DNA of 64,000 nucleotides from Candidatus Reddybacter sp. (GTDB lineage: Bacteria; Pseudomonadota; Gammaproteobacteria; Pseudomonadales; Porticoccaceae), in the NCBI GenBank assembly GCA_041277045.1, contig JBGFSY010000002.1, forward strand, positions 348,041-412,040, given 5' to 3'. Below, piece after piece: positions 1 through 64,000 of this stretch; the first letter of the stretch is position 1; each line of letters starts with the position of its first letter. The notes beneath the pieces were generated by a model. The model did no database searches. It had not been told where the DNA came from and saw only the letters and a list, made by a program, of their open reading frames with translations. The position numbers and the translations under genes are program-made.

Positions 1-930
1 CTGTTGTTCAGCGTTGAGATAATCTTCTGTTTGATCAGCCAAACCACCGGCGATAGCGCGGACATGCAAGACGCTATCAAAAATCCAGATTTGCGCTTCT
101 TCCCTCTGTAAGCCTTGAATAATAGCTTCTGTGGCGACGGAGCGGATAAGCACCCGGTTGTAAGCACCCTGATTAATTTGCGGGAAGGTGCGACTCATGT
201 GGGCGATGGTGCGTTGCTGTGGGTCGTCGACATCGGCCACCGCAAGCCCTAGCTGGTGCTGCTCACCGAGCATTGAGAGGGGCAGGCTAAATTCAATGCT
301 GTAGCCATCCTCGTCGATATCAACATAGCCCTGTAGGCGGTAGTCGGGATTACCCGGTGTTGCGATACGCCAATCTTCATCGACGGCGTAGGCAGTGATT
401 TTACCGCTGCCCTCAAAGGTAATGAGTAAGCGTCCCTCGTTATTGTCCGCATCTTTAAAATAAAAACGCACATGGTCACTGTGGTCGAGTCTTAAATAGG
501 CGGGGTGACGATAAACCGGCGATGAATCGTGGACCTTTAGCAGGCCATAAATGCGCTGTTTATTTTCGCCGATAATGAGTGAGAATTTCGGGCCGGGTGC
601 TTCGCCATAGTGTTGGCTGCGTTGCTCCAGCCCCTGCCAGTCTTCGGCAAAACCATCAAGCAGTATGCGCCCGGGCAGTGGATAGAGGGGCAGTTCGGCA
701 AGTTGACTGGTGCTAGCGGGATTGTCATCGAACAGTTCTCTGCGTCCGTGTAGCAGGGCGGCAATGCCGCTAGCGGTGAGGAGTTGCGCTTCGGCTTGCC
801 CGTCGGTTAAAAATTGCTGCATGGCGCGCAGCGATTGTAGACCCAGCCAGGGAATAAGTAGCAACACGCAACCGGCCAGCAATAATTTGCTAGCCAGGCG
901 GGGGCCGATAATGCGTGAGCCAAATTTCAT
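1..930 (-). CDS. sensor histidine kinase, N-terminal part (candidate PdsS of the proteobacterial dedicated sortase system); continues beyond the window edge
   Basis: Absent from the ORF track because it is open to position 1. Minus-strand translation from ATG 930-928 reads MKFGSRIIGPRLASKLLLAGCVLLLIPWLGLQSLRAMQQFLTDGQ... with no stop for about 310 codons. It has one N-terminal TM helix followed by a large extracytoplasmic-type domain. It starts 14 nt after the response-regulator stop. The kinase core lies outside the window, so the HK call rests on context. Confidence 0.55.
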   Translation of the reverse strand, partial: MKFGSRIIGPRLASKLLLAGCVLLLIPWLGLQSLRAMQQFLTDGQAEAQLLTASGIAALLHGRRELFDDNPASTSQLAELPLYPLPGRILLDGFAEDWQGLEQRSQHYGEAPGPKFSLIIGENKQRIYGLLKVHDSSPVYRHPAYLRLDHSDHVRFYFKDADNNEGRLLITFEGSGKITAYAVDEDWRIATPGNPDYRLQGYVDIDEDGYSIEFSLPLSMLGEQHQLGLAVADVDDPQQRTIAHMSRTFPQINQGAYNRVLIRSVATEAIIQGLQREEAQIWIFDSVLHVRAIAGGLADQTEDYLNAEQQ

Positions 931-944
931 TCTTTGATGGCCGC

Positions 945-1646
945 TTAGTCTTCTTGCACCCAGCGATAGCCGTGGCCGTATTCATTGCCAATGCAGGCAA
1001 AGGCGCTGTCGAGGCCACAGAATTTGCGGCGAATATTGCGCATGTGGGTATTGATGGTATTGCGGGTGACATATTGCTGAATGGTGGCCTGCATTAAAGC
1101 CTCGTAGGCCACGGGGTAGCCGGGCCTGCGCGCCAGTGCCGCGATAAGGCGGAACTCGGTAATGGTCAGCTCCAGTAATTGCTCACGCCAGTGAATCTGC
1201 ATGGCGTCTTCGTCTATGGATAAGTGCCCTGTTTCGTGGGCGGGGCGCGTGGCGGGAGTGGGGTCGTCGCGCAGGGCTTTTAAGCGCAGTAAAGAGGCGA
1301 TGCGCTCAACCAAAAATCCGAGGCTGACGGGCTTGGGCTGGTAGTCCCAGGCACCGAGACGCAGGCCCGATATTTTATCAATTTCATCGACCCGCTCGGT
1401 CAAAAACAACACGGGTAAATTGGCTTCAATGGCGAGTAACTCCCTGCACAATTGAAAGCCTGCATCGATTTCATTACCGAGAATAATATCCAGTACCACC
1501 AGGTCGGGCATTGTACGACTCATCGCTTCGCGGGCGCTTGCCCTTTCGGCGTATACGCTGATCTCGTAGCCTTGTTTTTCCAGTGCTGTTGCGTAGTTAT
1601 GTCGCTGGTCGGGGTCGTCCTCAACAATGGCGATCTTATAGCTCAA
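945..1646 (-). CDS. OmpR-family response regulator (candidate PdsR of the dedicated sortase system)
   Basis: Receiver domain (KIAIVEDDPDQ...PDLVVLDIIL...) plus a C-terminal winged-helix DNA-binding domain (LTITEFRLIAALARRPGYPVAYEALM...GYRW). The track ORF (945..1853) looks over-extended. I place the start at in-frame TTG 1646; ATG 1721 is an alternative. Confidence 0.8.
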   Translation of the reverse strand: MSYKIAIVEDDPDQRHNYATALEKQGYEISVYAERASAREAMSRTMPDLVVLDIILGNEIDAGFQLCRELLAIEANLPVLFLTERVDEIDKISGLRLGAWDYQPKPVSLGFLVERIASLLRLKALRDDPTPATRPAHETGHLSIDEDAMQIHWREQLLELTITEFRLIAALARRPGYPVAYEALMQATIQQYVTRNTINTHMRNIRRKFCGLDSAFACIGNEYGHGYRWVQED

Positions 1647-1808
1647 GTGCGTTTCTCTTCGTTTAAACGTGTTGGGGCTAGCATACCTCTTCGTTTGTAT
1701 GAGATCCCTTTTGACCGCCATAAATCCATGACTTCTCCATTTTCTCACCACTAATACTGCAGTTTTTTTCGCTTCAATAGTTTTAAACCGATGAAGAGGA
1801 AGGATGTG

Positions 1809-1997
1809 ATGAAAAAATTTGTAGCAATTTGCGATGACCTGCTTGATAGCCAACCGCAGATGTTGGGTCGGCTGGTGCCTTATAGCTGTGACTATCCCTG
1901 TCAGCGTTTGTATCGACAGCCCCTTGACGAGCTACCTGGGTTAGCTCCCGTACAACTGGCTTTGACCTTACAGCGCGAGGGCAACAGCCATGACTAA
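1809..1997 (+). CDS. hypothetical small protein (62 aa), first cistron of the sortase operon
   Basis: ATG 1809 is preceded by a strong SD (GAGGAAGGA). Its stop overlaps the downstream OmpA-like start (ATGACTAA, 8-nt overlap). It has no signal peptide and three Cys. I recognise no family. Confidence 0.35.
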   Translation: MKKFVAICDDLLDSQPQMLGRLVPYSCDYPCQRLYRQPLDELPGLAPVQLALTLQREGNSHD

Positions 1998-2643
1998 CTA
2001 CAATTTTGTATTGGCACGGCGGGTGAGTGTGTCTGTTCTATTACTGGCAGGCTTGCTGTCGCTAGAGGCCTGTCAGCTCAGTGCGCCAACAACGCAGAAG
2101 GCAGCTACAAACGCTTTGAATACGGATGCACCGGGCAGCCTCGAGAAAGTGGCAGTACCGGTGGAAAGGTCTGTCGAGACAAGGCCTGTTTTATCCGTCC
2201 GGCACCCCCTCCTACAGGGTCGGCTCAGTGAAAAACATTTTGTGATTCCCGTTGCCCGCAGCGGTGATTTTGCGCCGGATGAACTTGATGAATATGTCCT
2301 CAATATTATCGAACAATCACGCCATTGGGAGTATGTATCTGAGTTGCAGGTTCACGGGCACACCGACAGTGAGGGCTCTGAATTAAGCAATATGTTGCTA
2401 TCAATTCGCCGCGCCAATCGCGTTGCCGAGCGTTTTGAAGAGCTGGGTGTGGAAGCGGGTTTGTTGCTGATCGAAGCCCACGGTGAAACCCAGGCGATTG
2501 CCGATAACACGACGCTGGATGGACGCATCGCCAATCGGCGTATTGAGATTGTATTGATTGGTCATGTTGGTGAGGGGGCGGATGATGACGAACAATATAA
2601 AGCGGTGGTTGCAGAATTGCCTTCTCAGGGGGGCAAGCCATGA
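1990..2643 (+). CDS. OmpA-family lipoprotein (PdsO-like, proteobacterial sortase system)
   Basis: Lipoprotein signal LLAGLLSLEAC. C-terminal OmpA_C-like peptidoglycan-binding domain (VHGHTDSEGSELSNMLLSIRRANRVAERF...NRRIEIVL). ATGA overlap with the next gene. Confidence 0.8.
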   Translation: MTNYNFVLARRVSVSVLLLAGLLSLEACQLSAPTTQKAATNALNTDAPGSLEKVAVPVERSVETRPVLSVRHPLLQGRLSEKHFVIPVARSGDFAPDELDEYVLNIIEQSRHWEYVSELQVHGHTDSEGSELSNMLLSIRRANRVAERFEELGVEAGLLLIEAHGETQAIADNTTLDGRIANRRIEIVLIGHVGEGADDDEQYKAVVAELPSQGGKP

Positions 2644-4136
2644 GTCGATTCTTTCATTCTATCGTAGCAATTCTTCGTTTATTCCGCTGTGTACACAAGC
2701 GGAGCTGCTTGCTGTTCACGCTGCTTGTCGTTACCGGTAGCGCCAATGCCATTGCTGATACCAATAGCGCCCCCGCAGAAATGGGCTTGCTGGGCAGTGC
2801 TATGTTGGCGCTCAATTTTAGCGATGGCCGCGATGAAATTATCGCGCCGCAATTACACAGCAAGGTAGATATTCATATTACCGGGCCCATTGCGCGGGTG
2901 AGGGTGGTGCAAACCTTCAGCAATCCCTCTGATGCCTGGGCCGAAGCGGTGTATACCTTTCCGCTGCCCCCGGATAGTGCTGTTGACCAGCTGCAAATGC
3001 ACATTGGCGAGCGAATTATTGAAGGTGAAATACAGGAGCGTGGAGCGGCGCATAAAATTTATCAGCAGGCCCGGCAGGCAGGGCAACAAGCTGCCCTCGT
3101 TGAACAACACCGGCCTAATATATTTAGTACTAAGGTGGCCAATGTGCCACCCGGCGAAGGGCTGACAGTGGTGCTTGAATATCAGCAGCAAGTGATGCGT
3201 CGGGGTTCGCGCTTTAGCTTGCACTATCCGATGAGTATTACGCCTCGTTACACGCCCAGCAATGGTCTCGCCGAAACAGGTTCAGTGGTCAATGATAAGC
3301 CCCTTACTCAGCTTGCCACCGCATTGGCTGGTGAAAATAATAATGCCACGGAAATTTGGCTTGATTTACAGGTGGGTTTTGAACTCGATGAGGTCGAAAG
3401 TCGCTACCACGCGGTGAGCAAAACTCGCGTCGATGACAGTCATTGGCAGTTGTGGCTTGATCCCGAAACACACGATGCTAATGCCGATTTTGTTGTTGAG
3501 TGGCAGGGGCGAGAATTAGCAGTGCCCCAGGCCCACATTTTCACCCAGGCTTTTGCCGGGCACGAATATGCCCTGCTACAAGTGATGCCGCCACAGGTAA
3601 AGCTTGAACAATATCGACAAGCCCGGGACATCGTTTATGTGATTGATACCTCGGGGTCGATGGGCGGGGAATCCTTGCGTCAGGCAAAGCGAGCTCTGCT
3701 ATGGGCTATTGAGCGGCTGGATAGAGAGGACCGCTTTAATATTATTGAGTTTAATTCCGAGAGCTGGTCTTTATTCGACACTGAGCGTGAGGCTAGCCCA
3801 GGCAATATCACGCGCGCCAGGCGATTCGTGAATGAGCTGGAAGCCCGGGGTGGCACTGAAATGCGTAAGGCACTGGATTTGGCTTTATGTGGCCCTTGTA
3901 CCGATAACAATCGCGCTGGACGCTTACGACAGGTTTTGTTTCTCACCGATGGCGCTATTAGCAACGAAGTACAGCTATTCGCTGCAATCAAAGCTCGGCT
4001 CGGCAATAGCCGTTTATTTACGGTGAGTATTGGTTCTGCACCTAACCGTTATTTCATGCGCAAGGCAGCGAAAATGGGGCGGGGAACTTTTGTACATATC
4101 GGTAAAATTAATGAAGTGGAGCAAAAAATAACGTAG
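2640..4136 (+). CDS. sortase target protein, N-terminal part (signal peptide + VIT domain + von Willebrand A domain), ending at an in-frame TAG
   Basis: Signal peptide LLFTLLVVTGSANA. VIT-like region (ITGPIARVRVVQTFSNP...). vWA MIDAS motif VIDTSGSMGG. The reading frame continues in the same frame after TAG 4134-4136. Confidence 0.8.
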   Translation: MSRFFHSIVAILRLFRCVHKRSCLLFTLLVVTGSANAIADTNSAPAEMGLLGSAMLALNFSDGRDEIIAPQLHSKVDIHITGPIARVRVVQTFSNPSDAWAEAVYTFPLPPDSAVDQLQMHIGERIIEGEIQERGAAHKIYQQARQAGQQAALVEQHRPNIFSTKVANVPPGEGLTVVLEYQQQVMRRGSRFSLHYPMSITPRYTPSNGLAETGSVVNDKPLTQLATALAGENNNATEIWLDLQVGFELDEVESRYHAVSKTRVDDSHWQLWLDPETHDANADFVVEWQGRELAVPQAHIFTQAFAGHEYALLQVMPPQVKLEQYRQARDIVYVIDTSGSMGGESLRQAKRALLWAIERLDREDRFNIIEFNSESWSLFDTEREASPGNITRARRFVNELEARGGTEMRKALDLALCGPCTDNNRAGRLRQVLFLTDGAISNEVQLFAAIKARLGNSRLFTVSIGSAPNRYFMRKAAKMGRGTFVHIGKINEVEQKIT

Positions 4137-4163
4137 CTATTTGAACGTATCGACGCACCGCTA

Positions 4164-4730
4164 ATGAATGACATTGAACTGCAATTAGCCGGTAAAAATA
4201 TTGACATCAGCCCGGTTTTAATTCCAGATCTCTATGCTGGAGAGCCCCTCATCGTAGCTATTAGAGCAGATGATTTGCCAGAGCAAATAATACTGCGAGG
4301 GCAGCGTCAGGGTGAGACCTGGCAGCAGACGGTGCCATTGGCCCTTGCCTCAGAAGGAGGTGGTATTCATGTTGTCTGGGCGCGAAAAAAAATCGAGTCA
4401 CTATTAGATGAAAGAGCAATGCAGCGTGATGATGAAAGCCGAGAAGATCTGCGTCATCAAGTGGTCGATATTGCCTTGAATCATCATCTGGTGACGCTCT
4501 TCACCAGTTTGGTAGCCGTCGATCAAGTATCGATTAGGCCTGAACTAGAAGCTATTGATAATCACCCCATCAATAGCAATGTACCAAAGGGCACGCAATT
4601 TGGTTTGGCGCGCACGGCAACGGGGATGACTTATTTTATCGGCACGGGGTTTGTTGTGTTGATCTTTGCTTTAGCACTCCTTTGGTTGTCACAGCCTTAC
4701 TCGCAAAATGTGCGACCTGATCTATGTTGA
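4164..4730 (+). pseudogene. C-terminal part of the same sortase target (stalk + sorting signal), cut off by the upstream in-frame stop
   Basis: Same frame as 2640..4136 (offset 1524 nt). The codons between the stop and the listed ATG read LFERIDAPL, so the sequence is continuous. The C-terminus has LARTATG, then a hydrophobic helix FIGTGFVVLIFALALLWL, then a short tail. Confidence 0.7.
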
Positions 4731-5338
4731 TGGTTAGAGCAAAAGCTCTGCAGACAGCGGGGGAGGTGAGGCTTGCGAGTAGTTTGAAATACCTTGGCCT
4801 TGTGTTGCTAGTTCTGGGTGCCATTTTGTGGATAAAAGGTGGCTATATTTTCCTTAAAGCTGAGCTCGGCCCATATTTAATTAATCGTGCCTGGCAACAC
4901 AGTATGGCCACTGGGGATAAATATAAACCCTGGGGCTGGGCAGATACCTGGCCCGTTGCTCAGATGCTGGTTCTCTCCCAAAATATTAATCAAATCGTAC
5001 TGGCGGGTGACAGTGGTCAAGCTCTGGCTTTCGGTCCGGGGCACACCTCGTCGAGTGCTCAACCGGGAGCTGATGGGCTGGTGGTTATTTCCGGCCATCG
5101 CGACACGCATTTTCTTTTTTTGCAGTATTTACAGGAGGATGAGCAGATAATTTTACAAAACTGGGAGGGGCAGCACACAGTTTACCGTGTTAGTAGTAGG
5201 CAGGTGGTCGATGAAGATGTTTTGATAGCGGCCGATAACAATATTCGAAGCCTGATGTTGGTTACTTGCTGGCCTTTTGATAGTACTGCAACTAATTCAC
5301 GGCATCGTTTTATCGTCCAGGCTCAGGTTGTTAATTAG
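4724..5338 (+). CDS. class GN (marine proteobacterial type) sortase
   Basis: N-terminal TM anchor. Catalytic His context ISGHRDTHF, catalytic Cys context LVTCWP, and a downstream Arg (NSRHRF). The start overlaps the target gene stop (ATGTTGA). Confidence 0.85.
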   Translation: MLMVRAKALQTAGEVRLASSLKYLGLVLLVLGAILWIKGGYIFLKAELGPYLINRAWQHSMATGDKYKPWGWADTWPVAQMLVLSQNINQIVLAGDSGQALAFGPGHTSSSAQPGADGLVVISGHRDTHFLFLQYLQEDEQIILQNWEGQHTVYRVSSRQVVDEDVLIAADNNIRSLMLVTCWPFDSTATNSRHRFIVQAQVVN

Positions 5339-5499
5339 ATACCTGAAGCAGGAATGTGGCACAAGTGAATGATTGTTATTTGATTTAGACATATTTGTAT
5401 AAAGTGAGATAGTGACAGAGTTACGCCTAATATCTTGTCTGGCGATGTTCTACCTCTGGATGCTGCAAAAATAGCTTTAATTTTGAGGGAAAGTAAACG

Positions 5500-6165
5500 A
5501 TGAGCACAGAAAATAACAACGATGATCGCGCAATGGCTGCCCAGCTTTCAAACCCTGAGGGTGAGCGTGGTATAGAGTTGGCGTCGAACATGAATAAAGC
5601 CAACGCCTTGGTAACAGCGTGTACCATTGACTGCCTTATTCCCGAAGCCGGGAAAAATATTGTAGAAATTGGCCCCGGCAATGGCATGTTGTCTTTTAGC
5701 TTAACTTATACCCTCGAGGGCGATGGTCATTATCAAGCCGTCGAGCGCTCTGCAGATATGGCACAACAAGTACGCGACAACTTGGCTGAATATGCTGAGT
5801 GTCAAATGACTGTTCACAATGAGGATTGCTTTGATGCGCCCATTGAAGACGGTTCCATCGATGGTATTTTCGGCGTCAATATTATTTATTTTATTGAAGA
5901 CATAGTTGCACTGTTTACCCTCTTTGATCGCTGGTTAAAGCCGGGTGGTCGAGTGGCCCTGGGTATGCGTACTTCAGATACCATGAAAGCCCAAAGTTTT
6001 ACACAGCACGGTTTTAAATTGCGTGAAAAAGAAGAAATAGAAGCGGCGATGACATCTGTCGGCTGGCGGCTGGCCGGTAGTGAATACTTTGAAGAAGATG
6101 ATATCGAACTGGAGGGGAAAATATTAAAAGTTGATGCTCTGGTCCTTTCTGCTAAAAAGATGTAA
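5500..6165 (+). CDS. class I SAM-dependent methyltransferase
   Basis: SAM-binding motif I IVEIGPGNGML and an acidic loop, with a Methyltransf_11-like layout. Substrate unknown. Confidence 0.7.
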   Translation: MSTENNNDDRAMAAQLSNPEGERGIELASNMNKANALVTACTIDCLIPEAGKNIVEIGPGNGMLSFSLTYTLEGDGHYQAVERSADMAQQVRDNLAEYAECQMTVHNEDCFDAPIEDGSIDGIFGVNIIYFIEDIVALFTLFDRWLKPGGRVALGMRTSDTMKAQSFTQHGFKLREKEEIEAAMTSVGWRLAGSEYFEEDDIELEGKILKVDALVLSAKKM

Positions 6166-6251
6166 GTGTATTGATAGTGCGTTGATTAGATTTCTACTTG
6201 ATTAAAAGAGTATAAAAAATCTTAATTAAATAGTTAATTCTATTCTAATTT

Positions 6252-6291
6252 AGATAGCAAAACGGCGCAATAATGCGCCGTTTTGCTATCT
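6252..6291 (+). terminator. rho-independent (bidirectional-looking) terminator hairpin
   Basis: Perfect 18-bp inverted repeat AGATAGCAAAACGGCGCA / TGCGCCGTTTTGCTATCT with a 4-nt loop, downstream of the methyltransferase. Confidence 0.7.
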
Positions 6292-6314
6292 GTATGAAAT
6301 TCAAAGGCTAAACT

Positions 6315-6791
6315 ATGCCTTCAGCTAATTTCCCGGAAAACAAAATAAAAGTTGGTCTGACACTGGGCGGTGGTTCTGCTCGGGGCTGGTCTCATATTGG
6401 TATTATTGCGGTTAATTTCAATGGCAATCTTGTCGGTAGGCACATTGATAAATCAGCACACAATAGCGTGGAAGAACGCTCAGCCCATTGGAGTGACAAA
6501 ATACCCTGGCTCCCTGGTAGCGGGGGTCAAACAAGAAAACAGTGGTGCTGCTAACCATAGGCGCCGCGCGTATTCGAGACCATTGCCGGCTTTATTAATA
6601 TTATTCAGGATCGTATTACTCGCAGTCGTATGGTCGGGGAGCCGCCGGATATTTTGATCACACCCGAGCTGGCCGATATTGGCTTGTTGGAGTTTCATTG
6701 AGCTGCTGAATGTATCGACGAGGGCAAAGAAAGTGTGCGTCGTACGCTGCCGGAAATTCAGCGTTTGCTCAAGACCTCAGAGGGGCTATAG
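6315..6791 (+). pseudogene. decayed patatin-like phospholipase (RssA-like) gene
   Basis: The N-terminus has the patatin oxyanion motif GLTLGGGSARGWSHIGII, after which the frame is lost. A different frame carries the family's C-terminal region FINIIQDRITRSRMVGEPPDILITPELADIGLLEFH-TGA-AAECIDEGKESVRRTLPEIQRLL, with an in-frame TGA at 6699-6701. Total length is about half of an intact gene. Confidence 0.6.
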
Positions 6792-6867
6792 TGCTGATCT
6801 TGAGCTGTTCAATCTTGTAGCGATTTAATACATAAACTAACCAACACTGAAGTTAAGGAGCAGAATA

Positions 6868-8058
6868 ATGCGCAAAGTAAAAATTGCCGGCACGGGTATG
6901 ACTCATTTTGGTAAGCGTATGGATGCCACCCTACGCAGCCTGACCACCGAGGCCTTAAACGAAGCGATGCTGGATGCGGCCATCAGCACCGACCACGTCG
7001 ACACCATCTTTTTTGGTAATGCGGTGGGAGGCCTAATCACGGGCCAGGAAATGATTCCCGGGCAAATTGCCCTGCGTGAATCGGGCTTGATGGGTAAGCC
7101 GATTATCAATGTTGAAAATGCCTGTGCTTCGGCCTCGACTGCGGCCCACCTGGCCTGGTTGTCTGTGGCCTCCGGGCAGAGTGAAGTGGCCCTCGCCATC
7201 GGCGCGGAGAAGATGACCCACAAAGATAAAACGATGGCTTTTAAGGCTTTAATTTCGGCGATGGATCTTGAAGAAATAAAAGCCGAGACCGGCTCTGACG
7301 ACCCGCTCACCGCAGGCAGTGAGCCGGGTCGCTCTGGTTTTATGGATGTCTATGCCGGTAAGGCCCGTAAATACATGGAGAGGACTGGCGCGACGATGGA
7401 GGATTTCGCCCGCGTTGCCGCCAAGTCCCATAAATTTGGCTCTCTCAACCCCAAGGCCCAGTTTCAGAAAGCGTTAAGCGTTGAAGAAATCCTCGCCACC
7501 CGTTTGATTGTTGACCCCTTAACACTGGCCATGTGCTCACCCATTGGTGATGGTTCGGCGGTGCTGGTGTTTACCTCTGAAGACTTTGCCCGTAAACACG
7601 GCTGTGACGCCGTTACTGCCGAAACCATTACTCTGGTATCCGGCCAGCCCGGTGGCCGCAGCTGTAACGATAGAGCCGGTGAGAAGGCCTACGCCATGGC
7701 TGGTGTCGGCCCGGAAGATGTCGATGTGGTGGAGCTGCACGATGCGGCTTCACCTGCAGAGTTGATGTATATAGAAGAGCTGGGGCTGTGTAAGCCTGGC
7801 GAAGGGGTGCAGATGATTCGCGATGGCGAGACCGATCTCGGTGGTCGCGTACCGGTCAATACCAGTGGTGGCTTGGTCGCTAAAGGCCACCCTGTCGGCG
7901 CCACGGGCTGTGCCCAGTTAGTTGAGCTGACCAATCAACTGCGTGGTCGTTGCGGCAAGCGCCAGGTCGAGGGGGCGAAAGTTGCTCTCGCGCAGAATGG
8001 TGGCGGCTGGATAGAAGATGATACCGCTGCTGCAACCTTGAGTATTCTCACTCGTTAA
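6868..8058 (+). CDS. thiolase-family protein (SCP-x / lipid-transfer type acetyl-CoA acyltransferase)
   Basis: Active-site Cys context VENACASASTA and C-terminal GHPVGATGC. Length and layout fit non-specific thiolases. Confidence 0.8.
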   Translation: MRKVKIAGTGMTHFGKRMDATLRSLTTEALNEAMLDAAISTDHVDTIFFGNAVGGLITGQEMIPGQIALRESGLMGKPIINVENACASASTAAHLAWLSVASGQSEVALAIGAEKMTHKDKTMAFKALISAMDLEEIKAETGSDDPLTAGSEPGRSGFMDVYAGKARKYMERTGATMEDFARVAAKSHKFGSLNPKAQFQKALSVEEILATRLIVDPLTLAMCSPIGDGSAVLVFTSEDFARKHGCDAVTAETITLVSGQPGGRSCNDRAGEKAYAMAGVGPEDVDVVELHDAASPAELMYIEELGLCKPGEGVQMIRDGETDLGGRVPVNTSGGLVAKGHPVGATGCAQLVELTNQLRGRCGKRQVEGAKVALAQNGGGWIEDDTAAATLSILTR

Positions 8059-8363
8059 TTGAGCGGGCTAGCCCCTCACTTGGTTCCGAGTCGAGGTGCT
8101 GGCCCCGCTGACTGAATTCATTCTATCGCTGAGCGGCCCTATTCAGGCCGATAAACAACTGACGCGCACAGCCAATGGAGGGCTGGGGTGAAGTATGTCA
8201 TCAAGCCGCGCCCGCAAAGCCAAGCCCTGGCAGACTTGAGACGATAATGCCGATTGCAATGAGAAAATAGGCTGGTTTTTCGCGTAAAGGCCTCTCGGTG
8301 ATATCCATTTTTAGGCCCAATTGCAAAAATAATCTTCCTTCGCTCTAACAAGCAAAACCCAAT

Positions 8364-9071
8364 ATGCGCTTAGATAAATTTGTTTGTAAAAGTACCCATC
8401 TTAGTCGAGCGAAGGCTGTGGCATGCATTCGCGCCGGTAAGGTGGTGGTCAATACTGTAGCGGTTCTTGTTGAGTCAGTTCAGGTGCACGAAAATAACAC
8501 CGTTACGCTGAACGCGCAGTTGCTTAAACCCCGAGAATTTCGCTATTTAATGATTCACAAGCCCGCCAATACTATTTGTTCAAACGTTGATGAAGCTTAC
8601 CCGTCCCTATTTAGTGCCCTGGATATTGACCGCGCTGATGAGTTGCATGTGGCAGGGCGTTTGGACGCTGATACTACGGGCTTAGTGCTGGCGACTGACG
8701 ACGGCCGCTGGTCGTTCGATATTATTCGCCCTCAAAAACACTGTGAAAAAGTGTATCGCGTGGGTTTGTCGCAGGCAATTGAGGAGGTGCAGATAATAGA
8801 TTTGACTGCACAATTTGCAGCAGGATTACAGTTGCAAGGTGAAGGGGCATTAACTCGACCCGCACAATTAAAAATTCTGAGCCCAAAGGACGTTTTACTC
8901 ACCATTACCGAGGGCAAGTTTCATCAGGTAAAGCGCATGTTTGCAAGTATCGGTAAGCGAGTCGTCAGCTTGCATCGCGAAAAAATAGGCGAGGTGAGCT
9001 TAGACCTTCAGGTGGGAGCATGGCGTTATTTAACAGCGGCAGAAGTGGCCTCTTTTAAAGGCGAGGCTTAA
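8364..9071 (+). CDS. rsuA: RsuA-family rRNA pseudouridine synthase (16S psi516 synthase-like)
   Basis: N-terminal S4 domain (MRLDKFVCKSTHLSRAKAVACIRAGKVVVN), catalytic motif HVAGRLDADTTGLVL, and GKFHQVKRMF. Confidence 0.7.
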   Translation: MRLDKFVCKSTHLSRAKAVACIRAGKVVVNTVAVLVESVQVHENNTVTLNAQLLKPREFRYLMIHKPANTICSNVDEAYPSLFSALDIDRADELHVAGRLDADTTGLVLATDDGRWSFDIIRPQKHCEKVYRVGLSQAIEEVQIIDLTAQFAAGLQLQGEGALTRPAQLKILSPKDVLLTITEGKFHQVKRMFASIGKRVVSLHREKIGEVSLDLQVGAWRYLTAAEVASFKGEA

Positions 9072-9216
9072 TCCAGGGAACTCGATTTGATTTGGCCCTG
9101 ATTTCAGGGGGCTTAGAAGAACACCGACCTAAAGATATTAGGATGACTGTTCAGATAGCTTTGGTGGTGTTCCCCTTTGATTGTTGGCCTTTCTAAGGCT
9201 GGGGCCGTATTCAAAA

Positions 9217-9702
9217 TCAAGTGCACCCTAGCGCCCGGTCGGCCTCTGGCAACTGATATTGATTGAACACGTCTATGCCGTGCTGCTCGAGTAAAGCGAC
9301 GGTGACGCCAACCCCGGTAATTTTCTGCCGCGTAAAGCTGCCGTCGTAAATACGCGAGCTGCCGCAGGAGGGGCTGCTCTCGGTTAAAACCGCCACTTTA
9401 ATGTTGTGTTGCTGGCATAGCGCCAAGGCGAGTTGTGCGCCTTTTTCAAAGGTGGCACTGACCTCATCGCCATTTTCGAGAACTACCTTAGCAGTGCCAG
9501 CCAGTACATCGTAGCCAGTGCCTGCGGTAATTTCTGCGGGTGCGCGAGGTATGCTCATACCGGCATCAACTTCCGGGCAAACGGCGATAATGCGCCCCTC
9601 AGCCATCCAGCGCTCGAGTAGATTATCTGTAACGGCCAGGGTTTTTCCGTCATAGCGAACCTTCTTACCCAGCAGGCAGGCGCTGATCAAGATTTTTTCC
9701 AT
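9217..9702 (-). CDS. DUF523 family protein (TudS-like thiouracil desulfurase family)
   Basis: MEKILISACLLGKKVRYDGK... N-terminus and conserved Cys pattern (CPE..., SPSCG) typical of DUF523. Confidence 0.65.
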   Translation of the reverse strand: MEKILISACLLGKKVRYDGKTLAVTDNLLERWMAEGRIIAVCPEVDAGMSIPRAPAEITAGTGYDVLAGTAKVVLENGDEVSATFEKGAQLALALCQQHNIKVAVLTESSPSCGSSRIYDGSFTRQKITGVGVTVALLEQHGIDVFNQYQLPEADRALGCT

Positions 9703-9745
9703 GGGGCGTCTCGTTCTTCTTTAGTCGATGAGTATCAATGGCCCG

Positions 9746-10387
9746 CTAGGCGGGTGGTGTAAAGGCTTGTCGTTTGGCCTTTACCACCTCGCGGCTGGCA
9801 CAGCCCTCCATGTGATCATTGACCAGCCCCATCGCCTGCATAAAGGCGTAAGCGGTGGTGGGGCCAAAAAATTTCCAGCCGCGCTTTTTCAGATCCTTAC
9901 TCAACTGTTGTGAGGTCTGGGTAATGCTGGGGATGGGGTGATTGTACTCGCCCTTACCAATATGAATTTCACGGGTCTGGGGTTCCCATTGCCAAATATA
10001 GGTGGCGAGGCTGCCAAATTCATCGACCAGCTCAAGGGCGCGCTGGGCATTGTTGATCGTCGCCTCGATTTTGCCGCGATGGCGCACAATACCAGTATCC
10101 TGTAGCAGCTGGGCGACCTTATCCTCATCAAAGAGCGCGACTTGCTTGAAGTCGAAGCCCGCGAAGGCGGTGCGGAAGTTTTCACGCTTGCGCAGGATGG
10201 TCAGCCACGAAAGTCCGGATTGGAAACCCTCCAGGCAAATTTTTTCAAACAGTTGAAAGTCATTGGCGCTGGGTTGGCCCCATTCCTGGTCGTGGTAGCG
10301 CTGGTAGTCTTTGTCATCCTTGCCCCACGAGCAGCGGGTAATGCCATCGTCATAGGTGCGTAAATAGTTATTTTGTGGTTCGGACAT
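9746..10387 (-). CDS. tag: DNA-3-methyladenine glycosylase I
   Basis: RCSWG...YHDQEWGQP...LFEKICLEGFQSGLSWLTILRKRENFRTAF, the canonical Tag signature. GGAGG SD upstream. Confidence 0.85.
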   Translation of the reverse strand: MSEPQNNYLRTYDDGITRCSWGKDDKDYQRYHDQEWGQPSANDFQLFEKICLEGFQSGLSWLTILRKRENFRTAFAGFDFKQVALFDEDKVAQLLQDTGIVRHRGKIEATINNAQRALELVDEFGSLATYIWQWEPQTREIHIGKGEYNHPIPSITQTSQQLSKDLKKRGWKFFGPTTAYAFMQAMGLVNDHMEGCASREVVKAKRQAFTPPA

Positions 10388-10804
10388 GGTTTTGTGCCTC
10401 CTCGGCTGTTAGGCCGGTTAGCGGAGAAAAGCTGGCAGCGTATTGTTTTTGAGCAAGGCTGTCAGGTGTCGCGAGTACGTCTAATTCTATCTTTTTCGGT
10501 ACAGGTGAGGGAAGCAGAAAACTGGGTCGCGATAGCGACTTATTGGAAGATGTGGAAGATGCTGGTTTTGCCTTTTGAGCGTGCCATGAGCTGTGGCTAG
10601 GAATATAAACAGGCCCCACAGCGTCAGTCACGATCTATTATGAGTTGCTGTATTATTTTTCGACGGTGGCAGAATATCGCTGCCAACATGGGGCAAGGGT
10701 CTGTGGTATCCCAATTTTGCAAAAGTATATGGAAGGCTTCCTGGGTTGTACTTGGGCAGTAGTCCCCGCACGAAGGTGATTGGATATTTGCTCACTTGCA
10801 CCTA

Positions 10805-10824
10805 TACTGTGTATCAATACAGTA
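10805..10824 (+). promoter_or_regulatory. LexA (SOS) box upstream of umuDC
   Basis: TACTGTGTATCAATACAGTA matches the gammaproteobacterial consensus TACTG-N10-CAGTA exactly. Confidence 0.8.
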
Positions 10825-10827
10825 TAG

Positions 10828-11283
10828 GTGTTGACGGTGAAGCTGGCTTCTCTTACCCCCGCGTGCGTGCGCACGACAGTATTACTTCCGCTCTATCTCA
10901 GCCGTGTGGCGGCGGGTTTCCCCAGTCCGGCGGATGATTATCTCGATGGTGGCCTGGATCTTAACGAGCATTTAATCGAGCATCCGGCGGCGACCTATTT
11001 TGCCCGTGCCGAGGGTGATTCAATGATTGAGCTGGGTATATTTACTGGCGACCTGTTAGTTATTGATCGCGCTGTGCAGGCGGTGGATGGTGATGTGGTG
11101 GTGGTTGCCGTCGATGGCCAGCTCACCATTAAAGTGTTGGATCTGGCCCACTCCCGTTTATTGCCCGCCAATAAGTTGTACCGGCCCATTGAGATATCGC
11201 CAGAGTCCCAGGTTGATATTGAGGGTGTGGTGCTTCATGCGGTGCATCATTTAAAGGGTGCTGGAAAGGGCGCGAATCTGTGA
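10828..11283 (+). CDS. umuD: translesion polymerase V accessory subunit UmuD (LexA-like self-cleaving S24 peptidase)
   Basis: AAGFPSPADDY...HPAATYFARAEGDSMI...DGDVVVVAVDGQLTIK aligns with E. coli UmuD, including the Ser/Lys dyad context. The true start is probably GTG 10837 (AGGTG SD), because 10828 lies 3 nt after the LexA box. Confidence 0.85.
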   Translation: MLTVKLASLTPACVRTTVLLPLYLSRVAAGFPSPADDYLDGGLDLNEHLIEHPAATYFARAEGDSMIELGIFTGDLLVIDRAVQAVDGDVVVVAVDGQLTIKVLDLAHSRLLPANKLYRPIEISPESQVDIEGVVLHAVHHLKGAGKGANL

Positions 11284-12539
11284 TTGGCCTGTGTGATATG
11301 CGCAGTTTTTACTGTTCCTGCGAAAAGGTATTTCGCCCTGATATTCGTGACCGGGGCGTGGTGGTCACCTCCAATAATGACGGTGTGGTGGTGGCGCTGG
11401 ATGACAGGGCCAAAGCGGCGGGTATTAAAAAGTTTGAGCCCTATTTTAAACAGCGCCAGCGGATTGAGCGCGCCGGTGTGTTGGCCTTCTCCAGTAACTA
11501 TGAGCTTTACGGTGAAGTCAGTGGGCGGATTATGGCAACTCTGGCCAAGCACGCGCCTAGCGATATTGAGGTGTATTCGATTGATGAATGCTTTATCGAT
11601 TTAAGTGCGTTGCCTCGGGCAGAATTAAAAACCTTTGCCGCCATGCTGCGCGACACCATCTGGCAGCAGCAGGGCATAAAAATGGGTGTGTCTATTGCGC
11701 CGACTAAAACCCTTGCCAAGCTGGGGCAGTGTGCGACCAAGCTCTTTCCGCAGATTGAGGGTGTTTGCGTACTTGAGTACCCGGCCCAGTGGCAGTGGTT
11801 AGCGGCGCGGGTGGATGTCAGTGAGGTCTGGGGTATCGGTCGCAAACTGACGAGAAAGCTCAAGGCCAGGGGTATGAGCACCGTGGCAGATTTGTCACAG
11901 ATGACTAAAGCCGATGCCCAGGCCCTGCAGGGCATCACTCTGCTGCGTACGGTGCGCGAGTTACAGGGCGAGCCCTGTATTGATATGGATTGTCAGCCGC
12001 AGCCGAAACAGAACATTATCTCCAGTCGCTCCTTTGGTCAAAAACAGACTTGCCTGCAGCCCTTGCAGGAGGCGGTGAGTCACTATGCGGTGAGAGCAGG
12101 GGTTAAGCTCAGGGCGCAGTCATCGCTGTGCTTTCGCCTCTCGGCCTGGATACAAACCAGCGCCCACGACGCCAACCCCTATGCCGATGAGTTGTCGGTG
12201 AACTTGCCCGGTGGCACGGCCGATAGCCGGGAGCTATCCAGAACGGCCGTCGCGCTGGTGGCCAGGCTTTATCGGCCGGGTTACAAGTACGCCAAGGCTG
12301 GGGTGATGCTGCAAGATATTCGCCCCGAGCAGTTTGCCCAGCAAGATTTACTGGCGCCCCGCTCGGAGAACGCAACTCGTTTAATGCGGGTGGTGGACGG
12401 CGTGAATCAGCGCTTTGGCTCGGGGGCCATCAAACTGGCCCGCCAGGGCGGTGAGAGTGGTTTTGCCATGAAGCGGGCCATGAAGTCGCCCAGTTATTTG
12501 ACGCGCTGGCATGAGATCCCACGCATCAGGCTTGGCTGA
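11280..12539 (+). CDS. umuC: Y-family DNA polymerase V catalytic subunit UmuC
   Basis: MIGLCDMRSFYCSCEKVFRPDIRDRGVVVTSNNDG...FSSNYELYGEVSGRIM...IEVYSIDECFIDL. GTGA overlap with umuD. Confidence 0.9.
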   Translation: MIGLCDMRSFYCSCEKVFRPDIRDRGVVVTSNNDGVVVALDDRAKAAGIKKFEPYFKQRQRIERAGVLAFSSNYELYGEVSGRIMATLAKHAPSDIEVYSIDECFIDLSALPRAELKTFAAMLRDTIWQQQGIKMGVSIAPTKTLAKLGQCATKLFPQIEGVCVLEYPAQWQWLAARVDVSEVWGIGRKLTRKLKARGMSTVADLSQMTKADAQALQGITLLRTVRELQGEPCIDMDCQPQPKQNIISSRSFGQKQTCLQPLQEAVSHYAVRAGVKLRAQSSLCFRLSAWIQTSAHDANPYADELSVNLPGGTADSRELSRTAVALVARLYRPGYKYAKAGVMLQDIRPEQFAQQDLLAPRSENATRLMRVVDGVNQRFGSGAIKLARQGGESGFAMKRAMKSPSYLTRWHEIPRIRLG

Positions 12540-12588
12540 AAATAAGTGTTGGGCTGTAGAGTGCTGGGGCATGTTTCGTAAAATGTAG

Positions 12589-13026
12589 CTCAACGACTAC
12601 TTCCGTGACTATGAGCCCAGTCTTGGACGGTATGTGCAGAGTGATCCGATTGGGCTTGCCAGGGGGGTGAATACGTTTGGGTATGTTGGGGGGAATCTTG
12701 TTGGGTTGGTTGATCCGTTTGGACTTGTTTATGGGTTAGGGGGTAATCGATACGGCCAAGCTGTTATGGTTAAATGGTTAACGGTTCCGTCCGGTGTTCC
12801 AAATCAATCACTTGGTAACGCACTTAGCGATGATTGTCCTAAAATTTGTCAGATAGACGTATTGGCAGGTAGCATTGTGGTGGATATAGCAATAGGTGCA
12901 ATCCCTCAAGCTAAAGCTGCACAAATACTAGGTAAGGCAGTTTTATCAACGGGGTCGACAGCTTCTATAGCGGTTTCGTTGGCAAGTTGTGTTCAAAAAG
13001 GTGAAAACAAGCAGTGTCAGAAATAG
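12589..13026 (+). pseudogene. orphan RHS-family C-terminal fragment (end of RHS core + about 99-aa variable toxin tip)
   Basis: The frame opens just after TAG 12586-12588 and reads LNDYFRDYEPSLGRYVQSDPIGLARGVNTFGYVGGNLVGLVDPFGL, the RHS repeat-associated core end with the DPxGL boundary. An unrecognised small-residue/hydrophobic tip follows. There is no RHS repeat body upstream; umuC ends at 12539. Confidence 0.6.
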
Positions 13027-13072
13027 TTTTGAAAGGCAATATGCCTCTCAATAAAACTGTCCGTTATTTTGA

Positions 13073-13154
13073 GGGGAGCTCAGTCTGACCCCTTGATCGA
13101 TAAAGATATTAAAAATACGATTTTGAAATCAATGGGCTCAGACTCGATTGATTT
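13073..13154. repeat. REP-like palindromic units
   Basis: GGGGAGCTCAGTCTGACCCC (13073-13092) and AAATCAATGGGCTCAGACTCGATTGATTT (13126-13154, 8-bp outer arms). Both are related to the element at 17545-17587. Confidence 0.4.
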
Positions 13155-13358
13155 ATAACAAAGAAGATTTAAACGTTCCTATAATTCGTGAAAAAATATG
13201 CACGCTTTTTTTTACTGGTGAAATATGCGCCTCTATTTTGTTTTTGGCCTACATGGTCGCATCAGAAAATAAAGTGGTTAGAGTCGTTGATTTAATAAAC
13301 TTATGTGGCAATTAACCTGTATAGGACGCCCGCTAAAATTTGTTTCTAACCGCGCCTT

Positions 13359-13540
13359 GTGCCCCACAAAGCCTTAACGTATTACGCGTTAACGGGGGTG
13401 GAAAGAGACGGCGCGATTGTCAAAGCCGATGCCAGCGGTGGTTACAGCATGAAGGAAATAGGCGCTCATTTTGGCCTGCACTATTCGCGTGTGAGTCGAA
13501 TTGTGGGGGAAGGCAAAAGGCAAGACTTGCCCCCCCTAAT
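13359..13540 (+). pseudogene. C-terminal remnant of a transposase-type protein with a DnaA-C-like HTH (Y1/IS200-like family as I recall it)
   Basis: ERDGAIVKADASGGYSMKEIGAHFGLHYSRVSRIVGEGKRQDLPP resembles the C-terminal HTH tail of a widespread gammaproteobacterial transposase family. No catalytic N-terminal part is present. Confidence 0.4.
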
Positions 13541-13629
13541 ACGCTCTATTGTTGTTCTTCGTGCTCAATGCTTCTATGCTTGATCCTATGCCGTTCTAGC
13601 TCGTCCACAATACCAATGAGGATCACGCG

Positions 13630-15003
13630 ATGATACGCTTAAATCGAACCATCATTTACATAACGATAATTAATTGTGTCCTGTTTTTAACGGCTTGTTC
13701 CAAAGAGGTAGATAAAGCCGATGCAGCGTCAGATATTACAAATATTGAGGCCACTGAAATAACCCGGCCAGGCAATAGTGAGCGCGAAGCCAGCCAGGGG
13801 GTCGTTTTACTTCGAGGTCTGCCCACTTTGAACACCCAGCACAGCATCGCCATTGTGGAGCTTGATCCTGACGCTGAGAACTTTGGAGATATTCTCGAAG
13901 AGTTTGAAATCACCGGTTTTGAAGCACCCCTGCACCATCTTTATTACAGTCCCACAGGGCGTCTATATGCCACCGGTCTGGATCCGAAGTGCAGCCTGGC
14001 TGAAGTCAAGTTGGCCAGAGACGTATCCGGAGCGCCAGTGATTAATGGCCTCGATTGCCTCGACACCCAGGGCCAGCAAGTGGGTGAAGATATCATGTGG
14101 CACAGCGTCAACGGCACACAATATATGTTTGTTACGTTTATGGGCGGCACTGGCATCGAGCAGCCCGATGGCGGATCCCTTGGCGTTTTCAATCCCCAGA
14201 ACAACGCTATTATCAAGATTATTGAAGCCAGAAAAAGTCAGGTCGGGGCTGGCGAGCCCTACATAATGTATCCCCATGGTATTTCCGCCTACGCCGATAG
14301 AATGGTGATCAGCTCAACTATCCATGCCGATCTGGTCACAGGGGTGGGCAATGCCATCACGGTGATCGACTTAAACACATTTACGCCGATTCAAACCATT
14401 GAGGTTGAAGATGCCAAGCCAGTTGGTTTTCCCTCCTCTCCAGTTGAGGTGCTATTTCTGCGCCCGGATATTGTCGCCGGTGTTGAACCTGCAGTGCTGG
14501 TAAACACTATGTTTGGCTTCGAGACCTGGAAAATCCCCTACGACCCGACAAGTAAGATTTTTGGCAGCCCCGAGAAACTTTATGATGGCGGCGAGCAGGG
14601 CACTGGTGTGCCTCTTGAGTTCTATGGCAACGACAGCGAACTGTTTATTAGCCACGCTATTCCCGGTGTCGTTAAAAGATACCAGCTCGCGAGTTTGCCA
14701 GCACTCGTGCCAGCAGGCCCGGATATTAAGGCCGAACTGGGGGCCCACCACATGATTTTTTACCCGGCAAAGTCAGGTAAAAAACTGATTGCCGTGCAGA
14801 ACAATCTGTTGAACTTGGGCAATATTGCAGACAATGATCCGACCGACCTGGATTTTATTGCCAAAGTGAATGACCACTCCATTACCGTCCACGACCTGGA
14901 AACGGGTGCCAGGTTAGCCAGTATCAATTTTAAGGAGAAGTACAATAAAGGCATAGATAATATTGAAGCCTTATTTGGCTCGGGTTTTGTGCATCATCAT
15001 TGA
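13630..15003 (+). CDS. exported lipoprotein, remote SBP56 (selenium-binding protein / methanethiol oxidase MtoX)-like beta-propeller
   Basis: Lipobox LFLTAC and a good SD (GAGGA). By-eye collinear similarity to SBP56: IAIVELDPDAENF..APLHHLYY vs VDVDPKSP...ELHHSGW; DRMVISSTI vs HNVMISSEW; PVEVLFLRPD vs PLEIRFLHNP. Ends in VHHH. The CDS call is solid; the family call is tentative. Confidence 0.5.
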   Translation: MIRLNRTIIYITIINCVLFLTACSKEVDKADAASDITNIEATEITRPGNSEREASQGVVLLRGLPTLNTQHSIAIVELDPDAENFGDILEEFEITGFEAPLHHLYYSPTGRLYATGLDPKCSLAEVKLARDVSGAPVINGLDCLDTQGQQVGEDIMWHSVNGTQYMFVTFMGGTGIEQPDGGSLGVFNPQNNAIIKIIEARKSQVGAGEPYIMYPHGISAYADRMVISSTIHADLVTGVGNAITVIDLNTFTPIQTIEVEDAKPVGFPSSPVEVLFLRPDIVAGVEPAVLVNTMFGFETWKIPYDPTSKIFGSPEKLYDGGEQGTGVPLEFYGNDSELFISHAIPGVVKRYQLASLPALVPAGPDIKAELGAHHMIFYPAKSGKKLIAVQNNLLNLGNIADNDPTDLDFIAKVNDHSITVHDLETGARLASINFKEKYNKGIDNIEALFGSGFVHHH

Positions 15004-15046
15004 GCCTTTGCCAGGGGTTTAATTCCTCCTAACACAATACAGCTTT

Positions 15047-16237
15047 GTGAAAATTGCTCTTTTAAGTATGGTGACAGCCTTGGCTATCACCGTGGTCGTG
15101 GTACTTCTTAGGTTTGCCGATAGCGAGCCAGCTCAAACTCAGCTTCCGCAAATACAGCCCCTGGCGGGATTTTCAGCCCCCTTTGTATTTGGCCGTTTTG
15201 AGGTGCCCGAGGATAACCCTCTGACACAGGCGGGCGTCACGCTGGGGCGTCGACTGTTCTACGACGTTCGCTTATCGGGTAATAATAAAATTTCCTGCGC
15301 TACCTGCCATCTTCAGCGTCTTGGTTTTAGTGATGGCAAAAGCACGGCACAAGGCATCTCCGGTAAAGCGCTGGCTTTTAATAGCATGAGTCTCGCCAAC
15401 CTGTTGTGGGGGGCTGAGCATTTCTTCTGGAACGGTCGGGTAGATTCCCTCGAGCAACAGGCTTTGCTACCTATACAGAATGCCGACGAGATGGCTCAAA
15501 ACCTGGATGATCTTGTCCTGGAGCTAAAAGCCGATGCCGAATACCGTCGCCTGTTCAAAAATGCCTACGGTGCTATCAGCTCAGCCAATATTGCCAAAGC
15601 GCTTGCGTCCTTTGAGAGAACGCTGGTGTCAGCTAATTCTAAATATGATCAATATCTGCGCGGTGAGGTGGCGCTCAGCGAACAGGAAGAGCTGGGTAGA
15701 AAGCTCTTTGTCGCTCATCCAGACGTAAAAACGAGTTTGCGTGGTGGCAATTGTATCGATTGCCACAGTCAATTTCTCACCAGTGGCTTTAAGCCCCGGT
15801 ATGACGGTTTTTCGAACAATGGCCTTGATGGAGAAAGCGAGCTGTCACCAGGCTTACAGGCGGTCACGAAAGACCCCGCTCATCGCGGTTTTTTTAAAGT
15901 ACCGAGCTTGCGCAATATCGTAGTGACCGCGCCCTATATGCACGATGGCAGGTTTGCGAGCCTTGAAGCAGTGCTCGATCATTACAACGAGGGCATACAG
16001 ATAAGCAGTACGTTGAGTCCGCTGATCATGGAGGCGGATAATATAGAGCAGGGTATTGACGCGCAGGTTGGCCTCAACCTTACAGCAAAGGAAAAAGCGG
16101 CGATTATTGCTTTTATGCATACTCTGACCGACCATCAGTTTTTGAGTGACGAGAAGCTTTCAAATCCCTTTTTATCTAAGGCCTTTACTTCCAGCACAAA
16201 AGCATTTAACCCCATAGAGGCCCGGCCCAGTGAATAG
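15047..16237 (+). CDS. di-heme cytochrome c peroxidase family enzyme (MauG/MbnH-like)
   Basis: Two heme c motifs, CATCH and CIDCH. CCP_MauG signatures GFSDG, FWNGR..LEQQALLPI, PSLRNIVVTAPYMHDG. N-terminal signal/anchor. Confidence 0.8.
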   Translation: MKIALLSMVTALAITVVVVLLRFADSEPAQTQLPQIQPLAGFSAPFVFGRFEVPEDNPLTQAGVTLGRRLFYDVRLSGNNKISCATCHLQRLGFSDGKSTAQGISGKALAFNSMSLANLLWGAEHFFWNGRVDSLEQQALLPIQNADEMAQNLDDLVLELKADAEYRRLFKNAYGAISSANIAKALASFERTLVSANSKYDQYLRGEVALSEQEELGRKLFVAHPDVKTSLRGGNCIDCHSQFLTSGFKPRYDGFSNNGLDGESELSPGLQAVTKDPAHRGFFKVPSLRNIVVTAPYMHDGRFASLEAVLDHYNEGIQISSTLSPLIMEADNIEQGIDAQVGLNLTAKEKAAIIAFMHTLTDHQFLSDEKLSNPFLSKAFTSSTKAFNPIEARPSE

Positions 16238-17021
16238 CGCGATGAAAATAATCGGCAAGAAGCGATGTTTATTAAGTACGAGGGTGAGCGGTATACTGCT
16301 GGTAAGTCTTTTATTCCCCGTGAGCCTCATGCTGACTGGATGTGCTCCACAAAATAGCAGTGAAACACAATCCCTGACGCTAAAATTTGAGGCGTTTGTC
16401 GGCTCACAAGCTCTAGCTTTTAATCGTATTCAATACGAAAATCCCGGCGGCGGAGGGCAATACAAGGTTCGTGATTTCCAGTTCATTATCAGCAATATTA
16501 AATTGCTCAGCGAGACTGGAATTTATGTCGAAGCCGACAGCTATCATATTGTCAGGTTCGATAACGCAGATAAGAGCTATACGATGGTGCTAGACAATAT
16601 TCCACTCAGGGATTACCAGACAATAGTGTTCTCCATTGGCGTCGACCCGGCTGCAAATAGCTCAGTGCAATCTATTGGCGATCTGGATCCCAATAGCCGC
16701 ATGGCCTGGAGTTGGGATGTTGGCTACAAATTCATTCTTTTTGAAGGCGGCCTCAGTCGCGACAATATACTGTCTCCGCTCGTCTACCATGTTGGTTTTA
16801 ACGAAAACTATAAAGTCCTTCCATTTTCCATAAACCAGGCTAACTCAAGTCAGGAGTTGGCGCAGTTAATTTTCAAGGTAGATATCGAGAGCGTGTTTGC
16901 GAGTGTTAATGTCGTCGATATGGCGGCGCTTCCCAGCGTGAAATTTGATAAAGACGATGCAAGGCTTATCGCTGAAAATTACGCAACCATGATCACTTTG
17001 AAAAGCACTATTCAGCAATAA
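16230..17021 (+). CDS. MbnP-like (WxW motif) exported lipoprotein, putative metal-binding partner of the di-heme enzyme
   Basis: Lipobox LMLTGC. FEAFVG...F......Y.N..GG.Y.V.DFQFIISNIKL and MAWSWDVGYKFILFEGG resemble the MbnP family. 8-nt overlap with the preceding gene; ATG 16242 is an alternative start. Confidence 0.5.
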   Translation: MNSAMKIIGKKRCLLSTRVSGILLVSLLFPVSLMLTGCAPQNSSETQSLTLKFEAFVGSQALAFNRIQYENPGGGGQYKVRDFQFIISNIKLLSETGIYVEADSYHIVRFDNADKSYTMVLDNIPLRDYQTIVFSIGVDPAANSSVQSIGDLDPNSRMAWSWDVGYKFILFEGGLSRDNILSPLVYHVGFNENYKVLPFSINQANSSQELAQLIFKVDIESVFASVNVVDMAALPSVKFDKDDARLIAENYATMITLKSTIQQ

Positions 17022-17166
17022 GTTGATAGTGAAGGGTAGTTACGAGTCGGCAGTATAAAAATATTATAACCTGAGGTGTAGTAGCTAAGACTTGGTTTGG
17101 CAGTTGCGGAAGCGCTAAATTAGCCCCTAAATCCATCAAAATAAACGTTTCTTCTGGGCATAGCGC

Positions 17167-17280
17167 ATGGCTAAAATCAGCTTTGTCGAAGCCGAATATA
17201 CCCATAAACGTTACATAGCGAGAGTGCTTGGCCGCATTTAATCGACAGGTGCACCACAAGCTTGTCTGGACACCTTATAG
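17167..17280 (+). mobile_element. IS5-family transposase N-terminal remnant
   Basis: MAKISFVEAEYTHKR... matches the characteristic IS5-group N-terminus (..SF.EAEY..KRK.TRRE.FL..M..VVPW..L). It continues with two in-frame stops as VLGRI*STGAPQACLDTL*. The rest of the element is absent. Confidence 0.5.
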
Positions 17281-17427
17281 ATGTGTTTGGTAATTCAACC
17301 ATTTTTTCGCTTGGTATAAGGTGGCTTGTTGTCCTTACCGTGATATGAAAAATAGACTTTAAAGTGGACTTAAATATAAAGTAAGGATGTGCAACGAGGG
17401 CGTGTATACAGTAGCAGCCGATGTCGC

Positions 17428-17504
17428 TGGTCGGAATGAGAGGGTTTGAACCTCCGACCCCTGCCTCCCGAAGACAGTGCTCTACCAGGCTGAGCTACAC
17501 TCCG
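17428..17504 (-). tRNA. tRNA-Pro (anticodon CGG)
   Basis: The reverse complement CGGAGTGTAGCTCAGCCTGGTAGAGCACTGTCTTCGGGAGGCAGGGGTCGGAGGTTCAAACCCTCTCATTCCGACCA folds as a cloverleaf. Anticodon loop TTCGGGA, encoded CCA. Confidence 0.9.
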
Positions 17505-17544
17505 AACTATTTTATGATCGATGTGGCTTGGAGGCAAAGTCCCG

Positions 17545-17587
17545 AAATCAATGGGGTCACGGGGGTCAGACTGACCCCCCCCGATTT
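17545..17587. repeat. REP-like palindromic element
   Basis: AAATCAATGGGGTCAC-GGGGGTCAGACTGACCCCC-CCCGATTT. The central 19-nt stretch is a perfect palindrome (17561-17579). It shares the AAATCAATGGG(G/C)TCA motif with 13126-13154. Confidence 0.45.
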
Positions 17588-17750
17588 AACGCTTGATTAT
17601 TGGTGCGGACGATCTAGGGGAAAAGGGGGTGTTTATAGAGTATTGCCAGTGGCTTTATTAGTAAGGGTTTGCAGTTTGTTCAGCCAACAATAGCAGCTGA
17701 CAATTGTTCATGCCTGTGTTCGTCGCAACTTCTGGCAGGGTGCGCCTAGC

Positions 17751-18431
17751 TTAGGTGTGCAGCCCACACTCTAAATGTTCCGCCGCTTTGGTGGGGTCGT
17801 TATATTCCATTTCACTGGGCAGGCCGTATTCGAGCAGGTAGTCGACCAGGTTCATGGTGGTGCAGTGAAAGCAGGGGGCAACCTTGGTGGTTGCGCGGGG
17901 TGCATCCCAGGTGAAGATATTTTGTGACTTCCTGAATTCGGTTTCTTCGCGGCGAATACCGTTAATCCACAGGTCGGGCTTTAATTCACTAAAGGCCCGC
18001 GTGAAAGGATCCAGTTTGACGATTTTTGTAAACTCAGCGTGTTCAGCGGTGCCAATTTCAGGCACGCCTTTATAGCGTGCCTCAAGATGAGCCGCTGAAA
18101 GAGCGGGGTGAAAAACCTTCAGGTTTAGATCCAGGTCTTTCACCAGCTGGTCGACAAAGCGATAGGTGGCAGCCGTATTAAAGCCGCTGTCACACCAGAC
18201 TACAGGCGTGCCGGGGCGCACCGTCTGCACCATGTGTAGCAGGACGGCAGAGTAGGCAGAAAAACTGGTGCTGATAATTGGCTGCTTGGCGGCATCGAGC
18301 GCTTTAGCAAGAATATCCATCGGTGATGCATCGGCCATCGCTAAATTGGCTACGCTGAGGTCAAACAAGGCTTCTCGCGTTGTTTGCGGGGCATCATCAA
18401 GGGTTGGCTTCTTTGCAGCTACAAGGCTCAT
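17751..18431 (-). CDS. cysH: phosphoadenosine phosphosulfate (PAPS) reductase family protein, CysH-like
   Basis: STSFSAYSAVLLHMVQTVRPGTPVVWCDSGFNTAATYRFVDQL...LNLKVFHP...EARY is collinear with E. coli CysH. C-terminal ECGLH motif. No Fe-S CC..CxxC motif. Confidence 0.7.
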   Translation of the reverse strand: MSLVAAKKPTLDDAPQTTREALFDLSVANLAMADASPMDILAKALDAAKQPIISTSFSAYSAVLLHMVQTVRPGTPVVWCDSGFNTAATYRFVDQLVKDLDLNLKVFHPALSAAHLEARYKGVPEIGTAEHAEFTKIVKLDPFTRAFSELKPDLWINGIRREETEFRKSQNIFTWDAPRATTKVAPCFHCTTMNLVDYLLEYGLPSEMEYNDPTKAAEHLECGLHT

Positions 18432-18672
18432 GGCTTATCTGTCAACGCATTTGGTTTTGAGGTGGCGATTAAAACGCCGTGGGGCTGGCAAGTAAAAGAA
18501 CGCTTTTCAATATGCTTATTTCAAATCGAGGGTTTAAGAATATCAAAAGGTGTTCTTAGAAGTTATTAGCTGAGGTTGAGTTGTCTTGACGACATTAGTC
18601 CTGCTCTCGTTTAACTGTATAAGTTGTCAAAAGGCTAGCCGCCGGGGCGAAAAATAGCTTAAAAGCAGACAC

Positions 18673-18699
18673 AAAAAAGCCCGACACAAGGTCAGGCTT
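18673..18699 (-). terminator. rho-independent terminator downstream of tRNA-Arg
   Basis: The minus strand reads AGCCTGAC-CTTGT-GTCGGGCT followed by TTTTTT. Confidence 0.6.
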
Positions 18700-18726
18700 T
18701 AAGGTCAATCTACTACAATTAAAATA

Positions 18727-18803
18727 TGGTGCACTCGGAAGGATTCGAACCTTCGACCGCCCGGTTCGTAGCCGGGTACTCTATCCAGCTGAGCTACGAG
18801 TGC
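18727..18803 (-). tRNA. tRNA-Arg (anticodon ACG)
   Basis: The reverse complement GCACTCGTAGCTCAGCTGGATAGAGTACCCGGCTACGAACCGGGCGGTCGAAGGTTCGAATCCTTCCGAGTGCACCA is near-identical in architecture to E. coli tRNA-Arg(ACG). Confidence 0.92.
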
Positions 18804-18891
18804 AGAGGGCGGCACTATAGGCAAGTGGCCGCTTTGAGTCAAGGCTAATTGCCCTTTTAATGCTTCCTATAAGGCTTTTTTCCACGCTAGC

Positions 18892-20436
18892 TTATACGCC
18901 CCGGCTTTGATCGGCCCAATAGGGTGCCCGCAGCTCACGGCGTAAAATTTTACCGCTGGGGTTGCGCGGTAGCTCGGGAATGAAGTCGATGGACTTGGGC
19001 GCTTTAAAACCGGCGATTTGGGTGCGGGCGTAGGTGATGATTTCTTCTTCGCTAAGCTCTGCGCCGGGGCGCAATACTACGCAGGCTTTAATGGCCTCGC
19101 CCCATTGCTCGTCGGGGATTCCGATCACGGCAACGTCGATAATGTCGTCGTGGCTGTGCACGGCGTTTTCAACCTCGGCAGGGTAGACATTTTCCCCGCC
19201 GGTGATGATCATGTCCTTAACGCGGTCTTTTATAAATAGAAAACCTTCGTCATCAAGATAAGCGGCATCTCCCGTGTGGTACCAGCCACCGGCTTTTGCC
19301 TCTTCTGTGGCCTTAGGGTTGCGCCAGTAGCTTTTAAGTACCCAGTCACTCTTGAAGAGAATTTCACCGACTTCGCCATTGGGTAGTGCATTGCCTTCTT
19401 CGTCGATAATTTTGACTTCTGAACCAAGTACGGGTTTACCACAGGAGCGAAGTTTGTTGCGCTCAGGAGCGTGATCCTCAGGTGCGAGTGAACTAATGAG
19501 TCCGTAGTTTTCAGTGGCCCCGTAAAGTTGCATAAACCCACAACCAAAGACTTCGCCTGCCTCGACCAGCACCGATTCTGAAATGGGCGATGCACCGTAA
19601 TATAGCCGCTCTAGGTGGCTATAGTCGCGTTCGCGCACCTTGGGTTCCTGTAGAAGCATTTGTATCATTGCCGGTACAAAAAGCGCATGGGTGATTTTTT
19701 CATTAGCGAGGGTGTCGAGTACACGAGTGGCGTCAAATTCGGCTTGCAGGTGAACGTGGGCACCGCATAGTAAAGGGACGACCGTGAGGTTGATGCCGCC
19801 GACGTGAAATAGCGGCATAACGTTGACAAAGGTATTGTCCGGGCCAACAGCAATAATGTCGTTGTTGATGACGGCATTAAGGGTGTTGACATAACCCTGG
19901 TTGGTCAGTTGCACGCCCTTGGGCAGGCCGGTGGTGCCGCTGGTGTAAAGCTGTAGAACATCATCGTCGCCATCAAGCACAACGTCAGGGCGAGTATTTA
20001 CTTGGCCGTCGCGCCAAGGTGCATAGTCGATCCAGCGATCGTGATCGCCATCAATGGCGATGATATGTTTAATGAATTTTAGTTCGTTTTCTATAGATTC
20101 TATGATCGAGTAAAATTCTTTACCAACGAAAAGAACGCTGTTTTCGGTGGCATTAAGGATTTGTAATATTTCTGGACCCACTAAACGCCAATTGACGCCA
20201 GCGGTTGCTAGGGCGGATGCGCTAGCTCCAATAAAAATTTCAAAGAACTCAGGTGAGTTTTTGGCGAGATGGGCAACGCGATCCTGACGTTCAATACCCA
20301 GACTGAGCAAACCATTAGCAACTTGCCAGCTACGATTCATCAAGTCGTTGTAGTTGATTTTTTGGTCTTCGAAGGTGATGGCGAGGTGATTGGGTTGTGT
20401 ATTTTGTAATTGTTGAAATTTATCGGCAAAAAACAT
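18892..20436 (-). CDS. AMP-dependent acyl-CoA synthetase/ligase (long-chain fatty acid-CoA ligase-like)
   Basis: AMP-binding motif LYTSGTTGLPKGV, YGATE, GWYHTGD, and C-terminal PRNPSGKILRREL. I prefer the second Met (ATG 20436), which follows GGGAG. Confidence 0.8.
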   Translation of the reverse strand: MFFADKFQQLQNTQPNHLAITFEDQKINYNDLMNRSWQVANGLLSLGIERQDRVAHLAKNSPEFFEIFIGASASALATAGVNWRLVGPEILQILNATENSVLFVGKEFYSIIESIENELKFIKHIIAIDGDHDRWIDYAPWRDGQVNTRPDVVLDGDDDVLQLYTSGTTGLPKGVQLTNQGYVNTLNAVINNDIIAVGPDNTFVNVMPLFHVGGINLTVVPLLCGAHVHLQAEFDATRVLDTLANEKITHALFVPAMIQMLLQEPKVRERDYSHLERLYYGASPISESVLVEAGEVFGCGFMQLYGATENYGLISSLAPEDHAPERNKLRSCGKPVLGSEVKIIDEEGNALPNGEVGEILFKSDWVLKSYWRNPKATEEAKAGGWYHTGDAAYLDDEGFLFIKDRVKDMIITGGENVYPAEVENAVHSHDDIIDVAVIGIPDEQWGEAIKACVVLRPGAELSEEEIITYARTQIAGFKAPKSIDFIPELPRNPSGKILRRELRAPYWADQSRGV

Positions 20437-20532
20437 GGAGTCTCCCAAAAGAACTGCATAAGGCAAGTTGATAGCATTCGAGTCTAATGCCTGTTGGTGG
20501 GTTGTTCAAGCTCAAATCTGGTCGAGTCTACC

Positions 20533-21546
20533 TCAGCTTTCAGTTATAAATATTGCTCTACGAGGCGCAGGGTGTCCTTCTAACGTATGGCTATGATCAG
20601 AAGGGTTGAGGAAGTCGGGCAGGGATTCAAAGTGCATCCACTCGGTGCTGCGCTGCTCATTAGCGCTGGTGTCGCAAACATCGACCAGGCGGGGGGCTTT
20701 AAAGCCACACTTGCGCAACCAGCTCAGTAGGGTCGCTGGGCTGGGGATAAACCAGACATTGCGCATCTTCGCGTAACGGCCCTCGGGCACTAGTACCTGG
20801 CCCTCATCCCCTTCGATAACCAGCGTCTCCAGCACCAGCTGGCCGCCATTTTTTAGGCAGGCCTTGAGTTTGAGTAGATGGTCGATGGGTGAGCGCCGGT
20901 GGTAGAGCACGCCCATGGAGAAGACCGTGTCGAAGGCTTTCAGCTCACTGGGTAGGTGTTCGATGCCCAGCGGTAAGACATCGACAGGCAAGGCCTGGCT
21001 GTCAAGGTTCTGGGCAAAGGATTTTAGGGCATAAAATTGATGCACAAAGCGTGGTGAGGGATCGATGCCGATGACTCGCTTTGCGCCCGCGCCGTGCATG
21101 CGCCAGCAGTGGTAGCCGTTGCCGCAACCGATATCGAGCACCAGTCTGTCTTGCAGAGGGGCGATGTGGGACAGCAGGCGGTCCCACTTCCAGTCGGAGC
21201 GCCACTCGGTGTCGATATCGAGACCAAATAATTCGTAGGGGCCTTTGCGCCAGGGGTGGAGTTCCATTAACGCGGTGCGCAATGCCTGGCGTTGTTGTTC
21301 GCTGCAATCGTCGGTCTGGCCGATACGCACCGTGCCTTTGAAGTCGCAGCTACTGGGTGTGAGAGTGGGCAATTGCGCCAGACTTCGCTGCCACTGGGGT
21401 AGGTCGCCCCAACGCTGCAGGCTGAGTTGTTCAGCAATTTGCTCGGGCAATTGTTCGGCCCAGCGTGTGAGGCTACTTTGCTTGAGGCTGCTTTGTTGCA
21501 CTCCGAGCTGGTGTAGTCCGGCGATCAAGTCTTGATAGTCGATCAT
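20533..21546 (-). CDS. cmoB: tRNA U34 carboxymethyltransferase
   Basis: LHPWRKGPYELFGLDIDTEWRSDWKWDRL and DIGCGNGYH are characteristic of CmoB. Adjacent to cmoA. Confidence 0.9.
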   Translation of the reverse strand: MIDYQDLIAGLHQLGVQQSSLKQSSLTRWAEQLPEQIAEQLSLQRWGDLPQWQRSLAQLPTLTPSSCDFKGTVRIGQTDDCSEQQRQALRTALMELHPWRKGPYELFGLDIDTEWRSDWKWDRLLSHIAPLQDRLVLDIGCGNGYHCWRMHGAGAKRVIGIDPSPRFVHQFYALKSFAQNLDSQALPVDVLPLGIEHLPSELKAFDTVFSMGVLYHRRSPIDHLLKLKACLKNGGQLVLETLVIEGDEGQVLVPEGRYAKMRNVWFIPSPATLLSWLRKCGFKAPRLVDVCDTSANEQRSTEWMHFESLPDFLNPSDHSHTLEGHPAPRRAIFITES

Positions 21547-21587
21547 TGAAGGCTCGTTTGTTTGATGCTTGCTGACGTCATAGGTAC

Positions 21588-22313
21588 TTATTTAATGGCG
21601 AGGAGCGAGGCGAAATTAAAGCACTGAAACCAGATGTCGATGCTGGTAAAGCCGACGCTGCTCAGGCGTTGGCGATGTTGGTCGAGGGTTTCAGGGATGA
21701 GAACGTTTTCCAGTGCCGAGCGCTTTTGCGCGACTTCCAGTTCGGAGTAACCGTTGGCGCGTTTAAAACTGTGGTGCAGCTCTATCATTAGCTGGTTCAA
21801 ATGCTCGTCGGCGAAGGCAATCTTTTCCGACAGAATCAGTATGCCGCCGGGTCGTAGGGCATCGTAAATACGCTGCATCAGTGCGGTGCGCGCCTCGGGG
21901 GGGAGAAATTGCAGGGTAAAGTTGAGCACCACCATCGAGGCATTGTCGAGAGGTGTGTCGAGCAGGTCGGCGCAGATTAATTCCACCGCGGTGTCGGGCT
22001 GCTCATGGGCGAGGATGCTGGTGCAGTGCTCAATCATCGCCGGGGCATTATCGATGGCGACGATACTGCAGTCGGGTAGCTGAATATGCTGGGCCATGGC
22101 CAGCGTCGAGGCGCCGAGGGAGCAACCCAGATCATAACATCTTGACTGGGGCTGGGCGTAGCGCCCGGCCAGCGTGCCAGTCATGGCGATAATGGTTTCG
22201 TAGCCGGGCACCGAGCGCTGGATCATGTCCGGGAATACGGCGACCACATCGGCATCGAACTTAAAGCCGGCAATATCGGTGAGGGGGCGGGAAAATAAAC
22301 TATCGTGTTTCAA
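21588..22313 (-). CDS. cmoA: carboxy-S-adenosyl-L-methionine synthase
   Basis: FKFDADVVAVFPDMIQRSVPGYETII...YDLGCSLGAST...LNFTLQF, the canonical CmoA pattern. Confidence 0.9.
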   Translation of the reverse strand: MKHDSLFSRPLTDIAGFKFDADVVAVFPDMIQRSVPGYETIIAMTGTLAGRYAQPQSRCYDLGCSLGASTLAMAQHIQLPDCSIVAIDNAPAMIEHCTSILAHEQPDTAVELICADLLDTPLDNASMVVLNFTLQFLPPEARTALMQRIYDALRPGGILILSEKIAFADEHLNQLMIELHHSFKRANGYSELEVAQKRSALENVLIPETLDQHRQRLSSVGFTSIDIWFQCFNFASLLAIK

Positions 22314-22355
22314 ATTGGCTTTTCTGTTGTTCGGGGGAGTGGGGGTGGGGAAACC

Positions 22356-22441
22356 TACCCTCTACTCATAACACGCTGTGAATACGTCCCTGTACGCTCG
22401 GTGTCGGCATCCATGCCTCCGGCGGTCATGAGTAGAGAGTA
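22356..22441. repeat. long-range inverted repeat / structured intergenic element
   Basis: TACCCTCTACTCAT (22356-22369) pairs with ATGAGTAGAGAGTA (22428-22441), 13 of 14 positions. It encloses a GC-rich core with the internal palindrome GGCATCCATGCC. Lies between the cmoA start and the M16 peptidase stop. Confidence 0.3.
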
Positions 22442-22475
22442 CGCCTCCCTAGTAAGCTATGTGGTCATACACAGC

Positions 22476-25394
22476 TTACAGCGTAAATAATTCCAAGTTT
22501 AAAGAATCGAGCTTAGCCGCGCTATCGGCATTGGTGATGACCGCTGTGCTGCATTGCTCGTCGCGCAGATATTCTTTGCCGACACGCTGCAGGTCGTCGA
22601 GCTTCACTTCGCGCACCTGATTGCGGAAGGCTTCGCGCTGTTCGCGGCTGCGACCGTAGAGCTCGGCATGGAAGCTCTGCTTGGCTTCACCGGCTGGTGA
22701 TGAGGGTTTGTCGATGCCGGAGACGACACCGAGGATGGCCTCTTCCACTTGCTGCCACTGGTGCTTCTCTTCCTGTAGCCAGACCAGGGAGGCCTGGAAG
22801 TCGTCGAGGGTGCCCTCGATGCGGGGGTCGCGGTAGGAAAAGAAGCGGAAGGCGCCGCCATTATTGTCCTGCCCGGCACCGCCACCGTAGGCGCCGCCTT
22901 GTTCGCGAATGGCGCGGTGTAAATAGCCATTACGCAAAAACCCACCGAGTACGCTTAGTGGTGCAGCATCGGCATGGCCCATGGGTACGGTAGAGTAGGC
23001 GCGGGCGCAGAAGTTGACCTGGGTGCTAGTGGCCCACAGTTGCTGGCTCGGGGTGCAGAGCTCGGGGCGACTAAAGGGCGTAAAGGCCGAACCGTCACCG
23101 GGCTGCAGTGTGCCGAGAAAGTCGCTGGCAAATTGGCTCATATGTTCTTGTTCGCCGACCAGTAATGCCTGTCGCGGTGCCTTTAAAAACAGCGCGTGAA
23201 GCTCGGCCAGTTTGGCGGCGAAGCTGGCGAGTTCGACCTGCTCGTCCAGCTTGCTATCTAGTTGCTTGGTGAGACGAATACCCTCCATGCCGCCCCAGCG
23301 GTGGGACAACCAGGCACCGGGGCTGGCGTTGCTAGCAGCAGCTGCCATAGCCAAGGTGTGGCCGTTGCCGGTCACACTGCTTTCGCGGCGCGCGCGAATT
23401 TGCGCTATCAGTTCGCGCAGACGCGGTAGTTCATCAAAGCGCACCGACTCAAAGGTCGCGTTCATAAGTTCAGAAAGTGCGTTCTGATTGTTCGCTAACC
23501 CTTTGGCGCTCATCACCAAGTGGCCACTGAGGCTTTGCAGGTTGTCGACCGCACAGCGCACCGAGGCGTGAGTGCTAATAGAGCCGCAAACCTGAGACTG
23601 CCAGAGCTGGGTGGCGAGGTAGTCCTTATTGCCGACACCGAGTTCGGTGAGGCAGCTGGAGTAGAGAGGCAGTAAATCAATCTGCTCGTCGCTGAGCGCG
23701 GGCAGGGCAACCAGTAGTTGTTGGTAGACTAGGCCGTTGGTGCCAACCTCGTATTGGGTCAGGGGTAGTTCGCCCTGAGTCTTGCTGGTGGCGCTGACAT
23801 AGGCCATCTCGGGGGAGATGTCTTCGAGGCCCACCTTGGGCAGTACGCCTTCGTCGTCGGCCTGCATTTGGCGCTCGTTCAAGGCGGCTGTTTGATTGAT
23901 GATCTCTTGTTTTTCGGCGTCGCTGAGCTGGGCTTTGATCGTGGCCAATTGCGCGGCTTCACTTTTCTCGCGTCGTGCCGAGAGAGCGGGTTCGGGGCGC
24001 AGGGTTAAGCGCACGCGATGGGGGTTGTCGACCAGTAGCTCGCGGGCCAGGGTTTTAATAAACTCGGGGTCGGCAATGGAGGCGCGCAATTCGGCCAGTA
24101 CCGGCTCTAAATCGAGCAGGGCGATGGGGTCGCCGCGATGGGTGGCGCTGGTCAATGAGGTCAAAATTAATTGCAGGCCGTAGGGGTAGCCGTCGCCGCC
24201 AATTTCCCGCTGCTGTAATTCCAGCTGGTGCAGAGAGGCCTCGACCTGTTCTTGGGCGACGCCGTTTTCGGCAACATCGCGCAGGACGTCCATCACCAGG
24301 TTTTCCAGCTCGAGGGCTTTTTCAGGTTCGCTGCCTTCAATGCCGCAGACGAAGCACATTTCTTTTTGTGAGTCGTCCAGCCCACACAGCGGCGATGGCG
24401 AGCTGCCGAGGTCACTGGTTTCGAGGGCTTTCAACAGCGGCGATGCACTGTTGTCGAGCAAGATGCTGTTCAGCAAATGGGCCTGCATGCAGGATTTTAA
24501 ATCGGTGGCCTTACCCAATAGCCAGCTAATAATAATATGGGTTTTATTATCGGTGGGGCCTTCCTCGTCAAAGGCGTAGGACTCTTCAACGGCGATGGGC
24601 GCCAGGTAGCGTTTCTCGTCTGGCACGGCGATGGTTTCAGCCAATGGCTCGAAACGGTTTAGCGCTTCGCTTTCGAAGTTGGCCTGATGCTCAGCGGCGG
24701 GGATGTCACCGAAGGTCATAAAGGTGGCATTGCTGGGGTGGTAGTGGGTTTTATAAAACGCCTGCAACTGCTCGTAGCTCAAATCGGGAATTGCCGCAGG
24801 GTCGCCACCGCTGTTGTAGTGGTAGGTGGTGGTCGGGTAGAGGTAGGTGCAGAGGGTGTGCCACAGGGTTGAGGTAACTGAACTCATCGCACCCTTCATT
24901 TCATTGAAGACCACACCTTTGTAGACCAGGTCGGAGGCGCTATTTTCGGCCTCTTCAAATTCCAGGCGGTGGCCTTCCTGGGCAAAATCGAGAGGATCTA
25001 GCCGCGAGAAAAACACTGCGTCAAGATATACTTGCAGTAAGTTGTTAAAGTCTTTTCTATTTTGGCTGGCGAAGGGGTAAGCGGTCCAGTCGGAGCTGGT
25101 AAAGGCATTCATAAAGGTGTTTAGCGAGCGGCGAATCATCATAAAGAAGGGGTCGCGCACCGGGTACTTTTCACTGCCACAGAGGGCGGTATGTTCGAGG
25201 ATATGCGCTACGCCCCGCGAGTCTTCAGGCACCGTGCGCAGGGCCACCAGAAACACGTTTTCGTTGTTGTCGGTGGCGATATGAATATGCTGGGCGCCGG
25301 TTTTAATGTGGCGGTATTCGCTGACATCGAGGTCGAGAGACTCGATGCGCTGGTTACGCAAAAACTCAAAAGCGGGGTGGGCGGGAGCATTCAT
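22476..25394 (-). CDS. M16-family (insulinase/PreP-like) zinc metallopeptidase, about 970 aa
   Basis: Inverted zinc motif HILEHTALCGSEKYP. Four-domain length typical of presequence-protease-like M16C enzymes. Confidence 0.8.
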   Translation of the reverse strand: MNAPAHPAFEFLRNQRIESLDLDVSEYRHIKTGAQHIHIATDNNENVFLVALRTVPEDSRGVAHILEHTALCGSEKYPVRDPFFMMIRRSLNTFMNAFTSSDWTAYPFASQNRKDFNNLLQVYLDAVFFSRLDPLDFAQEGHRLEFEEAENSASDLVYKGVVFNEMKGAMSSVTSTLWHTLCTYLYPTTTYHYNSGGDPAAIPDLSYEQLQAFYKTHYHPSNATFMTFGDIPAAEHQANFESEALNRFEPLAETIAVPDEKRYLAPIAVEESYAFDEEGPTDNKTHIIISWLLGKATDLKSCMQAHLLNSILLDNSASPLLKALETSDLGSSPSPLCGLDDSQKEMCFVCGIEGSEPEKALELENLVMDVLRDVAENGVAQEQVEASLHQLELQQREIGGDGYPYGLQLILTSLTSATHRGDPIALLDLEPVLAELRASIADPEFIKTLARELLVDNPHRVRLTLRPEPALSARREKSEAAQLATIKAQLSDAEKQEIINQTAALNERQMQADDEGVLPKVGLEDISPEMAYVSATSKTQGELPLTQYEVGTNGLVYQQLLVALPALSDEQIDLLPLYSSCLTELGVGNKDYLATQLWQSQVCGSISTHASVRCAVDNLQSLSGHLVMSAKGLANNQNALSELMNATFESVRFDELPRLRELIAQIRARRESSVTGNGHTLAMAAAASNASPGAWLSHRWGGMEGIRLTKQLDSKLDEQVELASFAAKLAELHALFLKAPRQALLVGEQEHMSQFASDFLGTLQPGDGSAFTPFSRPELCTPSQQLWATSTQVNFCARAYSTVPMGHADAAPLSVLGGFLRNGYLHRAIREQGGAYGGGAGQDNNGGAFRFFSYRDPRIEGTLDDFQASLVWLQEEKHQWQQVEEAILGVVSGIDKPSSPAGEAKQSFHAELYGRSREQREAFRNQVREVKLDDLQRVGKEYLRDEQCSTAVITNADSAAKLDSLNLELFTL

Positions 25395-25574
25395 AAACAG
25401 CTTACCTGGGTGTTAATAAGAGGTGAATTCAGATTTGTTGCCAAGCAGCAACGGGATAAATCGACAGCGCATTATTCTACTCTGCGCAGGGCTCGTGTGG
25501 TGAAAATATTTAGTGCGCTTTTCAGGAATTATAGTCGCTAAAGGGTAGGGCTATAGTCCCTGAAAAAAGAGGGC

Positions 25575-26309
25575 TTATTTGAGCTTACGGGCAAACAACT
25601 CAAAGGCGATATCCCAGTGGCGCTCGGCGGCGTCGTGGTTGTACATCATGCGCTGGGGGAAGGCGAAGCCGTGCTCGGTGTTGGGCACTTTTTCCAACAC
25701 ATAGTCGATATTGTTTTCACTCAGGCAGGCGTCTAGGGCTTTAATCTCGGCATCGGGCACATAGGGGTCGTGTGCGGCGAAGCCAAAATAAAGCGTGCAA
25801 TCGCTTTCGATATTGGGGATCAGCAAGTGAGCGGAATCACTTTGCTTGGTAAGGTGGGAGACGCCGTAGAGGGAGGCCATGGCTTTAAAGCGCTCGGGAA
25901 AACTGCCGGTTACGGCGAGAACAAACTTGCCGCTCATGCAGTAGCCGATGCAGCCCATGGGGCCAGGTAGGGTGTTGGGGTGAGCGTCGAGCCAGTCAAT
26001 AATGGCGCGCGTGTCGCTGATAATCATGCCGTTGGTGTGGGCATCGAGCATGGCCATCATTTGGCCGCCGGGGTCGCGCACACCGTAGCGGTAGTAAAGA
26101 TTGGGAATGATGGCGATATAACCCTGGGCGGCGATGCGACGCACAAAATCGTAGAGTTCGCTGCGGACTCCGGGGGCGTCCATATAGAGCACAACAGGCG
26201 GGTAGGCTGTGCCTTCATCGCCGGCGAGCCAGGCGACAAAGCATTCCATCTCGCCGTCGGGGGTGGTGATGTTGACGAAGCCTTCATTCAAGGTTGTTTG
26301 TTTGCTCAT
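25575..26309 (-). CDS. dienelactone hydrolase family protein
   Basis: Alpha/beta-hydrolase layout with a Cys nucleophile context IGYCMSGKF and a C-terminal HGF, as in the DLH family. Confidence 0.7.
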   Translation of the reverse strand: MSKQTTLNEGFVNITTPDGEMECFVAWLAGDEGTAYPPVVLYMDAPGVRSELYDFVRRIAAQGYIAIIPNLYYRYGVRDPGGQMMAMLDAHTNGMIISDTRAIIDWLDAHPNTLPGPMGCIGYCMSGKFVLAVTGSFPERFKAMASLYGVSHLTKQSDSAHLLIPNIESDCTLYFGFAAHDPYVPDAEIKALDACLSENNIDYVLEKVPNTEHGFAFPQRMMYNHDAAERHWDIAFELFARKLK

Positions 26310-26383
26310 AAGTGGGTTCTACCGTCCTTCAAAAGTAAATCTGTGTGGTGTGTGATGGCATTGGCTGGCGTCAGGGGGTGGGC

Positions 26384-27595
26384 TTAAACGCGTTTGGCAT
26401 TGATCACTCCCTCGGCTTCCAGGGCGGCGATGCTCTCTGTGGAGTAGCCTAGCGTCTGACTGAGAATTTCATGGTTGTGCTCACCGAGAAAACCCGCTGT
26501 CTGCTCGGGGCTATCGGGAAAGGCTGAAAAGCGCAGGGGTGTGCGGGGGATTTTTAGTGCCCCCCAAACCGGATCGACGACGGTGCGCACCATATTGCGA
26601 GCTTTGGTATGGGGGTGCTTCATCACCTCGGGGACAGAGAGTATCGGTGCGCTGGGTATGCGCTCATCCTGCAGCATTTTAAGTGCCTTATCGGGGTCGC
26701 CAATGGCGTCGAGCCAGTCTTGCACGGCCTGGTTGACGGCATCTTTGTTTTCACCGCGAGCGGCGAGATCGGCAAAGCGGGGGTCGCTGAGCATATCCTC
26801 GCGCCCGATTATTTTAGTCAGTTTCTCCCATTGAGCACCCAAGGCGATGATGAATAAGTAGCGCTCGCCACATTTGAAAATGCCCGCCGGCGCAGCCACG
26901 CCGTGAGTCGCCCCCGCGCGTTTAGGGACATAGGCGCCACCTGAGGCATCGTAGAGCTGCACGTTCATTTCATGGTAGCTGAAGAGGATTTCCTGCAGGC
27001 AGAGATCGAGGTGTTGTCCGTCACCACCGCGAAAGCGATAGAAGAGGGCGGCGACGATAGCGGCATAGGCATGGGTGCCACTGGAGACATCGCCAAAGGT
27101 GAGGTCGGCAAAAACCGGTGCTCGGTCGGGCTCGCCATTCATATCGAGAATGCCGGCATAGGACTGGCCAATGTAGTCATAGCCGGGCAATGACGATAGC
27201 GGGCCGTCCTGACCGAAGCAGGAAATTGAGCACATCACTAAATTCGGGTTAATGACTTTTAATGTTTCCCAGTCCATGTTGAGGCGTTTCATGACACCGG
27301 GGCTGAAATTTTCCACCACCACATCGGCCTCTTTAATCAAGTCATGGCAAATTTTTTGCGCCTCGGGTTTAGTGAGGTCGAGGCTCATGGTCTTTTTGCC
27401 CAGGTTGTGTTGCACATAGCAGGCGCTGCGACCCTCTTTGTGCATGGGGAGTATACGGATGGGGTCGCCCGTGAAGGGTTCGATTTTGATGACCTCGGCG
27501 CCGTGCTCGGCCAACATTTTGGTGCAGTGGGGGCCGGCGATAAAATGCGAAAAATCGATGACTTTAATGCCCTCGAACATGCTCTGTGGGGCCAT
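26384..27595 (-). CDS. family III (CaiB/BaiF) CoA-transferase, paralog 1
   Basis: IKVIDFSHFIAGPHCTKMLAEHGAEVIKIE and the catalytic-Asp context LTFGDVSSGTHAY. Confidence 0.85.
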   Translation of the reverse strand: MAPQSMFEGIKVIDFSHFIAGPHCTKMLAEHGAEVIKIEPFTGDPIRILPMHKEGRSACYVQHNLGKKTMSLDLTKPEAQKICHDLIKEADVVVENFSPGVMKRLNMDWETLKVINPNLVMCSISCFGQDGPLSSLPGYDYIGQSYAGILDMNGEPDRAPVFADLTFGDVSSGTHAYAAIVAALFYRFRGGDGQHLDLCLQEILFSYHEMNVQLYDASGGAYVPKRAGATHGVAAPAGIFKCGERYLFIIALGAQWEKLTKIIGREDMLSDPRFADLAARGENKDAVNQAVQDWLDAIGDPDKALKMLQDERIPSAPILSVPEVMKHPHTKARNMVRTVVDPVWGALKIPRTPLRFSAFPDSPEQTAGFLGEHNHEILSQTLGYSTESIAALEAEGVINAKRV

Positions 27596-27677
27596 GGAGA
27601 ACTCCTACTTCCTTGAAGTTGTTATTATTATTTTTTGGATTTCTTTAAAGATTTTGATTGGTGTTCATTTGTTAAAG

Positions 27678-27717
27678 AACTTAATCGGGTGCTAAGCAAT
27701 CAGCACCGGATTAAGTT
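27678..27717. terminator. intergenic hairpin between the two CoA-transferase paralogs
   Basis: AACTTAATCGGGTGCT / AGCACCGGATTAAGTT, 15 of 16 bp, 8-nt loop. A T-run follows only on the plus strand, so its role as a minus-strand terminator is uncertain. Confidence 0.35.
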
Positions 27718-27732
27718 CTGGGTTTTTAGTGT

Positions 27733-28947
27733 TTATAGGGTTTTTTCACTCAGCACATTCGATGCTTTCAGCGATTCAATTTTCTCTGCCGAGTAACCAA
27801 GTTTTTCACGTAAAATTTCTTCATTGTGTTCGCCGAGGAAACTTGCCTGCAGTTCCAGCCGCTCAGGATATTGAGAGTAGCGCAGAGGTGTGCCGGGGAT
27901 TTTTACATCGCCAAAGGCGCGGTCGTTGACCGTTTGTACAATGCCTCGCTGCTTCATATGCGGGTGCTCCATCACCTCTGGTACGCTCAGTACGGGAGCC
28001 GCAGGCACGTGGTTATCTTCAACCAGAATACGCACTGCCTCGGTGACATCGCTAACGGTGCTGAGCCAGCGTTCAATTTCAGCGCTGATTTCATCGCGGT
28101 TGTCGTTGCGTGTCAGGGGCGTGGCAAAACGGGGATCATCGAGCCAGTCTTCGCGATCGAGGAGTTTGACCAGATTATTCCATTGTGCGCCAAGGGCAAC
28201 AATAATGAGGTAATCCTCTTTGCACTTGAACAGGCCGAGTGGCGAGATAAAGCCATGCTGATGGCCGCTGCGTTGGGGTATCTGGGTACCACCGGAGGCA
28301 TCGTAAACCTGAACATTCATTTCATGGTAGCTGAATAGACAGTCGAGTAGGGCAATGTCGAGAAATTGCCCGCCACCGCCCATGGCTTTGTGGTAGAGGG
28401 CAGTAATGATGGCGCCATAGGCGTGTGCGCCGGTGGAAATATCACCAAAAGCCATGCCTGATAGCGCGGGGTAGCCGTCGGCTTCACCGGTCATACCCAG
28501 TACACCGGAGTAAGCCTGACCAATGTAGTCAAAACCGGGTAGCTTCGACAGGGGGCCTTCCTGGCCGAGACAGGAGATGGAACACATGATGACGTCGGGG
28601 TTGACCTTGCTGACGGCCTCCCAGTCCAGGTTGAATTTTTTCATCACGCCCGGGGTGAAGTTTTCGATCACCACGTCGACGGTTTTTATTAATTCGTGGC
28701 AAATATCCTGAGCTTCTTTGGTGCGAAGATCCAGGCTTAAGCTCTTTTTGCCGCGGTTGTGCTGGACGAAGTAGGCACTGCGACCATCTTTGATGACAGG
28801 CAGGTGGCGCGCCGCTTCGCCAATTTGGGCTTCAACTTTGATCACTTCGGCACCGGCCTCTGCCATCAAACGGGTGCAGTGTGGACCAGCCACAAAATGG
28901 GAGAAGTCGAGAACTTTAACACCGTCGAGAACGTGCTTTCTAGTCAT
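27733..28947 (-). CDS. family III (CaiB/BaiF) CoA-transferase, paralog 2
   Basis: VKVLDFSHFVAGPHCTRLMAEAGAEVIKVE and MAFGDISTGAHAY. Collinear with the neighbouring paralog over its full length. Confidence 0.85.
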   Translation of the reverse strand: MTRKHVLDGVKVLDFSHFVAGPHCTRLMAEAGAEVIKVEAQIGEAARHLPVIKDGRSAYFVQHNRGKKSLSLDLRTKEAQDICHELIKTVDVVIENFTPGVMKKFNLDWEAVSKVNPDVIMCSISCLGQEGPLSKLPGFDYIGQAYSGVLGMTGEADGYPALSGMAFGDISTGAHAYGAIITALYHKAMGGGGQFLDIALLDCLFSYHEMNVQVYDASGGTQIPQRSGHQHGFISPLGLFKCKEDYLIIVALGAQWNNLVKLLDREDWLDDPRFATPLTRNDNRDEISAEIERWLSTVSDVTEAVRILVEDNHVPAAPVLSVPEVMEHPHMKQRGIVQTVNDRAFGDVKIPGTPLRYSQYPERLELQASFLGEHNEEILREKLGYSAEKIESLKASNVLSEKTL

Positions 28948-29176
28948 GGAATATGCTCTTATGTGTTTGAGCCGGGATACTTTCCAATTGGCTCAGATCA
29001 ATGAATGTGCTTTCTCTATACATCGTTACCTTGAACGAGGGGCTTTTGCTCTTATAATTCCCAAGCCCCTTGTAGCCTAAAGTGCTGCATAATACCAGCT
29101 TATTAGCTGCACAGTTTAGGTGCACAGTGGTGGTGCTGGATCGGGTATTGTCGATAATGTGGGAGGGTGAGAATCA

Positions 29177-29596
29177 ATGGCAGGTGTTTACGGTGATGGT
29201 GATGCTTCATTTCAGGCTGCAGGTGGCCAGGCGGGTATCAAACGTTTAGTGGATCGTTTTTACCATTATATGGAAATCCTGCCCGATGCGGCGGCCATTC
29301 GTGCCATGCACCCCAAAGATCTTGAGGTCACGCGAGATAAGTTGTACTGCTTCCTTTGTGGCTGGCTGGGCGGTGAAAAGCTTTTTGCGCCAAAATACGG
29401 CCCGATCATGATTCCCCGCGCCCATGAGCATATCGATATCGCCGAAGCAGAGAGAGATGCCTGGTTGCAGTGTATGGAAAAAGCCGTCGCCGAGCAGCCC
29501 TACGCCGAAGACTTCAAAGCCTATTTAATGCGCGAGCTGTTTGTGCCTGCCGAGCGTTGTCGCATCTTCAGCCAGCGTCGTATACAGGCTGAGTAA
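29177..29596 (+). CDS. group II truncated haemoglobin (GlbO-like)
   Basis: GGQAGIKRLVDRFYHYM...FLCGWLGGEKLF...RAHEHIDIAEAERDAWLQCM matches the 2-on-2 globin pattern, including the proximal His context. Confidence 0.7.
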   Translation: MAGVYGDGDASFQAAGGQAGIKRLVDRFYHYMEILPDAAAIRAMHPKDLEVTRDKLYCFLCGWLGGEKLFAPKYGPIMIPRAHEHIDIAEAERDAWLQCMEKAVAEQPYAEDFKAYLMRELFVPAERCRIFSQRRIQAE

Positions 29597-29652
29597 GCGG
29601 GGTAGTAGGGATACTACTTGCCACGCGGCGGCTTTGTTAAGGGCTGCTAGTT

Positions 29653-31347
29653 TTAGGCTTTACCTATTCCCATTAAGTCTTTTACGTCAGGCTTCATGAT
29701 TTTGCCGTTGGCATTGCGAGGCAGGGGCTCGTGATGCTGTTCTATGCGCACCGGTACTTTGAAGGCGGCGATTTGGCTGGCGACGTGGGCCTGTAACTCC
29801 TTCGGCTTGAAGCCGGCGCCCGAGCGCAGTTGCACCACGGCACCAACTTCCTCACCGAGTATCTTATGGGGTATACCAACCACGGCGGCGTCGATCACAT
29901 CGGGGTGGTTAAACAGGGCGCTTTCCACTTCAATGCAGTAAATATTCTCACCACCGCGCAGCAGCATACCTTTGATGCGATCGACCACATACAAAAAGCC
30001 TTCTTCATCGACATAGCCAAGGTCGCCGGTGTGCAGCCAGTTGTCGATTATAGTTTTGGCGGTGGCCTCTGGGTTTTCCCAGTAGCCCTTGATCACCTGA
30101 GGGCCTTTGACGCAAATTTCACCGATTTCGCCAGCGCCACATTCAAGGCCATCACTAGCGATAATTTTAATGTGGCAGATGGGTGCGCTCAGGCCGACAC
30201 TCTCGGGACGGGCGATATAGTCTTCGGCAACATTCACCGTGCTCAAGGCGCTGGTCTCCGTCAGGCCATAACCGTTGCTGGCACTGGCATTGGGGAAGGC
30301 CGCTTTAACCCGCGCTGCTAACTCCGGTGCGGGCGGTGCGCCGCCAAACAGTATAGTGCGAATGCTCGAGGTGTCGTGGTCGGCGAGGATGGGTGACTCC
30401 AGTACCTGGAGGGGCATTGAGGGCACGCCGCCGAAAGCATTGAGCTTTTCTTTTTCAATTAAACGAATGGCGTCGTCAGCATCCCACTTATACATAAAGA
30501 CAATCTTGCTACCCATTATCGTGCTGCCACAGAGCATGGCCAATGAGCCTGTGACGTGAAACAGTGGTGCGCTGATCAGTTGGCCCATTTGTTCTGTAGG
30601 TTGCACCGGCTCGCGGCCGTAGCGGTATTCAACGCGCACCCGCAAATAGACGCCGCTGAGCTGATTAGTGCATATATTACGATGGGTGTTGATGGCGCCC
30701 TTGGGCCTGCCGGTGGTGCCGGAGGTGTAAAAAATACTGGCGTCATCATCCGGCTCAATCGCAATGTCGGGCAGGGTTTGGTCGCTATTGAGTGCAGCCA
30801 TCAGTGCACTGAATTCCTCCACATTGGCGAGGGGGCTGTCGTCACTTCTGACTTTAACTATGTGCTCGAGTGTTGGGGTGCGGCCCCGAGAGTTGGCCAG
30901 TATTTCGGCCCTTTGCAAGTCGGTAAAGACCAGTCGCGCGCCGCAGTGCTCCAGTGCGTATTCCAGCTCTGCTCTCGTCCACCAGGCGTTGAGGGGCACA
31001 ATGACCGCGCCGATGGAGACTGTTGCCCAAAATATCACCGGCCACTCGGGGTAGTTGCGCATCGCCAGAGCAATGCGATCACCTTTTTTAATGCCGAACT
31101 GTTTGATCAGCGCGTGGCCGAGGGTCACCACCTGCTGATAGTGTTGTTCATAACTCAGGCGTTGCTCTTCATAAACCAGGTAGTCGCGCTCGGCAAATTG
31201 CCGGCTGTGTTCAACAATCGCTCTAAGGTTGGGGAAGGCATTTTTCCACACGGCGGTGTAAGTACCACGAATTTCAACCTCTTCAATCTCAAAGGGCGTG
31301 CCGGGGGCCGTGAGCTTTTTGTCGAGTCGCTGAAAATCGATGGTCAT
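29653..31347 (-). CDS. AMP-binding acyl-CoA synthetase (class I adenylate-forming enzyme)
   Basis: FYTSGTTGRPKGA, GYGLTET, WLHTGDLG, PRNANGKIMK. Confidence 0.85.
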   Translation of the reverse strand: MTIDFQRLDKKLTAPGTPFEIEEVEIRGTYTAVWKNAFPNLRAIVEHSRQFAERDYLVYEEQRLSYEQHYQQVVTLGHALIKQFGIKKGDRIALAMRNYPEWPVIFWATVSIGAVIVPLNAWWTRAELEYALEHCGARLVFTDLQRAEILANSRGRTPTLEHIVKVRSDDSPLANVEEFSALMAALNSDQTLPDIAIEPDDDASIFYTSGTTGRPKGAINTHRNICTNQLSGVYLRVRVEYRYGREPVQPTEQMGQLISAPLFHVTGSLAMLCGSTIMGSKIVFMYKWDADDAIRLIEKEKLNAFGGVPSMPLQVLESPILADHDTSSIRTILFGGAPPAPELAARVKAAFPNASASNGYGLTETSALSTVNVAEDYIARPESVGLSAPICHIKIIASDGLECGAGEIGEICVKGPQVIKGYWENPEATAKTIIDNWLHTGDLGYVDEEGFLYVVDRIKGMLLRGGENIYCIEVESALFNHPDVIDAAVVGIPHKILGEEVGAVVQLRSGAGFKPKELQAHVASQIAAFKVPVRIEQHHEPLPRNANGKIMKPDVKDLMGIGKA

Positions 31348-31530
31348 ATTCGTTCTGCGCCTCTATATAAGCTGTTATTGAGGCGCAGCATAATTGAGCG
31401 CATAAACGAAGACAAATGACGAGTGCTTAAAACACATTTTGTTGTTTTAACTCTTATAATGAAGTCTTAGTTGAAGCTAAGCTGACGACTATTAAACAGC
31501 CACCTTTTACCCTGCTTAAAGGACAAGTCT

Positions 31531-32307
31531 ATGAATCTCTTTGATCTCACCGGGAAAGTCGCCGTTATTACCGGCTCTACCAAAGGCATTGGCCGGGCGA
31601 TTGCAGAGCAAATGGCCCGGCACGGCGCTCGCGTTGTGGTGTCGAGTCGCAAGGCTGATGCCTGTGAGCAAGTTACCGCCGAGATTAATACCCTGGTTGC
31701 CGACCAAGCTGGCGAGGCCATCGGCATCCCGGCCAATATTTCCCACAAAGCCGATCTCGAAAACCTGGTGGCGAAAACCGAAGAGGCCTACGGCAAGATT
31801 GATATTCTGGTTTGTAATGCTGCAGCCAACCCCTACTACGGCTCCATGCTCGGTATTAATGATGAGCAGTTCGATAAAATTATGGATAATAATATCAAGT
31901 CCAACCATTGGCTGAGTTCGATGGTGATTCCGCAAATGCAGGCACGTAAAGATGGGGTGATTATTATTATCTCATCCATTGGCGGCGTTGTCGGTCACAC
32001 CACGCTGGGTTCTTACGGCCTATCAAAGGCCGCCGATATGGCTCTGGCGCGCAATATTGGCGCAGAGTTTGGGGTCGATAATATTCGCGCCAATGCCATT
32101 GCCCCGGGACTGATTAAAACCGATTTTGCCAAAGCCCTGTGGGACAACCCCGAGTATTTGAAAAAAGCCACAGCCAGTTGTCCTTTGAGCCGAATAGGTG
32201 AACCCAATGAAATTGCCGGGGCCACGGTGTTTCTCGCTTCAGCAGCGGGTGCGTTTATGAATGGCCAAACGCTGATTGTTGACGGTGGCCGGACGATGTC
32301 GAATTAG
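31531..32307 (+). CDS. SDR-family oxidoreductase
   Basis: Cofactor motif VITGSTKGIGRAIA, NAA motif, and catalytic YGLSKAA. Confidence 0.85.
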   Translation: MNLFDLTGKVAVITGSTKGIGRAIAEQMARHGARVVVSSRKADACEQVTAEINTLVADQAGEAIGIPANISHKADLENLVAKTEEAYGKIDILVCNAAANPYYGSMLGINDEQFDKIMDNNIKSNHWLSSMVIPQMQARKDGVIIIISSIGGVVGHTTLGSYGLSKAADMALARNIGAEFGVDNIRANAIAPGLIKTDFAKALWDNPEYLKKATASCPLSRIGEPNEIAGATVFLASAAGAFMNGQTLIVDGGRTMSN

Positions 32308-32582
32308 CCTTTTTTCCAAGGCTTTTCTCGTTGCGGGTCTTGCGCTGATACTGGCCTTGCAGCCCGAAAGAAGAGTAAACCAGAGCTTAAACCGGGCTGG
32401 TTGGTAAGTTAAAAACGCGTTTTGGCCCTTTGGGTCGGTGCGTTTTTTCTGTCGTAGCGCAGCCGATTCACTATGCGCTAAAGGCTTCAGCATTGCGACA
32501 ATGGGGCCTTTGTAGCACACTAGCTCCGACAGAATAATCGCTACTAATACAAGTCTAATAAACAATCAAAAGGAGATACATA

Positions 32583-33473
32583 ATGGCGAGTTTACGCAGC
32601 CAGATACTGGCGCCCATCATGCGAATGACGATGAAAAAAAAGCTGGGTAAAAGTGGTGACCCCGCGAAAGAGCGAGAATTTCTCGACAAAATGTCTGGCA
32701 TGACATCACGCCGCCCACTGGGTAAGTACGATGTGGTTGGCGGCGTGCCTGGTGAGTGGCAGCAGGCTACACTGGGCAGTAGCGATAATGTGATTTTGTA
32801 TTTGCACGGCGGTGCTTTTGTGATCGGCTCTCCGGCCAGTCATCGGGATATGGTCGGCGCTATCGCCGACGCGGCCCAGGCGCGAGCCTTTATCGTCGAT
32901 TATCGACTGGCACCCGAAACGCTCTTTCCGGGTGCGGTGGAGGATGCCGTTGCCGCCTATAAGGGGCTGTTGGCGAATGGTGAAAAAGCGGAAAAAATCA
33001 TTATCGCCGGTGACTCCGCCGGTGGTGGCCTGACTATGTCGACCCTGGTTGCCCTGCGCGATGAAGGTATTGAGCTACCTGCCGGTGCCGTTTGTATCTC
33101 CCCCTGGGCCGACCTGACCTTTACCGGTGACTCGATGATCGTTAAAGACAAGGTCGATGCGATGCTCAGCCGCGACAGCTTGTCGTGGTTTGCCGGGCTC
33201 TATTTGGCTGGGCAGGACGCGGCCGACCCCAAAGCCTCGCCTATCTTTGCCGACCTCAGTGGTCTACCTCCGCTGTTGATTCAGGTGGGCAGTAATGAGG
33301 TCTTGCTCGACGATGCCATTCGCCTCAATAAAGCGATGAAGAAGGCCGGTGGCGATGCCACTCTGGAAGTTTGGGATGGGCAGATGCATGTCTGGCATTT
33401 GATGGCGACCATTGTGCCCGAGGGTAAACATGCAGTGAATGTCATTGGTAGCTTTGTCAAAACCCACACTTGA
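32583..33473 (+). CDS. alpha/beta hydrolase fold-3 esterase/lipase (HSL family)
   Basis: Oxyanion HGGAF and nucleophile elbow GDSAGG. Confidence 0.8.
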   Translation: MASLRSQILAPIMRMTMKKKLGKSGDPAKEREFLDKMSGMTSRRPLGKYDVVGGVPGEWQQATLGSSDNVILYLHGGAFVIGSPASHRDMVGAIADAAQARAFIVDYRLAPETLFPGAVEDAVAAYKGLLANGEKAEKIIIAGDSAGGGLTMSTLVALRDEGIELPAGAVCISPWADLTFTGDSMIVKDKVDAMLSRDSLSWFAGLYLAGQDAADPKASPIFADLSGLPPLLIQVGSNEVLLDDAIRLNKAMKKAGGDATLEVWDGQMHVWHLMATIVPEGKHAVNVIGSFVKTHT

Positions 33474-33556
33474 TAGCCTTTGTGGGGGCGAGCTGCTCCT
33501 TGAGCTAGCCCCTAGTTCTCCACGTTCTCCATTTATTGTAAGCCTCGGAAAACCTG

Positions 33557-36178
33557 ATGCCCCCTAGTCTTTACCTGCTGGTTTTCGGCCTATCAACAGT
33601 GCTGTTCTTTTCTGCCTGTCTTATTTTAGGCTATGCCCTGCGCTTTTCATATCTACGTCAGGTTCGGGTTGTTGTCGCTATCGCGATGCTGCTGATGACT
33701 GTGCATCAGTTGATGGGTTTTGCGGGGGCCTGGGCACAACCAGCTGTCGATAGTGGGCAGCTGGTGATGGCTTTACTGGAGTTATCCGTCGCTATCCTGC
33801 TGGTTGTTGGACTCAGCCTGCGCATACCTGCGTTAAATGATTTGAGCGATCGTTTGGCCCTTGCCGAGGCTAATCAAAAAGCGTTGGCCGAAAGCGAGGA
33901 AAAGTACCGGGAGTTAATTGAAAGTACCGGTGCGGGTTATATTATTCTCGATGGGCAGGCCAACGTTATTGAGTGTAATGACGCTTATGTCAAGCTGATT
34001 GCCCGTAGCAGCCAAAGTGAGGTGATTGGGCACAACCTTGTTGAATGGGTGGATCAAACGGAAGCTGTAAATTATGTCGCCGACGAAATGTCCCTACACT
34101 CAGAAGGCGAGCTGAGAAAATACGACGCTATTAATTATCGCCGTCCCGATGGTAGCTCTGTTCCCGTCGAAATATATAGCCGCGGCAGACAGACTGATGA
34201 AGACTTGCGCATTGTTGCCCTGGTACGTGATGTCTCGGAGCGTGCAGCGGTGCACAAACAACTAGAGGCCAGTGAACGGCAGGCCTCGTTACTGTTCGAA
34301 AACTCACCGATTTCGACGGCAATTTTCGCCTCCGATGGCCAGTTTATTCGAGCCAATCAGGCCCACGATAAATTGTGGGGCATGGTGCTTGCTGATGTCG
34401 ACCCCGACTTTAATATTCTCAAGGATGCTCAAACCAATGAACTCATTGGCAAAGACACCCTGGCAGCCATTTTTGAGGGCGAGCACAGAGTATTAGAGCC
34501 CTTTATTTATCGGGCCAGTGAATTAATTGACCCAAGTGGGGCTGCGGTTAAGGGCGGGCGTGACAATACTATTCTACCGATGTTCTTTCCCCTGAAAGAT
34601 AGCGAGGGTGAGCTCGAGTCCATTGTGCAAATGCATATTGACTTGACGGAGCGGGTTGAGGCGGAACAAAAGCTGAGTGACAGGGAGCTTCTTTACCGCA
34701 CTCTAGTCGATAGTACCAACGATGGTTACGCCGTACTTGAGCCCGATGAAACAATTATCGATGCCAATGACGAATATGTGCGCCTTACCGGTCACGCGGA
34801 CTTATCGGAAATAAAGGGTCAGGTATCGCGGCAGTGGGTGAGTGGTGATATGGGCTTGGCAGAGCTTCAGCGTTTACTGAGCGCAGGAAGTAAGATCTCG
34901 GGTGTGCGCTGTGATTATGGCCTCCCTGGTGGCACGCTTATACCGGCAGAAGTCAGTGCCTCTTTAGTTGAGTCAGCAACGGGCCCTCAAGTGGTGGTGC
35001 TGGCCCGGGATATTAGCGAGCGCCTGGAGTCGGAGAGCCGCTTGCGCCAGGCACAAAAAATGGACGCTATAGGCAAGCTAACCGGTGGTGTGGCCCATGA
35101 TTTCAATAATTTATTGGGCGTTATCCTCGGTAATGCTGAGCTGGCTCTGGCTAACAAGCCGGCTCAGGGGGCATTGCGACGTTATTTAGGGGATATTCTC
35201 GATGCCGCCGAGCGCGGCGCCGATCTTACCCACCGCTTGCTGGCCTTCTCTCGGCAGACGCCCTTGGCACCGAAAGTGGTCGATATCAATGTCGCGATGG
35301 CTAATGCTTGCGCCCTGCTCCAGCGTCTAATTGGTGAGGACGTCGAGCTGGTTTTGGTCGAAACTAAGGCCATACCTAACTGTGAAGTTGACCCGAGTGA
35401 GTTGGAAAATGTCATCATTAATCTAGCCAATAATGCTCGAGATGCCATGCCCGGTGGTGGCAAATTGATTATCGAAGCTAAGCCCATGGCCTGTGTGCCG
35501 CACAACAAAATGGTCCGTGCCGGTGAGTTAGCTGCGGGGGATTATGTGGTGGTTTCGGTGAGTGATTCGGGGGAGGGTATAGGGCCTGAGATATTGCATC
35601 GCGTGACGGATCCCTTTTTCACCACCAAGGGTGTCGGTAAAGGTACGGGGCTGGGCTTGAGCATGGCCTATGGTTTTGCCAAACAGTCGAACGGGCATTT
35701 AAGTATTTACAGTGAGCCGGGAGAGGGCACGACGGTCAATATCTACCTGCCTGCTCACGCCGATGAGGCAGAAGTAAGCAGCGTTGATAGCGATGGCGCT
35801 GTGCTCCGGGGCAGTGAAAAAATACTGTTGGTTGAGGATGATCCTACGCTGGCGGCTCTGGCGCGTCATATGCTGGAGGATCTCGGCTACCGCGTGGAGG
35901 CGGCTGGTGATGTCGCTGAAGGGCTTGATCTTTATCGCCAGCACGGTGATTTCGACCTGCTGTTGACAGATATGATTTTACCCGGAGGGCGCAATGGTCG
36001 CGAGTTGGCTGAGGAGTTACTGGCCTTAAATCCCGAGTTGAAAGTGATGTATATGTCGGGTTATACCGAAAATGCCGTGCTTCACCATGGGCGGCTCGAT
36101 GAAGGTGTTGTGCTGCTACAAAAGCCCTTTCGAGTCTCCGAACTCTCGACTATGGTTCGCAAGGTTCTCGATGCTTGA
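33557..36178 (+). CDS. hybrid sensor histidine kinase/response regulator with multiple PAS domains
   Basis: N-terminal TM helices and three PAS-like blocks. H-box GGVAHDFNNLL, N/G boxes (NLANNARDAM, GTGLGLSM), and a C-terminal receiver (LLVEDD...DLLLTDMILPG). Confidence 0.85.
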   Translation: MPPSLYLLVFGLSTVLFFSACLILGYALRFSYLRQVRVVVAIAMLLMTVHQLMGFAGAWAQPAVDSGQLVMALLELSVAILLVVGLSLRIPALNDLSDRLALAEANQKALAESEEKYRELIESTGAGYIILDGQANVIECNDAYVKLIARSSQSEVIGHNLVEWVDQTEAVNYVADEMSLHSEGELRKYDAINYRRPDGSSVPVEIYSRGRQTDEDLRIVALVRDVSERAAVHKQLEASERQASLLFENSPISTAIFASDGQFIRANQAHDKLWGMVLADVDPDFNILKDAQTNELIGKDTLAAIFEGEHRVLEPFIYRASELIDPSGAAVKGGRDNTILPMFFPLKDSEGELESIVQMHIDLTERVEAEQKLSDRELLYRTLVDSTNDGYAVLEPDETIIDANDEYVRLTGHADLSEIKGQVSRQWVSGDMGLAELQRLLSAGSKISGVRCDYGLPGGTLIPAEVSASLVESATGPQVVVLARDISERLESESRLRQAQKMDAIGKLTGGVAHDFNNLLGVILGNAELALANKPAQGALRRYLGDILDAAERGADLTHRLLAFSRQTPLAPKVVDINVAMANACALLQRLIGEDVELVLVETKAIPNCEVDPSELENVIINLANNARDAMPGGGKLIIEAKPMACVPHNKMVRAGELAAGDYVVVSVSDSGEGIGPEILHRVTDPFFTTKGVGKGTGLGLSMAYGFAKQSNGHLSIYSEPGEGTTVNIYLPAHADEAEVSSVDSDGAVLRGSEKILLVEDDPTLAALARHMLEDLGYRVEAAGDVAEGLDLYRQHGDFDLLLTDMILPGGRNGRELAEELLALNPELKVMYMSGYTENAVLHHGRLDEGVVLLQKPFRVSELSTMVRKVLDA

Positions 36179-36596
36179 TTTGAAAGTTAAGCAGAGGCTA
36201 CTCACGTCGCGAAAAAAATAGTCAAAAATACCAGTCGAGCGATATACCTGAGGCAAAATAACCAGAGCTTAGCCAAGCTGTTGTCGAGCGAGCCCACAAC
36301 TGTGAGTGCCAGCATTGCAAGTTGCCCGCACAGTGGTTCGAAGGGGCTGGTAATAAAGCCTCAAAAATAAGCCCCTCATGGCCCAGTTGTGTCAATGCGG
36401 CCGATGGCTCATTCGGCGATGACCTGACCAGTAACAGTCACCGCAAACGGCTAGGTAATGAAAAGTGCAGCAGCATTATGCCCATAGCTGACATAGGAAC
36501 AGCCCTAGGTCTTGCCCGGGCCCGTTGTCGAGCCTAAACTGACGAGAAAAAACCATTGTTCGAGTATCAGCCCCAAAGCACTAAGCGCTTAATAGC

Positions 36597-37622
36597 CTAT
36601 TTGAATGAATCGCTTTCCATCCCAGCCCGGTACTCGCCGAGCATGGCGAGATGATTTAGACGTGCCCGCTGTAGCAGTGCGTTTTGTGCCGCTTGTCTAT
36701 TCTCAACCTTGCCCTGCCAGGCTTGTAGGGCGGGTTGTTGCAGGGCACGACCGTAGGAAATACTCAAGTGCCAGGGTACATTACCAGCTTGTTGGTTAAG
36801 CGCATTGAGGTTGGCGGTGGCTTCGAGAGGTTCTTGACCACCCGATAAAAAGTTAATACTCGGCACTGCTGCCGGTACGCTACGCTTTAATACTTTTAAT
36901 GTGGCATTGGCCACTTCGTCGGGTTCAGCTCGGCGTTGTTCTTTACCGGGTAAGACCATATTGGGTTTCAGTATCATCAGTTCAAGCACAACATGATGGC
37001 GAGCCAGTGCTTCAAATACTGCTTGTTGCACAGCCTCGGTGACTTCGCCATGGCGCTCGATATCGTGGCTGCCATCCATCAACACCTCCGGTTCAACGAT
37101 GGGCACCAGGCCCTCTGCCTGACAGACGGCAGCATAGCGGGCGAGCATTTCAGCATTGGCGGCAATACCGTTGTGGCTCGGTGCACCATTGTCGATGGCA
37201 TAGACTTCACGCCATTTGGCAAAGCGTGCGCCCTGGGCCTTGTACAGACGCAGGCGTTCTGCCAGCCCATCCAAGCCCTGAGTGATTAGATCACCCGGTG
37301 ACAGAGCGAGAGGGATTTTGCCCTTGTCGACCTTGATACCGGGCACAATCTTCTGCGTCCAAGCGGCCTTGGCAATGGTGGCCTGGGTATCAGTGTGCTG
37401 CTCAAGGCTTTCCTCAAAGAGGATAAGCCCGCTGATATACTCGCCCAGGCCCGGGGTGCTCACCAGTAAGCTGCGCCAGGTGCGGCGGTTTTCCAGGTTT
37501 GACTCAACATTGATGGCGGCGAAACGCTTGGCAATAGTCGGTGCACTTTCATCGGCGGCAAGAATGCCACGGCCTCTTTGCACCATCGCTGTAATCGTTG
37601 ATTCCAGTTCGGCTAAAGACAT
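36597..37622 (-). CDS. fba: class I fructose-bisphosphate aldolase
   Basis: GILAADESAPTIAKRF, VPGIKVDKG, Schiff-base Lys context LKPNMV, and C-terminal SISYGRALQ, the eukaryote-type class I pattern. Confidence 0.85.
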   Translation of the reverse strand: MSLAELESTITAMVQRGRGILAADESAPTIAKRFAAINVESNLENRRTWRSLLVSTPGLGEYISGLILFEESLEQHTDTQATIAKAAWTQKIVPGIKVDKGKIPLALSPGDLITQGLDGLAERLRLYKAQGARFAKWREVYAIDNGAPSHNGIAANAEMLARYAAVCQAEGLVPIVEPEVLMDGSHDIERHGEVTEAVQQAVFEALARHHVVLELMILKPNMVLPGKEQRRAEPDEVANATLKVLKRSVPAAVPSINFLSGGQEPLEATANLNALNQQAGNVPWHLSISYGRALQQPALQAWQGKVENRQAAQNALLQRARLNHLAMLGEYRAGMESDSFK

Positions 37623-37723
37623 ATTTACTCTCCTGTGACTTGTCCCTAAACAGTAAGCTAATACTCTCTATTAATGTACTCTAGCAGTTCAGGTAGCGTT
37701 GTAAATGACAAGGGGATGAGTAA

Positions 37724-39079
37724 ATGAAAATCACCTTTCTGGGGGGCACTGAAACGGTAACGGGGTCTAAATATTTGCTCGAGACAGCCAACACCAAAGT
37801 CTTGGTCGATTGCGGTTTGTATCAGGGTTACAAGTGGCTGCGTGAGCGCAACTGGCAAACCCTACCGCTGGATATTGATCAACTTGACGCCATTATTTTG
37901 ACCCACGCCCACCTCGACCACTCCGGTTATATTCCTGTTTTATACAGCAGGGGATTTCGGGGACCAGTGTTTACCCATTATGCGACCCGCGATTTGTGTG
38001 AGATTTTATTGCCCGACAGCGGCCATATTCAGGAAGAGGATGCGCGTTTCTACAGCAGGCACAAATTAAGTAAACACCAGCACCCGCTGCCCCTCTATGA
38101 TCGCGAGACCGCTGAACGCAGCATGGATTTGTTTTCGCCTCTGGCCTTTGAAGAGGTCTGCGAAATTGGCGATATACAATTTCACCTGCAAAGTGCCGGG
38201 CATATTCTTGGTGCCGCCAGTATAATTGTTGAAGCCGAGGGCAGGCGTGTTGGCTTTTCTGGCGATGTCGGTCGCCCTGACGATGTTTTTATGCGCCCAC
38301 CTCAGGATCTACCCGAGCTCGATTTATTATTGCTTGAATCAACCTACGGCAATCGCCGCCATGACAAGCAGGACGCTTTTCAGCAGCTTGCCGATGTGGT
38401 GACAGCAACGGCCAAAAATGGTGGTGCATTATTGATCCCCAGTTTTGCTGTCGGTCGAGCACAGGCTCTGCAGTTTATGCTCACGACATTGATGAAGGAT
38501 GGTCGTGTTCCTGAAATGCCTATTTATCTCGACAGCCCAATGGCGATAAATGTCTCGAATATTTATTACCGTTATACCGAGTTGCATCGCCTCAATCGCC
38601 AGCAGTGTGATGCCATGTGCAGCACTATTAACTTCGTTAATCATGTTGAAGAATCTAAAGCCCTGGCCGATATTCATTTCCCCCACATTATTATTGCCGG
38701 TAGTGGTATGGCTACCGGGGGCAGGATTCTCCATCACCTGAAATCCCGGTTGGCGGATCATCGCACCACCGTACTGTTTACCGGCTATCAGGCGGGGGGA
38801 ACCCGCGGCGCAAAGATGCTACAGGGTGTTGAGAGTGTCAAAATTCACGGCCAGTGGATACGTAATCGTGCACGTATAGAAGTCTTATCCGGTTTGTCCG
38901 GGCACGGCGATTATAGGGATATAAGCCGTTGGCTGGATCAATCGGGGCTGGCTCCACGAACCGCTATTCAACTGGTTCACGGCGACCCCGATGCACTGGA
39001 CGGCATGTGTGATCATCTGCGTCGCAGGACAAAATTTGATGTCACCATTGCGGGCTATCGAAAAATACTGGCCCTTTAA
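37724..39079 (+). CDS. MBL-fold metallo-hydrolase with beta-CASP / RNA-specificity domain
   Basis: HAHLDHSG motif, ESTYG, and C-terminal SGHGD, as in the beta-CASP RNase family. Confidence 0.8.
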   Translation: MKITFLGGTETVTGSKYLLETANTKVLVDCGLYQGYKWLRERNWQTLPLDIDQLDAIILTHAHLDHSGYIPVLYSRGFRGPVFTHYATRDLCEILLPDSGHIQEEDARFYSRHKLSKHQHPLPLYDRETAERSMDLFSPLAFEEVCEIGDIQFHLQSAGHILGAASIIVEAEGRRVGFSGDVGRPDDVFMRPPQDLPELDLLLLESTYGNRRHDKQDAFQQLADVVTATAKNGGALLIPSFAVGRAQALQFMLTTLMKDGRVPEMPIYLDSPMAINVSNIYYRYTELHRLNRQQCDAMCSTINFVNHVEESKALADIHFPHIIIAGSGMATGGRILHHLKSRLADHRTTVLFTGYQAGGTRGAKMLQGVESVKIHGQWIRNRARIEVLSGLSGHGDYRDISRWLDQSGLAPRTAIQLVHGDPDALDGMCDHLRRRTKFDVTIAGYRKILAL

Positions 39080-39125
39080 ACGGGGGTGTTTTTTTCTCAG
39101 TTAGCGGGCTGATTAATGAGGGTTG

Positions 39126-39959
39126 TTAATGAGTCTTGTTTATCGAATAGGTATCGACACTGGCTTTAAAGGGCTGCAGTAACATTTTATCGAGGGCAAG
39201 ATCACGCTCGGTGCGAAATGCAGTGATGCCGATGCTCATTTCCTGGTGTCCGGCTTTCGGTTGGGCGCAGTAGGTGCCAAACCAACGATCCCAAACGGCA
39301 AGGTTAAAACCGAAATTACTGTTGGCCTCCTGGGGGATGACCGAGTGGTGAACGCGGTGCATATCGGGGGTGACGATGACGCGGCGCAGCCAGTTATCCA
39401 GGCCCACTGGCAATCGGGCATTGGCATGATTAAACATCGCCAGGGAATTAAGCAGCACCTCGAATATTAATACGGCGACAGCGGGCGGCCCCAGTGCGGC
39501 GATAACGCTGAGTTTAATCACCATCGATAAAATAATTTCAAGGGGGTGAAAGCGCGCACCGGTAGTAACATCAAAGGCCAGATCAGCGTGATGCATGCGG
39601 TGTAAACGCCACAGTAGTGGCACCGCATGAAATAGTATGTGCTGCAAATAAATAGCCAGGTCGAGGCAAATAACGGCAAGTAAAGAGGCAGCCCACAGGG
39701 CTAAGTCAAATTGTTGTAACAGCCCCCAGCCTGCGGTCTCGCCCGCCAGCGCTAGAGCAACAGCCGTGGTGGGCATGACAACGCGCAGCAACAGGGTATT
39801 GAAGAGCACAATGCCGAGGTTGCCGGGCCAGCGTATGCGCCGTTTAATTTGCCCCGTGCGGCGTGGTGCCAGCACTTCCCAGCTGGCCATAAAAGCAAAA
39901 ATAGCAATAAAAAAACTCAGGCGAATTGTCACTTCATTGCCGAGCAAAAGTTCGTTCAT
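39126..39959 (-). CDS. sterol desaturase / fatty acid hydroxylase family membrane protein
   Basis: His boxes HILFH, HRMHH and HRVHH. Polytopic hydrophobic N-terminus. Confidence 0.75.
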   Translation of the reverse strand: MNELLLGNEVTIRLSFFIAIFAFMASWEVLAPRRTGQIKRRIRWPGNLGIVLFNTLLLRVVMPTTAVALALAGETAGWGLLQQFDLALWAASLLAVICLDLAIYLQHILFHAVPLLWRLHRMHHADLAFDVTTGARFHPLEIILSMVIKLSVIAALGPPAVAVLIFEVLLNSLAMFNHANARLPVGLDNWLRRVIVTPDMHRVHHSVIPQEANSNFGFNLAVWDRWFGTYCAQPKAGHQEMSIGITAFRTERDLALDKMLLQPFKASVDTYSINKTH

Positions 39960-39994
39960 GGTACTAAGCTCCTATATTTATAGACTATTGCTGA

Positions 39995-41766
39995 TTAGTG
40001 TTCGTGGGCAACCCCGGCGCCTGCTGGAATACGAATGTCATCGATCATATCCTGCACTTCAGCTGGCGGAGGAGGGGTGAGGCGGCTAACAATTATTGCC
40101 ACGGTGATATTTAAGGCCGCGCCAATCGTGCCAATACCCGTCGGTGAAATACCGAGGAACCAGTGCTCGGGATTATTTATTTCCGGTGCGATAAAATTAA
40201 AATAAATAATATAGGCCAGTGTGCTGCTCAAGCCAATCAACATGCCAGCCACAGCCCCCGAGCGATTAATGCGCTTGGAAAATATACCCATGACAATGGG
40301 GGGGAACAGCGAAGCGGCTGCCATGCCGAAAGCAAATGCGACCACCTGGGCGACAAAGGCCGGCGGATTAATGCCAAACCAGCCGGCGATAATAATAGCC
40401 ACAACGGCGGCGAGCCGGGCAAACAGCAGTTCTTTTTTATCGCTGATGTCGGGCATAAAAGTGCGCTTCATTAAGTCGTGAGCCACAGAGCTGGAAATAA
40501 CCAGTAATAAACCCGCCGCTGTCGATAGGGCTGCGGCGACCGCACCAGCGGCGACGAGGGCAATAACCCAGTTGGGTAGCTGGGCAATTTCCGGGTTGGC
40601 CATCACCATAATGTCGCGGTCGACGTAAATTTCATTGGCACTGCTGGTCAGTTCATTGCTAATCACCCGCTCACCATAAGTGCCCCGTGCCTCGGTAAAA
40701 ATAGGCTTAGTGGGATTAAATGCATGGCCCGGGCGGTACTGCATAATGCCGTCACCATTTTTGTCCTTCCAGGCTATAAGGCCGGTGTTCTCCCATTTTT
40801 CAATCCACGCGGGGGCTTCGCTGTAGGCGACTTCGTTGACGCTCTCGGTGAGGTTTAAGCGTGAAAATGCGGCTACGGCGGGGATGGTGGTGTACATGAT
40901 GCAGATAAAGGCCAGGGCATAACCCGCTGATTTACGCGCATCGGAGACCTTGGGCACGGTGAAAAAACGCACGATAACGTGGGGCAGACCGGCGGTGCCA
41001 ATCATTAATGCAGCGGCAATGGCCAGGGAGTCGATGGTGCTGCGGGTACCCGCAGTGTAGGTATTAAAGCCAAGCTCGGTGGTGACCTCATCGAGTTTTT
41101 GTAGCACACTGAGGCCTGAACCATCGTTGAGTTTATCCCCCAGGCCTAATTGTGGGATGGGGTTGTCGGTCCACATGATTGACATAAAAATAGCTGGCAC
41201 CATAAAAGCAAAAATCAGTACGCAGTACTGGGCGACCTGGGTATAGGTAATGCCTTTCATGCCGCCGAGTACGGCGTAACAAAAAACAATCGCCATGCCG
41301 ATCACCACGCCGGTTTCAATTTCCACTTCTAAAAAGCGTGAAAAAACGATGCCGACGCCGCGCATTTGTCCGGCAATATACGTGAAGGAAATAAAGATTA
41401 AACAGACAACGGCGACCACACGAGCGAGTTTGGAATAGTAGCGATCACCAATAAACTCGGGCACCGTAAAGCGGCCGAACTTGCGTAAATAGGGCGCTAA
41501 TAACAGGGCTAAAAGTACATAGCCCCCGGTCCAGCCGACTAAATAGACAGCACCATCACGCCCGGTAAAGGCGAGTATGCCGGCAACGGATAAAAACGAC
41601 GCAGCGCTCATCCAGTCGGCTGCAGTCGCCATGCCGTTGACGACGGGATGTACACCACCGCCAGCGACGTAGAATTCTTTAGTTGAACCAACCCGCGACC
41701 AAATGGCAATGCCGATATAAAGTGCGAAGGACAGACCGACGAAGATAAAACTCAGTGTTTGTGCGC

Positions 41767-41770
<4 letters not shown>
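39995..41770 (-). CDS. solute:sodium symporter (SSS) family large subunit, VC_2705/ActP-like
   Basis: About 13 TM helices, with SSS signatures (AADWMSAASFLS..., GGMKGITYTQVAQY). GTG start overlaps the small-subunit stop (GTGA). Confidence 0.85.
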
Positions 41771-42195
<425 letters not shown>

Positions 42196-42516
42196 TGTGT
42201 CCTCTTAAGGGCGTTATTTTCCTGATGCGCAAGGCTGGCAAGATGCCGTTGCTATGTCAACCAAAAGCGCTGTGTATACGTTGTTGAATGAAAGGGAAAT
42301 TGGACTTGATTGCACTTAGGTATTGGCTTGGATGGTGGCGTCCATTTTTAATCTGTTAAATTGATTGGTGACGGGGAAAACCTTATTATTCGCGCTCAAT
42401 TAGGGGGCTTACTAATTAAAGGTCGGTTTGTACATCGCGGCCTCGGCACTAAGAGATGCTTTTTCACTAAACAAAGATTGTCTGAGTTATTTTACATTGT
42501 TGTTATGGAGCTAAAT

Positions 42517-43164
42517 ATGGATAAAGTACTGATTATATGCCTTGCCATCGTACTGGGTGGCTGTATGTCGACCGACCCCTACACGGGTGAAGAGAAAACC
42601 AGTAATACAGCTAAGGGCGCCGGCATTGGCGCTATTACAGGTGCTTTGATCGGCATGGCTGTTTCCAGTAAGTCTGACCGTGGTAAGGGTGCATTGATTG
42701 GTGCTGCCGGTGGTGCTGCAATAGGTGGTGGCATCGGTTTTAGAATGGATAAGCAAGAGGCCGCACTACGTGCCAAGCTTGAAGGCACGGGCGTTCGGGT
42801 AATCCGTGAAGGTAATAATATTCGTCTGATTATGCCGGGGCATCTTACCTTCGATGTCGATCAGCATAACGTCAGGTCTCAATTTTACGGCACGCTCGAG
42901 TCCGTCGCTCTCGTACTGAAGGAGTTTACCAAGACCAATATTCGTATTGGCGGACATACTGATTCCACTGGTAGTGATAGTTATAACCAGACCCTTTCAG
43001 AGCGTAGGGCTGCTAGTGTTGGCCAGTTTTTAATGGCTCAAGGTGTTATGTCGGGACGTGTATCGACAACAGGTTACGGCAAGCGCTATCCCATTGCTGG
43101 CAATGACAGTGCTGCAGGTCGCCAGACGAACCGTCGCGTCGAGCTTGAACTGGTGTCGTTCTAA
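42517..43164 (+). CDS. OmpA-family lipoprotein (glycine-zipper + OmpA_C domain, YiaD-like)
   Basis: Start at ATG 42517 after GGAG. Lipobox IVLGGC, glycine zipper GAGIGAITGALIGMA, and OmpA_C GHTDSTGSDSYNQTLSERRAASV...NRRVELEL. The upstream part of the track ORF is rejected. Confidence 0.8.
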   Translation: MDKVLIICLAIVLGGCMSTDPYTGEEKTSNTAKGAGIGAITGALIGMAVSSKSDRGKGALIGAAGGAAIGGGIGFRMDKQEAALRAKLEGTGVRVIREGNNIRLIMPGHLTFDVDQHNVRSQFYGTLESVALVLKEFTKTNIRIGGHTDSTGSDSYNQTLSERRAASVGQFLMAQGVMSGRVSTTGYGKRYPIAGNDSAAGRQTNRRVELELVSF

Positions 43165-43201
43165 CTTTTTTCTATTAGCTTAATACTACGACCAAAGAGA
43201 G

Positions 43202-44047
43202 GTGCTGACTTTGCGAGTCGTATTAAGGTTCGATACGGGGTATCAGGTGGATGCCAAAGAATTGGGACAGTTACTAAAAATACCTCTTCTCAGCAGTGCT
43301 GAGCCTGCCCTGGCCAATACTGATTTTGAATTGCTACTGGGCAGTGAGGGTCTCTCGCTACGTGAACTTTCGGCTGAGTTGGTGCAAGGTAAGGCCCCGC
43401 ACCGGGCTAAGCCGAGAGGTAAAGTCAAAGATAAAGCTAAGGCCGACATCCGCTGCGATTTTATTGCTGGTGAGCTGCGCCATCGCCGTCTCTACGGTGG
43501 CGGTAAAAACCAGATGATTCTCAAGGCCACCGGCCTCAATAAGCACAAACCCTCAATAATGGATTTAACCGCTGGCCTGGGTCGCGACAGTTATGTGCTG
43601 GCCACCGCTGGGTCACAGGTGACAATGTTTGAGCGCCAGCCCGTTGTCGGTGCATTGCTGGCCGATGGCTTACGACGCTTACGTGCCGATGGTGATGAGC
43701 AGGAATTGGCCATTGCACAGCGCCTGTTTCTCCATCAGGGCGATAGTCTTGATTGTGCTGCGGCACTGGCTGAGCAAGCGGCACCGGACGTGATTTATCT
43801 CGACCCGATGTTCCCCGAGCGCGGTAAAACGGCGAAGGTCAAAAAGGCTATGGCTTTTTTTCATCACCTTGTGGGCAGTGATGATGATGCGGCCGCCTTG
43901 CTGCCCCTGGCACTGGCAACAGCACGCTACCGGGTTGTGGTTAAACGGCCACGCCATGCACCGCCCCTGGCGGATATGAAACCGGGCTTGTGTTTTGAAG
44001 GCAAGTCGACACGTTTTGATGTCTATCCCCTAAAGAAGATGCCTTAA
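43202..44047 (+). CDS. rsmJ: 16S rRNA (guanine1516-N2)-methyltransferase
   Basis: DLTAGLGRDSYVLATAGSQVTMFERQPVV..LL.DGL and DVIYLDPMFP are typical of RsmJ. The start codon is uncertain (GTG 43202 or TTG 43211). Confidence 0.8.
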   Translation: MLTLRVVLRFDTGYQVDAKELGQLLKIPLLSSAEPALANTDFELLLGSEGLSLRELSAELVQGKAPHRAKPRGKVKDKAKADIRCDFIAGELRHRRLYGGGKNQMILKATGLNKHKPSIMDLTAGLGRDSYVLATAGSQVTMFERQPVVGALLADGLRRLRADGDEQELAIAQRLFLHQGDSLDCAAALAEQAAPDVIYLDPMFPERGKTAKVKKAMAFFHHLVGSDDDAAALLPLALATARYRVVVKRPRHAPPLADMKPGLCFEGKSTRFDVYPLKKMP

Positions 44048-44095
44048 AGAAGATGCCCTAAAGAAAATAGCCTCGTAAAGGCCTGCTTTATTCTT

Positions 44096-45022
44096 TTAGT
44101 CAGTATTCGGGCGAGCGGCTGTTTGCGCAGGCGTCTTACTGCGTAGCGCTAAAATACTCCCCGCTGCAATCAAGCCCAGGCCGATAAAGGCATGGAGTGT
44201 CCATTGATAATCCTCAAAGGCGGTGGAGATTAGCAGCGCAACGATGGGGAATATTAGAAAGGTATAGCCGCCTTTATCGGGGCCGATAAGCTCGAGTAAA
44301 CGCAGGTAAAAGCCAAAGCCCAGAGCGGTACCAAATACGGCCAGATAAATGAGCGCGGCAGAATATTGCAGGGTGTATTCATAGTTAAAAGTCTTGCCGC
44401 TAAACAGAGCGACGAGAAACAACAGACAGCAGCCGTAGAACATGCCCCAGGCGTTGTATTGCACCACGGGCAGCTGACGTCGCGTACTCATCCATGTTGC
44501 GGTGATGCTGCCCATAGAGGCGAGAAAGGTAGCCAGCAAGGCAAACAACAAGCCGCGAACACTGTTGTTTGCAAAGGACATACCCGTTAGTTCCGCCGAG
44601 AAAACCAGGGCGATGCCTGCAACGCCAACCAGTGCACCCAGCAGGGCGGATAAGCTGGTTTTGTTGCCGAGAATAATGCGTGCTGTAAAAATATTAATAA
44701 AGACAATGGTCGAAAAAACCACTGCCACCAGACCACTGGTAAGCATGCCGGTAGCCTGATAAACCAGATAATAATTACCAGAAAACAGGAAAAACCCGAG
44801 CAATAAAAAACTCAAATGATCGCGTAGCGGGAAACTCAGGGAAAGGTTTTTACCGCGACACCAGGCAAACATCACCAGTGCAGCAATGGCGTTGCGATAA
44901 AAGGCTGAAACACTGGGGTCGACCACGCCGAGGTGGAGTTTGACCGCTATCCAGGTGGAGCCCCAAATTAATACTGTGGCGCTAAATAATAAAAATACCT
45001 GCAAGTTTTTCCTGCTATTCAT
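44096..45022 (-). CDS. DMT-superfamily (EamA) transporter
   Basis: Ten predicted TM helices in two EamA-like halves. Confidence 0.75.
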   Translation of the reverse strand: MNSRKNLQVFLLFSATVLIWGSTWIAVKLHLGVVDPSVSAFYRNAIAALVMFAWCRGKNLSLSFPLRDHLSFLLLGFFLFSGNYYLVYQATGMLTSGLVAVVFSTIVFINIFTARIILGNKTSLSALLGALVGVAGIALVFSAELTGMSFANNSVRGLLFALLATFLASMGSITATWMSTRRQLPVVQYNAWGMFYGCCLLFLVALFSGKTFNYEYTLQYSAALIYLAVFGTALGFGFYLRLLELIGPDKGGYTFLIFPIVALLISTAFEDYQWTLHAFIGLGLIAAGSILALRSKTPAQTAARPNTD

Positions 45023-45051
45023 TATTTTTGTTGCGAAATGGGTGAATGCTA

Positions 45052-46197
45052 TCAGAGTAGATTGTTGAGTATGTTCTGATAGATATTACTGAGTTTGTCG
45101 AGATCACTGGCGACAATCTGCTCGTCGACTTTATGAATGGTGTCGTTCAGTGTGCCGAGCTCAATAACTTGAGTGCCGAGCTTGGCGATAAAGCGACCAT
45201 CGGAGGTGCCGCCGCTGGTTGATAGCTCGGTGTCGATACCGGTTTCGGTTTTAATGCTATCAACGACCGCGGTGACGAGGTTGCCGGGTTCGGTAATAAA
45301 GGGCTCGCCGCTCAAGTTCCACTCAATGTCAAAACGTAACTGATGACGCTGAAGTATGGCCTCAACCCTTTCCTGTAGCTGTGGTGCGGTGACTTCCGTT
45401 GAAAAGCGAAAGTTAAAAACAACTGTCACGTCACCGGGAATCACATTGGTAGCACCGGTGCCGCCATTAATATTGGATACCTGAAAACTGGTGGCCGGGA
45501 AAAAGTCATTGCCCGTGTCCCAGTGCTCGGCCATTAATTCGGCCAGTGCAGGGGCGGCGCGGTGAATGGGGTTGTCAGCCATGTGAGGGTAGGCGATATG
45601 ACCTTGCGTGCCCTTAATAATAAGCGTGGCATTGAGGGAGCCGCGGCGGCCATTTTTCACCATATCGCCCAGTTGTTGATGGCTCGATGGCTCGCCGATA
45701 ACACACCAGTCGGGAATAATATTCTGCTCTTGCAGCCAGTCGACAACTTTAACGGTGCCGTTAATGGCAGGGCCTTCCTCGTCACTGGTGATCAAAAAGG
45801 CAATACGTCCCTTGTGATTGGGGTGCTCTTTAACAAAGCCTTCACAGGCGGTGACCATCGCCGCCAGGGCGCCCTTCATATCGGCAGCACCACGCCCGTA
45901 CAGAATATCATCGGCAATGAGAGGCTCGAAAGGTGGCTGCTGCCAGTCTTCAAGCTTGCCCGTTGGCACCACGTCGGTGTGCCCGGCAAAGCAAAGGATG
46001 GGGCCGGACTCACCCTTCAGCGCCCAGAAATTTTCGACGTCAGCAAAGGGCAAGCGCTGGATGTCAAAGCCGATCGCTTGTAGGCGTTCAATCATCACTT
46101 CCTGGCAACCACCATCGAGAGGCGAGACAGAGGGCCTGCCAATAAGCTCGCAGGCCAAGTGTAAAGTGGCGGATAGTGTCTCGCTGTTTTGGCTCAT
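45052..46197 (-). CDS. dapE: succinyl-diaminopimelate desuccinylase
   Basis: M20 peptidase motifs [23 protein letters not shown]. Length and context match DapE. Confidence 0.9.
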
Positions 46198-46326
46198 GAT
46201 TCAGGTTTCGTCGTTTCAGGGTGATATTTTGAAAGGCTAGCGTGTTGTCTTTATTTAAGGAAGCCGACCCGCACCGTGGATCGGCTTACTCACTGCTTAA
46301 GACGTTTTACTTTTTAATAGGTGCAC

Positions 46327-47361
46327 TCAATTATGAGCGTGCAGAGCCTCATTAAGCTCAACTGCAGTTTGGTTGGTTAAGCACTCAATGGCACCGCTAA
46401 CGGAGTTGCGACGGAATAATAAATCGGATTTGCCCGCCAATTCTCGTGCCTTGGTTTCACCGGCAACCTGTTTGCTGTCGTCGAGCATGATTACCTTGGT
46501 ACCAGCGGTAATATACAGTCCGGCTTCAACAATGCAGCGATCGCCCAGAGGGATGCCGATACCCGCATTGGCGCCGAGCAGACATTCTTTGCCGACGGAA
46601 ATAATAATATTGCCACCGCCAGACAAGGTGCCCATGGTTGAGCTGCTGCCACCGAGGTCGGAACCGGCACCGACAAAAACACCGGCGGAGATACGGCCTT
46701 CAATCATATTCGGACCCTCGGCACCGGCATTAAAGTTGACGAAGCCCTCATGCATGATGGTGGTGCCCTCACCAATGTAGGCACCGAGTCGCACGCGGCG
46801 GGCGTCGGCAATGCGGACACCAGTGGGGACGACGTAATCTGTCATTTTGGGGAATTTATCGACGCTGTCGATGCTGAGGCTTTGACCCTTGATACGCGCC
46901 TGTACCTGTCGTGCCGGTAATTCGGCGAGATCAATTGCGCCTTCGTTGGTCCACGCGACATTGGGCAAGGAGCCAAAGATACCGCTCAGGTTAATGCCGT
47001 GGGGCCTGACCAGGCGGTGGGAAATTAGCTGTAATTTCAAATAGGCTTCGGGCACCGAGCCGGGCTCGTCATCACTGGCGAGAATGGTTGCCACGCAGGG
47101 GCGAGAGCTGTTGAGCAAGGCGCGTGCGGCATTTGCCTGGGCGCTTTGCTGCTGTTTATCCAGTGCAGCGGCGAGGCTTTGGAGTTTGCTGTCATCGAGG
47201 TTAATGACGGCATTGCCTGAGCTGTAGCCCAGTGCTTCGCTCAGCGCAGTGGCGATAGTGTCGTCCGGGTTTAACAGGGGGGCGGAGTAAAATACTTCGA
47301 GCCATTCATTTTTTTGATTTTGCGTGCCGACACCGATGCCGATGCTATAGAGCTTTGTCAT
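46327..47361 (-). CDS. dapD: 2,3,4,5-tetrahydropyridine-2,6-dicarboxylate N-succinyltransferase (long, Pseudomonas-type)
   Basis: 344 aa with C-terminal hexapeptide repeats. The N-terminus SIGIGVGTQNQKNEWLEVFY is as in long-form DapD. Confidence 0.9.
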   Translation of the reverse strand: MTKLYSIGIGVGTQNQKNEWLEVFYSAPLLNPDDTIATALSEALGYSSGNAVINLDDSKLQSLAAALDKQQQSAQANAARALLNSSRPCVATILASDDEPGSVPEAYLKLQLISHRLVRPHGINLSGIFGSLPNVAWTNEGAIDLAELPARQVQARIKGQSLSIDSVDKFPKMTDYVVPTGVRIADARRVRLGAYIGEGTTIMHEGFVNFNAGAEGPNMIEGRISAGVFVGAGSDLGGSSSTMGTLSGGGNIIISVGKECLLGANAGIGIPLGDRCIVEAGLYITAGTKVIMLDDSKQVAGETKARELAGKSDLLFRRNSVSGAIECLTNQTAVELNEALHAHN

Positions 47362-47395
47362 TTGTTATGCCTCGTTCTTGATCTGATTGTCTGAT

Positions 47396-47749
47396 TTAGT
47401 TACTTGCTGCAAAAATAGTGTTGTAGGTGTCGGCCTTAAAACCGACATACACCGCGCCGTCGTATTCGAGCACGGGGCGTTTAATCAGTGTCGGTAGCTC
47501 GAGCAGCAGGGCGTTAACGCTGTCTACGTCGAGGTTTTCTCGCCGTGGCGCGTCGATGGTTTTCCAGCTGGTACTGCGCTTGTTGAGCACCACTTCCCAG
47601 CCGAGGGCGTCTATCCACCGGGCGACCTGTTCTTGCGTTAAGCCATCGCTGCGCACATCGTGAAAGGTGAAGGCGACATCGTGCTCATCCAGCCAGCGGC
47701 GTGCCTTCCTGACGGTGTCGCAATTTTTAATGCCAAAAAGTACGGTCAC
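47396..47749 (-). CDS. ArsC/Spx-family protein, YffB-like
   Basis: VTVLFGIKNCDTVRKARRWL aligns with the N-terminus of E. coli YffB. I start at GTG 47749 (GGGGA SD) rather than the track's TTG 47779. Confidence 0.8.
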   Translation of the reverse strand: MTVLFGIKNCDTVRKARRWLDEHDVAFTFHDVRSDGLTQEQVARWIDALGWEVVLNKRSTSWKTIDAPRRENLDVDSVNALLLELPTLIKRPVLEYDGAVYVGFKADTYNTIFAASN

Positions 47750-47866
47750 AAGTTTTATCCCCGGTTTTCTTGAAAACAATGGCGTGGTGAAAAACGCTGG
47801 CTAGGATAGCAAAAGCGACTCTCGAGCACATTCTGTTTATCTGCCCCCTAGCGCACTAAAAACCCG

Positions 47867-48520
47867 TTAGGCTTTTTTTGTAACGAAGGCTTTTGTTCGC
47901 TTTGGATAGCAGGTGGTGCAAATCTCACAGACTCGACCATCGCAGCCACGGGCCGAGCAAAATTCACGACCGTAGTAAATGATTTGCAGGTGCAGGGCAT
48001 TCCATTTTTCTTGGGGGAAAAGCCGTTTCAGGTCTTTTTCCGTTTGTACGACATTTTTGCCGTTGCTCAGCCCCCAGCGTTGCGCCAGCCGATGAATGTG
48101 GGTGTCGACGGGAAAGGCGGGGTGGCCAAAGGCCTGGGACATCACCACGCCGGCCGTTTTGTGGCCAACACCGGGCAAGGTTTCCAGGGCTTCCATGTCT
48201 TCGGGCACTTCGCCGCCGTAGTCATTGACCAGTATTTGTGAGAGCCCGGCAATCGCTTTTGATTTACGCGGTGAAAGGCCGCAGGGGCGAATAATGCCGA
48301 GAATGGTTGCCACCGGCACGTGGCACATATCGGCGGCATTATCGGCCAGTGCAAAGAGTGCTGGCGTTACCGTATTGACCCGGGCGTCGGTGCACTGAGC
48401 CGACAGCAGCACGGCAACCAGCAGGGTGTAATTGTTGCTGTGGTCGAGGGGAATAGGCTGCGTCGGGTAGTGCCGCGCCAGGGTGTTGAGAATATAGTCC
48501 ACCCGCTGTTGCTTGAGCAT
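47867..48520 (-). CDS. nth: endonuclease III family DNA glycosylase/lyase
   Basis: HhH-GPD motif LPGVGHKTAGVV, catalytic Asp context VDTHIHR, and a C-terminal Cys cluster. Confidence 0.8.
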   Translation of the reverse strand: MLKQQRVDYILNTLARHYPTQPIPLDHSNNYTLLVAVLLSAQCTDARVNTVTPALFALADNAADMCHVPVATILGIIRPCGLSPRKSKAIAGLSQILVNDYGGEVPEDMEALETLPGVGHKTAGVVMSQAFGHPAFPVDTHIHRLAQRWGLSNGKNVVQTEKDLKRLFPQEKWNALHLQIIYYGREFCSARGCDGRVCEICTTCYPKRTKAFVTKKA

Positions 48521-49732
48521 CTACAGGCTCTCTATGCAGTGTTTAATACGCTGCGCCGCTTCTTTACATTGGGTCAGCGGAGCAACCAGTGCCATGCGAA
48601 TGCGCTGTTCACCGGGGTTGCCGGTGGCGGTATCGCGAGCCAGATAGCGTCCCGGCACCACGGCGACATTCTGTGTGGCCAGCAGCTGGCAGGTAAAAAC
48701 GTCGTCGGCAATGGATGTTTGCGGCCACAGGTAGAAACCCGCATCGGGCTGACTAAATGCCATCACCGGGTTGAGGATTTCGGTGACGGCGCTAAATTTC
48801 TCGCGGTACTGACGTCGGTTGTCGAGCACGTGGGCCTCATCACCCCAGGCCGTCGCGCTGGCCCACTGGTGTTGAATCGGCATGGCGCAACCGTGGTAGG
48901 TGCGGTAGAGCAAAAACTGTTGAATGATATCGGCGTCACCGGCGACAAAACCGGAGCGCAGGCCAGGCAGGTTGGAGCGTTTAGAGAGGCTGTGAAAGAC
49001 CATACAGCGCTTGAAGTCATCTCGACCCAATTCGGCACAGGCCTGTAACAGACCGGGTGGCGGTTGGTCTTCGTTGGCGTAAATTTCTGAATAGCACTCG
49101 TCGCTGGCAATAATAAAATCATGGCGATCGGCCAGGGCAATCAGTTCTTTTAAGGTGTCGAGACTCAGCACAGAGCCCGTGGGATTGCCCGGGGTGCAGA
49201 TGTACACCAGTTGGCAGCGTTGCCAGTCGGTATCACTCAGAGCGGAAAAATCCGGCGCAAAGTTCGTCTCTTTTGTGCAGTTGAGCAACACCGGCTCAGC
49301 GCCGGCGAGCAAGGCGGCACCTTCATAAATTTGGTAGAAGGGATTGGGCATGACCACGCTGGGTTTGTTGCTGGGGTCGATTACCGCTTGGGCAAAGGCG
49401 AACAGGGCCTCGCGGGTGCCGTTGACGGGCAATATGTGTCGCTCGGGGTCGGGCATCACCGGTAGCTTAAAACGACGGGCCAGCCACTGGGCAATGGCCT
49501 GTCGCAGCTCGGGGATACCTTTGGTGCCCGGGTAGACGCTAAGGCCACTGTTTTGTTCGATACCGTTAATGTGGGCAATCAATGTGTCGATGACTAATTG
49601 CGGTGCGGCATGTTTGGGCTCGCCAACAGAGAGGCTAATAGGGGCTAATGTGCCAGGTGCTTCTATACCTGCCAACAGGGTTCTTAGCTTTTCGAAGGGA
49701 TAGGGTTGTAGGTTTTGTAGATTGGGGTTCAT
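48521..49732 (-). CDS. dapC: succinyldiaminopimelate transaminase
   Basis: MNPNLQNLQPYPFEKLRTLLAG N-terminus and PLP-Lys context FHSLSKRSN. Position between glnD and dapD matches Pseudomonas. Confidence 0.8.
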   Translation of the reverse strand: MNPNLQNLQPYPFEKLRTLLAGIEAPGTLAPISLSVGEPKHAAPQLVIDTLIAHINGIEQNSGLSVYPGTKGIPELRQAIAQWLARRFKLPVMPDPERHILPVNGTREALFAFAQAVIDPSNKPSVVMPNPFYQIYEGAALLAGAEPVLLNCTKETNFAPDFSALSDTDWQRCQLVYICTPGNPTGSVLSLDTLKELIALADRHDFIIASDECYSEIYANEDQPPPGLLQACAELGRDDFKRCMVFHSLSKRSNLPGLRSGFVAGDADIIQQFLLYRTYHGCAMPIQHQWASATAWGDEAHVLDNRRQYREKFSAVTEILNPVMAFSQPDAGFYLWPQTSIADDVFTCQLLATQNVAVVPGRYLARDTATGNPGEQRIRMALVAPLTQCKEAAQRIKHCIESL

Positions 49733-49798
49733 GGCGCTTTCTCGTCAGCCCGCTGCCGGCTTTGATGATGGCCGGGGGCAGTCTTTTTTATCGTTTGT

Positions 49799-52522
49799 TT
49801 AGTGGCGTGTCTGCAGTAATTCTACTGTGTTACCAGAGGTTTCATTTTCAAGGTTCCGTGTGTTCAATTCCTGGCAAATGCTCTGTTCTATCTCTCGACA
49901 TAGGTCAAGGTCGGTAAGTGGCTGGTTTTGCTCGTCGGTGAGATAAAAGACATCTTCAACCCGTTCACCCAGTGTGGCAATTTTTGCGCTGTGTAAATGG
50001 AGCTTGAAACGCATGAATATGTGTCCGAGCTGGGCGAGTAGGCCCGGGCGGTCGGGCGTAACCACCTCCAGGTAAGTGGTACGTGAACTATGATTGTGGT
50101 CGATCCTGGCAGTGGTGCCAATGGTCAGTTGTTTCAACTGGCGCGGGGTGCGACGGTTAACTTCAATATTGCTATCGTCATTGGCCAGTAAGGCCTCTTT
50201 AAGTTTGCGCTCTACTTTGGCGGCTTTATCACGACGATTGGCGAAAGGTTGACCCTGATCGTCGAGCACATAAAAAATATCGTAGGTGTGATTTTTATTG
50301 CCGGTGTATAGCCTGGCATCATGGATGTCGAGTCGCAGTGTATCGAGGGTGGCGGCGATAATGGGAAAGGCGTTGGCGAGGTTTTTAGTGTGTATAAAAA
50401 TGCGCGTTACGCTGTTATCTTCCATACCGGCATCTTCGATCAGGATCACCGGTAAACTGGGGTCATCCGCGTCCAGTACGGCTTTCACGCCCCGGGCGAT
50501 AACACTGGCGCTTTCGCGCAGAAAGAGCTCGCTGTCCATGTCACTCCACAGCGCGGTACTTTGCTCCGTAGTAATACCCTCCTTTTCGAGGAGTCTCAGC
50601 GTTTCGTTGCGGGTATTTTCAATCCATTTCTGCTTGTTAATGGGGTTTTCCAGGCCGCGTCTCAGGGCATCGCGGGTCTGGAAATAGAGTTGGCGAATTA
50701 ATGAGCCCTTCCAATTGTTCCACAAGGTGGGGTTGGTGGCATTCATGTCGGCGATGGTTAGTGTTAGTAGGTGATCGAGATGGATTTGATCACCGACGAT
50801 CAGGGCAAATTTGTGGATCACATCGGGGTCGGAGATATCCTCGCGCTGGGAAATACTCGACATTAATAGATGACTTTCGACCAGCCAGCTGACCAGTTCG
50901 GTTTCCTGTTCGGAAAAACCGTGTTGTTGTGCAAAAACGGTCGCGTCGACCGCACCGAGTTTTGAATGGTCGCCGCCGCGTCCTTTGGCAATATCGTGAA
51001 AGAGCCCGGCGATAAGGAGTAGTTCAGGCTTGGGTAAGTTTTTCAGTACATGAGAGGCAACGGGGAACTTCTCTTCCTCTTTTGCGTTACCGAGTCGGCG
51101 GATATTGCGAATCAGCTGAATGGTGTGGGCGTCGACCGGATAAATATGAAACAGGTCGTGTTGCATTAAACCGATGATGCGATCGAATTCGGGCAGGTAT
51201 TTACCCAGAATGCCGTAGCGGACCATGCGCTGAAGTTGCGTTGTGAGCCACCCATTGCAGCGGAACAGGCGCATAAACAGCTTGCGATTAACGGGGTCGT
51301 TGCGAAAGGCCTCGTCGATCTGATGGCGATGTTGGCGGATTTGTCGGATGGTCGTCGAGCGCACGCCTTGAATAGAAGAGTCTTCACCCAGTAAGACGAA
51401 GATTTCTAGCAAGGCCGAAGGGTGGTTAAGGAAAACGTTATCGTCAGACACCTCAATATAATCGTCACGTACCTGAAAGCGCGCATTGATCGTACGGATG
51501 GTGTTTTTCTTCTGACTCTTGTTGATGACCTCATCCATGTAATGGAGAAGCATGTCATTTTGCTCACGCATGGCCAGTACGATGCGGTAGTAGCGTTGCA
51601 TAAACTGCTCGACCGCAAGCCGCTCTTTCGTGTCCTCGTAGCCAAACATCTGTGCCAGTTTGCGTTGGGAGTCGAAGAGTAAGCGCTCTTCGGGGCGCCC
51701 GGCGATCAGGTGTAAGCCATAGCGCACCCGCCACAGAAAGCTCTGGCCTTTACGCAATAATTCGTATTCCTCGGCGGCAAGAAAGTGGGTGTTGGCCAGT
51801 TCGGCTAAGGTGTGCTTGTGAAAATATCGCTTCGCAACCCAGCTAATGGTTTGGATGTCTCTCAAGCCACCGGGAGCTTCTTTAATGTTTGGCTCCAGGT
51901 TGTACTCGGTATTACCGTGCTTTTCGTGTCGCAAGTTTTGTTCATCGTATTTGGCACGAAAAAACTTGTCCGCTGGCCAGATATTTTGGGGCCCGGTTTG
52001 TTCTTCCATTTTCAGGCGTAGGTCGACATTGCCAGCGAGAGTGCGGGACTCCATGAGGTTGGTGGCGACGGTGATGTCAGCCTTCGCCTCTTCAACACAG
52101 TGGGACAGGGCGCGCACGCTGTGGCCAATATTGAGTTGAATATCCCAGAGGAAAGTCAGGAAGCCTTCAATGCTGGCTTTGTAGGGCTTGTGGTTTTTGT
52201 TTTTACTCAACAACAGTAGGTCGATGTCAGAGTGGGGGTGTAGTTCGCCGCGACCATAGCCACCCACCGCGAGCAAGCTAATGTTTTTATCCCAGCTAAA
52301 GCGCTGCCAGGCGTGCAAAAGAATGCGGTCAATAAAAGCAGCACGCTCATGCACCAGAGTTTCGGTGTCTTCGCCTTGTTCAAAGCGGTTGTTGAGAAAG
52401 GTGTCAGCGGCGCGGATGGCATCGCGAAATACGGTTTTGGGGTCACCCGTGCTGAGATTGGCGAGAAAGCGCTTCTCGTCAAAAAATAGGGGGCTGGGCA
52501 AAGCTTCTGGACTTGGGTTCAT
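49799..52522 (-). CDS. glnD: [protein-PII] uridylyltransferase/uridylyl-removing enzyme
   Basis: Nucleotidyltransferase motif GGYGRGELHPHSDIDLL, an HD domain (LFHDIAKG), and two C-terminal ACT domains. About 900 aa. Confidence 0.9.
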   Translation of the reverse strand: MNPSPEALPSPLFFDEKRFLANLSTGDPKTVFRDAIRAADTFLNNRFEQGEDTETLVHERAAFIDRILLHAWQRFSWDKNISLLAVGGYGRGELHPHSDIDLLLLSKNKNHKPYKASIEGFLTFLWDIQLNIGHSVRALSHCVEEAKADITVATNLMESRTLAGNVDLRLKMEEQTGPQNIWPADKFFRAKYDEQNLRHEKHGNTEYNLEPNIKEAPGGLRDIQTISWVAKRYFHKHTLAELANTHFLAAEEYELLRKGQSFLWRVRYGLHLIAGRPEERLLFDSQRKLAQMFGYEDTKERLAVEQFMQRYYRIVLAMREQNDMLLHYMDEVINKSQKKNTIRTINARFQVRDDYIEVSDDNVFLNHPSALLEIFVLLGEDSSIQGVRSTTIRQIRQHRHQIDEAFRNDPVNRKLFMRLFRCNGWLTTQLQRMVRYGILGKYLPEFDRIIGLMQHDLFHIYPVDAHTIQLIRNIRRLGNAKEEEKFPVASHVLKNLPKPELLLIAGLFHDIAKGRGGDHSKLGAVDATVFAQQHGFSEQETELVSWLVESHLLMSSISQREDISDPDVIHKFALIVGDQIHLDHLLTLTIADMNATNPTLWNNWKGSLIRQLYFQTRDALRRGLENPINKQKWIENTRNETLRLLEKEGITTEQSTALWSDMDSELFLRESASVIARGVKAVLDADDPSLPVILIEDAGMEDNSVTRIFIHTKNLANAFPIIAATLDTLRLDIHDARLYTGNKNHTYDIFYVLDDQGQPFANRRDKAAKVERKLKEALLANDDSNIEVNRRTPRQLKQLTIGTTARIDHNHSSRTTYLEVVTPDRPGLLAQLGHIFMRFKLHLHSAKIATLGERVEDVFYLTDEQNQPLTDLDLCREIEQSICQELNTRNLENETSGNTVELLQTRH

Positions 52523-52579
52523 GGCTGCTGCGGATTCTTTTTGAGAACAGATGTAGATATTTCTTTCAGTAAGCGGGAC

Positions 52580-53350
52580 TTAAAAAGATTCATCTGGGCG
52601 GGCGGTGAGCACATCCACCCCGGTCGCAGTGACTAATAAGGTGTGCTCCCACTGTGCTGACAGGCGCCCATCGCGAGTCTCCACCGTCCAGCCATCGGCC
52701 TTCAATTTGGTGTGCTGTTTGCCGGCATTCACCATCGGCTCGATGGTGAATGTCATGCCTTCTTCCAGCACCAAGCCGGTACCGGCTTTGCCGTAGTGCA
52801 GTACCTGGGGTTCTTCGTGGAATTCGCTGCCAATGCCATGGCCGCAGTACTCGCGAACCACAGAGTAGTGATTGCTCTCGGCATGTTTTTGTACCACCTG
52901 GCCAATATCACCGAGGCGCTTGCCGGGCTTGACCTGCTCAATACCCAAGTACAGACATTCCTGCGCAACTTTGATCAAGCGATCGGCGTGGCTGGGGGTT
53001 TTGCCAATGCAAAACATCTTGCTGGTGTCGCCAAAATAACCGTCTTTAATCACCGTAATATCGAGGTTGACGATGTCGCCACTTTTCAGCACTTTATTAG
53101 CGGCGGGGATGCCGTGACAAATCACCTGATTCACCGAGGTACAGATCGACTTTGGGAAGCCCCGGTAATTGAGACAAGCGGGAATGGCTTGTTGAACGTT
53201 GACCATAAAATCGTGGCAGATGGTGTCTAGCTCGAGGGTGCTGATGCCCGCCTGCACATGGGGAGCAATCATTTCGAGAACATCGGCGGCCAGTTTGCCG
53301 GCAATACGCATTTTTTCGATTTCTTCGGGGGTTTTGATGGTAGCGGACAT
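52580..53350 (-). CDS. map: type I methionyl aminopeptidase
   Basis: IKTPEEIEKMRIAG..., metal ligands in DIVNLDITV, GHGIG, FTIEP, and WEHTLLVT. Confidence 0.92.
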   Translation of the reverse strand: MSATIKTPEEIEKMRIAGKLAADVLEMIAPHVQAGISTLELDTICHDFMVNVQQAIPACLNYRGFPKSICTSVNQVICHGIPAANKVLKSGDIVNLDITVIKDGYFGDTSKMFCIGKTPSHADRLIKVAQECLYLGIEQVKPGKRLGDIGQVVQKHAESNHYSVVREYCGHGIGSEFHEEPQVLHYGKAGTGLVLEEGMTFTIEPMVNAGKQHTKLKADGWTVETRDGRLSAQWEHTLLVTATGVDVLTARPDESF

Positions 53351-53495
53351 GAGTTTTGGCAGCGGCAGTGAATGAGCCCAACATTGTACCCAATTTTTAG
53401 GCTCTTATTGGAGATTAGCGGCTTGTGGGGCCTTAATTCTTGAGCATCTCACCAGGGTCTGAATTTACCTTGAGTTCTTCTAATGGCAGGTGGAT

Positions 53496-53506
53496 TGTGG
53501 TATAAA
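53496..53506 (+). promoter_or_regulatory. candidate extended -10 promoter element of rpsB
   Basis: TGTGGTATAAA lies about 140 nt upstream of the rpsB ATG. It matches the extended -10 form conserved for gammaproteobacterial rpsB, as I recall it. Confidence 0.45.
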
Positions 53507-53645
53507 GCGCGCCCCGATGGAATGGCTGTCGGGGTTAACTTTAACGACTCACACTTACCGACACATTGGCTTGGGTGCCTGCTTGCTTCGCAACGCGGGT
53601 TAGACAATGGGGTGGTGGAGGCTTAACCCAACAGGAACCTTGATT

Positions 53646-54488
53646 ATGACTATGGTTAGTATGCGCGATATGCTCCAGGCGGGTGTCCATTTCGGTCACC
53701 AAACTCGTTACTGGAACCCGAAAATGAATCAATACATTTTCGGTGCACGAAATAAAATTCACGTCATCAACTTAGAGCACACTGTGCCAGCATTTAACGA
53801 TGCTCTCGAGCAGGTTCGCCAGCTCAGCGCCAGTGGCAATAAGGTCCTATTTGTCGGCACCAAGCGTGCTGCTCAAAAAGCGATTAAAGAAGAAGCCGAA
53901 CGCGCGGGCATGCCCTACGTTTGCCACCGCTGGTTGGGCGGAATGTTGACCAACTACAAAACCATTCGCGCCTCTATTAAGCGCTACCGTGATCTCGAAG
54001 CACAGAGCACTGACGGTACGTTTGAAAAGCTGACCAAGAAAGAAGGCCTGATGCGTCTGCGTTTGAAAGAAAAGCTCGAGCGCTCCATCGGTGGTATTAA
54101 AGACATGGGCGGCCTGCCCGACGCGCTGTTTGTGATCGACGTTGATCATGAGCGCATCGCCGTACAGGAAGCCAACAAGCTGGGCATCCCCGTTATTGGC
54201 ATCGTCGACACTAACAGCAACCCCGATGGCGTTGATGTGGTCATTCCCGCCAATGACGATGCGATCCGTGCCGTTAAGCTCTACGTAATGGCGATGGCTG
54301 ATGCTGTGCTGGAAGGCAAAGCTGGCGGCGCTGTCGCTTCTGAGAAAGATGAGTTTGTTGAAGTTACAGAAGCGCAAGCTGACGCCGTTGTTGCCGAGGC
54401 CGCTCAAACAGAAGCTGCACCTGCCGCAACCGCTGAAGAACCTGCAGCTCCTGCACCTGCTACACCTGCATCTACTACAGAAGCTTAA
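53646..54488 (+). CDS. rpsB: 30S ribosomal protein S2
   Basis: [27 protein letters not shown] is near-identical to the N-terminus of E. coli S2. The start is moved to ATG 53646. Carries an Ala/Pro/Glu-rich C-terminal tail. Confidence 0.95.
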
Positions 54489-54535
54489 GCCTTAAAAACC
54501 GGCCTCCCATGGGGGCCGGATTGAGATCGACAAAA

Positions 54536-54555
54536 GGGGGCGTTGCCTCCTTTTT
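54536..54555 (+). terminator. rpsB-tsf intergenic hairpin + T-run (attenuator/terminator)
   Basis: GGGGGC-GTT-GCCTCC followed by TTTTT. Preceded by a second hairpin CCGGCCTCC-CAT-GGGGGCCGG at 54499-54519. Confidence 0.5.
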
Positions 54556-54611
54556 ATTAACTATTCACCGTGGCATAGCGCAATATGCCGAATTTATTGA
54601 GAGGATTTCCC

Positions 54612-55475
54612 ATGGCAGCGATTTCTGCTTCCCAGGTTAAAGAATTACGTGAGCGCACCGGTCTCGGTATGATGGAGTGCAAAAAAGCACTGGCCGCAGC
54701 CGATGGCAATATTGACACGGCGATTGAAAACTTACGTAAATCCAGTGGCATGAAGGCGGCCAAAAAAGCCGGTCGCACGGCAGCTGATGGCGTTGTCGCT
54801 GTCAAAGTCGCCGATGATGCTTCCTACGCTGTGCTGGTTGAAGTCAACTCAGAAACGGATTTTGTTACCAAAGACGAAGGCTTTAAGGCCTTTGTTGCCG
54901 CTGTTGTCGAGAAAGCGTTCGCCGATAAGCAAAGCAGTATTGAGACTCTGGCTGCTGACATGGAAGATGCCCGTCAGGCACTGGTGCAAAAGTGTGGTGA
55001 GAATGTCAACGTGCGGCGCGTACAGCTAGCCGAAGCTCCCGTTGTCGGTGCCTATGTGCACAGTAATAGCCGTATTGGTGTGCTGGTCACTCTCGAAGGT
55101 GGCACTACAGAGCTGGCTAAAGATGTTGCTATGCACGTTGCTGCCGTTAATCCACAGGTTGCGACGCCCGATGAAATGCCTGCCGATGTGGTTGCCAAGG
55201 AAAAAGAAATTTATGTTTCCCAGGCCATTGAAAGTGGCAAGCCCCCCGAGATTGCTGAAAAAATGGTCGTTGGCCGTTTGAAGAAGTTTCTCGCCGAGAG
55301 CAGTCTTGTTGAGCAGCCCTTTGTGCGCGACCCCGATATTAAAGTAGGCAAGATGTTAGCCGATGCGGGTACGAGTATTAAAGGCTTCACTCGTTATGAA
55401 GTGGGCGAAGGCATTGAAGTTGAAGAAGTCGACTTTGCCGCTGAAGTCGCAGCACAGGTTAACGCCACTAAGTAA
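54612..55475 (+). CDS. tsf: elongation factor Ts
   Basis: [27 protein letters not shown] is the canonical EF-Ts UBA-like N-terminus. The start is moved to ATG 54612. Confidence 0.95.
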
Positions 55476-55483
55476 TTTATCTG

Positions 55484-55515
55484 CCACCGCGCGTTTAACA
55501 GCGCCGGTGGTTTTT
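55484..55515 (+). terminator. rho-independent terminator after tsf
   Basis: CCACCGCGCG...GCGCCGGTGG hairpin followed by TTTTT. Confidence 0.7.
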
Positions 55516-55588
55516 GAAGTGCTAGTAATAAAGTAGTTCCAGAATTAACGTGTTGGACCTATGCCGATAGACCGACGCCGACGAGTAA

Positions 55589-56326
55589 ATGCCGATGACT
55601 AATCCGAGTACAGATAAGAAGTACAAACGCATTCTCCTCAAGCTCAGCGGTGAAGAGCTAATGGGCGATGGCAGCTTTGGTATCGATCCCAAGATACTGA
55701 ACCGCATGGCACTGGAAATTGGCCAGTTAGTGGGTATCGGTGTGCAGGTTGGTTTAGTGATCGGTGGCGGTAACTTGTTTCGTGGCGCGGCACTCAGTGC
55801 GGCGGGAATGGAGCGGGTGACCGGTGATCACATGGGTATGCTGGCCACGGTGATGAATGCCCTGGCCATGCGCGATGCTCTCGATCGCAATAATATTTCG
55901 GCGCGGGTGATGTCGGCCATCCCCATGAGTGGCGTGGTCGAGCACTATGACCGCCGCCGCGCCCTGCGCTATTTGTCTTCCGGTGACGTGGTTATCTTCA
56001 GTGCCGGCACGGGCAACCCTCTCTTTACAACAGACTCGGCGGCTTGCTTGCGCGGTATCGAGATCGATGCAGAAGTGGTATTGAAAGCGACTAAGGTGGA
56101 CGGCGTTTATTCAGCTGACCCCGTGAAAGTCCCCGACGCCACACTGTATTCGAGTTTGAGTTACGATGAGGTGTTGGATAAGAAGCTGGAAGTGATGGAC
56201 CTGACGGCGATTTGCCTGTGTCGTGAGCACCGTATGCCGGTGCGAGTTTTTAGAATGTCCAAGCCCGGAGCACTGTTGAGTGTGGTGGTGGGTGGCGATG
56301 AAGGAACATTGATCGAGGAATCGTGA
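55589..56326 (+). CDS. pyrH: UMP kinase
   Basis: [15 protein letters not shown]...GGGNLFRG...[12 protein letters not shown]. Confidence 0.95.
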
Positions 56327-56401
56327 TCTAACTCCTACTGGCTAGTCAGTGGGCGTTATAAGCCGATCACCTTCGAACGGATCAACGACGAGAAACGAAT
56401 T

Positions 56402-56959
56402 ATGATTAATGAATTGAAGGAAGATGCCCAGCAGCGCATGGGCAAGACGGTTGAAGCCCTGGGCCACGCACTGAATAAGGTGCGCACCGGTCGCGCTCAT
56501 CCGAGTATTCTCGAGGGTGTCAGGGTTTCTTACTACGGCAGTGAAACGCCTTTGAGTCAGGTGGCGAATATTTCCGTTGCCGATGCGCGCACCCTGACCG
56601 TAACCCCCTGGGAAAAAAATATTGTCCAGGATGTTGAACGAGCCATAATGAATGCCGGCCTCGGTCTCAACCCCTCCAGCGCTGGTGAGGTTATTCGTAT
56701 TCCTATGCCGGCGCTCACTGAAGAGACGCGTAAAGGTTTTATTCGCCAGGCTCGTAAAGAGGTGGAAAACTCCCGTGTTTCAGCGCGTAATATTCGTCGC
56801 GATGTGCTCTCCGATATCAAAGAGCTGCTAAAGGAAAAGGATATTTCCGAGGACGAGGAGCGCCGCGCTCAGGACGATGTGCAGAAAATTACCGACAGTT
56901 TTATCAATCAGATGGACGATATGCTGGTCGTTAAAGAAAAAGACTTGATGGAAATCTAG
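56402..56959 (+). CDS. frr: ribosome recycling factor
   Basis: 185 aa with [28 protein letters not shown] and [12 protein letters not shown]. Confidence 0.95.
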
Positions 56960-57051
56960 TCGCTGGCTGAATGCCGGCGCGGATGACCGAAGACAAAAGT
57001 ACAATGCAATAAACTCAGAATAAAAAGCACAGGAAAACCCAGGGAAAAAAT

Positions 57052-57840
57052 ATGGCAGAAGTTTTGGGCAGTGATAGTGCCCAGCCACTTAGACATGTCG
57101 CGGTGATTATGGATGGTAATAATCGCTGGGCGAAAGCACGAGGTTTAGCCGGTCACGAAGGTCACCGAGCTGGCGTTGAGCGAGTGCGCGACTTGATTGA
57201 AAGTTGCCAGCGTCATCATGTAGAAGTGGTCACCTTGTTTGCCTTCAGCAGTGAGAACTGGCAACGCCCAGCGCTTGAAGTTAGCGCTTTAATGACGCTA
57301 TTTTCAACCTATATAAAGAAAGAAGCTAAAGCCCTTCATGAGCGAGGGATTCGTTTGCAGGTGATCGGTGAGCGTGGGCGTTTTAGTTCACGATTGCAAA
57401 AACGCATTGCTGATGCCGAGGCGCTAACCGCCAATAATACTGCGATGATACTGGTTCTGGCTGTTGATTACGGTGGTCGCCGGGATATCGTCACTGCAAG
57501 CCGGAAGCTGGCGCAACAGGCTGTCGATGGCTCTTTGGCGATAGATGAGATCGATGAAGAATTATTTGAAAAAAACCTTTCTCTTGCTGACCTTCCGCAC
57601 CCTGACCTGTGTATAAGAACGGCGGGGGAACAAAGAATCAGTAATTTTTTACTCTGGCAGCTGGCTTACAGTGAGTTGTATTTTGCCGAGTGCTACTGGC
57701 CTGATTTTGATGCCGTTGCCTTTGATGCGGCTGCCGCTGCCTATTACCAGCGTCAGCGGCGTTTTGGTTTAAGTCAGGATCAAACAGCAAAAGGTTCAGG
57801 TCCGACTGGCAAACCTGCTCAGGCGCGAGTGAGTGCTTAA
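57052..57840 (+). CDS. uppS: isoprenyl transferase (undecaprenyl diphosphate synthase)
   Basis: HVAVIMDGNNRWA, TLFAFSSENWQRP, IRTAGEQRISNFLLWQLAYSELYF. Confidence 0.92.
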   Translation: MAEVLGSDSAQPLRHVAVIMDGNNRWAKARGLAGHEGHRAGVERVRDLIESCQRHHVEVVTLFAFSSENWQRPALEVSALMTLFSTYIKKEAKALHERGIRLQVIGERGRFSSRLQKRIADAEALTANNTAMILVLAVDYGGRRDIVTASRKLAQQAVDGSLAIDEIDEELFEKNLSLADLPHPDLCIRTAGEQRISNFLLWQLAYSELYFAECYWPDFDAVAFDAAAAAYYQRQRRFGLSQDQTAKGSGPTGKPAQARVSA

Positions 57841-58679
57841 TGCTTAAACAGCGGATTATTACCGGACTTGTTCTGGCCGTCAGTTTTCTCACCGCTCTAT
57901 TTGCACTTCCCAACTACGGTTTCATCGCGCTAATGACGGCGGTGCTGGCCTACGCCGCTTGGGAGTGGAGCCATCTGGCCGGTCTCACCAACTCCGCTGG
58001 ACGTGGCTTTTATATGTTTGCCGTTGTCGCCATTGCCGCCGCTTTGGGCGCATATCTTGGCTTTGAGCAGGACTTTTTACTCGCAGAAAAACCGCGCTTC
58101 TTATTACTCCTTGCCTGCACTTGGTGGGCGATAGCGCTACTTTGGGTGCAAAGCTATCCCAGTAGCGCGATTTTATGGGGCCGACGCTGGCTCTGTTTGT
58201 TGCTGGGTGTGTTCGTTTTATTACCGATGTGGTTGGCCTTTGCGGGTTTAATGTCGCTTACCGAGGGGCCAAAGTTAGTCCTAGCAGTCGTGCTGCTGGT
58301 TGCCCTGGCCGATATCGGCGGCTACTTTGTGGGCCGCGCCATTGGTCGTACCAAGCTGGCGCCGAAAGTCAGCCCCGGTAAAACCTGGGAGGGCCTGTTG
58401 GGTGGCCAGCTAGCCATTGTGCTTGTGGTTGGTGCTACAGCTTCGTTTTTAGATATTGACGCAGTGCGTATTGGCTTATGGCTCGGGTTAGCGATGGTGA
58501 CTGGGCTTGCCTCGGTGCTGGGTGACCTGGTTGAAAGTATGGTTAAGCGCCATCGCGGCGTTAAAGATAGCGGCACCATTTTACCCGGCCACGGTGGTGT
58601 GCTCGATAGAATTGACGGCCTCACGGCAGCCTTGCCGGTGTTCAGTCTGGGCTTGTCTCTACTGTATAATCGTCTCTAA
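57840..58679 (+). CDS. cdsA: phosphatidate cytidylyltransferase
   Basis: Polytopic membrane protein with the signature SMVKRHRGVKDSGTILPGHGGVLDRID. Confidence 0.9.
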   Translation: MLKQRIITGLVLAVSFLTALFALPNYGFIALMTAVLAYAAWEWSHLAGLTNSAGRGFYMFAVVAIAAALGAYLGFEQDFLLAEKPRFLLLLACTWWAIALLWVQSYPSSAILWGRRWLCLLLGVFVLLPMWLAFAGLMSLTEGPKLVLAVVLLVALADIGGYFVGRAIGRTKLAPKVSPGKTWEGLLGGQLAIVLVVGATASFLDIDAVRIGLWLGLAMVTGLASVLGDLVESMVKRHRGVKDSGTILPGHGGVLDRIDGLTAALPVFSLGLSLLYNRL

Positions 58680-58797
58680 CGTTCCCTTGATAAAAACACT
58701 TGATAAATAAGCCCTTGAATAGTGTCGTTGGTATGGCGGGCTATTTGTTCGTAAGCAACAATTTTTATCACTCACGCGGTCGAAAGTTAATCTTGTT

Positions 58798-59970
58798 ATG
58801 AAGTCCCCAATACAAAAGCTCACTATTCTCGGCTCGACGGGATCAATCGGTGTCAGCACACTGGATGTTGTCGCCAAGCATCCACAGAAGTTTCAGGTTT
58901 TTGCTTTAACCGCTAACCAGCGGGTGGCTGAGTTGGCCCAACAGTGCGAGCAATTTCATCCCCGCTATGCGGTCTTGGGCTCAGAGGCAGCGGCTGAGCA
59001 GTTACGTTCTTTGGTCGACAGTAGTGTTGAGGTGCTTTGGGGGGAAGAGGGCCTGGCGCTGGTCGCCGCCCACGCAGAGGCCGGCACAGTAATGGCGGCG
59101 ATTGTCGGCGCAGCGGGTTTGTTGCCCACATTGGCCGCAGTAAAAGCCGGTAAAAAAGTACTATTGGCGAATAAAGAAGTCCTGGTGATGGCGGGGCAGC
59201 TATTTATGGATGTGGTGGCCGAATCAAAGGCGACTTTGCTGCCCATCGATAGTGAGCACAACGCGATTTTTCAATGTCTGCCCGCCGATTACAGTGGGCG
59301 CGAACAGGCGGGTGTGCGTCGTTTATTGTTATCGGCCTCTGGCGGCCCTTTTCGTACTACGCCGCTCGCTGAGCTCGCAGCTATGACCCCAGACCAGGCC
59401 TGTGCCCATCCCAACTGGAGCATGGGGCGTAAAATATCCGTCGATTCCGCAACCATGATGAACAAAGGTCTTGAGTTAATCGAGGCAAGTTGGTTGTTTG
59501 CGGTGGAAGCGAGTGATATCGACATTGTCATCCATCCGCAAAGTATTATTCACTCGTTGGTTGAGTATAACGATGGTTCGGTGTTGGCCCAGCTTGGTAA
59601 TCCCGATATGCGTACGCCCATTGCCCACGCGTTGGCCTGGCCAGAAAGGATTGATTCTGGCGTTAGCTCCCTCGATTTAATTGCCATTGCCAGTCTCAAT
59701 TTTGAGGCGCCGGATGAACAGCGCTTTCCTGCGCTGATTTTGGCGCGAGCGGCTGCCGATAGTCGCGGCGATGCACCGGCGGCACTGAATGCAGCCAATG
59801 AGGTGGCAGTCGAGGCCTTTTTGAATGAAACTATCGGCTTTACCCGTATCACCGAAGTTGTCGATAGCGTCATGCAGGCATGGCAGACGGGTGAACCTCG
59901 CGAGCTCTCTGCAGTCCAAGAGGCGGATAAACGTGCTCGGGCGATGGCTGAGCAGGTCATAAGTCAGTAA
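58798..59970 (+). CDS. dxr: 1-deoxy-D-xylulose 5-phosphate reductoisomerase
   Basis: [56 protein letters not shown]. Confidence 0.95.
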
Positions 59971-60068
59971 GTGTGAGAATTTGTACCGCTAAACTCTGAG
60001 CTAAACTTCGCATCAAGCTCGGAGTCAAGCTCTGGGCACACAGCTAAAACAAGACGAGAAAGTGTTAT

Positions 60069-61421
60069 ATGGCATTTCTACAAATGGTTTTTTACACCCT
60101 TATCGTACTCGGAGTTTTGGTGACTTTTCACGAGTTTGGTCACTTTTGGGTTGCCCGACGTTGTGGTATCAAGGTCACGCGTTTCTCCATTGGTTTTGGT
60201 ACGCCACTGTTTCGCTGGCGGGATCGCCACGACACTGAGTTTGTCATCGCGCTCTTGCCCCTCGGTGGCTATGTGAAAATGGTCGACGAGCGAGAGGGTA
60301 ATGTCAGCGAAGAGGATTTACCTTTAGCCTTCAATCGCAAAACGGTTGGGCAAAGGATGGCCACGGTTGCCGCGGGGCCAATCGCGAATTTTTTTCTCGC
60401 TATATTGCTCTACTGGGTGGTCTATATGCTCGGTGTGCAGGGCGTCGCCCCGATTATTGGTGAGGTTAAGTCCGGCTCGATTGCGGAAGCGGCGGGCTTA
60501 GAGGCTGGCCAGGAAATACTGGCCGTTGATGGCGAGCCTACCCCAACCTGGCAAACCCTCGGCGAGCGCCTGGTGCATCGTATTGGTGACGACGGCGAGA
60601 TCCAATTCACGGTGTCCTATGCTGATTCAAATTTGCAGTACGACAGTACGGCATCTCTCGTGGGCTGGCAGATCGATGCGAAAGTCCCCGATCCCATTGG
60701 CAGTATGGGGATTGAGCTGTACCGCCCGAAAGTACTGCCTCTTACAGACGTTGTCACACCGGATAGTCCCGCAGATAAAGCGGGGTTTGTTAGTGGTGAT
60801 CTTGTTATATCTGCCGATGGCATTGATATGCCCGATTGGTATGCCTGGGTCGAGCACGTCAGAGCAAGGCCGGATCAAACCATCGCAGTGCTTGTCGAGC
60901 GAGAAGGGCAGACTCGGGAGCTGAGTGTGACGCCGCGTCGTGTTGAGCAGGGGGGGGAAGTATTTGGGCAAGTCGGTGTCAGTGTCGTGACACCAGAATG
61001 GTCAGAGGACTTTTACCGTGAAACCCGTTACGGGCCGGTCGGCGCTTTTAAGAAAGCTCTGTCGCAAACAGGCTCCACAACACAAATGATCTTTAACTCT
61101 ATTGGCAAGATGCTAACCGGTGCTCTTTCGGTCGAGCATTTAAGTGGGCCCATCACCATTGCCAAGGTGGCGAGTACTTCTGCCGACTACGGTTTGGTGC
61201 CCTTTTTACAGTTTATGGCGCTGCTCAGTGTCAGCCTTGGTGTGCTCAACCTATTGCCGGTGCCAGTATTGGATGGCGGCCATCTGCTCTACTATATGCT
61301 CGAGCTTGTCAAAGGCAGTCCGGTATCCCTCCGTGTTCAGGAAGTAGGGCAACAAGTGGGATTGTTCTTAATTATTGGTTTGATGGTGCTAGCACTATAC
61401 AATGACCTGCTGCGGCTTTAA
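60069..61421 (+). CDS. rseP: RIP site-2 zinc metalloprotease
   Basis: HEFGH motif near the N-terminus, two PDZ-like regions, and C-terminal LNLLPVPVLDGGH. Confidence 0.92.
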   Translation: MAFLQMVFYTLIVLGVLVTFHEFGHFWVARRCGIKVTRFSIGFGTPLFRWRDRHDTEFVIALLPLGGYVKMVDEREGNVSEEDLPLAFNRKTVGQRMATVAAGPIANFFLAILLYWVVYMLGVQGVAPIIGEVKSGSIAEAAGLEAGQEILAVDGEPTPTWQTLGERLVHRIGDDGEIQFTVSYADSNLQYDSTASLVGWQIDAKVPDPIGSMGIELYRPKVLPLTDVVTPDSPADKAGFVSGDLVISADGIDMPDWYAWVEHVRARPDQTIAVLVEREGQTRELSVTPRRVEQGGEVFGQVGVSVVTPEWSEDFYRETRYGPVGAFKKALSQTGSTTQMIFNSIGKMLTGALSVEHLSGPITIAKVASTSADYGLVPFLQFMALLSVSLGVLNLLPVPVLDGGHLLYYMLELVKGSPVSLRVQEVGQQVGLFLIIGLMVLALYNDLLRL

Positions 61422-61463
61422 GTCGATAACCTAAACTAACAACAAGAGTTACCTTACGCGTCC

Positions 61464-63782
61464 ATGAAACGACTTTTCCTGCCGTTCTTGCTTTGCCTGT
61501 GCCCTCTGTTCGCTATTGCCGATGTGTTTCAGATTGAAGATATCCGTCTTGACGGCCTCCAAAGGGTCTCGGCGGGAACTGTCTTTGCCTCACTGCCTGT
61601 TCAGGCCGGTGAGCTTATCGATGAGGAGGGTATTCGTGTAGCGGTACGGACTCTTTTCAAAACCGGTTATTTTGATGATATAAATATTGCCCGCGAGGCC
61701 AATGTTCTTGTTGTCAGTCTAAAAGAGCGCCCCGCAGTTGCTGAGATTAATATTGATGGCAACAAGGCTATTGAAACGCCCGATCTGTTAAATGCCCTGC
61801 GCGATTCCGGCCTGGCTGAAGGGCAAATTTTTAAGCAGACGGTGCTTGAAGGCATGAGTCAGGAGTTGCGCCGTCAATATGTCAGCCAGGGCCGCTACGG
61901 TGCTTCGGTTGTCTCAGATATTGAGGTCTTGCCACGCAATCGCGTAGCGATCAATCTGACTATTGATGAGGGCCAAGTTGCCTCGATCAAGCATATCAAT
62001 GTTGTGGGTAACAATGCCTTTGACGATGAGACGATACTTAAACTCTTTGAATTAAAAACCGGCAATATGTTGTCCTGGATTTTTAACGACGATAAATATT
62101 CTCGTGAAAAATTGTCGGGTGATCTGGAGCGTATTGAATCCTGGTATCTGGACCGTGGTTATCTGAAGTTCGTCATTGATTCAACACAAGTTTCGCTAAG
62201 CCCTGATAGAGACGCTGTATTTGTCACCGTGAATATTACTGAGGGGGATGTTTATACGGTCGGAGAGGTTGAACTTGCCGGTGAGTTGATTCTGCCCGAA
62301 AAATTTTTACGCTTGATGATTTTAACGCGTAAAGGAATGACTTTTTCCCAGGCCTTGATGACTCGGACTAACGATATGATTATTCGCCGCCTGGGGGCTG
62401 ATGGTTACACGTTTGCTGAAGTTGAAGCTTATCCTGATATTAATGAAGAGGATAAGACGGCGAAGATTACCTATTATGTGACACCCGGTAAGCGCTCTTA
62501 TGTGCGACGCATTGAATTTCGCGGCAACTCCAAAACTGACGACGAGGTCTTGCGCCGTGAAATGCGGCAGCTGGAAGGGGCCTCAGCGTCCAACACTTTA
62601 CTGGAGCGGTCAAAAGTCAGACTTGAGCGTTTAAGCTACTTTAAACAAGTGGATATGGAGACCCGAGAGGTGCCGGGGACCGATGATCAACTTGATGTTT
62701 TTTATACGGTTGAAGAACAGCCATCGGGCAGTGTCGGTGCTAGCCTGGGTATTGCTCAGGGTTCGGGTATTGTTCTCGGTGGTAACGTTTCGGAAAATAA
62801 CTTTTTTGGCACCGGTAACTCCGTGAGTCTCGGGCTGAGTAGTAGTAGTTACCGAGATAGCGCGTCTTTGTCTTTTAACAATCCTTACTTTACCAAAGAT
62901 GGTGTGAGCGCCGGTTATCGCGTTGCATTCACGGCAACTGACTATGGTGAATTTGATGTTGCGGATTACACCACAGATAGTCTCAGTACGAGTGTCAACT
63001 TTGGATATCCTCTCTCAGAAACTTCGCGAATTAGTATTGGCTTTGGTTTTGAGCAACTGGAAGTTGATGTGGGGATATTTCCAACGCTAGAAATTTTGCA
63101 GTTTCTTCGCGACAACGGTGATAACTACCAGATGATTACCAGTACTTTGAGCTGGAGTCAGTCAACCTTGAACCGTGGCGTATTAGCAACGCGAGGTGCA
63201 TCTCAGCGGCTCGGTGTTGAATTCTCTACCCCCATTGGTGATATGGAATACCTCAAATTCAGTTATTCGGGCCAGTATTTCCGCCCCCTGACTCGCAGTT
63301 TGACGTTGCATTTAAAAACTGATCTTGGCTATGGCATAGGTCTGGGTGATACGGATCGCTTGCCATTTTTTAAGAATTATTACGGCGGCGGTTTTGGTTC
63401 TGTGCGTGGCTTTGAGCGAAATAGCCTGGGGCCTCAGGACACACCGAATCCTTTTACTGGTGATGACTCAGATGCCTTTGGGGGCAACGTAAAGATTACG
63501 GGCACGGCAGAAGTGATTTTCCCCGTCCCATTTATGGCGGATAATCGTAGTGTTCAGGCGGCTGTCTTCCTTGATGCGGGTAATGTTTTTGATACAGAGT
63601 GTAATAAGACACAGGTCAATTGCTTTCGTCCAGAGCTTGGAGAATTACGCTATTCGATCGGTATCGGTGGTACTTGGTTGAGTGGCTTCGGTCCGATTAC
63701 TGTTGCGCTAGCCAGGGCTTTGAATGAAGGCGATTTTGATGAAACTGAGGTTTTCCAGTTTTCGCTAGGGCAGGGTTTCTAA
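61464..63782 (+). CDS. bamA: outer membrane protein assembly factor BamA
   Basis: Signal peptide, five POTRA-length repeats and a C-terminal Omp85 barrel ending in FQFSLGQGF. Confidence 0.95.
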   Translation: MKRLFLPFLLCLCPLFAIADVFQIEDIRLDGLQRVSAGTVFASLPVQAGELIDEEGIRVAVRTLFKTGYFDDINIAREANVLVVSLKERPAVAEINIDGNKAIETPDLLNALRDSGLAEGQIFKQTVLEGMSQELRRQYVSQGRYGASVVSDIEVLPRNRVAINLTIDEGQVASIKHINVVGNNAFDDETILKLFELKTGNMLSWIFNDDKYSREKLSGDLERIESWYLDRGYLKFVIDSTQVSLSPDRDAVFVTVNITEGDVYTVGEVELAGELILPEKFLRLMILTRKGMTFSQALMTRTNDMIIRRLGADGYTFAEVEAYPDINEEDKTAKITYYVTPGKRSYVRRIEFRGNSKTDDEVLRREMRQLEGASASNTLLERSKVRLERLSYFKQVDMETREVPGTDDQLDVFYTVEEQPSGSVGASLGIAQGSGIVLGGNVSENNFFGTGNSVSLGLSSSSYRDSASLSFNNPYFTKDGVSAGYRVAFTATDYGEFDVADYTTDSLSTSVNFGYPLSETSRISIGFGFEQLEVDVGIFPTLEILQFLRDNGDNYQMITSTLSWSQSTLNRGVLATRGASQRLGVEFSTPIGDMEYLKFSYSGQYFRPLTRSLTLHLKTDLGYGIGLGDTDRLPFFKNYYGGGFGSVRGFERNSLGPQDTPNPFTGDDSDAFGGNVKITGTAEVIFPVPFMADNRSVQAAVFLDAGNVFDTECNKTQVNCFRPELGELRYSIGIGGTWLSGFGPITVALARALNEGDFDETEVFQFSLGQGF

Positions 63783-63834
63783 TACTGAAAACAGGTTTTA
63801 ATAAGTACCATAACTTTAGGATGGGAGAGTGGAT

Positions 63835-64000
63835 GTGTGTAGTGTAAAACGTTTGTTGTTAGTGTTGGCTTGCGTGTTGAGCTTTAGTGCGATGGCTGAA
63901 GAAAATATTGCCGTTATTGATGTTGCCAGAGCTATTTTTAGTTCAGAAATTGCCAAACAGCGCCAGGAAGAAATGCAGAGCGGCTCTGAGTTTGCCTCGC
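63835..64000 (+). CDS. skp: periplasmic chaperone Skp/OmpH (5' part; runs off the window)
   Basis: GTG 63835 after GGGAGAG. Signal peptide KRLLLVLACVLSFSAMA, then EENIAVIDVARAIFSSEIAKQ. Canonical position after bamA. Confidence 0.65.
   Translation, partial: MCSVKRLLLVLACVLSFSAMAEENIAVIDVARAIFSSEIAKQRQEEMQSGSEFAS

Follow-up and report, generated by a model that had tools for sequence, protein, structure and literature searches.

A conserved three-gene cassette of Candidatus Reddybacter joins an MbnP/MbnH-type pair to a propeller lipoprotein

The window analysed here, a stretch of 64,000 nt from Candidatus Reddybacter sp., holds three consecutive genes on the forward strand, here called g1, g2 and g3, which encode a propeller lipoprotein, a di-heme enzyme and an MbnP-family protein (Table 1). 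As the sequence-only reading had stated, g1 and g2 lie 43 nt apart and g2 and g3 overlap by 8 nt, the latter only with the GTG start at which our open reading frame of g3 begins: the NCBI annotation of the identical protein gives 259 aa, matching the ATG at 16242, with which a 4-nt gap takes the place of the overlap. Whichever start is right, the three genes are tightly coupled. All three proteins bear export signals, the two expected lipoboxes (LFLTAC in g1, LMLTGC in g3) are present, and the interpretation of the locus as an exported operon is supported. The lipobox of g1 is kept in 27 of 30 orthologs and that of g3, with its Cys38, in just five of 30, while the hydrophobic N-terminal anchor of g3 occurs in all 30. 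Shuffled sequence yields promoter-like matches at least as often as the leader of g1, and no metal-regulator box was found; a search for a copper-responsive regulator or operator near the trio was likewise negative.

Table 1. Features of the three-gene locus and its leader (positions in the window).
Feature	Position	Strand	Remark
Leader, non-coding, ~600 nt	13027..13629	+	5' of g1
Promoter-like site, weak	13312-13339	+	inside g1 leader
Helix-turn-helix gene remnant, short	~13389-13541	+	inside g1 leader
g1, lipoprotein, 457 aa, predicted seven-bladed beta-propeller	13630..15003	+	AF2 model, Foldseek, Pfam
g1 signal peptide and lipobox L-T-A-C (LFLTAC)	13630..13698	+	lipidated Cys23 at 13696-13698, predicted from sequence
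g1 His102-His103	13933..13938	+	invariant, relatives with 27-43% identity included
g1 G-E-D-I-M-W	14086..14103	+	E153, D154 invariant in wider family; W157 invariant in orthologs
g1 tail His455-His456-His457	14992..15000	+	C-terminal HHH in 30/30 orthologs
g2, exported di-heme c enzyme, 396 aa	15047..16237	+	MauG/MbnH branch of bacterial cytochrome c peroxidase family
g2 heme motif 1, C84-A-T-C-H88 (CATCH)	15296..15310	+	>=95% conserved, 58 orthologs
g2 heme motif 2, C236-I-D-C-H240 (CIDCH)	15752..15766	+	>=95% conserved, 58 orthologs
g2 H299 (in P-Y-M-H-D-G) to H312-Y313	15941..15985	+	H299, H312, Y313 >=95% conserved
g3, membrane-anchored MbnP-family protein, 263 aa (259 aa from ATG 16242)	16230..17021	+	GTG start at 16230; Pfam, AF2, Foldseek
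g3 M158-A-W160-S-W162 (W-x-W)	16701..16715	+	invariant

The structural model of g1 (AF2; pLDDT 79.9, pTM 0.80) predicts a disordered tether (residues ~24-50) behind the lipobox signal peptide, followed by a seven-bladed beta-propeller (~55-447) that matches the fold of the selenium-binding protein SBP56. The top Foldseek match in the PDB is 2ECE, the Sulfolobus SBP56, which aligns over the full length (E 2e-11, TM 0.59, 474 aligned columns); it is followed by generic propellers with TM values of 0.4-0.5, among which AztD, BtuG and YncE come next. The earlier claim that g1 is collinear with SBP56 therefore stands at the level of the fold and fails at the level of the sequence: the Pfam model SBP56 (PF05694) matches only residues 57-105, with 13.7 bits (E 0.028) where its gathering threshold is 34 bits, and hhalign against a true MtoX profile yields E values of 0.005-0.009 with a probability of 5-7%. 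SBP56 is the only Pfam match in 27 of 30 orthologs, always below threshold (best E 6.9e-6), and one divergent relative (P0144) barely passes it with 34.7 bits. A profile search of 1.84 billion representatives with g1 recovered no true SBP56 protein except one borderline bridging protein. The 835 clusters of homologs are nearly all named 'hypothetical', and one UniRef entry among them bears the automatic name 'Methanethiol oxidase'. Membership of g1 in SBP56 or MtoX was rejected on the Pfam score.

His102 and His103 align with the HH pair of SBP56 and MtoX (H88/H89 in Ruegeria pomeroyi) in every alignment, and together with E153/D154, H216, E273, E330 and H373/H374 they make up an invariant or near-invariant set at the predicted propeller hub, to which, judging from the secondary structure of the model, the innermost strand of each blade would contribute one His, Glu or Asp site. 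The strictly conserved histidines proposed to bind copper in MtoX are H89, H90, H140 and H412 in Hyphomicrobium and H88, H89, H141 and H424 in R. pomeroyi. In a weak full-length alignment with g1 (E 0.009) two of the four are kept, and the third and fourth positions are taken by D154 and E446, with H158 and the C-terminal histidines close by as further candidates. The invariant Trp-rich motifs of MtoX are absent from g1, whose only two tryptophans, Trp157 and Trp300, are both invariant in orthologs. Of the VHHH C-terminus that had been singled out, the HHH occurs in all 30 orthologs, and its terminal His is near-invariant across the wider family. Of the label 'SBP56/MtoX-like', the fold and the HH motif thus remain, whereas the Pfam threshold, the protein's own invariant residue set and a neighbourhood that never includes SCO1/SenC speak against it. 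We conclude that g1 is a remote relative of the SBP56 superfamily with the same fold and a common HH motif, and the founding member of an unannotated propeller family marked by an HHH tail and by a set of invariant His, Glu and Asp residues.

The assignments of the other two genes were confirmed. The middle gene has the two heme motifs and the CCP/MauG signature that had been read from it, and passes the Pfam model CCP_MauG (PF03150; 194 bits, cutoff 25.6). Its best NCBIfam model is the MbnH family TIGR04039 (265.6 bits, below the cutoff of 362.85), ahead of MauG TIGR03791 (180.2 bits). Its closest solved relative is MbnH 6E1C (8.4e-58), with peroxidases at ~1e-32 and MauG at ~1e-25; identity is 37.7% to MbnH (211 bits) and 32% to the MtoX-linked enzyme (149 bits). 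The distal axial ligand of the second heme is a Tyr in the MauG type and a Met in peroxidases. Tyr313 of g2, 14 residues past His299, lines up with the Tyr in MbnH 6E1C ('IYSEG') and in the MtoX-linked enzyme ('FYNAG'), and from published MauG structures we infer that it serves as a heme ligand. W128, in the motif FFWNGR, is conserved and corresponds to the Trp between the hemes of MauG/MbnH-type enzymes, and an MbnP-family partner gene follows directly, here and in 57 loci. The product of g2 is a di-heme enzyme of the MauG/MbnH type.

The third gene, described before as MbnP-like with a W-x-W block, matches the Pfam model MbnP (PF20243) with 136.1 bits (E 1.7e-39, model positions 1-182 of 189, cutoff 27), and the identical protein is named 'MbnP family protein' by NCBI; the NCBIfam model TIGR04052 gives 41.9 bits, below its cutoff of 140. 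The AF2 model of g3 (pLDDT 79) has the MbnP fold: the six chains of MbnP 7L6G are alone below E 0.001 in Foldseek (E 5e-8 to 1e-6, TM 0.44-0.50), and the next match lies at E 0.04. The sole stretch of g3 that aligns with 7L6G by sequence is the M-A-W-x-W region ('SGMAWNW' in 7L6G), and W160, W162, M158, H106 and H187 are invariant. The four-Cys motif after which the 7L6G deposition is titled ('four-Cys motif protein') was sought and is absent: g3 has Cys only in its signal region, and 55 orthologs share no conserved Cys. MbnP itself binds copper and contains a kynurenine whose MbnH-dependent formation starts from Trp174 of its WxW motif (PMC11951088). By analogy, W160 of g3 is likely the tryptophan turned into kynurenine.

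The gene order g1-g2-g3 is kept in 57 of the 58 genomes where it could be assessed, far beyond chance, and the single exception is interrupted by an IS6-family element. The trio is a fixed cassette that is inherited as one unit, and it is present in at least nine bacterial phyla, its hosts including Gamma- and Alphaproteobacteria, Acidobacteriota, Gemmatimonadota, Verrucomicrobiota, Actinomycetota, Chloroflexota, Binatia and Latescibacterota. The linkage persists even where the identity of the propeller has dropped to 42% or 28%, and the di-heme genes of these relatives have diverged in step. The flanks vary between genomes: among 66 loci we found no conserved fourth gene and no conserved SCO1/SenC, which is also missing from the flanks in the window, unlike in the reference operon of R. 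pomeroyi; nor does a TonB receptor travel with the trio, or a transporter of any of the types sought (TonB-dependent receptor, ABC system, P-type ATPase) stand conserved beside it. Mean pairwise identity is 73% for g1, 65% for g2 and 48% for g3, and the high constraint on g1 fits a role as the functional end-point. The trio is best explained as a self-contained, horizontally mobile module of three cell-envelope proteins, and in its anatomy and conservation we have high confidence. With the trio conserved, none of the in silico outcomes that would have refuted the sequence-only reading occurred, and the searchable literature, in agreement with it, yielded no published description of this arrangement. 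Its picture of an operon that fuses an SBP56-MauG pairing with an MbnP-MbnH pairing cannot be upheld literally, because g1 is only a remote relative of SBP56; a more fitting description is a pair of the MbnP/MbnH type to which a new propeller family is attached.

How the three proteins might work together can be proposed from these parallels. Following MbnH and MbnP, g2 would oxidise Trp160 of g3 to kynurenine using H2O2 or O2, and the kynurenine would complete a His/Met/kynurenine copper site in g3. Once loaded with copper, g3 would serve the propeller, copper delivery to the hub being the most likely way, and g1 would be the end-user, either an oxidoreductase or a metal-handling protein; g3 would be to g1 what SCO1/SenC is to methanethiol oxidase. 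Three things suggest that g3 serves g1: the genes are obligately linked, g1 has its hub residues, and the arrangement parallels mtoX-senC-mauG. This copper hand-off, in which g2 matures g3 and g3 serves a metal centre in g1, is our preferred but tentative proposal, plausible yet short of probable. Since g2 and g3 score below the strict NCBIfam cutoffs for MbnH and MbnP, and g3 has no four-Cys motif, the transfer of kynurenine-copper chemistry is an extrapolation. Copper in g1 is placed there entirely by deduction. Cupredoxins that are fused to, or adjoin, distant g1 relatives indicate copper again; however, with Asp and Glu in place of two proposed MtoX copper histidines in the weak alignment, such a site of His and carboxylate ligands would be no less suitable for Fe, Mn or Zn than for Cu. 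The negative search for a copper-responsive regulator or operator near the trio also counts against the proposal.

The strict linkage of the three genes can have other explanations. The propeller might itself be a second substrate of g2, with Trp157 or Trp300 oxidised to a protein-derived cofactor at the hub, similar to the maturation of methylamine dehydrogenase by MauG. Both residues are invariant in orthologs, Trp157 lies four residues after the invariant Glu-Asp pair and is kept in the divergent relatives that are linked to the trio (P0121, P0122, P0140), and Tyr, Val or Phe takes its place in most g1 relatives that lack an MbnPH neighbour, although the sample is small and one such relative (P0133) retains the Trp. 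A role of MauG in MtoX maturation has been proposed, yet TTQ in MtoX itself is an unproven proposal; and while two di-heme genes in one divergent cassette (L077) could mean one enzyme per substrate, a single one is enough in 57 cassettes. We consider this unlikely. Alternatively, g1 and g3 could form a stable heteromeric enzyme of the methylamine dehydrogenase (MADH) or quinohemoprotein amine dehydrogenase (QHNDH) type, in which the propeller is the large subunit and a small Trp-bearing subunit receives its cofactor from the MauG-like enzyme. In composition the trio equals mauB/mauA/mauG, g1 has structural matches to both the MADH heavy chain and the QHNDH propeller subunit (E ~3e-8 to 1e-7), and the genes are strictly co-inherited. 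This possibility is nevertheless quite unlikely, as a conserved catalytic hub is missing from the large subunits of these enzymes but present in g1, which shows the highest conservation within the trio, and the predicted fold of g3 is that of MbnP and not of a TTQ or CTQ subunit.

It is likewise rather improbable that g1 is a chaperone for capturing a metal or ligand in the manner of AztD or BtuG, exchanging copper with g3 for uptake or detoxification. Such a function would agree with the lipid anchor, the long tether and the flexible HHH tail, and with AztD, BtuG and YncE as the structural matches next to 2ECE, but one would not usually expect a simple binding protein to keep 73% identity across phyla, and no transporter is conserved nearby. 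The thiol- or sulfide-oxidising module suggested before is unsupported, as no test result indicates such activity; it is very improbable that g1 is an equivalent of MtoX, with the copper-dependent oxidation of methanethiol, thiols or sulfide as its activity. The best fold-level match, the HH motif and the one automatic database name are outweighed by the sub-threshold Pfam score, the near-complete failure of the g1 profile to recover SBP56 proteins, the loss of two proposed copper histidines in the weak alignment and of the Trp-rich motifs, and the absence of SCO1/SenC.

Several known systems resemble the trio in part. In methanotrophs, MopE/CorA with MCA2590/CorB combines a surface or periplasmic kynurenine-containing copper-binding protein with a neighbouring di-heme peroxidase-like gene (PMC3621798, PMC11951088), as g3, with its presumed kynurenine, adjoins g2; the copper protein there has a different fold, and a propeller partner is undescribed (PMC3621798, PMC11951088). 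YncE, the zinc chaperone AztD and the B12-binding lipoprotein BtuG share the general seven-bladed fold of g1, and BtuG its lipid anchor and AztD the handling of a metal; unlike g1 they have no MbnPH linkage, and they match it less well than 2ECE and without sequence relationship. The methylamine dehydrogenase system (MauB, the TTQ light chain MauA and MauG) likewise combines a propeller of related fold, a small Trp-bearing protein and a MauG-type maturase; however, g3 has the predicted MbnP fold instead of that of MauA, g1 has its own conserved hub, and other mau genes are absent.

The mtoX-SCO1/senC-mauG operon of Hyphomicrobium sp. VS and R. pomeroyi (SPOA0269-0271), where the propeller gene is accompanied by genes for a copper chaperone and a MauG-like protein (Eyice et al. 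2018, PMC5739008), is similar in having three genes, with an SBP56-fold seven-bladed propeller that carries the HH motif first, followed by a protein that handles copper in the periplasm and by a MauG-like di-heme enzyme. In contrast, the trio has an MbnP-like protein where SCO1/SenC stands, a di-heme enzyme nearer to MbnH than to the MtoX-linked enzyme, and a propeller that is a lipoprotein with an HHH tail and only remotely related to MtoX.

The MbnP/MbnH or 'metallo-mystery pair' (TIGR04052/TIGR04039, GenProp0940), with structures from Methylosinus trichosporium OB3b (7L6G, 6E1C), shares with the trio an exported di-heme MauG-like enzyme adjoining a Trp-rich WxW partner, and conserved Met and His residues around that motif. 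The trio differs in the NCBIfam scores of both proteins, in a g3 that has no four-Cys motif and matches 7L6G by sequence at the WxW region only, in an order with the di-heme enzyme ahead of MbnP, and in having no MbnT-type TonB receptor. Above all, the propeller is always present as an obligate third gene, and the poorly understood MbnP/MbnH pair gains with it an obligate partner that can be tested experimentally.

The order of the three genes, which encode a propeller lipoprotein (g1), a MauG/MbnH-type di-heme enzyme (g2) and an MbnP-like protein (g3), is kept in 57 of the 58 loci with enough downstream DNA, in keeping with the three-gene operon proposed by a sequence-only reading. The scan, with one genome per species, comprised 65 loci with relatives of g1 (59-77% identity); these belong to Gamma- and Alphaproteobacteria, Acidobacteriota, Gemmatimonadota, Verrucomicrobiota, Acidimicrobiia, Limnocylindrales, Binatia and Latescibacterota. 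In the sole exception, a locus of a Bryobacterales MAG (L062, 5893-7694), the g1 homolog is cut at about residue 353 at the gene of an IS6-family (DDE_Tnp_IS240) transposase, and g2 and g3 homologs are absent; it is the only broken cassette observed. This locus was also the only candidate for a solo g1 gene, and was rejected as such given the truncation by an insertion sequence. The linkage of the propeller to the MbnP and MbnH pair (MbnPH) is old. Two distant g1 relatives, P0122 (42% identical to g1) and P0140 (28%), are each directly followed by CCP_MauG and MbnP genes, and the di-heme genes of these cassettes have diverged in parallel with the propellers. Across 50 complete cassettes the mean pairwise identity is 73% for g1, 65% for g2 and 48% for g3; of the three proteins, the propeller is under the strongest constraint. 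Cultured carriers include Thalassotalea sp. ND16A, Simiduia aestuariiviva, Kordiimonas lacus, Bowmanella dokdonensis, Aliiglaciecola litoralis and Ruegeria lacuscaerulensis. One divergent cassette (L077), with a propeller 42% identical to g1, possesses a second CCP_MauG di-heme gene after the MbnP-like gene (9462-10679), only 39% identical to the first.

Within the window, the three same-strand reading frames and the 43 nt between g1 and g2 are as the sequence-only reading had described them, and both CxxCH motifs, the W-x-W block, the C-terminal HHH and the lipoboxes of g1 and g3 were likewise found in the proteins. The 8-nt overlap claimed for g2 and g3 depends on an ambiguous start: it exists with the GTG at 16230 and disappears with the ATG at 16242, 4 nt past the g2 stop, which is the start implied by the 259-aa annotation of NCBI. 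By exact-match clusters the sequence belongs to Candidatus Reddybacter sp. (Porticoccaceae, Cellvibrionales), whose identical proteins are annotated as 'hypothetical protein' (g1) and 'MbnP family protein' (g3). The lipobox of g1 is retained in 27 of 30 orthologs and its HHH tail in all 30; the lipobox of g3 is retained in just 5 of 30, an N-terminal hydrophobic anchor being universal in the same set.

Features of the window around the trio, and strands of g1 with the putative hub residues
Feature	Position	Strand	Remarks
umuD-like (Peptidase_S24) and umuC-like (IMS family, DUF4113) translesion polymerase pair	10828-12539		directly upstream of the trio
130-aa ORF	12634-13026		DPIGL...DPFGL-type motifs at start
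Short reading frame (EIGAHFGLHYSRVSRIV)	13389-13541		in the 600-nt non-coding stretch before g1; weak HTH matches (HTH_28, E 4.5e-4)
g1	13630-15003	+	ORF, 457 aa
g2	15047-16237	+	ORF, 396 aa
g3	16230-17021	+	ORF, 263 aa, GTG start
tRNA-Pro(CGG)	17428-17504	-	on one side of the PAPS-reductase-domain gene
PAPS-reductase-domain gene	17751-18431	-	shortly downstream of the trio
tRNA-Arg(ACG)	18727-18803	-	on the other side of the PAPS-reductase-domain gene
Strands of g1 with putative hub residues (AF2 model)	residues 101-106, 149-160, 215-221, 271-277, 328-333, 372-379		

The genes flanking the trio vary from genome to genome. Clustering of 1360 flanking ORFs from 66 loci yielded no fourth conserved gene; all that recurred were generic signalling domains, at 9 of the 66, and none of SCO1/SenC, a TonB-dependent receptor or a regulator is conserved beside the trio in these flanks. 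In one 6-Mb genome (locus L003) the trio lies between two PQQ-repeat propeller genes (4092-5849 and 13679-15379), with Ser/Thr kinase genes and a cytochrome c gene, a context seen in no other locus. In the window its neighbours are umuDC, an Rhs-like fragment, the remnant of an HTH gene and tRNA genes. The 130-aa ORF has no Pfam match; we take it to resemble the end of an Rhs/YD-repeat core with a short C-terminal domain, possibly an orphan Rhs toxin tip, and the short frame before g1 seems to be what is left of a regulator or transposase gene. GC content is 0.465 in 16001-18000 versus about 0.52 elsewhere, and this drop, the tRNA genes and the upstream scars together suggest an insertion hotspot. 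The trio's high identity between phyla, its differing surroundings and the scars of mobile elements fit a horizontal spread. A Gemmatimonadota locus (L004) likewise has an IMS-family polymerase upstream of its trio, which is probably a coincidence. Scans for Fur, Zur, CueR, CopR, CsoR and OxyR boxes gave nothing convincing, nor did a search for common upstream 8-mers across the Alteromonadales loci, and promoter and terminator scans stayed at background level.

The proposed identity of g3 as an MbnP is borne out by Pfam (136 bits, cutoff 27, with nearly the entire model covered), the narrower NCBIfam model TIGR04052 giving only 41.9 bits against 140. A phmmer search of g3 against the PDB returned no matches, and a profile of 13 orthologs aligns with the solved MbnP 7L6G at the WxW only ('SRMAWSW' / 'SGMAWNW', E = 1). 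For the AF2 model (pLDDT 79), the only significant Foldseek matches are six chains of 7L6G (E 5e-8 to 1e-6, TM 0.44-0.50), the next match having E 0.04. Residues M158, W160, W162, H106 and H187 are invariant in the orthologs, among which no conserved cysteine was found. Given the Pfam and fold matches, the invariant motif and the lack of a conserved Cys, we place g3 in the MbnP family as a divergent branch without the four-Cys motif. The WxW motif of MbnP contains Trp174, which is converted to kynurenine in an MbnH-dependent manner, and the copper site consists of kynurenine, His, Met and water (PMC11951088).

The reading of g2 as a MauG/MbnH-type enzyme also stands, with 194 bits for Pfam CCP_MauG and the MbnH family as the top NCBIfam model (265.6 bits, under its cutoff of 362.85; MauG 180). 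Among solved structures MbnH (6E1C) is clearly the top match (8.4e-58), followed by canonical peroxidases (~1e-32) and MauG (~1e-25). BLAST identity is 37.7% to MbnH (211 bits) and 32% (149 bits) to the di-heme partner encoded in the validated mtoX operon of R. pomeroyi. Tyr313, 14 residues past His299 (P-Y-M-H-D-G), has a Tyr as its counterpart in MbnH and likewise in the MtoX-linked enzyme; published MauG work puts the Tyr axial ligand of MauG-type enzymes at this site, where Met ligates in peroxidases; by this analogy Tyr313 is a putative axial heme ligand.

The first gene founds a new family inside the SBP56-like propeller superfamily. Its likeness to SBP56, claimed by eye, fell short in Pfam (13.7 bits, cutoff 34, residues 57-105 only) and held in the fold and in remote homology signals. 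NCBIfam gave no match to g1, and neither Pfam nor NCBIfam has a model for its large family (835 clusters at 90% identity, nearly all named 'hypothetical'). The family profile matched just 130 proteins among 1.84 billion representatives, forming one tight cluster and a few divergent full-length relatives, with no canonical SBP56 protein among them. SBP56 is the sole Pfam match in 27 of 30 family members, each time sub-threshold; one divergent profile match (P0144, 1.8e-35) exceeds the threshold with 34.7 bits over model positions 18-342. Broadening of the g1 profile brought its match to Sulfolobus SBP56 (2ECE) from E 0.034 to 7e-4. Direct sequence searches of g1 against the PDB gave nothing beyond noise or a match to 2ECE in its N-terminal blade, and it took structure prediction to bring out the relationship. 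In the AF2 model (pLDDT 79.9, pTM 0.80) the top match is 2ECE (E 2e-11, TM 0.59, 474 columns), and below it stand the generic seven-bladed propellers YncE, AztD and BtuG and the propeller subunits of methylamine dehydrogenase (MADH) and quinohemoprotein amine dehydrogenase (QHNDH).

Nevertheless, g1 is not an ortholog of the SBP56-type methanethiol oxidase MtoX. In a profile-profile comparison with 25 aligned sequences of true MtoX, hhalign in local mode with low mact gave a collinear alignment that is still statistically weak (E 0.005 over 277 columns, E 0.009 over 396); in global mode the alignment had only 11 columns and carried no meaning. In this weak alignment the HH pair is kept, H102/H103 of g1 corresponding to H88/H89 of MtoX, two of the four histidines proposed as copper ligands (Eyice et al. 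2018, PMC5739008), and the other two proposed Cu-His positions are occupied by D154 and E446 of g1. The invariant H216 and H373/H374 of g1 have no equivalent in MtoX, whose own invariant Trp-rich motifs are missing in g1. That g1 is a true methanethiol oxidase is the least supported of the readings of this protein. In relatives down to 27% identity H102, H103, E153, D154, H216, E273, H373, H374 and Q390 are invariant and the C-terminal His is near-invariant. According to the secondary structure of the model, one blade after another carries such residues at the beginning of its first and innermost strand, the location of a central-channel active site in propeller enzymes. The conserved residues of g1 appear to line a distinct, probably metal-binding hub in the central channel.

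Distant g1 relatives without MbnPH form fusions with cupredoxin and DUF1264 domains, or have a neighbouring cupredoxin gene. The propeller is fused to DUF1264 in P0142, P0144, P0151 and P0163, in P0151 additionally to plastocyanin/azurin-type cupredoxin domains, and at locus L075 a cupredoxin gene (1797-2078) adjoins the propeller gene. These associations hint, as a second and independent pointer, at copper or redox chemistry. In one alignment (A3) a 'YWHHH' of the DUF1264 region stands opposite the C-terminal 'FVHHH' of g1.

The biochemistry of MbnP and MbnH, in which a tryptophan becomes kynurenine and a copper site is created, is characterised. By analogy, g2 would oxidise Trp160 of g3 to kynurenine and so make a copper site, which is the best-supported step of the mechanism we propose. 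The matured g3 would then deliver copper to g1, a role like that of SCO1/SenC, which is thought to supply copper to MtoX. We infer that g1 is the end-user of the system, because no intact copy occurs apart from the pair, and because it is more conserved than either partner and has a His/carboxylate hub of its own. Alternatively, g1 might be a second substrate of g2, modified at W157 or W300, or g1 and g3 might form a heteromer like that of MADH. The propeller g1 might also capture metal as a chaperone, in the manner of the zinc chaperone AztD or the B12-binding lipoprotein BtuG; the propellers of MADH, AztD and BtuG are all structural matches of g1, ranking below SBP56. The g1 family could represent a new class of envelope metalloenzymes, in which the metal centre of the hub, possibly multinuclear copper, is assembled only via a dedicated kynurenine-copper chaperone (g3), itself matured by an MbnH-like enzyme, with Trp157 maybe also modified; we regard this full scheme as rather unlikely. 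If true, the task of MbnPH outside methanobactin producers would be to insert copper into a specific client enzyme.

The widespread 'mystery pair' MbnP/MbnH is also carried by many bacteria that do not produce methanobactin. The trio provides a divergent MbnPH pair with a client or partner that is strictly co-inherited, has a plausible metal centre and defines a new branch of the SBP56 superfamily; since this partner is co-inherited and unusually conserved, the purpose of MbnPH becomes testable, including in cultured carriers. The pair MbnPH is already known, as is the mtoX-senC-mauG operon, and the cassette of a divergent MbnPH with the new propeller family is undescribed in the full-text literature searched, with a possible mention in the neighbourhood analyses of Kenney 2019 (JBC), Manesis 2021 (PNAS) and Manesis 2023. 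The architecture of the trio parallels that of mtoX-senC-mauG, which suggests a general pattern of a propeller combined with a copper chaperone and a MauG-like enzyme.
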